A DNA stretch of 64,000 nucleotides from Mobula hypostoma (Eukaryota): NCBI RefSeq assembly GCF_963921235.1, contig NC_086097.1, positions 175,276,001 to 175,340,000 on the forward strand. Reading direction: 5' to 3'. This document shows positions 1 through 64,000 of the stretch, piece after piece. Made by a program: the position numbers and the translations under genes. Under the pieces are notes generated by a model. That model saw only the letters and a program-made list of their open reading frames with translations, was not told the DNA's origin and did not search any database. How positions within the stretch are numbered: the stretch's first letter is position 1; the number at the start of each line of letters is the position of its first letter.

Positions 1-1343
1 GACAACCTCCACTGTTCTATTACGAAAAGTTAAATTAGCACAGTTTTTAAAAAAAGGGAAGACTGCAGCATTTAATGAATGAATGATACAATAATTTAAC
101 ACTGATGTCACAAAGAATCTACAGGAAACAGTCATGGGATTTGATTGTAGCAGAAAGGTCATTCTCAATCTTAAATGACTATCCAAGAACTAAACTGATT
201 TTACTGCACTGTTGCTCGAATTTGTTCTGTCATTCTTACGGCACAGAAGATACATGTGAACCCACTGTGTCTGTGCCGGCTCCTTAAAAGAGCTATCAAA
301 TGTGTATTACTACCAATGCTCTTTCCTCATAACGCTGCATTGTTTTCAAGTACTAATCAAACTTAATTTTGTCTTTACTGAATCTGCTAATTATAGATGA
401 TCTCTCTAATCTATAATTGGAAATGCTCTGCATATGAAAAAATTTCAAATGGACAAATTCCAAGTGGGACTAGTGTTAAATGGCCAGTACAAACTTAACA
501 GACTGTATAGTAACAGACTGATTTATTGCACTTCAAGTTTCCTTTTTGTTGTTTTAAACTTGGTGCTCTTCGGAAACCATACCTACCATTTGCAGAAACT
601 ATTCCACAAAATGCATTGTAAAAACATGAAATTTTAACACCTTTATATTTCCAATTCGAGGAGAAAACTCTTCACTACTCCAATTATTAAATTTCTTCAT
701 CATGTTTATTTATTTCTACATTTATCAAGTTTGTAACTTCAAGGTTGCCAGAAATTAGAAATGTGGGAGGATACAACTTATCAATGACCGTATACGAATA
801 AATTTTGCATTATCAATTACCAAAGCAAATTAGATTTTGCCAACTTTAAGATCATTCTGTTCAATTGACTTTTACAATGAATGAAAGTATAATCTTAGAC
901 TCTCAGCTCAGTTTAAATAAATTGAGCTTGATGGTTGATTTACTTATGAATTTCAATTACTAAAACTCAATTCATTGCAAAATTAACATATGTATACATG
1001 CATCCTGCCAAGACCATTTGGATGGTTATGTTTAATCATAAATGTGCAAATACAAGATTTTTAAATATCATTTAGTTGACTTTCTGAAGTTGCATTGGAG
1101 GCATTGACTCCATCAGGTGAAGAAACTTGGTCAAATGGACCAGAACATGCAAATGTAATACTCTCCATTTTAAAAGTCACCCATCTGCTCTTATTTTTAG
1201 ATTTCAGTTATCAATTTCTGTGTCCTTATTTAGAATAGAAAATTTCACTCCGTAACTAAAGCCATTCCCAATATGCAAGGCATTAACAGTCTTTCTTAGG
1301 GCTGGGAAATGGTAGCACTGGGTTCTACAATCACCAATCTCAG

Positions 1344-1530
1344 CAGAAGCTGAAAAGGCATTCTTTAATGGAGGGGTGGGAAGCAGACATCAGAAGCTGA
1401 AAAGGCATTCTTTAATGGGGGGGTGGGAGGCAGACATCTGAAGCTGAAAAGGCATTCTTTAATGGGGGGGTGGGAGGCAGACATCAGAAGCTGAAAAGGC
1501 ATTCTTTAAGGGGGGGGCAGAAGGTAGACA
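1344..1530. repeat. 47-bp G-rich minisatellite, 4 copies
   Basis: Unit cagaagctgaaaaggcattctttaatgggggggtgggaggcagacat starts at 1344, 1391, 1438 and 1485 (last copy degenerate). Confidence 0.95.
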
Positions 1531-2412
1531 GTGGGTAGTTAATCTTCAACATTTTACATGAATATGCAGGCGAATCAGAATTTGACTGAAGAGCTGGGAT
1601 GCTTGTCCCTAGAGTACAGCAAGCTGAGGGGTGACCTTAATGAGATTTAGAAAATGATGATGGCATAAATCGAGTAGATGGACAGTCTTTCCCCAGGGCA
1701 GAAAGTCTAAACCTAGGGCACAGGAGAGGAAACATTTAAATGGGACCATAGGGGAACTTTTTCCAGAGGGTGGTGGCTACGTGGCACCAACTGTCAAAGG
1801 AAGTGGTAGATGTTTAAATCATAATGTTTAAAAGACATTAAACGTTGACATGGGTCAAACGCAGACAAATCAGAATAGTTCAAGCAGACACCCTGCTAGG
1901 CATAGATGAGCTGGGCCAAAGGATCCATTTCCCTGCTGTATGATTATGATAAAATGAAAGTTCGATAGAGATTTCAGAATAAGCTTTTTAGAGAATGGCT
2001 AAAATGTGGCACTTGTTAATGCATAGAAGAATTTAAATGAACAGCAACAAAAGAAATGAAGGAGCTAGGTAAGCTTGTGGGGAAAGGTTAAGTGGGACAA
2101 GATAGTCATGTGGAGCCTAAACCTCAATATTGAACAGTTATGCCAAATAGCTTATTGTGCATTCCAAACTCTTGAAGATTCAACTCCCAAAACGGGAATA
2201 CTTTTGACAGTTTATTACCAGGACATCTATCCAAATACTGGAATACAGTTGTTCAATTTGACTTGTACGTACACAATAATTTTAAGGTAACTTACTCTGG
2301 AGAATGACTAATTAAAAAAATGTAAAAACTGAATTAGAAACAAAGTTTCCTACTTTTATGACCCATAATTATTATTGGTACAGAGAAACAATTATGAAAT
2401 ACATAGTCTCAT

Positions 2413-3030
2413 CACAAACAAGAGAAAATCTTCAGATGCTGGAAATCGAAGCAACACACATAAAAAGCGGGATTTCCCAGTGTCCGCCCATTTTAATTCC
2501 ACATCCCATTCCCATTCCGATATCTCTATTCATGGCCTCCTCCACTGTTGTGATGAGGCCACAGTTCGATTGGAGGAACAAACCTTATATTCCATCTGGG
2601 TAGCCTCCAGACTGACGGCATGAACATTGATTTCTCGAACTTCCGGTAATGCCCCCACCTCTCCTTCAACGTTCCCCATCCACTTTTCCCTCTCTCACCT
2701 TATTCTTGCCCACCCATCGCCTCCCTCTGGTGCTCCATCCCCCTTTTCTTTCCCCCATGGCCTTCTATCCTCCTCTATCAGACTCCCCCTTCTCTAGTCC
2801 TGTATCTCTTTCACCAATCAACTTCCCAGCTCTTTACTTCATTCCTCCCCCCTTCAGGTTTCACCTGTCACCTGGTGTTTCTCTCTCCCCATTCTCACCC
2901 CCACCTTTAAAATCTACTCCTCAGCTTTTTATCTCCAGTCCTGCCAAGGAGTCTCGGCCCAAAACGTTGATTGTACTCTTTTCAATAGATGCTGCCTACC
3001 CTGCTGAGTTTCTCCAACATTTTGTGTGTC
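2413..3030 (+). mobile_element. Penelope-like element 3' fragment (GIY-YIG endonuclease C-terminus and 3' UTR) with inverted tail at its 5' end
   Basis: Reads RDFPVSAHFNSTSHSHSDISIHGLLHCCDEATVRLEEQ, then across a frameshift LIFHLGSLQTDGMNIDFSNFR*, resembling the PLE GIY-YIG C-terminus. A pyrimidine-rich UTR follows, with a decayed hammerhead-like motif at ~2937-2972. 2413-2465 is the reverse complement of the family 3' tail. Confidence 0.8.
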
Positions 3031-3853
3031 ACATACCGTCTTAAATGGCTTAAGGCAAGTAAACCCTGACAGGAATCACCAATTGAAAGGATGACTTCAA
3101 TGGGTCAAATGGCCAATGTTCATTCCAATATGTCACTTCCAGGGAAAGCTGGGGATGCAAACCTTTCTCCTGTATAATATACCACAAGAAACGCTGATTA
3201 CAACTGGAATTGGTGATGAATATCATATACCCTTTCCACCACAATATTCCTTATGAACTTTGCGACAGTGGGCTGAAAACTGTAGTTAATCAACAGCAAC
3301 TAGGAAAACTACAAAAGAAAATCCACTATTGTCCAGTGAAAACGTTTCCAATCAGCATTTCTCCAACTCGCTCAGAAAGTAATTTTATTACAGTAGCCCT
3401 TTTGTTCAGACTGGTCAGGATGAAGGAAAGCAACAAGTCTGCTGAGACAAGGTTGAAAGTTAGAACTGGCCACCAACACAACAGCATGCAATGCAAGACA
3501 TCCGATACAGGGGACATACAGGGGCCCATGTGCCAAAAAAAATTTGGAAATTACACAATTTTCCCCATAGTAAACAACAGAAAATACTAACAGCAGATTT
3601 AGGATTAAATCAACAGTTTGTTTTCTACTAATTTGATTCATATGGAAAAACTATGCAATTTATACTGTTTTACACAGATCAGGATAGGATTATTTAATAC
3701 GTGTTGTGAAAATCTTTAACTTTAAAAAAGTTGATTTTTTTTTGTTTTTTTAAAGCAGTTATGTCACTTTAAAAATAATGGTGACCACTCTGCAGTCAAT
3801 TATGGAGACAAAACACTCAGCTTTCTGTTTAAAGCAATTTTTCTCCTTCAACA

Positions 3854-3995
3854 CACACAAAATGCTGGAGGAACTCAGCAGGGTCTCAGCCTGAAATGTC
3901 AGGTATACTCTTTTCCTGGATGCTGCCTGGCCTGCTGAGCTCCTCTAGCATTTTAAATGCGTTGCTTGGATTTCCAGCATCTGCAGATTTTCTCG
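3854..3995 (+). mobile_element. Short fold-back Penelope-like insertion with 15-bp TSD
   Basis: ttttctccttcaaca at 3839-3853 and 3996-4010; internal inverted pair aaaatgctggaggaactcagcagg / cctgctgagctcctctagcatttt. Confidence 0.75.
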
Positions 3996-5485
3996 TTTTC
4001 TCCTTCAACAGTACGCTTCATCTCTGCCTACCAGAATACCAGGCATTTCAAAAGTCGTCCTGAAATAAAACTATAATGGAATTGCTCTGTACTTCTTGAA
4101 GTGTCATCTGTAACTAATTACCAGTCTCTTATGTATATTCGGTCAGGGTTAACAGCAAACCACCGGTATTGTATTTTGTCACAAGTACATCAACACCTAA
4201 CGTTTGATGCATGCTTTATAAAAAAAACACAGAAGCATATTCTCAGACCATCATTCTGCCTGCACCACGAATTCTATCTATGTTTTCAAACAATTTCCTC
4301 TGCTCCTGGCACTTGATTTTAGTTAGGGCATTAGAAAATTTGGTATTAGGTTCGTGGGGTATTTAAGTCTATATTGGCAATCAGAGCAGACCAGCTCCAT
4401 CTTAACAGCAATGCACGGACTCATCTCATTTTCACTGAATCATTAACCATCCAGTGCCATTCTCTGGTGTACACCAACTGCTATTTATGTTCTACCTGAA
4501 CTACAATTGCTCCCCAATGTGCTACAATAAAGCTATTTATCCCAAATCCCTTGATGATCTATTTCTGCCATTTCAGTGCCTTCAAACCTCCTACTCCTAT
4601 TGCTCATTGCATTTCATCTATTCTTCCAATGTTGAGTCTACCATTCAGATGCAAGCATTGGTGGATGCTGGAATCTGGAGCAACAAAATCTGCTGGAGGA
4701 ACTCAGTGAGTCAAGCAGCATCTGTAGGGGTTGGGAAAAATAAAAGGTCCTGGTGCAGGGTTGACAATTACTTTCCTCCCACAGGTGCTATTTGACCTGT
4801 TGAGCTCTCCATCAGATTGTTTGTTAAGCCTCCTATTGTCTGGATTTTCCCTCCAAAATATTTCTACATTTGTCTTTTTAAATGAGTCGTGACTTCTAAA
4901 AGCATCATGTCTATTGTTCCCATCACTGAGGATCCACGTGGTCTGTACATACCAGATATGTGGTGGAAGAAAGCACAACAGCGCCTCTTTCACCTCAGAC
5001 GGTGAAAGAAGTTTGGTATGGGCCTCCAAATCCTAAGAAATTTCTACGGGGCACAATTGAGAGCATCCTGACTGGCTGCATCACTGCCTGGTATGAGAAC
5101 TGTACTTCCCTCAATCGCAGGACTCTGCAGAGAGTGGTGCGAACAGCCCAGTGCCTTTGTAGATGTGAACTTCCCACTATTCAGGACATTTACAAAGATA
5201 GATGTGTAAAAAGGGCCTGAAGGATCATTGGGGACTCGAGTCACCCCAACCACAAACTGATCCAGCTGCTACCATCTGGGAAATAGTACCACAGCATAAA
5301 AGCCAAGACCAAAAGGCTCCAGGACAGCTTCTTCCACCATGCCATCAGACTGATTAATGCACGTTGATACAATTGTATTTGTGTCATATTGACTGTCCTG
5401 TGGTACATACTATTACAAATGACTAAAAATTGTACATTGTGCATTTAGACAGAGACTTAAGGCAAAGATTTTTACTCCTCATGTA

Positions 5486-7085
5486 CAATGGCATGCAAAA
5501 GTTTGGTCAAAATTTCTGTTACTGTGAATAGTTAAGTAGAAGATGAACTGATCTCCAAAAGTCATAAAGTTAAAGATGAAACATTCTTTTCAACATTTTA
5601 AGCAAGATTAGTGTATTATTTTTGTTTTGTTTTGTACAATTTCAGAGTGGGAAAAAAGGAAAAAGTTTGGGCACCCCAAGAGATTTGAGCTCTCAGATAA
5701 CTTTTACCAAGGTCTCAGACCTTAATTAGCTTGTCTGGGCTATGGCTTGTTCATTGTCATCATTAGGAAAGGCCAGGTGATGCAAATTTCAAAGCTTTAT
5801 AAATACCCTGACTCCTCAAACCTTGTCCCAACAATCAGCAGCCATGGGCTCCTCTAAGCAGCTGCCTAACACTCTGAAAATCAAAATAAATGACGTCCAT
5901 AAAGCAGGAGAAGGCTATAAGAAGATAGCAAAGCGTTTTCAGGTAGTCGTTTCCTCAGTTCATAATGTAATTAAGAAATGGCAGTTAACAGGAATGATGG
6001 CGGTCAGGTTGAGGTCTTTAAGACCAAGAAAACTTTCCGAGAGAACTGCTCATAGGATTGCTAGAAAGGCAAATCAAAACCCCTGTTTGACTGCAAAAGA
6101 CCTTCAGGAAGATTTAGCAGACTCTGGAGTGGTGGTGCACTGTTCTACTGTGCAGTGACACCTGCACAAATATGACCTTCATGGAAGAGTCATCAGAAGA
6201 AAATCTTTCCTGCGTCTTCACCATAAAATTCAGCGTCAGAAGTTTGCAAAGGAACATCCAAACAAGCCTGATGCACTTTAGAAACAAGTCCTGTGGACTG
6301 ATGAAGTTAAAGTAGAACATTTTGGCCGCAATGAGCAAAGGTATGCTTGGAGAAAAAAGGGTGCAGAATTTCATGAAAAGAACACCTCTCCGACTGTTAC
6401 GCATGGGGATGAATTGATCATGCTTTGGGCTTGTGTTGCAGTAGCCAGTGGCACAGGGAACACTTCAATGGTAGAGGGAAGAATGAATTCAACTAAATAC
6501 CGGCAAATTCTTGAAGTAAACATCACACCGTCTGTAAAAAAGCTGAAGATGAAAAGATGGCTTCTACAACGGGATAATGATCCTAAACACACCTCAAAAT
6601 CCACAATGGACTACCTCAAGAGGCGTAAGCTGAAGGTTTTGCCATGGCCCTCACAGTCCCCTGACCTAAACATCATTGGGAATCTGTGGATAGACCTCAA
6701 ACGAGCAGTGCATGCAAGGCGGCCCAAGAATCTCACAGAACTAGAAGAGTTTTGCAAGGAAGAATGGGCGAAAATCCCCCAAACAAGAATTGAAATACTC
6801 TTAGCTGGCTACAGAAAGCATTTACAAGCTGTGATTCTTGCCAAAGGGGGTGTTACTAAGTACCGACCATGCAGGGTGCCCAAACTTTTGCTTCAGGCCC
6901 TTTTCCTTTTTTATTATTTTGAAACTGTAAAAGATGGAAATAAAAAATAATCTTGCTCAAAATATTAAGGAAATGTGGCATCTTTAACTTTATGCCTTTT
7001 GGAAATCAGGCCATTTTTTTTACTCGCTTAGCTATTCACAGTAACAGAAATTTTGACCGGGTGCCCAAACTTTTACATGTTACTA
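5486..7085 (+). mobile_element. Full-length Tc1/mariner transposon (IR/DR, Sleeping Beauty/Frog Prince-like)
   Basis: TA duplications at 5484-5485 and 7086-7087; termini caatggcatgcaaaagtttgg ... ccaaacttttacatgttacta; inner repeats aaaagtttgggcaccc (~5662) and gggtgcccaaactttt (~6874). Confidence 0.93.
5844..6866 (+). pseudogene. Tc1 transposase pseudogene
   Basis: Single frame from ATG 5844 (MGSSKQL...GEGYKKIAK) through WTDE, QRDNDPKH, WPSQSPDLNIIGNLW to AKGGVTKY. In-frame stops at 6156-6158 and 6279-6281; the catalytic E position is G. Confidence 0.9.
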
Positions 7086-8577
7086 TACGTAAAGGATGTA
7101 AGTAATAAAGTCAATTCAATTCAATCCACCTCTCATACCCACATATCCATTCTCAGCAGCATTTCACAACAAGGACAGCATATGGCCTAATGGCCTAATT
7201 TTGCTCCTTTGTATTATGGTCTCATACAATAGGTGTGATGCTGTGGTTGTGAAAACCATTAGTACCTTAACACTTGCTGCTAACGAGATAAACTTCCAAG
7301 CAGAATTCATATAGTATTAGATGAGTGCCAGAGTTGAAACTTCAGCCAGTAAATGAAAATTTTAAAAATTGCAGATGCTGGAAATCCAAAATAAGAACAG
7401 AAAATGGTGAAAATACACAGCAAGTCATGCCACTTGTGTGGGCAGAGAAAGAAGTTAATGTTTCAGGTCAGAAATTCTTTGCCAGAACTGGGTCTGATTC
7501 TGACAAAATAGGTTCAACCTGAAACATTTGACTATTTTTAGAAATCACTATACAGTCCCTTATTGTATAATTACACATTTCCATAAAAACATTAAGGGAA
7601 AAAGAACAACTCGGGAGACAATAGAGCCCTTAAAGTTCAAAGGGAACATCTGTGTGTAGCTGAGAGAGATGGGCAAAGGCATTAGTGAATATTTTTCTGG
7701 CTTTTAACAGAGAAAACTTTAGAACTAGGAAAAGTAATGGAGGGGCTTTTGGGAGAGACTGGATTACAGGTGGTGTTAGATGTCTTAAAAAGTGTGAAGG
7801 TAGACAAATTTCCAAGACCTAACCTGGTTTATCCAAGCGCACAGTGAAAGGCTGAGAAGAAATTGCAGGAGCCCTGGCTGAGATAGTTGCATCGTTAGCC
7901 ATGGGTGAGATGCTGGTAGACTGGCAGATATGATAGGCCTTTACTTCAGAAGGGTGGCAAAATAAAGGGTAGGCCAGCAAGGCAAACATCTGTGTAAATT
8001 ACTGGATGGTATTCTAAGAGATAGGATATACACACATCTGGACACAGACAGAAGTTGTCAGCATAGTTTTGTTCATGGGAAATTATTTCTTATGAACCAG
8101 AGGTGTTTTTTTTGTGATACCTTACAACATAGGAACAGAATTAGGCCATTCGACCCATCGAGTCTTCTCCACCATTCAATCATGGCTGGTTTAATTTCCC
8201 TCTCAAACCCATTCTCCTGCTTTCTGTCCATAACCTTTCACCCCTTCACTAATCAAAAACCAATCAGCCCCTGCTTTCAATATACCCAATGACTTCACCT
8301 CCACATCTGTCTGTGGCAATGAATTCTATAGATTCAGCACCCTCTGGCTAAAGAAATTTCTGCTCAATTCTGTTCTAAAGGAACATCCTTATATTCTGAA
8401 CCTGTGCTCTGTGGTCCTAGAGTCTCCCACTATTGGAAATGTCCTCTCCACATCCACTCGATCTAGAGCTTTCAATATTCAGTAGATTTCAATGCAACCC
8501 TACTTCAAACTTCAGTGAGTACAAGCCAGGAGCTATCAAGTGTTCCTCATATGTTAACCCTTTCATTCCCAGAATCA

Positions 8578-9413
8578 TTCTGTGACACTTCTGGGACAAT
8601 GCTCCATGGACAGGTGAGACAAAATTTGAACTTTTTGGTAGAAATGCATACCGCCATGTTTGGAGGAGACCAACTGAGATGCTGTGGCATGCACACCAAC
8701 ACCAAAACTCATCCCAACTGAGAAGCATGATGGAAGGAGTATCATTGTTTGGGGCTACTTTGCTGCCTCAGGGCTTGGACAGCTTGCAATCACTGATTGC
8801 AATCAGCTTGCAACCATTAATTCAAAATTGTATCAAGACATCTTACAGAATGTCAGGGTAGTAGTCTGTCACCTGAAGCATAGTAGAAATTGGATGACAC
8901 AAGACATTAATCCAAAACACGAGAGTAAGTCAACAACAGAATAGTTTAGAAAGAAGAAAATTTTTGTCTTGAAATGACCAAGTCAGAGTCCAGATTTAAC
9001 CCAATTGAGATGCTGTGGCATGACCTGAAGAGGGCTGTTCATGCAAGATATCCCAGAAATATGACAAACTGAAACAGGTTGTATGGAGGAATGGTCTAGG
9101 AAATTCCTCCTTGCTGTTGTGCAAGTCTGATCAGCAGCTACAGGAAATATTTAATGGATGTTATTGCTGCTGAAGGAGGTTCTACCAGTTATTAAATACA
9201 AGGGTTCACATACTTTTTCCAGCCTGGACTGTAAATAATTAAATAATGTATTCAATAAAGACAGGAAAAGTATAATTTTAAGTGTGTTATTAGTTTAGTT
9301 AGATTGTGTTTGTCTATTATTGTGACTTAGATGAAGATCAGACCACATTTTATAAGGAATTAATGCAGAAAACCAGGTAATTACAAAGGGTTCACTAACT
9401 TTCTCTTGTAACT
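8578..9413 (+). mobile_element. Second Tc1-family element, 5'-truncated and degraded
   Basis: Fragments KHDGRSIIVWGYFAASGLGQLA and QDINPKHESKSTTE; right end with repeated aagggttcac(a/t) motifs at ~9200 and ~9386. Confidence 0.8.
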
Positions 9414-10591
9414 AGTTCCCTCAATGTGAAGGCATAGTTAGACTGTGACTGTCACGCTGGCCTTCAGGGTTACTGAGCATAATAGTTTGACGTCATGGTG
9501 CAGTTGTATAAGACACTGGTAGGGGCCACATTTGGAGTAATGTGTTCAGTTTTGTTTGCCCAGCTATAGGAAATATATTATTAAACTGGAAAGAGTACAA
9601 AAAAGGTTTACAAGGATGATACTAGGACTTGAGGAACTGAATTATAGGGAGAAGTTAGTACTTCATTCCTTAGCACACAAGAGACCGCTGATCTTACAGG
9701 TCTAACATGAGGCGCATTCATATGGTCAATTCACTGTCTTTTGTCTCCCACCCAAGAGATTGAGTACCAAAAACTTGACAGCATAGGTTTAAAGACCATA
9801 AGACACAAGAACAGAATTAGGCTACTTAGCCTATCGAGTTTGTTCTGACTCACCATAGCCGATCCTGAATCTCTCTCAACTCCATACATCTGCCTCCCTG
9901 TAACTATCCTTTCATGCCCTGACCGATCCGGAAACGATCAACTTTGGCCTTAAATATACTCACGGACTTTGCCTCCACCACAGTATGTGGCAGAGCATTC
10001 CAGACTCACCACTCTCTGGCTAAAAAAATTCCTCCTTGTCTCTGTTCTAAAGGATAGCCCTTCAATTTTAAGGGTGTGCCTCAAAATTCACTGTCGTTTG
10101 TCTCCCACCCAAGAGACCAAGTATCAAAAACTTGAGGGTCACTCTTTTATTACATCTATGGAACCAGGTGGAATCAGCTGCCAGAGAAACTGACTAAAGC
10201 ATGTACAGTATAATAACTTAAAAGACAGTTTAAGAGGTACATGGATTGGAATGGTTTAGAAAGTTATGGGCTAAAAACTGGCAAGTGGGACCAACTTGGA
10301 CAGGGTATCTTGGTCGGCATGTACCAGTCGGGCCGAAGTGCCTGCTTCCAGGCTCTATGCCATTAAGCTGGAAAGAATGCAGAGAGTCATAAGGATGTTG
10401 GCCAGATTTGAGGGACTGAATTATGGAGAGAGGTTAACCAGATTGGGACTCTGCATTGGAGCGTAGTAGGAGAGGTGATCTTATCAGAAATGTATAAAAC
10501 CATGAGGGGCAAAGACAGGCTGAAAGATCTATCTTTTTTCTAGGGTTAGGGAATTAAGAACCAGAGAACATAGGTTTAAGGTGAGGGGAGA

Positions 10592-10850
10592 AGGCAGCAA
10601 GGTGGCTAGCGTAACACTTTACAGCGTCAGCAATCAGGGTTCAATTCCTGCCACTGTCTGTAAGGAGTTTGTATGTTCTCCCTGTGACAGCAAGGGCTTC
10701 CTTTAGCTGCTCCAGTTTCCTCCCACATTCCAAAGTCTTACAGGTTAGTAGGCTGCCCCAGCATATCATCGGACTGTGTTGATCACTGACACAAATAACA
10801 CATTTCACTGTATATTTCGAGGTAGATGTAACAATTTTTTAAAAATCTTA
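10592..10850 (+). mobile_element. tRNA-derived SINE (V-SINE/HE1-like)
   Basis: B-box gggttcaattcc followed by the V-domain-like ggagtttgtatgttctccctgtgac...tgctccagtttcctcccacattccaaag. Confidence 0.65.
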
Positions 10851-11024
10851 ATTAATTAATTAGGAACCTGAAGGGCAACGTTTTATCCAAGGAAGCTCAG
10901 TGTATAAAAGGAGCTGGCAGAGGAAGTGGTTGAGGCAAGTACAACACTGATATTTAACAGGCACTTGGATAGGTTCATGGATAGGGAAGGTTAGAGGGAC
11001 ATCAGCCAAACACAAGCAAATGGG

Positions 11025-11200
11025 AGCAACACACATCAAAGTTGCTGGTGAACGCAGCAGGCCAGGCAGCATCTCTAGGAAGAGATGGTCAACATTTCAG
11101 GCCAAGACCCTTGTCAGGACTAACCGAAGGAAGAGTTAGTAAGAGATTTGAAAGGGGGAGGGGGAGCCGGGGGGGGGGGGAGATCCAAAATCTCCCAAAC
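11025..11200 (-). mobile_element. Penelope-like terminal fragment with TSD
   Basis: Same subfamily as 34150-34460; caagcaaatggg duplicated at 11013-11024 and 11203-11214; decayed hammerhead motif on the minus strand. Confidence 0.75.
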
Positions 11201-13026
11201 CCCAAGCAAATGGGGATAGGTTAGACTGGAATATTGATAGGCATGGGCCAGTTGGACCCAAGGACCTGTTCCTATGCTCTATGAGGCTACATAAAACATT
11301 AACTTGTTCTCCAAGCAGACGCTGGCTGATCGGAATAATTTTCCAATGATCACTTTTAATTTCAGATTTCCAGCAGCTATGGTATTAAATATTTCTTAAA
11401 GCGGAAATAGACTGAGAAATTCCCTACATTAGCGTGCAAGTCGTTGGCATTTTGGCAGAGTCCTGTACCTAGACACAGTAGCAAATAAAAGGGAAAAATT
11501 AAGGAGACGCTTTCATTCTTATTCAGCGAAACATCTATTCATTCACAGGGAGCAACTAGGTAACGTATCTAAAAATAAATTTGTCTCCAAGTACGAGATT
11601 ACAGACACAAAAAAAACGCAACTATCATGCGTTGGCAAATTGAGCCCGGACACGATCTTCTTGCGCGCAGTTACTGCGAGAACTGCCACATCACACAACT
11701 AGGGTCTGGCACCGGCCCAACTACACAAAATGCACTCAAAGCCCGGCCCATCCCAGGCAGATGCAGAGAAAGGCCACTGCAAATTCCACTCCACCGCCCC
11801 CCCCCCCCCACCCCGCCTCTCCCAAACTCCAGCAGTGCACAGATGAAATCTTTCAGGTTTCAAAGAGGGATAGGGCAATAGGAAAATATGTCCGTCTCCA
11901 ATCCAACACAAAATATACTCGGCCATTAAACGGCGTTGCAGCAAAGTGTTAAGTATTAGAAAGAACGCAGCATTTCAAACCGGGATTATTAATGACATAC
12001 GGCCAGAACAGGCGACCAGGCTGTTAAATGCAAGGAGTTGGTGGCGGTTACAAGGAAGTTGCTCAGTTTTAAGGAATTATGGCCACATGATGATTATCAG
12101 TTGCTCAGCCTACATGGAGTACAGGGTATGGAGGACAGACAGAGTGATTACACATTAGGAGGGGCTCAGGGCTGTCATGGAACAAGCTAAACAAGAGCTA
12201 CGGGTAATCACGGAGGTTATTAATAAGGGTTTTTATTTTAGTATTTATATAGGGTAAAAGCGCACCGACAGCAGGTTTATTAATTATTTGGTAACGTGGT
12301 TTAGGGGATCATTCAGTTAAAGGGGCTCAGATTTAAACATATTGAGTTTAGTAAAGGGCTCAAGACGGATAAAAGAATTGTGATACCTTGAGTGTCTGGT
12401 TGGGGTTTAGGGCGTGTTAGCAGGGAGTTGTTTTCCAGACGGTATAAATCAGGGAGTATTCATTTTAATGGGACTACATTTGGCATAAGAAATTCAAATT
12501 TAAGGGCTGAGTATGAAAATTTGGAGGTCTGGGGATTAATAAGGACGTGGATCGCTCCATTCAGAGAGGTCGTAGGCTGACTAATCACTTTTGTAAAGGC
12601 CAGAGTGGGTCTAGCACTAGGATAGTTAATTCATTTGAGGGTTTCAACCATTTTAAAAACGTTCAGGGTGGCGGAAAAAAAAGGATTATAAAGAGGATGG
12701 CTACACATTCAAGAGGGGAAATAATAAGGGGGCGTTGACTATTTTAAAGGGTTGGGAGATTTATAAAGGTGTTAGTTATCCATTCAATTAACAAGGGCAA
12801 TTGAGCATGTTAAACAGCCGGAAGAAATATAAAAGGGTGGGTTACCCATTCGGAGGGGGAATTAATAACAGAAGGGTGACCATTTTAGAGAGTTGGGAAA
12901 ATTATAAAGGAGTTGATTACCTTTTCAATGAGGATTAATGCGTTATATGGCTATTTAAAGGGGCTGGAAGATTTATGATGGGGTTGGTTACCCCTTCATG
13001 GGGTAATGCTGCAGTTTCTCTCCTAC

Positions 13027-13437
13027 CTTTGGCTTCTCCTTCTTGCGGCTCCTCTTCCTCTGCTCCTCGGCTCGCTGCAGTTGCACCTCTGCCGGCGTCC
13101 TATCCCTGTTCCTGGCGCCGCTGCCACTCCTCCGACCGCCTGCGCCCGCGAGTGGGGTTCCGCTGCTGGACCGCTTGCCAAAGCCCAGACATCGACCAAG
13201 GCGACAGGCGGCCGTCCACAGCCCGGCGAGCAGCAGCAACAGGCCGCCCGCCGCCGCCGCCAGTAGCAACAGCCAGCCGGCTGAGCCGGGGGACTGGCGT
13301 CTGAGCCACGGCTCCAGGCCCAAATCGATGCCCAGGCCGGTGCGGAGAAGGCCCAAGCCGGCCCATACTCCTTCCTCCAGCCGCCCCAGCAGGAGCTCGG
13401 CCTTGTCGGCCAGTACGTCGTGCCAGTTCGCTGCCAT
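13027..13437 (-). CDS. mtdh: Metadherin (LYRIC/AEG-1), first coding exon
   Basis: ATG at 13437 in gagATGG context. MAANWHDVLADKAELLLGRLEEGVWAGLGLLRTGLGIDLGLEP...hydrophobic TM...RAEEQRKRSRKKEKPK matches the MTDH N-terminus as I recall it (MAARSWQDELAQQAEE...GLGFLRTELGLDLGLEP...RSEEQKKKNRKK..EKPK). Phase-0 donor AAG|GTAGGA at 13027/13026. Later exons were not found in the window. Confidence 0.92.
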
Positions 13438-13870
13438 CTCCACCTCCACCCCTGCTAGACCGCCGGCCACATGGCCTGGGGAGCCAGGCTCGTCCCACTC
13501 CGAGCCTAAAACACTGCCAACGCCGCCTCCCGCATCCAGTAAGCAGGCCGCTAACTCAGCGGCTTCCACACCCGTCGCTCGACAGCCGGCCCTCCCGCTC
13601 CTGCGAGGTAACCCTCCGACCGCAGCGGCGCGCACACCTGCCTCAGCCCGCTATATAACCGGTGCTGTGTGGTCCTCCGACCACAAGGGGGGAGGGGGTT
13701 GGGGGACGTGCGCTGTACGTGGAGGCCGGCTCACTTGTAACGTCCTCCGACCGGAGGGGCGGTAGGAGGACGGGGAGGCCGGCTCCCCATGTGGTCCTCC
13801 GACAGCGGTGGTACTGTCATCGGAGTCCCAATCTCACCGCGCTGAATGCTGGAGGACCTCAGCGGGTCAG
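13030..13870 (-). promoter_or_regulatory. CpG island / mtdh promoter and 5' UTR
   Basis: Abrupt GC- and CpG-rich segment over the first exon; GC-box ggggcgg at ~13756; AT-rich ctatataa at 13651-13658. Confidence 0.8.
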
Positions 13871-16800
13871 GAGGCATCTGTGGAGGAAAACGAACAGTTT
13901 ACATGTAACCATTGGCTACCACCCATCGTTCTCAGTATAGATGAAGGGTCCCAACCTCAAACAACGACTGTCCATTTCGTTGCACAGATGCTCTCCGAGT
14001 CAAAGGAAATGTATTATCGAAGTATATATATGCTCCCATATACTGCCTTGAAATTAATTTCCTTGCAGGAATTTAGAGGAAAATAAAGAAATACAATAGA
14101 ATGTTAGAGAAACTCAGTAGGTGAGGCAGAATCTATGGAAAAGAATAAACATCTGGTCTTGGCCCAAAACATTGACTGTTTTACTCTTTTCCAAGGATGC
14201 TGCCTGCCTGCTGAGATCCTTCTTTAGGACTGGAAAGGATGGGAGGAAAGGCGCCAGAATAAAAAGGTGAGCTACTGACTCCACCTCTGATCCCCTAATG
14301 AGGCTCATGGACCTCCAGCCTCTTCCTCCTTTAATTGACAATCAGCTCTTTGGTTTTATTGATGTTGAGTTAGAGGTTATTGTTGTGGTACCACTCAACC
14401 AGATTTTCAATCTCCTGCCTATATGCTCATTCATCATCACCTTTAATTTGGCCAAGAACAGTATGTCATTGGCAAAATTAAATACAATATTGGTGCTGTA
14501 CTTAGACATGCAATCTTAGGTAAAAAGCAGGGGGCAAGCATACAGCCTTGTGGTGAATCTATGCTGATGATGAATGTGGTGAAGTTGTTGTTGCCAATCT
14601 GTACTATATGGGGTTTGCCAGTGAGGAAATTGAGGATCCAGTTGCAGAGGGAGGTATTGAGGCCCAGGTCTTGGTGCTTAGGGTTAAGTTCCTCCAGATT
14701 TTTGTGTGTTGCTGCATGAGGTCAGTCAGCGAGCCTGGAGTTCAAGGCCTGTGTCCCATTATCGGCGAGTCTGGGATCGATACTAAAGATCAAAACTCAA
14801 AGGTCAATTATAAGTTGAAGCCCGGAGTTGGAAACTGAAGGCTCTGAGGTCTGTCCTGGAGTTGGAGGACTGCCCAAGTGTGTGGGTGGATGGGAGGGAG
14901 GAAAGAGGCTTCTTTTGCTGATTTGTTGCTTGTTGTGTTCTGTATTTTTTTTGCTGAGCAATGTGGGCCTGCTACATTGGTGCCAGAATGTGTGACCACA
15001 CTTGGAGGCAGCCCCTAGCACATCCTTGGGTTGTGCTGATTGTAAATGCAAGCAATGCATTTTGCTGTATGTTTCCATACACTTGTGATAAATAAATCTG
15101 AATCTGACATATAGGTGATGTGTGGTCAAGCCAACGGAGTTCGCAGCTGCTGGATTCTTGAGCAACACAGATTCTGCTGGAGGAACTCAGTGAGTTGAAC
15201 AGCATCTGTGGGGGGAAAGGACCAGGCACTGGGATGTGCTGTCCTCCAGCCAGAGGATGCAGTCTATAGCTGCTGATGTGTTCAGTAAGTGCAGTGGCTA
15301 CAAATGGCTTACTTAACTCACTCTATATAGTTCGTAACAACCAGTCCATAAGGACAGAAGACTAATATATCGAAGCAATATTGGACTGTCTGGCTCATTG
15401 AGTCTGCTCTGCCATTAGATCATGGCTGATTTACTTTCCATCTCAACCTATTCTCCTGCTTCCTCCCTGCAATCTTTGACGCCCTTACTAATTGAGAACC
15501 TAACAACCTCCATTTTAAATACACCTAATGTATGGACTTCACAGCCAAGATGGATTCTACAGATTCACCACCTTCTGGCTGAAGAAAACCTTCTTCATCT
15601 GTTCTAATGGGATTCTATTGAGGTTGTGCACTCTGGTCCCAGTCTCTCCCACTATTGGAAGTATCCTCTCCACATCCACTCTCTCCAGGTCTTTCAATAT
15701 TTAGTAGGTTTCATTGAGGATCCCCCCCAACTCCCCTCCATTCTTCTAAGCTCTGGTGAGTATAGGCCCAAAGTCATCAAACACTCCTTGTACATTAAAC
15801 CTTTCAGTCCTGAAATTATTTTCAATAATCTCCAATGCCAGCACATCCCTTCTTAGAATCAGAATTAGGTTTAATATCACCAGCATATATCATGAAATTT
15901 GTCGTTATGTGGCAGCAGTAGATTGCAATACATAATAATTTTAAAAACTATAAATTGCAATAAGTAATATATTTTAAAGGAATTAAATAAGTAGTGCAAC
16001 AAAAAGCAGAAATAGAGAAAAAAGTATTGAGGTACATGGGTTCATTGTCTGTGGAGAAATCTGATGGAGGTGGGGGAAAAGCTGTAACTAAAACATTGAG
16101 AGTGTGTCTACAGGCTCCTGTACCTCCTCTTTGACAGCAGCAATGAGAAGAGAGCTTGTCCTGGGTGATGGGGGGCCTTTAATGATGTATGCCACCTTTT
16201 TGAGGCATCACCTTTTGAAGATGTCCTCTAACTCTGCAACTTCTTGCTATCATGGGCAGAGCAGTTGCCATACCAAGCCGCGATGCATCTGGATAGGATG
16301 CTTTCTGTGGTGCATTGATAAAAATTGGTGAGGGTCAAGATGAACTTGCCATTGAGGGGTTCCAGTAAGGTTTAACCAGACTGGTTCCAGAAATGATGGG
16401 TTTACCATATGAATGGAGATTGAATAATCTGGGACTGGACTCCATAGGTTAGAAGATTGAGTGGATATCTTATTGACCCTTACAAAATTCTTGAAGGGCA
16501 GACGCAGGGAAGAAATTTCCCCTGGCTGAGGAGTCTAGGACCAGGGGCACAGCCTGAAGTTAAGCGGTAGGCTGTTTAGGCTGAGGTGAGGAGAATTTCT
16601 ATCAGGCAGAGTATGGTGAATATTGGAAGTCTCTCTCCCCTCCCCCCCCCCACCCCCCAAATGACTGTGATGGCTCCATTACCTGCATCAGAGCAGAGGT
16701 CAATGTCAATGACAGAGGAGTGGACATTGATGGAATCTAAGGATATACAGCACTGAGATATGTCAGTAATGGTCTTGATGACAAACAAAGTAGGTCCAAA

Positions 16801-17003
16801 GGAGTGGGTTTCCTACCTTGCTCCTGATTCCTCTACCTCATGCTCTTGAGTCACTATTAAATTCACCGCTGACACTGATTGATAAAACCATTTTCAATTT
16901 TAAGTTCTATCACATAACCACAAATGATTAAATGGCACCTCTATCTAAATCATGATAATCCTGCAGTCACAATCCAACCTCATTATGATTGTTTTGAATC
17001 ATT

Positions 17004-17009
17004 TTTATT
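17004..17009 (-). terminator. mep1b: Probable polyadenylation signal of mep1b
   Basis: AATAAA on the minus strand about 200 nt after the stop codon. Confidence 0.6.
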
Positions 17010-17210
17010 TAACATTTTCATGTAATGCTGTACATTTAATGTTCAAACACCATCAATTATTACAATCAGCTCCCTTAGTACAATTTTTAACTAGAAGTCA
17101 AATATCGGTAAAGCTAAGTCACAATTCACAAATCTGTCCAGTTTGATTTGGATTTCTGCTGAAATGTCCTCACTTGGAGTTTCCTGTCCCTTTTCCGTGA
17201 GTAGAGTCTT

Positions 17211-17222
17211 TCAGAAATGGGT
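17211..17222 (-). CDS. mep1b: Meprin A beta terminal coding exon 15 (THF*)
   Basis: Acceptor gttttttttgacag|ACC CAT TTC TGA, phase 0; comparable to the short human terminal exon (QHAF*). Confidence 0.7.
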   Translation of the reverse strand, partial: THF

Positions 17223-17599
17223 CTGTCAAAAAAACAATGCAACAATGTTGACATTGGAAATTGATAATGTTATGAGTATAGTTCCAAGCAATGCAATTGA
17301 GTCTTCATAAGCAGTTCCCTTAATGGATCTATTGGCAAATGCATAGCCCGGGTTGGAGCTGGACTTCACAGACAAGTAGATCCCGCTCAGCCAGACGGGC
17401 TGAATTCTCAGATCACAGCTGGAGCTGGATGGACTCTACTTGGAAAATGCACTACCTCACTGGGATCTGAAAGCCAAGGTGTCCCGAATTGTTACCAGGT
17501 TTCTGATTATTTAGAAATACTGATGGTTTGGCAACTGTTGCTCACTGTTCTGAAGTATGAACCTTCAAGCATCGTAATTACACAATGGATGACATTTGT

Positions 17600-17770
17600 G
17601 CAGGCGGTGGAGCCACTGGCTCATGGCTCCAGAGACGTGAGTTTGAGTCTGGCCTCAGTTCCTGTCTGTGTGGAGTCTGCACGTTCTCCCTGAGATCGTG
17701 AGTTTCCTCTGGGTGCTCTAATTTCCTCCGACCGCCCTGACATGTGCAGGTTGGTGGGTGAATTTGATCA
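17600..17770 (+). mobile_element. V-SINE-like element
   Basis: ctgtgtggagtctgcacgttctccctg...gtttcctctgggtgctc resembles the V-domain. Confidence 0.55.
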
Positions 17771-17849
17771 GAAACGCAATGTCTGAGCAAGTGGTGGACT
17801 CACCGTGTTTAAGAAGCATGGTGTGCAACAGACCAAAAGCAGGTCAATA

Positions 17850-20660
17850 GGATTAGAACATAGAAATCTACTGCACATTACAGGCCCTTCAGCCCACAAT
17901 GTTGTGCCAACTATGTAACCTACTCTACAGACTACCTAGAATTTCCCTACAATAGCCCTCTATTTTTCTAAGCTCTATATACTATGAGTCTCTTTAAAGA
18001 CCCTATTGTATTTGCCTCTATCACCCTCGCTGGCAGTACATTCCATGCATCCACCACTGTGTGGAAAAATTCACCTCTGACATCCCCCTTGTACCTACTT
18101 CCAAGCACTTAAAACTATGCCCCTTCATGTTAGCCATTTCAGCCCCGGGAAAAAGCCTCTGGCTATCCACACGATCAATGCCTCTCATCATCTTATACAC
18201 CCCTATCAGGTCACCTCATCCTCCGTCACTCCAAGGAGAAAAAGCCAAGTTCACGCAACCTATTCTCATAAGGCATGCTCCCCAATCCAGGCAACATCCT
18301 TGTAAATCTCCTCTGCTCTCTCTCTAAAGTATCCACATTCTTCCTCTAATGAGGTGACCAGAACTGAACACAGTACTCCAACTGGGGTCTAACTAAGGTC
18401 TTGTATAGCTGTAACATTACCTCACAGCTCTTGAACTCAATCCCACAGTTGATGAAGGCCAACGCACCATATGCCTTCTTAACAACACTGTCAACCTGCG
18501 CAGCAGCTTTGAATGTCCAATGGACATGGACCCCAAGGACTTGCTGATCCTCCACACTGCCAAGAGTCTTACTAAAGACAATATTATATACTTTCTTCAC
18601 ATTTGACCCACCAAAATGAACCACCTCACACTTACTTGGATTGAAGTCCATCTGCCACTTCTCATCCCAGTTCTGCATCCTATCGATGTCCCGCTGTAAT
18701 CTCTGACAATGCTCCAGACTATCCACAACACCCCCAACTTTTGTGTCATCAGCAAACTTAGTAACCCACGCTCCTACTTCCTCCTCCAGATCATTTATAA
18801 AATTCACAAAGAGGAGGGGTGCCAGAACAGGCCCCTGCAGATCACCACTGGTCACCGACCTCCATGCAGAATACGAATCATCTACAACCACCTTTTGCCT
18901 TCTGTAGGCAAGCCAATTCTGGATCCACAAAGCAAGGTCTCCATGGATCCCATGCCTCGATACTTTCTGAATGAGCCTTGCATGGGGAATCTTATCAAAT
19001 GCCTTACTGAAATCCATATACACTGCATCCATTGCTCTACCTTCATCAATGTCCTTTGTTACATCCTCAAAGAACGCAATCAGATCCGTAAAGCCTGACC
19101 TGCCCTTGACAAAGCCATGCTGACTATCCCTAATCAAATTATGTCTCTCCAAATGCTCATAAATCCTGTCTGTCAGAATCTTCTCCAACAACTTGCCCAC
19201 CAGTGAAGTAAGACTAACTGGTCTATAATTTCATGGGTTATTTTTACTCCCTTTCTTGAACAAGGGAACAACATTTGCAACCTTCCAATTCTCTGGTACT
19301 CCTCTTGTCCCTATTGATGATGCAAAGACCATCGCAAGAGACTCAACAATCTCCTCCCTTGCTTCCCACAGTAGCCTGGGTATATCTTGTCCAGTTCAGG
19401 TGACTTACTCAACTTAATACCTTTAAAAAGCTCCAGCACGTCCTCTTTCTTAATGTCTATTCAGTCAAGCATTTCAGTCGCTGTAATTCATCCCCACAAT
19501 TGCCAAGGTCCTTTTCACTGGGGCATACTGAAGAAAAGTGTTCATTAAGTACCTCCACTACCTCCTTCGGCTCCATGCACGTCTCCACTCTCACTCCTGA
19601 TTGGACCTATTCTCACATGCCTCATCCTCTCGCTCTGTACATACTTGTAGAATGTCTGGGGGTTTTCCTTAACACTGCTCACCAGGGCCTTCTCATGGCC
19701 TCTTCTAGCTCTCCTAATTACATTCTTGAGTTCCTTCCTGGCACCCTCGTAATCTTCTAGAGCTCTAACAGTACCTAGTTTCTTGAACCTTTCATAAGCT
19801 TTTTTTCTTTTTCTTAACTAGATTTTCTACATCCTTTGTACACCATGTTTCTTTTACCCTACCATCCTTTCCGTGTCTCAATGGAACATACCTATGCAGA
19901 ACATTCCCTGAACATTTGCCACATTTCTACCATGCATTTCCCTGAGAACATCTGATCCCAATTTATGTTCCCAAGTTCCTGCCCAAGAGCATTATATTTC
20001 CCCCTACCCCAATTAAACGCTTTCCTAACTTGTCTGCTCCTATCCATCTCCAGCACTATGGTAAAGGAGATAGAATTGTGATCACTACCTCCAAAATGCC
20101 CTCCCACTGAGAGATCTAACACCTGACCAGGTTCATTTCCCAATACCAGATCAAGTACAGCCTCTCCTCGAGTTGGCTTATCTATATATTGCATTAGGAA
20201 ACCTTCCTGAACACACCTAACAAACTCCACCCCATCTAAACTTGCTCTAAGGAGATACTTGTCAATATTAGGAAAGTTAAAATCACTCATCACAGCAATC
20301 CTATTATTGTTGTATCATTTTAGGATCTGCCTCCCTATCTGTTCCTCAATGTCTCTGTTACTACTGGGAGAGTCTATGAGAAAACACCCATTAGAGTTAT
20401 TGCTCCTTCCTGTTTCTGATTTTCACCCACAATGACTCAGACAATCCCTCCATGACTTCCTTCTTTTCTGCAGCTGTGATACTATCCCTAATTAGCAGTC
20501 CCACTCCCTCACCGTTTTTTGCCTCCTTCCCTATCCTTTTTGAAATATCTAAAGCCTGGCATACTCAGCAGCCATTCCTGCCCCTGTGTCATCCAAGTCT
20601 CTGTAATGGCCACAACATTCATCAATGTATTGATCCACACTTTAAGTTCATCCTTCTTGC
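17850..20660 (-). mobile_element. CR1 LINE (endonuclease/RT), 5'-truncated
   Basis: ORF 18346-19200 with SQHGFVKGRS, YMDFSKAFDK, KFADDTK, LVRPQLEYCVQFWSPH; APE fragments at 19892-20293 (DFNFPNID, SDHN). Confidence 0.92.
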
Positions 20661-20891
20661 CTATAAAACTAGTGTCAATAATAGTCAGCACCAATGATGG
20701 TGGTTCAATTCCTGCCGCTGTTTGCAGGGAGTTTGTACGTTCTCATTGCTGGTGCTGTAAAGTGTTACTCTAGCTGCCACACTACCATGCCATCCCAGTG
20801 AACGTTGACTTCCAATGCTTGCACAGAAAAAAAAATTAAATATGGGGGATCTGCACAACTTGTTTTTTACAAATTAGTTTTGAATACTCAC

Positions 20892-21096
20892 ATTGGCTGA
20901 ACCGACTCCTTTGCCAGACTTGATGATTTGCTTCTGATACTTCTTCCTCATGCAGTATGCGGTGAACAGCATGATCAGCAGCATGCCCAGGAAGATGACT
21001 ACAGATGAAGTCACAGCAATTACAACGGCATCCTGTTGTTCACTAAGGTTTTCACAGTATTTGCCTGAATACCACCAATTATCGCCTGTTTGACAC
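20892..21096 (-). CDS. mep1b: Meprin A beta exon 14 (EGF end, transmembrane, cytoplasmic tail)
   Basis: CQTGDNWWYSGKYCE...AVVIAVTSSVVIFLGMLLIMLFTAYCMRKKY; ttacag| and |gtgagt; 205 nt. Confidence 0.92.
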
Positions 21097-21683
21097 CTGT
21101 AAGACAACAGTCAGATGTAGGTCTATTTGGCCGAACTGGTTGACATTGTTTATATTACTCACCTATTGAAAGTATCCTGATTTGTAACATCATGGTCCTG
21201 TCCAGCATTTCAATGGCAAAAGAACGCAAGAAGCTGCAGAGAGTAGTGCCCTCTGCCCAAAATAATATGGGTACACCGCTCCTCACTGCAATAGTATCTA
21301 CAGGAAGCACTGCCTCAAAAAAGACACAAAGATTTCCACCATCTGGGCAATGAATTAACATCCAGCATGATGTACAGAAGCCTGAAGTCCACATCACCAG
21401 GCTCAAGAACAGCTACTGTACATCCCTTCAACTATTCAGTTCTTGAACCAACCTGCACAACCCTAATCGCAACACTATGACCACTTTACACTAAATGGAT
21501 ATTGCTTTGCTTTGTGCTAATTGTGGGTTATTGCAAAAGGGCTCTAAAATTTGTTTTTCTTGTGAATGCTGCCTGTCTAATGCTATGTGCTCATGAGGCT
21601 GCTGGAAGTAAGTTTTCTTTTTCATTGCATCTGTGCATGTACAGTATAGACTTGTACATATGCAATAAACTTGATTTTGACTT

Positions 21684-22558
21684 TGAACATAGAATAGTAC
21701 AGCACAGTACAGGTCCTTCAGCCCACAATGTTGTGCTGACCCTCAAACCCTGCCTCCCATATAAACTCCCACCTTAGATTCCATATACCTGTCTAGTAGT
21801 CTCTTAAACTTCACTAGTGTATCTGCCTCCACCACTGATTCAGGCCGTGCATTCCACGCACCAACCACTCTCTGAGTAAAAAACCCTCCTCTAATATCCC
21901 CCTTGAACTTCCCACCCCTTACCTTAAAGCCATGTCCTCTTGTATTGAGCAGTGGTGCCCTGGGGAAGAGGCGCTGGCTATCCACTCTATCTATTCCTCT
22001 TATTATCTTGTACACCTCCATCATGTCTCCTCTCATCCTCCTTCTCTCCAAAGAGTAAAGCCCTAGCTCCCTTAATCTCTGATCATAATGCATACTCTCT
22101 AAACCAGGCAGCACCCTGGTAAATCTCCTCTGTACCCTTTCCAATGCTTCCACATCCTTCCTATAGTGAGGTGACCAGAAATGGACACAATACTCCAAGT
22201 GTGGCCTAACCAGAGTTTTATAGAGCTGCATCATTACCTTGCGACTCTGAAACTCTATTCCTCGACTTATGAAAGCTAACACCCCATAAGCTTTCTTAAC
22301 TACCCTATCTACCTGTGAGGCAACTTTCAGGGATCTGTGGACATGTACCCCGAGATCCCTCTGCTCCTCCACACTACCAAGTATCCTGCCATTTACTTTG
22401 TACTCTGCCTTGGAGTTTGTCCTTCCAAAGTGTACCACCTCACACTTCTCCGGGTTGAACTCCATCTGCCACTTCTCAGCCCACTTCTGCATCCTATCAA
22501 TGTCTCTCTGCAATCTTTGACAATCCTCTACACTATCTACAACACCACCAACCTTTGT
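21684..22558 (-). mobile_element. Young CR1 LINE 3' end with uninterrupted RT C-terminal frame
   Basis: ORF 21743-22600 is stop-free: TKVGGVVDS...WQMEFNPEKC...RPHLEYCVHFWSPHYRKD. Confidence 0.92.
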
Positions 22559-22889
22559 GTTGAAGGCTGAGCATAGAACAGTACAGTACAAGCCCTCCAA
22601 CCCACGATGTTGTACTAACCTTTTAAACTACTCCAAGATCAATCTAACCCTTTCCTCCTACATAACCGTCCATTTTTCTCTTGTGTCACAAATGTATCTG
22701 CCTCCACCACCATCTCTGGTAACACTTTCCTCCTCTCACCGCTCTGTGTAAAACAAACCTACCTCTGATATCCTCCCTATATTCTCCTCCAATCACCTTC
22801 AAATTACATCCTCTTTATTAGCTATTTCCGCCCTGGGAAAAAAAGCGTTGGCTATCCACCCAATCTCTGCCTCTATCATCTTATACCCC

Positions 22890-23451
22890 TGTAACCCTCA
22901 GGTTCGGCTGGCGGCGATAGTCGAGGGGAAGATAGTATCTGGCCCTGCCAAACTTGTGAAATCTCGTTTGCGTGGATGCTGCGTGATGTTTTCCCATTAC
23001 AAATCAGTACCATGAAATAATGAACAGTACACCAGATGCAATTAAATGACAGAGCTTTATAATTCTTAATTTGACTATAGGGTTAGAAGAGAAAACAAAA
23101 AGGGAAAAAAAAGTGCTCATTTTAATGAAACAGTCTAATGTGCATGTTGGAGCTCACGATTTTCCTGTCCGTTCGTTCTCCATCAATTTTCCCCGGGTAT
23201 CCTCGACTCCTGACTCCATTCCAAGTTCACTCCATCCTGCAGTCTATGACCTCTCCGTCTGGGCTCTTCTCTCTCCATCTTCTGCTGAACAGAAGCCCGC
23301 GAATCCCTCGCTCTCGGGCAGACACGAAAGAAAAACCTCCCCTCATTGGATGCCACACATTCCAAAGTCCCTGTTATCTCTCGTCATAACCCAAACACTG
23401 CTGCCATAGAGAAACCATCACATTAGCAGTGAACTTTCCCGGGGTGTTACA
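22890..23451 (-). repeat. 3' LTR of the Gypsy element
   Basis: 562-bp direct repeat of 29974-30502, adjacent to the polypurine tract. Confidence 0.93.
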
Positions 23452-24341
23452 CTCTCCTTCCCTCCCCCCCCAACTAAATTTAGTCATATCCTCATGACTT
23501 TGAGATAATTTGCCAACCCTTCCTGCAAAACACAAAGTCCAACCCAGGTGTAAAAGGGAGTGATATAGCTCCCCAAAGCGCTAGGGGCCACACTCTGTTC
23601 ACCCGGTGCTACATAGGCCAGCCTATCTGGTGGTCTCCTAATTCTCTGAGATCTCCGTTACCTCTCACCTACCTCTTCATGTTCCGACACTACTGGTGAT
23701 ACTTCTGGTCTACCTGGCGAGGCCTCCCTGGCCTATCACTTGTGCCCACCTGCAACTTGGACCCCTCTGTCCCTTGGCTGAGCCCCGCTTCATCGCTTGC
23801 AGGGTCCTGCTGAAACCTAGTCTGTCCACAGATAGCCTCCACCCCTCCCCCCTCTCCCACCCCCCCCCCCCACCCCGGCCTCCGATTTCACCCGACTCTG
23901 TGTGAGAAGGGTTGGGAGTCTCTTTCTCAATCAATGGGGAGTTAGCAAAAGGCAGCATATACTGCACCCCTATGTGCTCATCCTCCAAATCAGTATCCCA
24001 GTCAGGGGCGGGGGCCGGTCTAATCTCTCCTGCTGTTGGTCCTGAAGTCTCCCCACATCACTGCAGAGTCCTCTGACTAGGTGTAGGCTCCAGGTTGGGC
24101 TCTGGGTCAACCCGCACCTCTTGTCCCAGAGGCAGAAGGTGGTTCCGATGGAGAATCTTGACAGGCCCATTCCCATCCTCTGGTTTTACCTGGATAACTG
24201 GTACATTTGGTATCTGACTCTCCACCACACAGCGGGTAGCCACCCAGCAGTTGGCCAACTTATACTCACCAGGTAGCCCCAAATTCCATATGAGGACTCG
24301 GTCTCCTGGCATGAGTTGGGAGAACCTAACCTTTTCATCAT

Positions 24342-24929
24342 CAGTCAGTCAGTCAGTCAGTGGGTGCCGTCCCGAATCCAGAGTTAGTGGCTATGCACCT
24401 CCATCTTCTTCATTTGCACTCTTTTTCTGGCCTCAGCATAACTCAACCTAGTCCATTGCCTCACCTTATCGTACCAAGTGGTTCACTGCCTTCCTCTTTC
24501 CCTCTTTCCTTCTATCATCCCTTCCAATAACAATTTCTGCAGTCCACCACCTCTTAACAAGTGCCCGGCATATTCCAGCTTCCTTTTCTGCACATTCTTC
24601 AGCAACTCCTTTTCTCTCCTCACTCTCTTCAACACTTCCATATTACTGACCTTCATTACCCATCTAATTTTCTGCATTCTCCTTAAACACCACATTTCAA
24701 ATGCCTCCAGTCGTCATTGCGCTTCCTTGAATAAGGTCCACGATTTGACTCCATACAACAGACTGCTCCAGACGTAGCATTTCCAATTCTATAACACAGC
24801 CCAAAGTCCAACCTCTCATCACACAGCACATCACTCAGGCTCCAGAACATTGATCTTGCAATCTCAATTCTTCGTCTAATTTCTGTATCACATTTCCCAT
24901 CCTCTGTGACCATCTGTCCCAAATACACA
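24342..24929 (-). mobile_element. RTE-clade LINE 3' fragment nested in the Gypsy integrase
   Basis: FVYLGQMVTEDGKCDTEIRRRIEIAR and WCLRRMQKIRW...LEGMIEGKRERGRQ; (CTGA)n tail; 14-bp TSD aacctttt(c/g)atcat at 24328-24341 and 24930-24943. Confidence 0.88.
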
Positions 24930-27900
24930 AACCTTTTGATCATACCTCCCCTTATTTCCTTGATTCTGGTTGGTAGCCGCAACCTCAACTAATTCATAAG
25001 CCTTTTTCAGCTCCCTTCTCATATCAGACACATACTTAAGATGAACCTTCGGTAGTAGGTTGTCCTCATCAGTCCCAAGACAAAGGTCAAAAGACAATCT
25101 CGCCTAATGCCCAAACATCAAATAATATGGCGAGTACCCGATAGCTTCATTTTGTGTACAATCATAACAGTGTACCAGATGTCCAATATGTTGACTCCAC
25201 TTGCTCTTCTTGCTGATCTCCAAGATTCTGAGCATGTCTAGCAAGGTCCAATTGAACCTCTCGGACTAGGGATCATCTGCGGGTGACAAGGAGTAGTCCC
25301 TGACTTCTTGACTCCGAGCAAGCTCTGTAACTCATTGATGAGCCTCTTTGCGAAATCCAAACTCTGATCATTATGTATCCACCTGAGGAGGCCATAATAA
25401 ACAAAATACTTTGGCCATTGTGGACGCCCTCTGGTCCTTGGTAGGGAAAGCCTGTGCATATCTGGTGTAGTGATCTGTGATGACTAAGGCATTCGCCATG
25501 TTACTGGCATCTGGCTCTATTGATGGGAAATCCATATACATCAGGTCAAGGGGCCCCGCATTCTGCAAGTAGGACAAGGGAGTTGCCCGTGTAGGCAGCG
25601 TCTTCCTCCATATGCATTGAATGTACAACTTGCAGTATTCTTTGACCTCTGACTTTATCTGGGGCCAGTAAAACAGGTCTCTGAGCAATCCATAGGTTTT
25701 TTCAACCCCCTAATGTCCAGAATAATCATGAAGTGACTTCAACACCATCCTCCAATACTTCTCAGGCAGAACCAGCTGGGAATACTGACGTCAGTCCGGA
25801 GGTGACGTGACCTGAGATAGGATCCAGTTCCTCAACTCCAATCTGGGCCATTCTCTCAGTAATAGAGGCACTGCAGCGTGTTTTGTCTTCTCCGCTTGGG
25901 CCAAGTCTCCTTTTCAACCGCTGACCAAATGGTACCAATGCCCGGGTCATCCTGCTGAGCAGCTACCACTTCCCCAGGATTCGATTCTGGTAACTGGTTT
26001 GCCTTCAGAGCAGTCAGGTTACAGTAAACTTGTGGAATGGCGTCATCCGAAGCTCCCAATTGATCTACTGCTCGATCCTGTCCTTGCTTTCTGTCTGCCT
26101 TCACAGTGATGACAAACTGTCATATGGCTTTCACCCCCGGGGCAGGAATGCTTTCCCACTCCTCTTCCCTATCCAGCCCTTCATATGCATGTTGGGACAA
26201 AGCATTAGCATCAATTTTCCTACTTTCTGGCCGGTATTTCAGGCTGAAATCATAGGCAGACAACACCACCAGCCACCGATGGCCTATGACATCCAATTTT
26301 GCCGAGGTGAGGATATAAGTTAGGGGATTGTTGTCCATCCTCACCTCAAACTTGGCACCTTAGAGGTAGTCACTCAGCTTATCCACCACAGTCCATTTCA
26401 AAGCCAGAAACTGCAATTTATGCATGGGATAGTTTTTTTCAGAGGGTGACAGACTTCAACTGACAATCGCCCCGAGCCTCAACCTGGTGCCCTGATCCTG
26501 ATACAGGACACCCCCCCCCCCCAAGCCCTCTCTGCTGGCATTCATTTGCAGTACATACAGCATTCGGGGGTCTGCAAAAACTAGCACAGGCACCTGGGTC
26601 AGCATCTCCTTCAACGACTGAAAGGCCTCTTCACATTTTGCATTCCACCTTGGTCCAAAAGGCTCCGAAGGGCTAAGGTACTCCTTGCTCCCCTCTCCTT
26701 TTGTCCCCCTCCCTTTCTTCCCCAGGGAAGGTAACCACTAAGAAGCTGATTCAACAGGTGACTAACTTTCACGTAGCCCTTCACAAACCTCCAACAGTAA
26801 CCACAAAATCCGAGGAACAAGTGCAAATTGCTCACAGTCTGGGGCCTTGGCCAGGTGGTCACTGCATCCATCTTAGACAGGTCTGTAGCTACTCCATTCC
26901 GGGAAACTATGTGCCCAACATAGCCAACAGACGTCTTCTGGAACTGTCATTTGTCCAGGGAAAGTTTTAACCCTTCAGCTTTCAGGCGGCCCAGCACCTT
27001 CAGTAGCCTTGCTTCATGTTCTTCCAAGGTGGACCCAAACACTATGAGGTCACCCAGATACACCAATACCTCGAGCAAGTTAGTACCCCCACCGTTTTCT
27101 CCATGACCCGCTGGAAAGTTGCAGGGGCTCCTGATATGCCCTGGGGCATCCTTTCAAACTGGAAGAATCCCAGTGTACTTATAAATGCCGTCTTCTCTTT
27201 GTCAGCCTCACTCATGGGGATCTGGTAATATCCACTCCTCAAGTCCAACACACTGAACCACTTCACACCACTCAGACAGGCCAGAGCGTCTTCAATCCTC
27301 GGGACAGTATACTGGTCAGGGACAGTACGCCTGTACACACACATCCGTACCTTCCCATTCTTCTTTCTGGCCACTACTATTGGGGACGCATGGGGGCTTC
27401 GGGACTCGGTGATGATCCCAGCTTCCTTCAACTTTCATAAGTGCTGCTGAACGTCTTTCACCTCTGCAGGGGCCAGTCGTTGCGACCTCTCTCTGAACGG
27501 GGTATCCTCGGTCTCCTGGATAGTGGGACGAGTGCTCTTAGAACAATCCAGAACAAACTTGTCAGTGGAAAAGACACCTTCCAGCTTCAGCATCTTCTCT
27601 ACCAACCTCCTCTTCCAACCTGCAGGAACCGGGGAGTCCCTGAAGTTGAATGACTCAGCAATCAACCTTCCCCCTTTTTCCACTAGTTTCTCCCTGGCTT
27701 GTCTCACAGGGACACGAGACATTACCGTCACTGGGAAGAAATGCGCCAGGGGCATCCCCTGCTTGAAGATGACTTCCCTCTTTGTACTGTTCCTCACAAT
27801 CACTGCCGTCCTGTTTGCCTGTACAACAGAGAGCTTCTGCAGTTTGGGTCTCACCAGTACCCCAGCAGACACTCCCGACTCCTCTTCATGGTCTTCCGGA

Positions 27901-29973
27901 GCATCCACCAACCAGGCCTCACCCTCGGGCATTCCGGGAAATTTGGAGTTTCCGATTACTCTCGCTACTTCCCCGGGCCGTAACATGATTGGCTTGGACT
28001 GGGTGAACCACACAGTCCCTTGTCTAAACTCGTTATCCGGCCCAGCGCAGACACACACTTTCTCAAAAGCAGCTCGAAACACCGGGTGAATGGACAATGT
28101 CCTCAGGAAGCTCTCTCCATCTTTCTCCTTGCAGGCTCCCATGAGCCTCCGCACAATAGGAGTGTTGGTCCCCAGAAGAATTGAAATGCCACCCTTCTCA
28201 ACGGGGTCCAGACAAACTAACGCTAATGTATACGGGCCTCAGCCACTCCCACATTAGCCTCCAAAAACTCCAGCTTCACTGACAAATAACCATCATACAG
28301 ATGATCACCCACACTAAGACCCCAGATCTCTCGTGCACTGAATGGTAAATGCATCAAGTACCCATTGTAAAATGAATGGTACAGCAAAGTGACCTGTTCA
28401 CCAGCAACTTTGATGTGTGTTCCCTGTGTCAAGTATGGCTCTAGCATAAACACACTATCTGTAGCGATACACTGGAGCTTGGCCCCACTAAGCCTTCAGA
28501 AATAGGGTTCTTTGCTTTAGGGTTTTCCTTGATATATTGCTGGGAATGTGTTCCCCCCGCCCCCGATACGCCAGGCCATTCCCCCCACTGCGTCTCCTTT
28601 AAGTTTTCCCATCAACTCTCTCTGCTTAGGTACCCAGGGGCTCCCTCTCCGATGGGTTTCCTGTCGTTCACACTCCCACCTGAAGTGTCCTTCTTCACCA
28701 CAGTTAAAACAGACAATACCGGCTGCTAGCAGACCTCGGTATAGTCTGTTCCCTTAGAGGAACCACCTCCCTATCAGCTTCATCATATGGGTGGGGGGGG
28801 GGTCACACCTGCTTATTACAACTGGGACATCTCTGTTCTTAACTTTGCCGCAGTCTCCTCTACCATTCCTTGGAGCATGCTACCTGTGGTCACTTCACCA
28901 CAGGGGACCACTACCGAGGACTGTACTGTGCTGAAGGAGGCCTCCCATGCCTCTGATGCATTCTCCTCCTCCCGCACTTCTCTGATCAGCTCAACAAATG
29001 AGGGAGAGGGGACATCTTACGAGACGGTCGGAGACCCCAAGCGATCAGGTCCTGAGACTGGGCGCCCTTTGCTACCTGGTCCATTCTTAACTGATCCACC
29101 TCAGCCGCCTTAATGGCCCCTCTGCACCTCTCTAGCCGAAAGATGTAGGAAGAAAGATTTCCCCCTTCTCCTGACGCATGTTCTGAAACCCCACCATGAG
29201 CTCCATTGGGCTTCCTGTCATGCCAAATGCCTTTTCCAGTGCTCCCATGTAATCTCCCATAGTTGCTCGGGGATACCAGGACCTGACAACTCTCACAACG
29301 TCAGCAGCCCGCCCACTCAAACTCTCAACTAATCCCTGTCACTTTACATCATCAGAGCACTGCCACTCATCTAACAACTGAGAGGTGTGCTCCACCCAAG
29401 TCTCATACTGCTCTTACCCTTTAGGCGTTGGCGTATTTCCACAGAATAGGCAGAGCCTACCATAGCTGGGCATTTTTCCATTTATTCGCCAGAGAGGTAA
29501 GGGCAGGTACTAACTCAGAATTCTCACTCTTCCCTGGGGGACAGGGACTAAGTAGCCATTCCAAATCCAACCACTCCTTTCCCTCACTCCTCTCCCTCAC
29601 TCCTCAGAAATGACAGAACCCTGCCTTTGAAGTCTCCGCCCCCAGCTACAGGAAGCTGGACTTGTGATTCAGCCCGCTCTGCTACCGTTACATCAGCTCT
29701 AGTCTGCAGTAAAACAAAGGCTGTGCCTGCCATTTTATCAAACCTCCGCCCCGCAATTGTAACTTTTCCAACAATTTTGACAGTACTTAACATGCGAATT
29801 AACCATTCATCTGGAGTACAAATATCTACCCCACTCAACACGCACGCATTAGTTACCGCTCCAACATGGCAGCATCCATACCAGCACAGACTTAAACACA
29901 CAACCCACGGGTTCAATACTTAGGGCAAACACACAGCATCCAACGAAATGAATCCTGGGTGAGCCCCCACAAT

Positions 29974-30502
29974 TGTAACCATCAGGGTCGGCTGGTGGCG
30001 ATTGTCAAGGGGAAGATAGTATCCAGCCCTACCAAACTTGTTTTCTCCTGTTACAAATCGGTACCATGAAATAATGAACAATACACCATATGCAATTAAG
30101 CAATTGAGTTTTATAAATCTTAATTTGACTATAGGGTTAGTAGAGAAAACAAAAAGAAAAAAGGGCCCATTTTAATGAAAGCCTAATGTGCACGTTGGAG
30201 CTCACGATTTTCCCGCCTGTTCATTCTCCATCAATTTCCCCCGAGCATCATCGACTCCCGACCGCCTTCCAAGTCCTCTCCATCCTGCAGTCTACGACCT
30301 CTCCGTTCTGACCTCTTCTCTCTCCATCTTCTGCCAAACAAAAGCCCACAAATCCCTCGCTCTCGGGCAGACACGAAAGAAAAACCTCCCCTCATTGGAT
30401 GCCACACATTCCAAAGCCCCTGTTATCTCTCGTCATAACCCAAACGCTGTTGCTACAGAGACACCATTACATTAGCAGTGAAACCTTTCCCAGGGTGTTA
30501 CA
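29974..30502 (-). repeat. 5' LTR of the Gypsy element
   Basis: 529 bp, with a ~33-bp deletion relative to the other LTR; followed on the minus strand by the PBS. Confidence 0.93.
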
Positions 30503-30765
30503 CTCCTCTATCACGTCAGCCTTCATCCTCCTCCATTCTAAAGAGAAAAACCCTAGTACTCAACCTATTCTCAAAAAAACATGCTCTTTAATCCAAGCAG
30601 CACCTTGGTAAATCTCCTCTGCATGCTCTCTAAAGTTTCCACATCCTTCCTATAATGAGACAACTGGAAACATGCTGGGTTCAGTACTGTATGACTCTAT
30701 AGAATGAACTGGGAGGTGGGACTAAGTTACTTAAGAAAAAACAGGCAAAGTACCTTAATGACTAC

Positions 30766-31250
30766 TGTAAGTTTTTGTAAATAAAACATCAGAGGCTTTT
30801 GAAGTTTAAGGGAAACCATTACAACTCACCCTATTGTCAACCAAATACAGAACATAGAGTGTGGTTAAAAAAACGCACATAATTACATCATCACGTCAGA
30901 CCAGCCTCTGAAAGTGAACCCCTAACTCAATGTTGGTGGTTGTGAATTCTGCACATATTTCCACCCCTGACATTATCCTACAGAGGCCACATCCCCCATC
31001 CCCGTCCCCCCCAAGAATTCACCAAAACTGACATGTGAGCCTGTCCGGAGCTCCAACGGGCCATTCAGCTGGGGTCCGTTGTGCCATGGGAGGAGTAACT
31101 GCAGTTTCCTCTGGCTGGTCCAGAGGTATGTTGACACGCTCATGGTTTTGTTGTGATGGCAGGTGCACGGTAGCAGAATCCTCCAACTTTTGGTGGGTTG
31201 GTTTAAGATGATCCACTGAAATACATTCAGATTTACACCTCCTATTTATG
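30766..31250 (-). mobile_element. 3' remnant of a second LTR retrotransposon (LTR, PPT, integrase C-terminus)
   Basis: TG...CA segment 30766-30991; purine tract on the minus strand at 30992-31012; upstream peptide DHLKP typical of the Gypsy integrase end. Confidence 0.6.
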
Positions 31251-34149
31251 AGGTGTTACAAAATACAGAATATTTCATAATTAAGCAAGCTATAAATCGA
31301 TACACTGTGGTATCTGGTGAAACTGCGATTGGAAGTTGAAAAATGTCATATTGAACACGTTATGAATGCCCAATGTTAGCTGTGGCTCTGTGAACTTGAT
31401 GCTGAACTTTGAGTCAGGAGATTTTGAATTCTAGTCTGATTTCCAGGTCAACATTATAATGCAGCACTGGATGAGCTAGACACTTTCATACTTGCTCTGC
31501 CTTAGATGAGACATCAATTCAGGAGCTTGTCTGCTCAGGAACATAGAGAGGTATAGTACAGGCCTTTCAGCCCAGAACTTTTTAGTGTTCTCCAAGATCA
31601 ATCTAATTCTTCGTTGCTAGATAGCCCTCTGTTTTTCTTTCATCCATGCGCCAATCTAAGAATCTCTTAAATATTTCTGTCTCTACCACCGACCCTGGCA
31701 ACATGACCCATGCATTTACCACTCTCTGTGCAAAAAAAACTTACCTCTCACATTCCCCCCTATATTTTCCTCCATTCACCTTATCTTCTTTTTAAGCCTA
31801 TTACCCCTCCAGGGGCACAAGTCTGCCTACTGCAGTTCACCTGAGTACTCTCTCCTGGACCAGACTTTCAAGTTGTCCCCAGATGTAGCCCATCTTCGAA
31901 GATCCTTCCTCTCTGAGTAATGAAGTCTTTGGAGCTTTTGTTGGCATCTCTGTAGCACTGGGTTTTTATGATATGGGGTTGCTAGCCGATGTCCAACCCT
32001 CCTTTCGCAGGCGGATTTGGGACTGTCCGTGGTGGAGTCCAATCACCTGATAATCATTTCATATTATTCATTGCCATCCTGGTAAAAGAGTACTGATATC
32101 CACTCTATTTCTCTTATGATCTCATACACTTCTATCAAGTCTTCTCTCATACTCCTTTACTCCAAAGAGAGAAGTCCTAGGTTGCTCAACCTTTCCTCAA
32201 TGGACATGCTCTCTATTCCAGGCAGCATCCTGGTAAATCTCCTCTGCACTCTGTCTAAAGCTTCTACATCCTTCCTATAATGAGGCAACCAGAACTGAAT
32301 ACAATACTCCATGTGCCCTAACCAGAGTTTAAAAGAGCTGCAACATTACTTCAACTCAAACCTTCAACTCACGAAGGCCAACACACCATATGCCTTGTTA
32401 ACTACCCCATCAATTTGCTCCCTTAGGTAAAAAGATCCTTTAGAATTACCCAAAGAGGAATTCCACCTGTGATCTGGGCCAATATTTAAATCTCACCAAA
32501 ATGACAAATTTTCATTGTGGTAGCTTGTAGTGTAGCAATTGGTCACCGTATTTAATACATCTCATGGGTAAGAAAGCTTAACAGTGCCTTTACTTCCTTA
32601 GAAAGCTAAAGAAATTCACATTTCCTCCTTGACTCTCACTAGTTTTTTACTGAGACACCATAGAGATCATCCTGTCTGGATATATCCCAACCTGGTATGG
32701 CAGCTGCTCTGCTGAGACTGCAAGAAACTTCAGAGGGCTGTGGACATCATGTTGTGGACTCTCTCAGCACAGCATGGAAAACAGTCTCCTCTCCATGGAG
32801 TACTTGTCCAATTAGTATCGTTTTAGAGGAGATTTATCAGGATGCTGATTGGATTAGAGAGCATGCCTTATGAGGATAGGTTGAGTGAGCTCGGGCATTT
32901 TTCTTTGGAGCAAAGGAGGATGAAAAGTGACTTGATAGAGGTGTATAAGATGACAACATGCATAGATAGAGTGGATAGCAAGAGGCTTTTTCCCCTAGGT
33001 GGAAGTGGTTAACATGAGGGGGCGTGATTTTAAGATGATTGGAGGAAAGTATGGGGAGGATGTTTGTTTGTTTGTTTTTTTATTACACAGGGAGCGGTGG
33101 GTGTGTGGAAAATACTGCCGGGGTGGTGGAAGAAGTAGATACATTAGGGACATTTAAGAGGCTCTTAGGTAAGCATGTAGATGAAAGAAAAATGGAGGGC
33201 TATCTGGAAGGGAGGGATTGGTCAGAAAGAATGAAAATCTATGAATAAGTGAACAGGAATGAGGCAAGGGCAATGGAAACAGACAGAAACAAAAGTCTCT
33301 GTTCTTGCTGTGTAGTGGCAGGAATGGAGGTGGCCATTTTGTGAAACTGTCCTTGCAGCCACCATTTTGTGAACTGTTTGGTGAACTGCTTCTTACTCAG
33401 GGATAACTTAATCAGACAGTTGAACGTGGACACAAGTAATTTCTGCTAATGATCTGCTAAACCTGAGACCATTCTCAGATGAGAAGCTCTTTATTATGTA
33501 AAATGTAAATTTGTAGAAGAAACAGCTGAGCCCAGTGTTTGGGAGAACTGGTTAGACTGGTTTGAACCAGGCTGAGTTAGAAAAAATAGCAAAGGAAGTC
33601 ACCTTAGACACAAGGCTAGAGGAAAGGCTATAAAGTAATATTGCTTGTAGCCTTGGGCTACTTCCAATGGGAATCTGACACAGGTCAGTCGGATGACCTT
33701 AAACCAATAAAACTGAAACATCATAGATTGATCTGAAACACGACAAAATCTGCAGGTCCGGATGAAGGGTTTTGGGTTGAAACATTGACCGTTTAATCTT
33801 TTTCATAGATTCTGCCTGGCCTGCTGAATTCCTCCAGCATTTTGTGTGTCTGTTGCATAGATTGGTCTGATAAGGAAAGGAGTAAGAATGACTCCACTTC
33901 AGACACATGGAAATTACACTGGCACCACAAGGAACCCCTAGACTCTTTTACCTGGCTTATTATCTTTTCTATTCTTTGACTGTTCATAGAGGGATAGAGA
34001 AACCCAGTAGGTGTGCACACAGATGTAAATTCACATGCTTGTGAACTGGGCCAATAAAGGCACTTGTCAGGAAATACAGATTCTCTGTGTGCCTAACTGA
34101 TCATTATTATTGAGGGGTAATCCTTATAACAGAAGGGTTAGATCTTAGA

Positions 34150-34460
34150 CAACAGGAATTCTGCAGATGCTGGAAATTCAAGCAACACACATCAAAGTTG
34201 CTGGTGAACGCAGCAGGCCAAGCAGCATCTGTAGGAAGAGGTGCAGTTGACATTTCAGGCCGAGACCCTTCGTCAGGACTAACTGAAGGAAGAGTGAGTA
34301 AGGGATTTGAAAGTTGGAGGGGGAGGGGGAGATCCAAAAAAAATCCCTTACTCACTCTTCCTTCAGTTAGTCCTGACGAAGGGTCTCGGCCTGAAACGTC
34401 GACTGCACCTCTTCCTACAGATGCTGCTTGGCCTGCTGCGTTCACCAGCAACTTTGAGGT
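34150..34460. mobile_element. Palindromic Penelope-like insertion (117-bp inverted arms, 32-bp spacer, 14-bp TSD)
   Basis: Arms 34192-34308 and 34341-34457 differ at 2 positions; TSD ggttagatcttaga at 34136-34149 and 34461-34474. Confidence 0.9.
34369..34404 (+). ncRNA. Minimal type I hammerhead ribozyme motif (Penelope-associated)
   Basis: agtc-CTGACGA-agggtctcggcct-GAAA-C-GTC-gact: stem I agtc/gact, core CUGANGA, stem II hairpin, GAAA, loopless palindromic stem III (ACGT), GUC cleavage triplet ending at 34400. Confidence 0.72.
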
Positions 34461-35804
34461 GGTTAGATCTTAGAACAGGTTAAAAGGTCAGCACAACATT
34501 GTGGGCTGAAGGAGCTGTACTGTGCTGTATTGTTCTATGTTCCGTGAGACACAAGAAAGACTGCATATATACAGGACATCTGAGTTGGATGATCAGCCAT
34601 GATCATACTGAATGGTGGTGCAGGCTCGATGGGCCAAATGGCCTACTCCTGCACCTATTTTCTATGTTTCTATGTTTCTATCTGGAGCAACGCACACACA
34701 AAATGCTGGAGGTACTCAGCGGATCACGCAGCATCTGTGGAGAAATGAATAGATGACACTTCAGGCTGAGATCCTTCATCATGCTCCCCTCCATGGACTC
34801 TACACTTCTTGCTCATTCAGTAAAGCAACCAACATAACCAAAGATCCCACCCACCCTGGACATTTTCTCTTCTCCATCCTCTCACTGGCAGAAGATTTAA
34901 AATCCTGAAGACACATACCACCAGGCTCAAGGGCAGGAACGAAGGGATTAACATACGAGGAACATTTGGTAGCAATGTGCCTGTACTCACTGGAATTTAG
35001 AAGAATGCGGGGGAATCGCTTTGAAACCTACCGAATGTTGAAAGGACTAGATAGGGTGGATGTGGAGAGGATGTTTCCTATGGTGAGGGTATCCAGAACC
35101 AGAGGACACAGCCTCAAAATTGAGGAGCAATGTTTTAGAACAGAGGTAAGGAGGATTTTTTTAGCCAGAGAGTAGTGAATCTGTGAAATGCTGTGGTGGA
35201 GGCCAAGTCCGTGGTATATTTAAGGTGGATGTTGACAGTTTCTGTTTCCTGGTCGGTCAGAGCATCAAAGGATATGGGAAGAAGGCAGGTGTATGCGTTG
35301 GAGTGGGATCCGGGATCAGACATGATGGAATGGCGGAGCAGACTCGATGGGCTGATTGGCCTAATTCTACTCCTATGTCTTGTGGACTTATGGTCTTATG
35401 GACAGCGTCTACCCCTCTGCCATAAAATTGTTGAATGATTATCTAATACAATAAAATGGACTCTTGACTTTACAGTCTACCTCATTATGGCCTTGCACTG
35501 TATTGTCTGCCGGTACTGCACTTTCTCTGTAACTGTAACAATTTATTCTGCATTCAGCTTGTACTGATGTTGTGAAATAATTTGTATTGATGGCATGCAA
35601 ACCCAAGTTTTTCCATTGTACCTCATATCCATGGCAATAATAAACTAAGTTATCAATTTACAGGTACATCATGGTGCATTTGATTGTTTGTAAAGCATCC
35701 TGAAGTCACTAAACATATCATATGCGTAAATAAAGTACTTTCCAGTTAATGGCAATCAAAATTATCAGTGTCATTGGAACAGTACAATAAAGAAAAATGC
35801 CCTC

Positions 35805-35996
35805 AACTCCAAGTGGAGTCATCGGAACGCCGTCATGATAGCGTTTTTTTGGCAGGCTTTCTGAGTTTTACAAGGCCGAGTTGCTAGCTCGACGCTCAAC
35901 CCAGGATGGATGGAAAGTGTTCAAGGGAGCCGGCTGGATTTGAACTCAAGAGCCTTTGCTCTGAAGTCCGGCACTGATGCCACTACGCCACCAGCC
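35805..35996 (-). mobile_element. tRNA-derived SINE
   Basis: Minus strand begins ggctggTGGCGTAGTGG (A-box) ... GAGTTCAAATCC (B-box), followed by a non-tRNA body. Confidence 0.7.
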
Positions 35997-36026
35997 AACT
36001 AACTATACAGTAACAAAAGCAATTAC

Positions 36027-36231
36027 CTGCACACAGGCTCTCCATTCAGTTCAATGCAGACTCCTTCATTTTGACATTGAAAGCCAATGCATAATTCTGG
36101 GATATTTGTCACCGGTTTGTCAGTTGCTGGCTTGCTGGTCAAGTTGGTGATAGGATGGGGTGTGAGCTTGTTTGTGGTGGAATGGTAGGGAGCTGATGGT
36201 GTAGGTTGACTGGCTACAAGATGTGATGCAT
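36027..36231 (-). CDS. mep1b: Meprin A beta exon 13 (Ser/Thr/Pro stalk and EGF-like domain)
   Basis: DASHLVASQPTPSAP...ELCIGFQCQNEGVCIELNGEPVCR; tttcag| and |gtaatt; 205 nt, phase 1 to 2. Confidence 0.9.
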
Positions 36232-36277
36232 CTGAAAGATCAGAGAACAGCACACATCATAGCTTATACAATCAGAT

Positions 36278-36880
36278 TTGTTTTTTTCAAAAATATATTT
36301 ATTCCAACTCTACAACAAACATTGGAGACAACAGCGATAGCTAACATGAACTATATTAAAATAGTCCCATCCTCACCGAAGGTGCCATTCATCCCCTGTG
36401 GTACCCAACAGTCCCAGAACACCTCTATTGCATCTTTGGACAGTGCATGTTTTTTTCTCCAAGGTTACTTGGGCATGGACAAACCCTGGCAAAATGGCCA
36501 GACAGTCAGCACAGGTGGAGCCCTCAGCTGCCTGTCTTCAGGACTCATTGATAGCTAACTCGGCCAACCCCCGGAGCAAGTTGACAAGGATGTCCTCCTC
36601 CCCCCTTGCCTCCCTCTGTACTGGATAACTAAACATGAAGAAGATGGGGCTAAAATGCAGCCAGAAGACAAGGAGAAGCCCCCTTAGATAAGTGAAAAGG
36701 GGCTGCAGCTTTGCACACTTCACGTACATGTACTAAATGGCCTTTTACAGCCCATAGAAGAGGCAAGTGGCTGGCAGATGCATATACGGGCTTAGAAATT
36801 TATTGCAGGGCACTGCGCTATGCAGTAGCCTGCACTCCAGATCACATTCGGTAACTTCTACACGCCTGATCCAACACATT
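36278..36880 (-). mobile_element. Tx1/L1-like LINE 3' fragment
   Basis: Peptide YVKCAKLQPLFTYLRGLLLVFWLHFSP...LVNLLRGLAELAI; AATAAA and an A-rich tail on the minus strand at ~36278-36303. Confidence 0.6.
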
Positions 36881-37317
36881 TTCTCAATCAAAATCAGAAT
36901 TAGAATTAGATGTGTATATCATGAAATTTATGTCATGAAATTTGTTTTGTGGCACAGTACAGTGCAAAAATTACTGCAAGTTACAATTTAAAAATGATTG
37001 CAAAAGAGGAATAGGGAGGTAGTGTTCATGGGTTTGTGGGTCATTCAGAAATCTGTTGGCTGAAAGGAAGAAACTGTTCCTAAATCATTGAGTGTGGGTC
37101 TTCATGATCCTGTACCTCTTCCCAGATGATGAGGATAGTGAGGATTGTGAACTTGAAATGTTAACTCTACTTCTAGTTTCAGATGCTGCCCAGTTTTCAA
37201 TAGGCTTCAATAGGTACAATGTACATTTAATGTATACAATATACATCTTGAAATTTGCTGAGTACTTCCAGAATTTTTTGTCTATATACCAATTAAAGCA
37301 AAATGCTCAGATACCTT

Positions 37318-38465
37318 TTACAAGTTCCCGTATGGTAGGTTGGTCAAGAAGGTTGAGTCGCTCAGCATTAAAGATGAAGTTATAAATTGGATTAGGCATT
37401 GGCTTTGTGGGAGAAGCCAGAGAGTGGTAGTAGAGGGTTGCTCCTCTGACGGGCGGGCTGTGACTAGAGGAGTGCCGCAGGGATCAGTGTTGGGTCCATT
37501 GTTGTTTGTCATCTATATCAACAATCTGCAGGATAATGTGGTTAACTGGATCAGCAAATTTGCAGATGACACTAAGATAGGGGGTGTAGTGGACAGTAAG
37601 GAAGGCTATCGTCGTTTGTAGAGGGATCTGTATTGGCTGGGAACATGGGCTGAAAAATGGCAGATGGAATTTAATGCAGACAAGTGCGAAGTGTTGCACT
37701 TCATTAGGACCAACCAGAGTAAGTCTACACAGTGAATGGTAGGGCACTGAAGAGTGTGGTAGAACAAAGAAAACTGGGAACATAGATCCATAATTCATTG
37801 AAAGTGGTGTCATGGGTAGATCAGGTCACAAAGAAAACTTTTGGCACATTGACCTTCATAAATCAAGGTATTGAATACAGGAGTTGAGATGTTACGCTGA
37901 AGTTGTACAAGATATTGGTGAGGCCTAGTTTGGAGTATTGTGTACAGTTTTGGTCACTTACCTACAGGAAAGATATAAATAAGGTAGAAAGAGTACAGAG
38001 AACATTTACAAGGATGTTGCTGGGTCTGGAGGACCTGGGTTATAAGGAAAGATTAAATAGGTTAGGACTTTATTCCTTGGAACATAGAAGATTGAGAGGA
38101 GATTTGATAGAGGTATACAAAATTATGAGGGGTATAGATAGGGAAAATGCAAGAAGGCTTTTTACACAGTGGTTGAGTGGGACTACAATCAGAGGTCAAG
38201 GGTGAAAGGTAAAAGTTTAAGGAGAACATGAGGGAAACTTCTTCATTTAGAGGATTATGAGTGTGTGGAATGAGCTACCAGACCACATGGTGCATGCAAG
38301 CTCGATTTCAACATTTAAGCCAAGTTTGGATAGGTGCATGGATAGTATGGATGTGGAGGGCTATGGTCATGGTGCAGGTCAATAGGAGTAGGCAGTTTAA
38401 ATGGTTTCAGCATGGACTAGTTGGGCCAAAGGGCCTGTTTCGTGCTGTACATTTCTATAACTCTG
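37318..38465 (+). mobile_element. CR1 LINE 3' fragment
   Basis: GVPQGSVLGPLLFVIYIN, KFADDTK, RPSLEYCVQFWS. Confidence 0.92.
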
Positions 38466-38532
38466 ACCGGTTGTTCCTCCTTATAGATGTGCAGTGAGTG
38501 TAAGAAACAGTATCCAGAAAATAAAGCCTTAC

Positions 38533-38715
38533 CTTCCATGGTCAAAAGGAAATAAACATCATCTCCCTTGACAAACTCTCTGCTTTTCAATCTTTCATGG
38601 GATAAAAAAGTACTGATTCCCATGCTTGGTCCCCGGTAATACCGACTGCCATCAGCTTCTGTCACCAGATATCCCACTTTATTTGGCCTATCCCAGAAGA
38701 AGGTTGTTTCATTGC
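38533..38715 (-). CDS. mep1b: Meprin A beta exon 12 (MATH/TRAF C-terminal part)
   Basis: GNETTFFWDRPNKVG...FLSHERLKSREFVKGDDVYFLLTME; ttacag| and |gtaagg; 183 nt. Confidence 0.93.
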
Positions 38716-38793
38716 CTGTAAACAGTTCAGATAGCCATTAGTATGCCTACACTAAAACCACAAGCAGGAAAGCTAAGCAAGATATGGACTGAC

Positions 38794-39271
38794 CTGTAGT
38801 TTGGATTTTATTTGGGTCCGTAGTTACCGTTCTCTGGTGGGACATGCGTCGTCTAATGTCGGGGTGCTGATCCATCAGAAGCATGCATGGTCCCTTGCAT
38901 CCATGGGCATGGCCATTGTAGAAGATCATCATTAATGCCATTGACTAAGTGAAGGAATATACCAAGATAGAAGGGAAACTCACTTGTACCGTTCATGTAG
39001 AGCTTGATTTGAAATGCATAACCTTTACTGGAGTAATATCTTGGGCTGTAGATAACTCCAGTGCTTCCCGACAGGCTTCTGTTCAGAATGTCGGTGAAGT
39101 TTCTGATGTGCCACACATGGGTAGGACAGTGGGTTTCTGAGAGGTTGATATCATCAATGGAAATCCCTCCATTGGGGGAGGCTGCTTGTTTCACCCCTTC
39201 AAAGACGACACGAAACTTTCCAGCGACATTCAGGCTGACATGATGAATCTGCCAGTAATTCAGACCTGCAA
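38794..39271 (-). CDS. mep1b: Meprin A beta exon 11 (MAM end and MATH start), frameshifted
   Basis: WQIHHVSLNVAGKFRVVFEG...SIDDINLSETHCP...YSSKGYAFQ...LQWPCPWMQGTM, then the frame changes to LLMDQHPDIRRRMSHQRTVTTDP. Length 478 nt instead of a frame-preserving 474, caused by the ATGC duplication at 38881-38888. Confidence 0.9.
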
Positions 39272-40615
39272 CTGTTGCAAGGAACAAAATTTCATTTTTC
39301 TAGAATCTAAGAGTTGTTTCAAATGACTGGATGTCACTGGAGGAGACAACACTTACTATTCATTTCTAAGTACTCTCTGTACCTACTGGAAGACGATTTC
39401 AGAGTCAACAACTTTGGCAGATTTGGAATCAGATATTGACCAGTCCAGTTTAGGAAATTTCCTTCTGCATAAGGCTGAATTCTCCAAAAAATAATCTAGT
39501 AGTTTTAATTCAGAAACTGCGGAGTTATGATCGCAGCTTAGCACATCCCAGAAACCTGCATGCTTTCATTGGCCTCTGTCAATACTTCTCACTGGCTTGG
39601 TAAAGCAACCAACATATTCAAAAACACCTAGCACTCCAGCATTCTCTCTTCTTTCCCCTCCACTGGGCAGAAAACAACAAAGCCTGGAAACAGGTAGCTG
39701 CAGGCTTGAGGGAAGATTCAATCCCGGAGTTCGAAGATTATTGAGTGATCACCTAGTACAATAAGACGGACTTTTGACCTTTCAATCTACCTCATAATGA
39801 TCTTGCACCTTAATGTCTGTCTGCGCTGAACTTTCTCCATAACTGCAACACTTTATTCTGCATTCTGAAATTGCGTTCCCCTGTACCACCTCAATGGATT
39901 ATTGTAATGAAATGATCTGCAAGGATAACATGAAAAACAACATTTTTCACTGTACTTTGGTACATGTGACATTAATAAACCAATTTACCAGTGATTGTTC
40001 TTTACAACACATTCATTCACCGATTTGAATTTAGTTTTCCCAAATGCCACCAATAAAGTTCAACTCATATCAATGGGATTTCTGGATACAAGTCGTATTT
40101 CTAATCAGTAGGCTTTCCGGATATCTTTTCTTACAAGTTATACCCTTATCAATGAGTGATCATTTGATGGTGCGTAGTAAGACTGCCTGTACCTAATAAA
40201 GTGGCCACTGAGAGTATGTTCATAGTTTTCTGCTGCTGTAGCCCATCTCAAAGAACATCTCTGAATGAAGTGTTGTGCATTCACTGCATATCACTGTTAT
40301 AACATGTGGTCATTTGAGTTGCCGTGTTCCTGTCAGCTTGAACTATTCTGGCCATTCTTCTTTGATCTCTCTCATTAACAAGGCGTTTTCACCCACAGAA
40401 CTGCCACTCACTGGATGTTTTTTCTGTTTTTCATAGCATTCTCTGCAAACTTTAGGGTAGGGGCTGTTGTCCATGAAAATCCCCAGCAGATCAGCAGTTT
40501 CTGAGATACTCAAACCACCCCACAGCAACAATCATTTCATGGTCAAGGTCACTTAGATCACATTTCCTTCCAATTATGATGTCTAGTCTGAAAAACAATT
40601 TAACCTCTTGACCAT

Positions 40616-41432
40616 ATAGAGTCATAGAAAAGCACAGCACAAAAACAGGCTCTTTGGCCCCTCTAGTCCATGTTGAACCATTTAAACTGCCTGCTCCCAT
40701 CGATCTGCTTCGGGGCTATTGCCCTACGTACCCCTGCCATCCATGTACCTGTCCAAACTTCTCTCAAATGTTGAAATTGAGCTTGTGCACTATTTGTGTT
40801 GCAGCTCGTTCCACACTCTCACGATCCTTTGAGTGAAGAAGTTTCCCTTCGTGTTCTCCTATAACTTTTCACCTTTCATCCTTAACCCATGACCTCTGGT
40901 TGTTGTCCCACCCAACCTCGGTGGAAAAATCCTGCTTGCATTTAACCTATCTATACTCCTTATAATTTTGTACACCTCCATCAAATCTCCACTCATTCTC
41001 CTATGTTCCAAGGAATAAAGTTCTAATCTATTCAATGTTTCCTTATAACTCAGGTCCTCCAGACTTGGCAAGATCCTTGTAAATTTTCTCTGTGCATCTT
41101 GTTTACATCTTTTCTGTAGGTAGGTGACCAAAACTGCACACAATACTCCAAATTAGGCCCTACAAACGTCTTGTATAACTTCAACATAACATCCCATCTC
41201 CTGCATTCAACACTTAGATTTATGAAGGCCAATCTGCCAAAGGCTTTCTTTACAACCCTATCAACCTGTGATGCCACTTTCAATGAATTATGGAGCTGTA
41301 TTTCCAGACCCCTTTGTTCTACCACACTCCTCTGTATCCTACCGTTCACTGTGTAAAACCTACCCTGGTTGGTCATACTGAAGTCCAATACCTTGCACTC
41401 GTCTGCATATGATTCCATCTGCCAGTTTTCCC
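40616..41432 (-). mobile_element. CR1 LINE 3' fragment inserted in a degenerate Tc1-like element (~40185-41545)
   Basis: WQMESYADECKVL...LEYCVQFWSPTYRKD; flanking tacctaataaagtggccactga-type termini at ~40190 and ~41525. Confidence 0.85.
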
Positions 41433-41627
41433 AAAGCATAGCTGTATGCTTTTACGTGTTGAGTTGCTGCCACGTGATTGGTGTGATCATATATTTTCAT
41501 TAACGAGCAGTTATACAGGTGTACTAAAACAAGTGGCCACTGACTGTGTCCATTATTGTTATTATTTACATGACAATGATCTTATTACTGTTGAAACTCA
41601 TGTATTCTTTGTTGTTCAATAACCTAC

Positions 41628-41843
41628 CTTCTACTCCTCCAACTTTAGTTAAAGTACCATTGGGATTTTCTTCGTTGAAAACTCTGACCCAAATGTTTAG
41701 CTCGTCTTTGTCGCTTCCACTGTTGAAGGAGTAGAATTGGAGGCATTGGAAGCCACGCTTTGGGTAAAATATCCTGCTTTCCAAGAAGGCCTTCTGTCCC
41801 ACCGGGCCTGAGCTGGTGCTGAAGTGCATGAAGTATCCATTAC
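41628..41843 (-). CDS. mep1b: Meprin A beta exon 10 (MAM)
   Basis: GNGYFMHFSTSSG...LESRIFYPKRGFQCLQFY...; tggcag| and |gtaggt; 216 nt. Confidence 0.95.
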
Positions 41844-44835
41844 CTGCCACACAGAAGAAACCTCATTTGTGAAGTGTGTGTGTTATGAAATTGGGGGTTG
41901 TCTGTTTTCAATGGATTAAGCAGTTGCTGTATTTCATACTAATGTCCATTTGGCATGCCAATAGAACAGTAATGGAATTAGCTAAAATAAATTGAAACAG
42001 CTTTGGAGTGGGTTACTCCAATGGTCAGATTCAGATTTATTTATCACATGTACAACACGCCTGAGGATGTGCTGTGGGCAGCTCGCTAAGTGTTGACTCG
42101 CACTCTGGGGCCAACGCAGTGTTTCCACGATGCTCAGCAGAACAACACAGGACATAAGCAATGAAACAACAACTGCAAAACAAATCCTTTTCCTCCCTCC
42201 CACCACCTGCTCACACAGACAGACACACACAATGGCAATTGCTAAAACAAGACGCGAAAAGTTGCCATGGCACCAAGCTCAGATATATGAGATTTTCTCC
42301 CATGGACTCTGTCTGGACTTCTCACTGCCTCAGTAAAGCAGCCAGCATTATCAACATTATCTTGTTCTACCACAATGCACTGTGCAATGAATTGATGTGT
42401 ATGAACAGTAATGCAGGATTATCTTTTCACTGTACCTTAGTACAGGCAATAATAATGAACTAATTTCAATTCCACTTCCAGTTCCATTATGCACCAATCT
42501 GCTGGAAGAACTCAGCAGGTTGAGCAGTGTCTCTGGGGGAAAGGAATCGTTGAGGTTTCAGGTAGGGTCCCTACAACAGTACATCCCAAATGCCATGATG
42601 GAACCAGGTAATCCATTAGAACCTGGGAGGAGGTCACTCCATTGTCTCCTTCATATGTACAAAGCGAACAATGCACAAATGAGCTCCATGCCCCACAATA
42701 TCTCTAGCAGACCAGTGAACCATTTCAGAAAATCAATTCAGGTATTCATTCAGTTACAACAAATAATCAGTGCAGGTGAAGCACAAAGCACCATGTGACT
42801 GATTACTGGGCTTCACATTGACCAGTGGTGTCCTGTGATAAGAAGGACCACCTAGCTTGCTTTGGGGCTTGAGTAAAGGGCTACTTGGCTTCCTTGATGA
42901 CTACAGTGGAGGCCTTGCTTTGGCACGTAAGTAGGGAACCATCTAGTTTGCTTTGGGACTACAGTGGAGGGCCACCTGACTTGCTCTGGGGCTCATAATT
43001 TTAAGGTTCTTGCTATCGGAGACTCTCTATCACAGAGCCTCTCATGTCCTGCATAGACAATCCTTGCCCCCTGCACACATACGGTGATCAGGGACGTGCC
43101 ACTGGAAGCACGCCTCTTCTACCCAGTCCTCATGTTTCTTCACACAGTCTGCATCTGTGGAAAGCAAGGAACTATTGACAATCTGGGTCCCAGTTACTTT
43201 TCCCTACCAGATGCTACTCGACCCATTGACCTATCAAGTACCTCCAGCAGACTGTGAGCTTCTCCCGACTGTGGAATTTGCATTCCGGTGTGTTGTCTCC
43301 TCCTCCTCATATCACTGAGGTTCCGGGTCTCCCTGCTGCACTTCCTCAGGCACCGCATGCTATCTGCAATTGACCAACTTGTGTCTGCTATGAAAATCTG
43401 CACACCTAGTACATGGGACACAGATCCTTCAGCATTCCCTCCACATGGAGGATCATCCTGACTTGGAAATTTATCATCAGTTCATCCACGTTGGGGGATC
43501 TAAATCCTGGAACTTGCCCTCCTGTGGCACAGTGGGAGCACCTTCACCAGCCTGTGCAAACAGGTGGAGCCTTACATGACAAACAGAGTCTCATTTTGAG
43601 AAGACCAAAGCCTTTCCCCACACAAATGTATTAGCTGATATTCAGCTAATGTGACTGGTTTGCAAATTGGTGTGTGCATCCCAGGAATAGAAAATACTGC
43701 TCCCCGGCATCCATCCCTCCTGGCATTTCAGGCTACTGTAGCCATCTGTTGGTGCATTGTCCCTGAGGAAACATGGCATTGATCAAGAGTTTGAGTAGAG
43801 TCGGTGTAGTGGAGCGCATTCTGACTAGTTGCATCACAGCCTGGTATGTAGGCTCCAATGTACAGGACCGAAAGAGGCTGCAGTGGGGGCAGACTCAGCC
43901 AGTTCCATTGCAGGAACAGCATTCCCCACCATCAAGGACATGGTCAAGAGGCTGTGTTCCAGGAAGGCAGAACCCACCATTAAAGAGTCTCACCATCTGA
44001 GACATGCCCTCTTCTCATTACTACTATCAGCGAGGAGCTACATACACCTGAAGACCCACACCCAATGATCCAGAAACAACTTCTTCCCCTCTGCCATCGG
44101 ACTTCTGAATGGTTCATGATCCCATGAACACTAACTCATTATTCCTAAACACAAACTACTCTGCAGGTGCTGGAAATCTTGAGCAACACGTGCAAAATGC
44201 TGAAAAAATTCAACAAATCAGGCAGCATCTATGGAAGGGAATAAACAGTTGGCATTTCAGGCCAAGACCCTTCATCAGGACTGAAAAGGAAGGGGACAGA
44301 AGCCAGAATAAGAAGGTGGCTTCTTATTATTTTGTTTTGCACTGTCTATTTACTTGCTATAAATTATAATTTTGTCTTTGCACTATACAACAACAAATTT
44401 CACTTCACATAAGTGTAAGTGGTAATAAATCAGATTCTGATTCAGGTTTTGAAGTACTTATCATTTGTTCATTTCTGGGCCATGGGCATCCTTGACAAGA
44501 GCAACATTTATTCCCCATCTCTCAATGCCCATGAGATGGCGCTGGTGAGCCACATTCTTGAACCACTTTAATTCAGGTTAAGGTGATCTCACCATGCCAC
44601 AGGAGGGGAAGTTCCAGGATTTAGATCCGCCAACAATGGAGAACTGGTGACAAATTTCCAAGTCAGGATGGATCTCTACAGGGATCAACGTTCCCATGTA
44701 CCAGCCACTTTGTCCTAGGCAATAAGTGATTGCCTTGTTTGGGAGATGCTCTTGAACTTGTGCAGACACTGTCAAATACACAACAGTGAAATTTAAACTG
44801 TATCGTTAAATTGTGCTGGAAATGGAAGTGTTTAC

Positions 44836-44988
44836 CTTTACAGTTGCCCATGTTGGTGAAGTCTGTTGAAGGCCCACCCGGAGCCTGGGAAACTCGCTGC
44901 CAATCTGCGTTGTCTTTTTGATCCTGTATCATGCCGCAGATATTTTCAAGTTCAAAGTCGCAACTGTCCAAAAAGCTGAGCGAGGTGG
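44836..44988 (-). CDS. mep1b: Meprin A beta exon 9 (MAM start)
   Basis: TSLSFLDSCDFELENICGMIQDQKDNADWQRVSQAPGGPSTDFTNMGNCK; gattag| and |gtaaac; 153 nt. Confidence 0.95.
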
Positions 44989-45392
44989 CTAATCAGAAAC
45001 AAGACGGAAGAAAGCTGAGAGTTTGCCTTTGACCTTGACAAGAAGAATTTGCATTTATGTAACTAAAAACAGAAAATATTTGAAACTCTCAGCAGGTTTG
45101 CGAATGTTACAAAGGTTGGTGGAGGGACTGATAGTGCCAAGGAAGCAGGGGGTCTGCAGAAGGACTTGGACATTTTAGGGGAATGGATAAAGAAGTGACA
45201 AATGAAATACTGTATAGGAAAGTGCACTTTGGTGGATGAAATAAAGGACAGGACTATTTTCTAAACAGACAGTAAATTCAGAAATTGGAGGTGCAAGGGG
45301 ATTTGAAGGTCCTAGTGCAGGATTCCCTAAAGGTTAACTTGTGGGTTGAGTCAGTAGCGAGGAAGGCAAGTGAATTGTTAACATTCATTTCA

Positions 45393-45688
45393 TCCGTTAG
45401 TCTTGCGAGACCATGGATCTGCGCCTGGAAAGTCTTCACTCTCCAGGGCGCAGGCCTGGGCAAGGTTGTATGGAAGACCAGCAGTTGCCCATGCTGCAAG
45501 TCTCCCCTCTCCACTACACCAATATTGTCCAAGGGAAGGGCATTAGGGCCCATACAGCTTGGCACCAGTGTCGTCGCAGAGCAATGTGTGATTAAATGCC
45601 TTTCTCAAGGACACAACACGTTGCCTTGGCTGCGGCTCGAACTCACGACCTTCAGGTTGCTAGTCCAATGCCTTAACCACTTGGCCAC
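45393..45688 (-). mobile_element. tRNA-derived SINE inserted in a CR1 fragment (~45100-46300, +)
   Basis: A-box tggccaagtgg and B-box gagttcgagcc on the minus strand; TSD tcatttca at 45385-45392 and 45689-45696. Confidence 0.8.
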
Positions 45689-46954
45689 TCATTTCAAGAG
45701 GCCTAGAATATAAATGCAAGGATTTGAGGCTGTAATAAGCATTAGTTAGACCACATTGGAAGTATTATGAACAGTTTGGGGCTCTATATTTAAGAAAGAA
45801 TTGGTTGGCATCGGAAAGGATACAGCGTAAGTTCACAAAAATTATCTAGGAAATCAAAGGGTTAACACATGAGGAGTGTTTGATGGCCCTGGATCTGTAC
45901 TCAGTGGAGATTACAAGAATAAGAGTGGATCTCATTGAAATCTACCAAATATTGCAGGACCTGATAGAGTGGACATGGAGAGGATGTTTCCAAATGTGGC
46001 AGAGTCTAGGGCCAGAGAGCACACCCTCAGAATAGAAGGTCATCCCTTTTGAACAGAGATGAATTTCTTTATCCAGAAGATGGTGAATCTGTGGAATTCA
46101 TTTCCACAGAAGGCTGTGGAGGCCAAGTCATTGGGTTGATAGCTGAGGTTGATAGTTTCCTGATTTGTAAGGGCATCAAAGATCGCAGGGAGAAGGCAGG
46201 AGAATGGGTGAGAGGGAAAATAAATCAGCTAAAATCGAAAGGCAAAGCAGACTTGATGGGCCAAGTGGCCTAATTCTGCTCTTGTGTTTTGTGGTCAAGA
46301 CAACAGTATCTGTGGAGAGGGAAACAGAGTTAGTGCTTCAAGTCTGAGTCCATTGATAGATTTCCTACAAAGGGTCTTCACTCAGAAAGTTTAACTCTGC
46401 TTCTCCTTTCACAGAAACTTAGAGTCATAGAGTTATACAACACTGAAAAAGGCCCTTCAGCCCAACCCAGTCATACCAGCCTGAGCTCATCCAATTTATT
46501 CTATACCTTGCCTTCCTTTATACTACCTTAATGCACTGATGTGGTGAAATGATCTGTGTGGGTGACATGCAAAAAAGGTTTTTTACTGTATCTCAGTACA
46601 TGTGACAATAATAAACCAATTTGACAATATCCCTATAAACCTTTCACACCTTTCTCACACAGAGGGTGGTGAGTACCTGGAACACACTGCTGGATAGTGT
46701 CTTGGAAGGAGTTACTGATGGTGTTTAAGAAGCATCTGGACAAGCACTTGAATTATCTAGATAAGGTAGGTTACAAGCCAGCAGCTGGAAAGTGGGATTC
46801 ATGCAGATAGATCAGCATGAACATGATGGGCGGAGTAGCCTGTTTCCATGCAATATGACTCTCTGATCGCAAGTGTCCAATTCCCAAGCAAATCCACACA
46901 GCAGAGAGTGAGTCCCAAGTCACCAATGCTAAGCTGATGAAGTCCAACAATATC

Positions 46955-47445
46955 TACTCAGTGGCCGTATTGTAAGGTACAGGAGTGGAAGCTGGTGTGG
47001 CCTTCAGCTGCTATAGGCCCATTCACTTCAAGGTTCAACATGCTGTCTGTTCAGAGATGCTTTGCTACACACCACTATTGTAAAGTGTGGTCACTTGTTG
47101 GCTTCCAGTCAGCTTGAACCAGGCTGGTCATTCTCCTCGGACCTCTCTCATTAACAACATGCTTTCACCCACAGAACTGCTGCTCACTAAATGATTTTGT
47201 TTTTGTTTTTCACGCCATGCTTTGTAAAGTCTAGAGATTGCAAGGCATGAAAATCCCAGGAGATCAGCAGTTCTTGAGATACCCAAACTAGCACCAGTTA
47301 CATTACTTCCCCCACCCCATTCCAATGCTCGGCCTGAACAACAACTGAACTTGCATGCTTTCATGCACTGAGTTGCTGTCACACGATTGGCTGACTAGAA
47401 ATTTGCATTAACAAGCAGGTGAGCAGGTCTATCTAATAAAGTGCA
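46955..47445. mobile_element. Non-autonomous Tc1/mariner-like element
   Basis: Termini tactcagtggccgtattgtaaggtac ... tctaataaagtg; internal sequence similar to 40185-40615. Confidence 0.55.
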
Positions 47446-47989
47446 GAGACACTCTACACTGAGAATCAGAGAAAGATAGGTTGGTTTATTATTCTCACTG
47501 AGGTGCAGCAAAAACTTTGTTTTGCATACCATCCATACAGATTATTTCATCATGTCAGTGCATGGAGGGAAAACAACAACAGGATGCAGAATAAAGCACT
47601 ACAGAGGAAGTGCAGTGCAGGCAGACAATAAAGTATTAAGATCATGTGAGGTAGACTGTGAGCTCAAAAGTACATCTCATTTTACTGGTCTTATAACAGT
47701 GAGGTAGAAGCTGTCCTTCTACAGCAAGGAAACAGGTACTTTGGCCCACTGAACTGATGCAGACTATTGAACACTAACCCAGACCAAATCCCATTTAATT
47801 TTATCCTCCATGTATTTTCAATAAATCCCTCTGCGCTAAGATTTTACCACTCACCTATATCTACACACAGTGACCAATTGACTTACCGATCCTCCTGTCC
47901 TTTAGCGGGGTTAACTGGCCACTGTAAATTGCTCCAGCTGTGTGGGTGAGGGGAAGAATCTGGGTGGGCGGGAGAGCTGATAGAAACAC

Positions 47990-48221
47990 TGATGCACTAT
48001 CAATTACTCCAAAAGACTGGAAGTAGAGTAAATACTGAAAGGCTTTTATTAACAGTAAAATGGGTCTCGTCCCTGCTGAGTATCTGCCCTGGACTCAGAG
48101 GAGGAGCAGTGGCACAATCCCCTTTATTCAGGGGTCTGTGAGAGGAGCCACAGGAGCAGTCAGCAGAGGGGCATGTCCAGACAGGTAACCCAGTTACAAC
48201 ATATATACATGGTTTACCACA
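47990..48221 (-). mobile_element. Solo LTR
   Basis: 232-bp segment TGTGG...CATCA on the minus strand with AATAAA; flanks aacac/aatac (5-bp TSD with one mismatch). Confidence 0.7.
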
Positions 48222-48559
48222 AATACAGAGAGAATTTTTAAACTTGGGATTAGTGAAGGGCTGTGTTGTACGGTATGTCCTTGTGACTCTATCTTTCCCA
48301 ACACACACGATATCTCCAGCAACACAGAAGCTACTAGTGGAGCTCAGTGGGTCAGATAGCATCTGTGTTGGGATATTAACTTGATGTTTGGGGTCAAGAT
48401 GCTTTCATCAAATGTTGACTGTCTATTTCCCTCCACAGATGCTGAGTTTCTCCAGCAGCTTGTGAATCCCTCCGGGTCCCAGCGTCTGTGGTCTCTCGTG
48501 CCCTCACCCTCACTAATCTTCACGTGTGTTCACCCTGCCCACAAAACTCTGGTACTCAC

Positions 48560-48778
48560 TGCAGTTATAGAGTCGGTTGACTTTTTGGAGATCATAATCG
48601 CTGAACTCCATGCGCTGTCCAATCACCTTACTGAACTCAGCAATCTTGGTGACAATGGTTGGTTCTGAGCCGTTGTTGAAAGCAGTTGAGCTGTAGTGCA
48701 TCACGGAGGTATAGTCATACGGTATGTTCTGAGAAATGGACACCTTGTCGTCGTACTTATTGAAATTGTGTTCCTTAC
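48560..48778 (-). CDS. mep1b: Meprin A beta exon 8 (astacin domain, Met-turn)
   Basis: GKEHNFNKYDD...PYDYTSVMHYS...VIGQRMEFSDYDLQKVNRLYNC; attcag| and |gtgagt; 219 nt. Confidence 0.96.
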
Positions 48779-50334
48779 CTGAATAAATTGAAACAAAAGC
48801 TCATCAAGAAACTTCTAAGAGAATGCTGGAATTAGGTGCTGGCCATGCTGGACCAAACGGCCCTGGTCTAGGTTTGCCAAGCTTTAATTCTATAAGGGGC
48901 CTTTGTCACTCTGTCCATCCTTCCTTTGCTCATCTGTCAGTCTGCCCATTATATCTGGATCCAGCTATTGCTTGCCAGCTCTTGCCCTACCCATCCTCTG
49001 CAAACTTTTTATGCTAACTCTCTCTCCTCTCCCAATTTCAGTCCAGTCTCGATCTGAAACATTGATTGTCTTTTTTCCCTCTACAGGTGCTGCCTGACCT
49101 GCTGAGTTACTCCAACAATTCCTTGAACCTTCTCCATCACTGGCTAATCTTGTGGATCAAATGATCTTAGCCTCAACTCTACTTCCTCGCCCAGTGTCCT
49201 TTGTTGGTGAGTGGCTCAGAAGCCTATCTCATCATTGAATCTATTCAATGTCTCAACCAGCACCAGTCTCTGAGGTAGAGCATTGAAAGATGCCAAAGTA
49301 AGGGGCATATATAGTTGGTAGTATTAGAGGGAAGATAAGGACCATTACTTCATCTAGAGAGTAAAAGTTTGGAACTCACTCTCCTGAAAAGGCGGTAGCA
49401 CATTTAAATAATACTAGAATGTGCACTTGAATAACTTGCAATACCACCAGCTCAGTTCTGGAAAGTGAGATTAGTTTGGATGAAGAATGAATTGCTAGAG
49501 AGCAGCATCTGCGGAGGCAAGACTAATTTTGGGTCAAGACTCTTCATCAGGACTCTACATCAGCATGAAGAGGTGAGGAGGAGAGGGGAAGTAGGGGCTA
49601 GCAGGTGATCGATGGATCTAGGTGAGGAGGGGGTTGATGGGCAGGAGGAGGTAGAGACGGAGGCTGAGAGGTGATGTGAAGGCTGCAGATGCTGGCATCT
49701 GGTGTGAGGAAGGTGATGTTGAAGGTATGATGGGCAGATGGGAAGGGGTATTGAAGGGAACTGTTCCAAACCACTTCCATCTGCCATTTTTACTCATCAG
49801 ATTCCATCCTTTGTTGACTGGCCAATAACCTTCCAGCCTCTAACACTCCCTCCGCACCTCCCTCACCACCCCACCACCAATAAATCCTCCTAACCTGGCT
49901 CCATGTCACACGCCATCCCATGCCTCACCCCTTCCCCTCACTACTCTATACCAGCAATCTCCCCCTGCATTCTCAGTCCTAATGCAGGGTCTTAATGTGA
50001 AGTGTCAACGCAGGTGTTGCTTGAACTGTTGAGTTCCTCCAACAGTTTGTTTCTTGATCCAGGTTCCAGTGTCTGCAATCCCTTGTGTCTATGCTCGCTT
50101 GAGTAACTCTCTTTTTTTACCAGTACAGACACATAGACAGGTACATGGATTGGAAAGATTCAGAAGATTACAGTATGGGCGAAATGGGACTAGATTGGAT
50201 GGGCATCTTGGACAGCACGAATTATTTGGGCAAAAGGGCCAGCCCTCATCTTTCTCATCTTCATGTTAAACACTTGACTAAGTGTCCAAACCTGGCTCTG
50301 GGACATCTGTTTGGAGGATGTCACCTGACTTTAC

Positions 50335-50513
50335 CATGTTCAATCCTGTCCCATATTATTTGGACGTAGTCATCGCGATCGGGTCTCGACTGCTCATGCC
50401 AGAATCCCAGCGCATGGAGAAACTCGTGTTCAATGGTTGCAATTCTTTCACACCTCTCTCCGATTGAAAGCTGCTGCTTGCCAGCCTGCTGATTGCCCAC
50501 CGATGACCAACAC
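50335..50513 (-). CDS. mep1b: Meprin A beta exon 7 (zinc-binding motif)
   Basis: [59 protein letters not shown]; tgacag| and |gtaaag; 179 nt. Translated by hand; not in the ORF track. Confidence 0.97.
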
Positions 50514-53018
50514 CTGTCACACAGAGAGATTCACGTCAAACCTGCAGCTGGTTCTTCAACAACTGCGAGAGGACTAGGCTAAAGGAATCGTCAGATAATA
50601 GAGAATTGGGTTGGTATTAGAGAAGGAGAATTTTGCGGGCTGCTTGAGGAAAGGAAATGTTTGTTCTTTCCATGTAGATTAATAAAGCATGAAAATTGGC
50701 CTTTGGCCCAACTTCTCCATGCCAGTCATGTGCAAAGCAAGTTAAATCCCATTTGCCTGTGTTTGGCCTATATCCTTCTCAAATTTTCCTATTCATTCAC
50801 CTATCCAAATGTACTGTATTTTAAATGTTTTTTATAGCACTGCCTCAACTACTTTCTCTGATAGCTCATTCCATATATGTACCATCCCCTGGGTGAAGAA
50901 GTTGTCCCTCCAGTCTCTTTTAAATGTTTTCCCCTCTCATCTCAAATCTATTCCCTCTAATTATCAATTCTATTTCCTGAGGAGTATATTTCTCTTTCTT
51001 GAGGAGCATATATAGGGTGATTGTGCATTCACCCTAGATATACCCCTCTTGATTTTAGACATCTCCTTAAGGTCACCCCTCAATCTCTTATATTCAAAGG
51101 AATAACATCCCATCCTGCCCAGCCTCTATCTATGCCTCAGGCCCTTCAGTCCTGGCAGCACCCTTATAAATTTTCTCTGCATTCTTTCCAATTTAATGCT
51201 GTCTTTCCTATAAGAGATCGACCAAAACTGCACTCAATACTCCAAGCGTAGTCGCACTAACACATCTTGTACAACTGCAACATAGCGGCCCAACACCCCG
51301 ACTGATGAAGGCAACCATGCCAAACCAGAGGACATGGATTTGTGAGGTTTAGAGGGGATCTGAGGGAGAAACCAAAAACTTCGTGCCTTTAAGACCAGAG
51401 GGGATGCAATTAATGTGAGGTTGGGGAAGTTCAAGGAAGTTGTGCTGAGCAAGTTTTTTCATCTGAAGAATGGTGGGTGCCTGGAGAGTCCTGCCAGGGT
51501 TGTGGTGGAGGCATTTAAGAGGCTCTTAGATAGACACATGAATGTGCAGAGAATGGATGGATATGGATCATGTGCAGGGAGAAAGGATTAATGTAAAGGC
51601 GTCATTTGCGTAATCATTTTGTAACAACATCACGGTCTGAAGGCGCTGTTCCTGTGCTGTATTCTTCTGTATTCTATGTTCTAATTCCCTTTGCCCATAA
51701 GATGGTTGAAATCTTAAACACGCTGATGAGGGCAGGTCCTCTCACAACATTTAAGAAACAGCTGGATGAGCATTTGAACTACCCAGGCACTAACACCTAT
51801 GGACCAAGTGCTGGCAAAGGGAATTAGTGAAGTACTTGTTGGTTATCATCAATGTGGTGGGCTGAATGGCCCTCTTCTATGAGTATTAGATCAGCTATAA
51901 TCTTATTGACTTGTGGACTATGATCCAGGGCCACATTTCCCCCCTTGCTTCTTTTTCTTAAGCTCTTGGAAAATGAGTCAAATATTATTTTTTGAAAGAA
52001 GTGGGGCAGAGAATCAAGCTGTATATTTGGCAGCAGTTTGGGTCACATCATGGCAACGGTCTGTAGAATTGTATGGTTTGTAAGGTAGCAAGGTTGACAT
52101 TGGTCTCACCATCTTGTGATATGATCAGTGAAATTGCAAACCAGAAGAATAGGCAGAAGTGACTGGCTACTGTCAATCAGTGAGAGGTGAGGCAGAAGAG
52201 ATTCTGCAGGTGCTGGAAATCTTAAGCAACACACACACACACACGCACACAATGCTGGAGAAGCTCAGCAGGTCAGGCAGCATCTATGGAGGGAAATAAA
52301 GAAACCTGATGAACAGGTTCAGCCTGAGATGTCGACTGGTTGTTTCCCTCCCAAATGCTGCCGGCCATGCTGAGTTCTTCCAGTATTTTGTGTGTGGAAA
52401 AATACTGGAGGAACTCCATGGAATCTGTCTGCATTTCTCACTGCCTTAACGGTGGGTGGGGTCATTGAATATGCTGGCTGCTTTCTTAAGAGGATCCTCT
52501 TCTATCAGACAGAAAATACAAAAGTCTGGAAGCACGTACCACCAGGCTCAAGGACAGTTTCTAACCCACTGCAATAAGGTGATTCCCTAGTATGATAAAT
52601 TGACCTCTTGGCCACACATTCCACCTCATCATGATCTTGCACCTTATTGCTGACCTGCACTGCATTTGCTCTGTAGCTGTTACACATTAATCTCCATTGT
52701 CAGTGTCTTACCTTCCTCTCTACCTCAGTGCACTGTGTAATGATTGATCAGTAAGCAAGCCAAGCTTTTCACTATCTCTCAGTGCACATGACATTAATAA
52801 ACCAACTCCATAATGTGTCCAAGGGTAATTAATGCATTCCTCACTAGCAATGTCCATATGGCATGAACAAGCAGAAGATAACCCTCACCATATATTAAGA
52901 ACAGTGTCCAAGGTACTGTACATACTTAGTTATCAACCCCAAGGAACTGAATGGATAAAACAGCAACGAATGAAGAAAATGAACCAGTCTTTAGAGGAAT
53001 ACCAAGTCATGCTCTTAC

Positions 53019-53136
53019 CCACTTCCCTTGAATACGGAGATGTAGTTAGCTTCCCCAGTCCAAGGCTTAAAATTAATGCAAGACTTAAGGCGATATTGTT
53101 CAAAAGCTTTAAGGATGACACCTTTAGCATTTACAT
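53019..53136 (-). CDS. mep1b: Meprin A beta exon 6 (astacin domain)
   Basis: [40 protein letters not shown]; ccacag| and |gtaaga; 118 nt. Confidence 0.96.
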
Positions 53137-53994
53137 CTGTGGGAAAGACGGGAGATCATATTTCAAATGGTCGCCTTTGCAAACTTCACCTTAGGGTCAC
53201 AGAATCATTGAAATTTGCCGCATGGGAATAGGCCATTCAGCCCATTGTGTTCATGCTTGCCAAGAATGGACTTTAGGTTAATCCTACTTCCCAGATCCAG
53301 ATCACAAGCATTGCAGGTTATGGCGTCTCAAAGGTTTATCAAGGTGTGGTTCAGTGATTCTGCCTTCAGATCCCTTTCAGACCATAAGTTCCACACCAGC
53401 CGCACTCAATGAGTTTAATAATCCTCTCTCAATCCCTTCTGATCTGATTGATTTCAAAAGAAGTTTGTACTGAAAACCCCAATTTTGGAATTTGAACTCA
53501 GAGTCTGTGCAGAACAAGTTTCAGCTAGAGACTGTTGCTGAAAAAAAACTTTGTTCAAACACTATCAGAAAAGCAGTACCACAAAAATGACAAGAACATA
53601 AGTGACCATTAGAAATTATGTTTGGGGTAGGTATCTTATCGATCACTGAACCAATAAAATATAAGCCAATGAACTTCAGAACTCAAACTCGAGGAAATCT
53701 GCAGATGCTGGAAATTCAAAGCAACACACATAAAAAATGCCGGCGAACGCAGCAGGCCAGGATGAAGGGTCTTGGCCCGAAACGTCAACTGTACCTCTTC
53801 CTGTAGATGCTGCCTGGCCTGCTGTGTTCACCAGCAACTTTTATGTGAAATTCAAAACTCTGCAGGTGGTGGAAATCTGAAACCAAAACCCTGGATAGAG
53901 TGGATGCATAGAGGATGCTTCCATTAGCAGGAGAATCTAGGATCTGAGGGCATCACCTCAGAAGAGAAAGATATCCCTTTAGAACTGAGATGGA

Positions 53995-56900
53995 ATCATG
54001 GAGTCATAGAAAAGTACAGCACAGAGGCAGGCCCTTCAGCCCATCTAGTCTGTGCAGAATAACCTAAACTGCCTACTCCCAATGAGCTGCATTGTGACCA
54101 TAGCCCTCCAATCTCCTGCCATCCATGTACCGATCCAAGCTTCTCTTAAACGTTGAAATTGAGCACGCATACACCACTTGCACTGGTGTCTTGTTCCACA
54201 CTCTAATGACCCCTTGGATAAAGAAGTTTCCTTTCATGTTCCCCTTAAACTTTTCACCTTTCACCCTTAACCCACGATCTCTGTTTGAAGTCCCACCCAA
54301 CCTCAGTGAAAAAAGCCTGCTTGCATTTACTTTATATATACCCCTCATAAATTTGTATACCTCTACGAAATTTCTCTTCAATCTTCCACATCCTTAGGAA
54401 TAAAATCCTAACTTATGAAGAACAAAATGCCAGAAACTTTCTCAACGACCCTGTGACAACACTTCCAATGAATTATGTACTTGTATTCCCAGATCACTTT
54501 GTTCTACAGTACTTCTCAGTGCCCTACCATTCACTGTGTAAGACCTATCTTGGTTGGCCCTACCAAAGTGCAACATCTTGCACTTGTCTACATTAAATTC
54601 CATCTGCTATTTTTCAGTCCATTTTTCCATCTGATACAGTTCCCTCTGCAAGCCATGATAGCCTTCCTCACCATCCACCTCACCCTCAATCTTGGTGTCA
54701 TCTGCAAATTTGCTGATCCAGTTAACCACATTATCATCCAGATCATTGATATAGATGACAAACAACAATGGATTCAGCACTGATCCCTGTGGCACTCCAC
54801 TAGTCACAGGCCTCCAGTCAGAGAGGCAACCCTCTACTGCCACTCTCTAGCTTCTCCCACAAAGCCAATGTCTACTCCAATTTACTATCTCATCTTGAAT
54901 GCTAAGCAACTGAATCTTCTTGATCAACCTCCCATGTGGGACCTTGTCAAAGGCCTTGTAAAACTCAGTGTAGACAAAATCCACTGCCTTGCCTTCATCA
55001 CCTATTTGGTAATTTCCTAGAAAAACTCCAAAATATTGGTTAGATGTGACTTACCAGACACAAAGCCATGCTGACAATCCCTAATCAGTCCAAAGACACA
55101 TATATCCTGTGTAAAATAACTTCCGATAACTTTTCCATAACTGATGTCAGGCCTACAGGTTCCTGGTTTATTTTTAGAGCCTTTTTTAAACAGCAGAACA
55201 ACATTAGCTATCCTCCAATGCTTTGATATCTCACCTGTCGCTAAGGACGATTTAAATATCTTTGCTAGGACCCCTGCAAATTCTGCATTTGCCTCCCACA
55301 AGGTTTGAGGGAACACCTTGTCAAGCCCTGGGGATTTGTCCACCCTAATTTGCCTCAAGACAGCAACATCTCCTCTGTAATCTGTATAGGGTCCATTACT
55401 TCACTACTGCTTTGCCTCATCTGTGTCAACTCTGGGCCAATCTCCTGAGTAAATACAGACACAAAAAAATTCATTTAAGATCTCTCCCATCTCTTTTGGC
55501 TCTATGCATAGATTACCATTCTGATCTTCCTGAGGACTGATTTTGTCCCTTGCAATCATTTTGCTCTTAAAATATCTGCAGATTCCTATAGGATTCTCCT
55601 TCACCTTGTCTGCCAGTAAAACCTCATGCCTTCTTTTAAACCTCCTGACTTTTTTTCTAAGTGTTCTCTTGCGTATCTTACACTCCATAAGCACCTCATT
55701 TGTTCCTACCTGCCTAAACCTGCTATGCACCTCCTTTTTTGTTCTTAACCAGGGCCTCAATACCTCTTGAAAACCAAGATTCCTTAAACCTGTTATCTCT
55801 ACCTTTTATTCTGACCAGTACATGCAAGACTTCCACTCTCAAAATTTCACTGTGATGGCTTCCCATCTACCAAGTACACTTTTGCTAGAAAACAGGCCGT
55901 CCTAATCCACATGTGCCAGTTCCTTTCAGATACCATCAACATTGGTCTTTCTCCAATTTCGAATCTCAACCCGCAGACCGGATCTATTTTTTTTTCCATA
56001 TTTACTTTGAAACAGATGGCATTATGATCACTAGATGCAGAATATTCCCCTCATTCCTTATGGGAGTCCCAGTCAATAAGTGGAAAGTTAAAATCACCTA
56101 CTCTTACAACCTTATGTTTCTTGCAAGAGTCTGTGATCTCTCTACAAATTTATTCTCTAAATCCTGTGGACTGTTAGATGGTCTATAATATAGATCCATT
56201 AATGTGGTCATACTTTTCTTATTCCTCAGTCCCACCCATAGAGCCTCGCTAGACGAGATAGATCCCCAGTCTGTCCTGACTGAGCACTGCTGTGACATTT
56301 TCCCTGACTAGTAAAGCCACCTCTCCCCTTTTAATCCCTGCTACTCTGTCCATTCCGAAACAATGGAACACCAGAATATCGAGCTGCCAGTCCTGCTCTT
56401 CCTGCAACCACGTCTCACTATTGGTTACAATATCACAATTCCATGTGTTCATCCAGACTTGAGCTCATCTGCCTTTCCTACAATACTTCTTGCATTGAAA
56501 CATACACAGTTCAGTACATTAGTCACACCATGCTCAACCTTTTGATTCCTGACTTCGTCTGAGATCTTAGCAACAGCTGCCCCTACAACCTCTCCACTGT
56601 CTGTTCTGGAGCTCTGGTTCCCATCCCCTTGCATCTCAAGTTTAAACCCCTCTCCCCACCCAAGTAGCACTAGCAAACCTTCCCACTAAGATATTAGTCC
56701 CCATCCAGTTCAGGTGCAAATAGTCTCTTCTGTACAGGTCCCACCTGCCCTTGAAGAGAGCCCAAAGATCCAAAAATCTTACGCCCTCCCTCATACCCCA
56801 ACTCCCTAACCACACGTTTGACTGTATAATCTTCCTAGTTCTGGCCTCACTAGCACATGCCATGGGTAGCTATCCTGAGGTCACAACCCTGGCAGTCCCG

Positions 56901-57760
56901 TCCTTTAACTTAGCACCTACTTGCCTGAACTCATTTTGCAGTACCTCGTCGCCCTTCGTACCATGTCATTGGTACCTACATGGTCCAATGGTACATTTCC
57001 TCCCAACTTGCAGGGTCCGGGACATCTTGGATCAAGTCCTCATGCTTAAGAATGCTGAGTACTTGATCTGAGATGTCCCTGACCCTGGCACTCGGGAAGC
57101 AACATACCGTCCGAAAATCTCAATCCCGTCCACAGAACCTCCTTTCTGTTCCCCTAACTAATGAATCCCCCTATCACCACAGGTCACCTCTCCCCCCCCT
57201 TATAAATTGCAGAGTCAGGCTCAGTGCCACAGACCTGACTGCTGTAACTTTCCTCTGACTGTTTAACCCCTTTACCCTTCCTGACTGCCACCCAGTCTCC
57301 TGTGTCCTGCACCTTGGGTGTAACTATCTTTCTATACGTCCTATCTATCACTCCCTTAGCTTCCTGAATAATCCATAGTTCATCCATTTCCAGCTCTAAT
57401 TCCTTAACATGGAGTGTTAAAGCTGCAGCTGGATGTACTTCGCATGGGTGAAATCATCAGGATTGCTCCTAACTATGTGTTACCTGACTGTAAACTTCAA
57501 TAATTATTATCAATTAATACAATCCCAATTGCCCTGTACTTTTCTTTTGTAATGTGTTTGATGTTGAAACTAATAAAAAGATTGAAAAAGAAGAAGAAAG
57601 GATTGCTGGAGGTCTCCCAGCCTTCCCACATCCCACAGTAAGAGCATCCAATTAACCTGCATGGCATCCCTACTGTTGTAACTCTGCAAATATAAAGAAG
57701 GAAAACAATAAATAAACTGGGGAAAATATTTACCTTTAGTGTTTGTATAGCTATAGCTAC
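53995..57760 (-). mobile_element. Near full-length degenerate CR1 LINE (ORF1 esterase-like region and ORF2)
   Basis: ORF1 pieces CSYCGMWE and FLDLWALFKGRWDLYRRDYLHLN (SGNH-esterase-like); ORF2 pieces NARSIVGKADEL, ETWLQE, DKSPGLD, GVPQGSVL, KFADDTK. Confidence 0.9.
57468..57598 (+). mobile_element. Short L1-like 3' end inserted in CR1 ORF1
   Basis: AATAAA plus A-rich tail; TSD aggattgct at 57459-57467 and 57599-57607. Confidence 0.6.
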
Positions 57761-57914
57761 CTCCAGGAATTCCCTCATCTCAAGAGGGTGCTGAATCTGT
57801 GGAAACTGTTACCACGGAGGACTTGGAGGCCAAGTCTTTGAGCATAAATTGGTATGTTATTGATTGGTGGGGGGGGGGCGCGGGTTAAGAGTAATGGTGA
57901 GAGAAGGTGGAGAA

Positions 57915-60200
57915 TCCTACAGAAATCTAGAGATATGTTAAGAGCGAAAGAATTGCAAGGGACAAAATTGGTCCTCTGGAACAGTGGTCCCCAACCTCCG
58001 GGCCGTGGACCGATACCGGGCCGCAAAGCATGCAGGGATGCAGCGGTAGCTGGAGCACACCCAGCACATCTTTAAGAAAAAGCCGAAATAAACAAGCTAA
58101 TTAATTAGGTGCTGCCCAGAAGCCAGTCTTCATTAGAGGAACTGAGGTGGAAAGGGTAAATAACTTTAAATTCTTCGGCATTAAGGATCGACGTTTCTCT
58201 CTCTGAAAAGTGTCAGAGGATCTGTCCTGGGACCAGCACGTAACTGTCATTACAAAGAAAGCACGGCAGCGCCAATACTTTATTAGAAGTTTGTGCAGAT
58301 TCAACATGTCACGTCGATCCTGATAGCCCTGTCTTTTCAGCCTGTCTGGGCTGGCGTTTAATTTGACCAAACAATGGAACAGCTGAAGGGTCCAGCACCC
58401 TGAAAAGAGGAGTGAACATCGTGTACAGCAAGTGAAATCGACAATCACCTCTGATCTGGGCTGATATTTACATGCCGGGTGGCACCTAATTAATTAACTT
58501 GTTTATTTTGGCTTTTTTCTTAAAGATGTGCTGGTTGCACTGCGGCTACCGCAGCACCCCTGCATGCTTCGCGGCCTGGTATCGGTCCACGGCCTGGAGG
58601 TTGGGGACCACTGCTCTGGAAGATCAGAATTGTAATCCATGCATGGAGCCAAAGTAGATGGGGGAGATTTAAGTACATCTTTTGCATGTGTATTTATCTG
58701 GGAGACAGGCACAGAGTCTTTAGAAGTGAGGCAAAGTAGCAGGGTGTTGCTGTATCCTATACAGATTACATAAGAGGAAGTTTTTGCTGACTTGAGGCAA
58801 ATTAGGGTGGACAGATCCCCAGGGCCTGACAAAGTGTTCCCTTGGACCCTGTGGGAGGCAAGTGCAGAATTTTCTGGGGCCCTAGCAGAGATATTTAAGT
58901 CATACTTAACAACAGGTGAGATACCGGAGGATTGGAGGATATGTTCCGCTGTTTAAGAAGGGCTCGAAAGATAAACCAGGAAATTATAGGCCAGTGAGCC
59001 TGACATAAGTAGTGGGAAAGTTAATGGAAGATATTCTAAGGGACTAGATATATAAGTATTTGGACTTTGTGTGTAGGAAGTCATATCTAACCAATCTTAT
59101 GGAGTTTTTCGAGGAAGTTACCAAGAAGGAGAATGAGACAAGGCAGTGGGTGTTGTCTACATGGACTTCAGCAAGGCATTTGACAAGGTCCCACATAGGA
59201 GCTTGATCAAGAAGGTTTAGTTGCTTGGCATGCAAGATGAGGTAGTAAATTGGATTAGATATTGGCTTTGTGATCTGGATAACTGGCTGAGCAAATTTGC
59301 AGATGACACCAAGACTGGGGGTGTAATAAGCAGTGAGAAAGACTATCAGAGCATGCAGCAAGATCCAGACGAGCTGGAGAAATGGACTCAAAAATGGCAG
59401 ATTGAACTTAATGCAGACAAGTGCGAAGTGTTGCACGTTGTAGGACCAACCAGGGTAGGTCTAACACAGGGTAGGACACTGAGGAGTGTGGTAGAACAAA
59501 GGGACCTGGGAAAACAGATCCATAATTCATTGAAAGTATTGTCACAGGTAGATCGGGTCAGAAAGAAAACTTTTGGTATATTGGCTTAATAAATCAAAGT
59601 ATTGGGTACAGGAGATGGGATGTTTTGCTGAAGTTGTATAAGGCAATAGTAAGGTCTAATTTGGAATATTGTGTGCAGTTTTGGTCACCTAACTACAGGA
59701 AAGATGTAAATAAGATTGAAAGAGTATAGAAAAAATTTACAAGGATGTTGCCGGGTCTGGAGGACTTGAGCTATAAGGAAAGATTGAATAGGTTAGCACT
59801 TTATTCCTTTGAACGTAGAAGATTGAGGGGAGATTTGATGGAGGTATAAAAAATTATGAGGGGTATAGATACTGTAGGATAAATGCAAGCAGGCTTTTTC
59901 TACTGAGGTTGGGTGGGACCACCATTAGAGGTCATGGGTTAAGGGTGAAAAGTTTAAGGGAAACATAAGGGGAGATTTCTTCATTCAGAGGTTTGTGAGA
60001 GTGTGGAACGAGCTGCCAGCGTAAGTGGTGCATTTGAACTCAATTTCAATGTTTAAGAAAAGTTTGAATAAGTATGTGGATGGCGGGGATATGGAGGACT
60101 ATGGTGCCGGTGCACGTTGATGGAACTGGGCTGTTTAAATGGTTCGGCATGGACTTGATGGGCTGAACAGCCTGTTTCTGTGCTCCACTTTTCTTTGACT
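57915..60200 (+). mobile_element. CR1 LINE ORF2 fragment interrupted by a hAT MITE
   Basis: KFADDTK...WQIELNADKCEVLH; sequence contiguous across the ctctggaa duplication. Confidence 0.88.
57982..58613. mobile_element. Non-autonomous hAT (Charlie-like) element with long TIRs
   Basis: Termini CAGTGGTCCCCAACC...GGTTGGGGACCACTG, ~135-bp imperfect inverted arms, perfect 8-bp TSD ctctggaa (57974-57981, 58614-58621). Confidence 0.93.
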
Positions 60201-61384
60201 CTAATATGGTATGCAGTCAATGTAAATCTGAAATAAAATCAATTGCCAAGAACGATTGTCAACTCGAAACCTCACTTCTGTTGCTCACGACAGATGCTCC
60301 CTGACCAGTTGAGCATTTCCTGCATATAGAGCATATGGTTTTCATACCAGTGACACCAATCCAAAGGGTTGGCGTTATATTCTGGGTCTGAGGTTACCTG
60401 ACTCTGGAGAGGACTAGGATTCAAAAGCAAGGATGTACTGCTGAGGCTGTGTATGACATTGGCCAGGCCACATTTGGAATATCATAAGCAATTTTGGGCC
60501 TTGCATCTAAGGAAAGTTGTGCTGGCCCTGGAGAGGGCTCAGAGGAATTTCTCAGGAATGATCACAGGAATGAAAGTTTTAATGTATGAGGAATGTTTGA
60601 TGTCCCTGGGACTGTACTCTGTGGAGTTCAGAAGGATGTAGGGGAAATCTCATTGTAACCCAGCAGATACTGAAAGGCCTAAAGAGTCTGATGTGGAGAA
60701 AATGTTTCCATTAGTAGGAAAATCTGGAATCCTAGGGAACAGCCACAGAATAAAAGATGTCCATGTAAAACTGAGATAATAAGGAATTTCTTCAGCCAGA
60801 GAATGGTGATCTATGGAACTCATTGCCACAGAGAGCTGTGGCAGCCAAGTCATCGGGGTGTATTTACTACGGAGACTGATAGGTCCTTGATTAGGGGATT
60901 AGAAGTTATGGGGAAAAGGTGGGAAGATGGGGATGAAAATAAATAAAATTAGCTATAATTGAACGGCATAGCTGACTTGCCGAGTCGAATGGTCTACTTT
61001 GCTCTTAAATCGTATGAACTTATGTGTTCGTTAATTCTCTGATTTTACTTACAGGGACTCACTAGACAAAGGCCTGGTGGTGAAATTCACTGAATTATAC
61101 AATTGGATAGTCACGGTCCTTTAAGGCCAGTGACCTGGTTAATAATCTCAGTCAAGTAAAAAGTACAAAGTTTAGAATCCTCTAATTAACCATAAATGCT
61201 TCATGGAACAACTATCACATTATCTAAGCAAAAAGTCAAGCTGAAATATAATACCTTGCTAAAATTCGTCTATAGTTAGTTGATAAAATGAATCTGCAAA
61301 TTAGAAATGCAAAATGAAAGCACTTAATTGCAATCTGGGTTAAAGTACCACAATAATTGGATTTCATTCCGTGTTATTACCCAC

Positions 61385-61463
61385 CTAAGCTATCTTCCAG
61401 ATAGTATGGAATCATCTTTGGCCACCTGTATTTTTCATCAGCAATTGCACTTCTGGCAGTGGT
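61385..61463 (-). CDS. mep1b: Meprin A beta exon 5 (propeptide cleavage site and mature N-terminus)
   Basis: TTARSAIADEKYRWPKMIPYYLEDSL; aatcag| and |gtgggt; 79 nt. Confidence 0.93.
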
Positions 61464-61578
61464 CTGATTTCAAAGGTAATGCAAAACAATTCAGTCATCC
61501 TCATAGCAATACATGGGGTAAATTTATGTAAACATTCTGCTTTTCTCAACATACCAGAAAAAAATGTCACGAGCTTAC

Positions 61579-61622
61579 CATATCGTGCATGATATCTCCT
61601 TCTATGAGATCCAGTCCAAGTT
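61579..61622 (-). CDS. mep1b: Meprin A beta exon 4 (propeptide, EGDI Asp-switch motif)
   Basis: ELGLDLIEGDIMHDM; ctgcag| and |gtaagc; 44 nt. Confidence 0.93.
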
Positions 61623-63283
61623 CTGCAGAGAATAAACAGACATTATCCATCGGTTTATACTTCTCGCTGTCTCAGTAAAGCAGCCAGCATAATCAAACTC
61701 CCCACCCATCCCAGACATTCTCTCTTCCCGCCTGTCCCATTGGGCCGAAGATACAAAAGCACGAACCAGTGCACTCAAGGACAGCTTCTAGCCTGCTGTT
61801 ATAGGACAATTGAATGGTTCCTTCAGGCAAAAAGATAGGCTCTTGCCCTCACAATCTACCTAGTTATGATCTTCCACCTTATTGTCTTCCTGCACCGCAC
61901 TTTCTCAGTAGCTGTTACGCTTTATTCTGCATTCTGTTATTGTTTTACCTTATTCAATCTCAATACACTGTGTAATGATCTGATCTGTGTGAACAGTATG
62001 CAAGACAAGCTTTCCACTGTACATGTGTCAATAATGAACCTATTCCAGTTCCACATTCCAAGGGCATGGGAGAAGGTGGAGAAGAGGATGGTACTTGGAT
62101 GGAAAGGTTATATCCAGCAATAAAAGGTGAATAGACTGAGACAGTTTGTCTCAAAGAGGGAATGAGAATCTCACAAAGGTCTTTAAAGCAAAGATGCTTG
62201 TACAGAATTTTCAGAATGGGCCTGTTTCCATACTGGATGACTCCATGGCAGAGGAGATGCTCCCACGTGTGTGTGGTGCTCTTGACCTGGGAGCCATAAA
62301 CACACGGGGGGGGGTGTGGGGGGAGGATCACTGGTGTGTCCAACAGAAGCTTCATCCAGTCGGTGATTAAAATGTGCAGATTGCTACCACATCAAGCTAT
62401 TGAGGAAAGTAGTGATGGTAAGTGTATGATAAACACAGGAAGGGGAGATGAACCAATTCTGCATTATATGTTCTGATAATTCTATCTAAAATTAAGCAAA
62501 ACATTGAAAATTGAAGATACTTCCATCACAGCAGGCTGCACCAAAGTGGATTCAGGCAGCAGTGAAACTGAGCCAGCAGTGAAGCCAGCATTTGTTTGTC
62601 ATCATGGATTACTTGCCCGAAATCAGTCACGGCCCACCGCAGATAGAAAGCGCAGTGGAGGGGCACAGCTGTCTAGGTCAGAATAGCTGAAGACCACAGC
62701 GCACTGCACAAGCATTAAGACCATACGGCCATGAAACGTAGGAGCAGAATTAGGCCATTCAGCCCAACAAGCCTGCTCTGCCATTTGATCATGGCTCTTT
62801 TATTTTCATTCTCAAAACCATTCTCCTACCTTCTTCCCATAATCTTTTACACCCTTACTAAGTAAGTACCTAATAACCTCTACTTTATATATACCCAATG
62901 ACTCGGCCTGCTCAGCCACCTGTGGCAAATAATTCCACCTTATGGTTAAAGAAATTCTTCGTCATCACTGCTCTAAAGGGACATCCTTCTGCTCTGAGGC
63001 TTAGACTCTCCCAATATTGGAAACATCCTCTCCATATTCCCTCTATCTAGGCCTTTCGAAGAGAGGGAGAGGAGCCCTACACAGCAGGGGGTGAGGAGTT
63101 CAACCAGCCAGAAAGAGGATTGCAACCTTCACCCCTGCTACAGGGTGTCCCAAGCACATTTTGAATTGGTGTTGTCACGTTGCAGCCAATTTCGACACAA
63201 CATGCTCTCATTACCTTAACCTTACTGAAAGTAAATATTGACAACATCCACATCACACATGATTACAAATGGTGTAAAATTAC

Positions 63284-63334
63284 CTTCATTTATGTCGAAT
63301 ATGTCTTGATCTAATCCAGCGTCGACATCCTCTT
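63284..63334 (-). CDS. mep1b: Meprin A beta exon 3 (propeptide)
   Basis: EDVDAGLDQDIFDINE (human VDGGMDQDIFDINE); atccag| and |gtaatt; 51 nt. Confidence 0.92.
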
Positions 63335-63892
63335 CTGGATGAGAGGCCAAAAAGAGGTTTCTTCAGTCATCTTTTTCAATGCTGAGAGTATTCTTTGTGC
63401 AGCTCAGAAAGCCATTTTTGACCCTCTACACCAGAGTTTTGAAAGAGGGGATACATTCCCAGCTGCCGCTGCTGTTCCCACTCTTCCCTCCCCCATCTGC
63501 CAATCATCCCTCCTCACCTGGATCGACCTATCACTTGCCAACACTTTCTTGGCCCCCTTCCTCTCTCTGCTTAATGGAGGCTAACTCCGCTCTAGCCTTT
63601 CAGCTTAACCTTGACCTGAAATATTGACTGTCCATTTCACTCCACATTTGCTGCCTGACCCACTGAGTTCCTCCAGCACTTTACTTTTGGTTCTGCATTC
63701 CAGCATCTGCTGTCTTCATTTCCCCCAACTCTGAATCATTTGCTCCAAGTCTTTATCCAATTCCCTTCTGAATGTATTTATTGAGCCACCTTCCGGAATG
63801 TGACTACCTGAAACATTGATGTTCATTCTTCTATACATTGCTGGATGGATTTAATACAGAAAGTTTAAGCTTCCTCTTCAATTTATACTTAC

Positions 63893-63923
63893 CATTTGTA
63901 CTTAGTAGCATTCCAAGGTCAAT
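63893..63923 (-). CDS. mep1b: Meprin A beta probable exon 2 (micro-exon)
   Basis: ttgtttccag|ATT GAC CTT GGA ATG CTA CTA AGT ACA AAT G|gtaagt; phase 0 to 1, compatible with exon 3. Supported by splice signals rather than by similarity. Confidence 0.65.
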
Positions 63924-64000
63924 CTGGAAACAAGCATCTGAATGAACCTCCTATCATCACTGCTAATTAAATCTTTATTAATTGCTTCATCCATGGAAAA

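What the first reader, a model, noticed from the sequence alone, without database searches (positions are those of the whole stretch)
38853..38888. A single 4-bp tandem duplication disrupts an otherwise intact meprin beta gene
Seen: the minus strand reads ACC ATGC ATGC TT CTG ATG GAT. Removing one ATGC gives WPCPWMQGTMLLMDQHPD, colinear with human WPCPWQQATMTLLDQNPD, and restores a 474-nt phase 1-1 exon. As written, the frame runs MHASDGSAPRH to a TAG at 38853-38855, 59 nt before the exon end. All other exons traced have intact frames, splice sites and catalytic motifs. Inference: a recent null allele or incipient pseudogene (predicted NMD target). If translated, the product would be a secreted protease+MAM form lacking EGF, TM and tail. 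It is not a homopolymer slip, but an assembly error remains possible.
Basis: partly seen in the sequence, partly recalled or inferred. Interest (0 to 1): 0.72.

Follow-up and report, generated by a model that had tools for sequence, protein, structure and literature searches.

The report
Broken meprin beta allele in ray
This ray genome carries a real four-letter duplication that breaks its meprin beta gut and kidney protease gene, but intact spliced copies exist in other samples of the same species, so it is an ordinary loss-of-function allele and not a lost gene.

Summary
The 4-nt duplication (38881-38888) and the early stop (38853-38855, 59 nt before the exon end) are as described. It is not an assembly slip: a read-derived contig of the possible source sample matches the window with no difference (X1). 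It is not a species-wide loss: spliced contigs from two other samples labelled as the same organism (X5, X6) and DNA of a close relative (X8) lack the four letters. The other 11 exons in the window are intact, and the protein shows no excess decay against other rays. NCBI's model of this gene is already flagged 'LOW QUALITY' and patched at this spot. Best reading: a young, segregating null allele of mep1b; decay of its mRNA is predicted, not shown. Any protein would end half-way through the MATH domain, so a stable secreted enzyme is unlikely. Whether the animal is homozygous is open (about even odds). A meprin alpha paralogue of the same species label looks intact. Ordinary; low interest.

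The parts
38881..38888 (-). 4-nt tandem duplication (tract CATG CATG C on the minus strand; placement ambiguous by 1 nt), +1 frameshift after Met510 (P0002 numbering)
   Evidence: left out in X5, X6, X8 and present in X1
38853..38855 (-). premature stop TAG; product 520 aa; 59, 242, 447 and 652 nt upstream of the next four exon ends
38794..39271 (-). exon with the lesion (end of MAM, first two thirds of MATH); 478 nt as written
38533..38715 (-). next exon (rest of MATH), after a 78-nt intron that is spliced out in X5 and X6
63284..63334 (-). first mep1b exon found in the window (propeptide, from residue 30)
61579..61622 (-). exon, propeptide
61385..61463 (-). exon, activation site and start of astacin domain
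53019..53136 (-). exon, astacin domain
50335..50513 (-). exon with the zinc-binding motif
48560..48778 (-). exon with the Met-turn
44836..44988 (-). exon, MAM domain
41628..41843 (-). exon, MAM domain; its end matches the loose ends of X5 and X6
36027..36231 (-). exon, Pro/Thr-rich stalk and EGF domain; its start matches the loose ends of X5 and X6
20892..21096 (-). exon, end of EGF, transmembrane helix, cytosolic tail
17211..17222 (-). candidate last coding exon (three codons and stop), matching the end of P0002
   Evidence: single motif hit; not confirmed by RNA
38941..38990 (.). two further single-base differences (38941, 38990; both change a residue) between the window haplotype and the expressed haplotype of X5/X6

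Best explanation
The window holds the single mep1b (meprin beta) gene of a ray, in a haplotype that carries a young 4-nt tandem duplication. The species also carries an intact haplotype that is transcribed and spliced normally. The lesion is a segregating frameshift null allele. Shown: the duplication is in read-derived DNA; intact copies exist in the species and in a relative; the frame closes at codon 521. Inferred: it arose by one-step slippage or fill-in at a CATG palindrome with 1 nt of microhomology; its mRNA is degraded by nonsense-mediated decay (four junctions lie more than 55 nt downstream; the rule is recalled); any protein that escapes ends inside the MATH beta-sandwich, has no membrane anchor and is probably degraded in the ER. 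The allele is tolerated because meprin beta is not essential (knockout mice live, with reduced viability) and is probably recessive. Zygosity of the sequenced animal is not settled.
For: X1 (DNA, possible source): one 1560-nt contig, depth 14.8, spans the whole laid stretch with 0 other letters and 0 gaps. X1-X4 each hold 1.00 of 75 sampled words; 29 of 671 words are specific to the duplication, with a chance of about 0.03 that none was sampled if sampling is random. X5 and X6 (same organism label, samples S2 and S3, RNA by guess, spliced across the 78-nt intron) leave out the 4 letters; so does X8 (organism B, 27 other letters in 1117). No second lesion in 12 exons. End branch of this protein 0.12, equal to sawfish 0.12. 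Changes at near-invariant columns 16 of 268, against 21/270, 11/272 and 18/270 in three other batoids. Orthology: beta clade 100/100, PDB 874 bits to human beta against 559 to alpha. Mouse knockouts viable with lower viability (PMC4545420, Introduction). Frameshift alleles average 1.66% of alleles per genotype across 35 animal species (PMC5834895, Results).
Against: All laid data are contigs, which drop variants: they show presence, not absence, so no genotype is read directly and NMD is not shown. X1-X4 are one sample and may be the source, so only one carrier is known. X5 and X6 have the same alleles, come from one study and may be one animal, even the source animal. Amino-acid divergence to organism B in the two laid exons is high (12 changing, 5 silent; dN/dS 0.65-1.1, lower 95% bounds 0.21-0.47), which a purely conserved gene would not predict. 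No whole genome was available to exclude a near-identical second copy. Only 2 of 13 exons were laid on reads.
Confidence: 0.85

Rival explanations
1. Recent duplicate: the window is a dead copy of a very recent mep1b duplication and the intact transcripts come from a second locus.
For: Window and X5/X6 transcripts differ at 3 places in about 660 coding nt. The cluster of P0002 has 8 members that could not be listed. MEP1B duplicates exist in bony fishes (PMC4545420).
Against: Only one beta entry of this species label in two searches with different exons (clusters at 90% would hide a near copy). X1 shows a single contig over the exons. Two intronic contigs of X6 (172 and 52 letters laid) equal the window. 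About 0.3% difference fits alleles.
Confidence: 0.06
2. Gene loss in progress: the null allele is common, homozygotes are healthy, and selection on mep1b is relaxed in this lineage.
For: All four runs of sample S1 hold the window's words, which favours a homozygote by about 10-16 to 1 under a simple bubble-popping model. dN/dS near 1 against organism B in two exons. An intact-looking meprin alpha could partly cover.
Against: The intact allele is expressed and spliced. The 12 residue changes fall on both lineages (about 6 and 5, 1 unclear, by outgroups) and avoid conserved columns (2 of 12 against 96 of 217, p=0.047). No branch lengthening. The counts are small and no genome-wide baseline was at hand.
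Confidence: 0.06
3. Assembly or consensus error.
For: NCBI patched the model and flagged it LOW QUALITY; conspecific RNA contigs lack the letters.
Against: A contig built from the reads of the possible source sample contains the duplication at depth 14.8; it is not a homopolymer or microsatellite context; the window haplotype also differs from the RNA haplotype at two single bases, so it is a distinct haplotype.
Confidence: 0.02
4. The allele makes a functional secreted short meprin, or is rescued by cryptic splicing.
For: Signal peptide (in P0002), astacin and MAM domains lie upstream of the stop. An in-frame donor-like site CAA/GTGAGT lies at 38983.
Against: The stop cuts MATH in half and removes the equivalents of human Arg516 and Arg567. 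Every frame-restoring GT..AG option found (27) removes at least 79 nt of the exon, and the 8 in-frame upstream donors remove 55 or more residues. No such joint in X5 or X6 (these may not carry the allele).
Confidence: 0.01

Closest known systems
Meprin A subunit beta (MEP1B; astacin family M12A; human structures 4GWM, 4GWN, 7AUW, 7AQ1)
   Same: Astacin-MAM-MATH-EGF-TM-tail order, zinc motif, Met-turn, no furin motif behind MATH, beta clade in the tree.
   Different: This haplotype has a +4 frameshift in MATH and stops at codon 521.
NCBI model 'LOW QUALITY PROTEIN: meprin A subunit beta [Mobula hypostoma]' (P0002)
   Same: 708 of 708 aligned residues equal the window's exons; it is patched at this very place.
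   Different: The patch leaves one extra Met (GTMMLL instead of GTMLL), which no homologue and no laid contig has; it treats the site as something to correct, whereas the reads show a real 4-nt allele.
Segregating frameshift loss-of-function alleles of animal genomes (PMC5834895; abstract, Background and Results read)
   Same: Single frameshift in an otherwise intact gene with an intact allele in the species; mean 1.66% of alleles in that survey.
   Different: Nothing in kind. That survey is a background rate; I did not check whether it includes cartilaginous fishes.
Mep1b-/- mice (PMC4545420, PMC10065446, PMC3573791; passages read)
   Same: A homozygous carrier would lack membrane-bound meprin beta; mice live, with lower viability, attached small-intestinal mucus and loss of galectin-3 cleavage.
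   Different: Natural allele in a cartilaginous fish; zygosity and phenotype unknown.

Membership tests
Meprin beta (MEP1B) | Astacin + MAM + MATH domains | tested here: met
   Pfam on P0002: 73-259, 268-431, 432-597, all above cut-off
Meprin beta (MEP1B) | EGF, transmembrane helix and tail, no furin-cleaved insert | tested here: met
   exons 36231-36027 and 21096-20892; EGF hit weak (18.5 bits, under the 21.5 cut-off); no RxK/RR motif after residue 560, while 8 of 8 elasmobranch alpha proteins have one
Meprin beta (MEP1B) | Groups with MEP1B, not MEP1A | tested here: met
   100/100 split in a tree of 23 chosen proteins
Segregating loss-of-function allele | Lesion present in raw-read data | tested here: met
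   X1 contig, depth 14.8, 0 differences; contigs, not raw reads
Segregating loss-of-function allele | Intact allele at the same locus in the species | tested here: met
   X5, X6 lack the 4 nt; 'same locus' is inferred, no genome held
Segregating loss-of-function allele | Population frequency and zygosity | tested here: inconclusive
   likelihood ratio 10-16 for homozygous; posterior 0.09-0.87 by assumed frequency
Unitary pseudogene | Lesion fixed in the species | tested here: not met
Unitary pseudogene | Further lesions or neutral decay | tested here: not met
   no other lesion in 12 exons; no excess change; two-exon dN/dS is high but rests on 17 changes
NMD target | Stop more than 50-55 nt upstream of a junction (rule recalled) | tested here: met
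   59, 242, 447, 652 nt
NMD target | Allele-specific loss of mRNA in a carrier | not testable with these tools
   no RNA of a known carrier; contigs only

The most novel reading that the evidence does not exclude
The reference animal is a natural homozygous meprin-beta knockout, the null allele is common in the species, and the MAM/MATH exons evolve at near-neutral or positively selected rates across the genus: a vertebrate gut protease gene caught in the act of being lost, with living animals of all three genotypes in which mucus release and alpha-tethering could be compared.
Probability: 0.07. Interest if true: 0.5.

Novelty: new member of a known kind. Interest (0 to 1): 0.17.

Why it matters
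Modestly. It shows that a 'LOW QUALITY, corrected' gene model hides a real null haplotype in the reference, so the reference should not be read as either error or gene loss, and the patched protein has a wrong extra residue. If the animal is homozygous it is a natural knockout of a mucus-releasing protease in a cartilaginous fish, and the site is an easy marker (SphI) for genetic load. One frameshift allele in a non-essential gene is expected in any genome. I found no paper on this allele or on MEP1B loss in a lineage (searches; open-access library only).

Tried and rejected
No whole genome is held, so paralogue search and synteny beyond the window were not possible. The members of P0002's cluster could not be listed, so whether close relatives' annotated proteins are intact stays open beyond X8. 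No listed holder is on record as RNA; X5 and X6 are RNA by guess, supported by their splice joint. Contig depths (39.7 and 2413.8) were not used to rank expression, and X1's depth cannot show zygosity. 'Sole meprin of cartilaginous fishes' (raised as open in PMC4545420, Discussion) was tested and rejected: alpha-type proteins were listed for eight elasmobranchs including this species label. Long-term relaxed selection was tested three ways and not supported; the two-exon dN/dS is the one result that leans the other way. Rescue by cryptic splicing was enumerated and rejected. A paper on the fate of MATH-truncated meprins was not found (one search had no passage on it); that the MATH domain is needed for a properly folded zymogen is recalled, not read. 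The scan's earlier notes had nothing on this gene. No structure was predicted; supplements of papers were not opened.

Full report
1. Observation. The minus strand reads GGGACC ATGC ATGC TTCTG at 38894-38876; the tandem is 38888-38881. In the frame of the exon the product runs ...WPCPWMQGTMHASDGSAPRH to TAG at 38855-38853, 59 nt before the donor at 38794. The exon is 39271-38794: 478 nt as written, 474 nt and phase 1-1 without four letters. A 4+4 tandem of four different letters occurs 25 times in the window, so the repeat alone means nothing; what counts is that 121 of 122 motif instances in the 120 homologues have nine residues from Q to DQ at this place, the exception being NCBI's patched model of this gene.

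2. The gene. tblastn with homologues places the exons between 63334 and 20892 on the minus strand. Twelve exons have AG/GT ends and consistent phases; read past the four letters they give 708 residues without a stop, identical to residues 30-738 of P0002 apart from one extra Met in P0002. A candidate last exon (three codons and a stop) starts at 17222. Residues 1-29 were not found in the window and were not checked. P0002 is named by NCBI 'LOW QUALITY PROTEIN: meprin A subunit beta [Mobula hypostoma]', so the window is taken to be from that species and the frameshift has already been met by an annotation pipeline, which patched it to GTMMLLMDQ. Pfam gives astacin 73-259, MAM 268-431, MATH 432-597. 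Human meprin beta scores 874 bits against 559 for alpha, and a tree of 23 proteins that I chose puts it in the beta clade at 100/100, beside sawfish.

3. Real or artefact. Of 23 runs listed, four were laid on 38480-39600; all are contigs. X1 (DNA, sample S1, possibly the source) has one 1560-nt contig at depth 14.8 that spans the stretch with 0 other letters and 0 gaps, so the duplication is in read-derived sequence. X1-X4 (all S1) each hold 1.00 of the 75 sampled words; 29 of the 671 words are specific to the duplication. An assembly error is therefore very unlikely. This is one sample, not independent carriers.

4. Allele or lost gene. X5 and X6 (same organism label, samples S2 and S3, one study, RNA by guess) each give a contig that skips the 78-nt intron, runs on into the neighbouring exons, and leaves out exactly four letters at 38881 (loose ends checked). 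They also differ from the window at 38941 and 38990 (N492S, G476S). X8 (organism B, 27 other letters in 1117) also lacks the four letters and has no stop in the two exons. So the intact state is ancestral, still present in the species and transcribed; the duplication is younger than the split from organism B. A near-identical second locus cannot be excluded without the genome, but two searches listed one beta entry for this species label and X1 shows one contig.

5. Zygosity. Contigs drop variants, so X1 does not show a genotype. If S1 were heterozygous and each run kept one allele at random, four of four runs would hold the window's words with a chance of 0.06-0.11, a ratio of 10-16 for a homozygote. 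With even prior odds that the RNA comes from the same animal (which would force heterozygosity), the posterior for homozygous runs from 0.09 at 2% allele frequency to 0.87 at 50%. The model is rough. I put it near even.

6. Selection. Against organism B the two laid exons show 12 residue-changing and 5 silent differences, and 10 in 460 intron letters; dN/dS is 0.65-1.1 by method, with lower 95% bounds of 0.21-0.47. This leans towards weak constraint and is reported as such. Against it: the changes fall on both lineages, only 2 of 12 hit columns invariant in 11 other cartilaginous-fish proteins (background 96 of 217, p=0.047), changes at near-invariant columns are no more frequent than in three other batoids (16/268 against 21/270, 11/272, 18/270), the end branch equals that of sawfish (0.12 and 0.12), and MAM and MATH are 75-81% identical among skate, sawfish and this ray alike. 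These domains seem to change fast in batoids in general.

7. How it most likely works. The mutant tract is CATG CATG C and the intact one CATG C, a one-step tandem duplication with 1 nt of microhomology, as from polymerase slippage or fill-in of a staggered break (inference). The stop lies 59, 242, 447 and 652 nt upstream of four exon ends, so nonsense-mediated decay is predicted (rule recalled, not tested). An escaping protein would have 520 residues: protease, MAM, MATH 432-510 and 10 foreign residues. Counting along the alignment (offset +22, checked on Arg61 named in PMC5215381), the equivalents of human Arg516 and Arg567, which probably extend the active-site cleft (PMC3573791, figure legend), are conserved in the ray and lie behind the frameshift. 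A half beta-sandwich without anchor is more likely degraded than secreted as an active enzyme (inference; a supporting deletion study is recalled and was not found). Cryptic splicing cannot rescue it without large deletions. Mice without Mep1b live, with lower viability (PMC4545420), and have attached small-intestinal mucus and no galectin-3 cleavage in the colon (PMC10065446). A meprin alpha of the same species label (P0362, 708 aa, not flagged, zinc motif, Met-turn and furin motif present) exists.

8. Comparison and novelty. It is a member of MEP1B; it meets the tests for a segregating loss-of-function allele and fails those for a unitary pseudogene. Frameshift alleles make up on average 1.66% of alleles per genotype in 35 animal species (PMC5834895), so one such allele in a non-essential gene is expected. 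No paper on this allele or on lineage loss of MEP1B was found in the open library, and the scan had no note on it. Papers seen: PMC4545420 part 1 of 5, passages and Discussion; PMC5834895 abstract, Background, Results; PMC3573791, PMC1867822, PMC5215381, PMC10065446 and PMC11818018 passages only; no supplements.

9. Verdict. Real, young, segregating null allele of mep1b (0.85); new member of a known kind; interest 0.17. The boldest reading left open, a common null allele with homozygous carriers and gene loss under way, has about 0.07.

Noticed in passing
P0362, P0370, P0349, P0367, P0384, P0385, P0325, P0344: Eight elasmobranch proteins group with MEP1A (100/100) and carry the furin motif, so sharks and rays have both meprin genes. 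PMC4545420 (2015) left this open; it places the alpha/beta duplication before the split of cartilaginous and bony fishes. Most are already named 'alpha-like' by NCBI.
   Followed up: yes
window 38533-39271 against run X8: High share of residue-changing differences between two close relatives in the MAM/MATH exons (12 changing, 5 silent; dN/dS 0.65-1.1). Could be tolerance at surface sites or positive selection on a gut-surface protease; two exons only.
   Followed up: partly
P0362: The meprin alpha of this species label has a longer end branch (0.21) than sawfish alpha (0.046); its astacin domain is 85% identical to sawfish while sawfish and skate are 95% identical. Its C-terminal tail also differs (isoform X2).
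   Followed up: no
window 12991-13650 (-): First exon of a LYRIC/metadherin gene (Pfam PF15686, E 1.6e-18) in a GC-rich stretch about 3.6 kb downstream of mep1b on the same strand.
   Followed up: partly
window about 23700-30200 (-): Decayed LTR-retrotransposon-like element inside the intron between the EGF and transmembrane exons, with broken reverse-transcriptase-like and integrase-like frames (by eye; motifs recalled, not scanned).
   Followed up: no
window 38990: The expressed intact haplotype (X5, X6) carries G476S at a column that is Gly in 109 of 110 homologues; it keeps the N-x-T sequon.
   Followed up: no
window 39265-39271 and 38983: A second possible acceptor 6 nt inside the exon (39265) and a donor-like CAA/GTGAGT at 38983; neither is used in X5 or X6.
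   Followed up: partly
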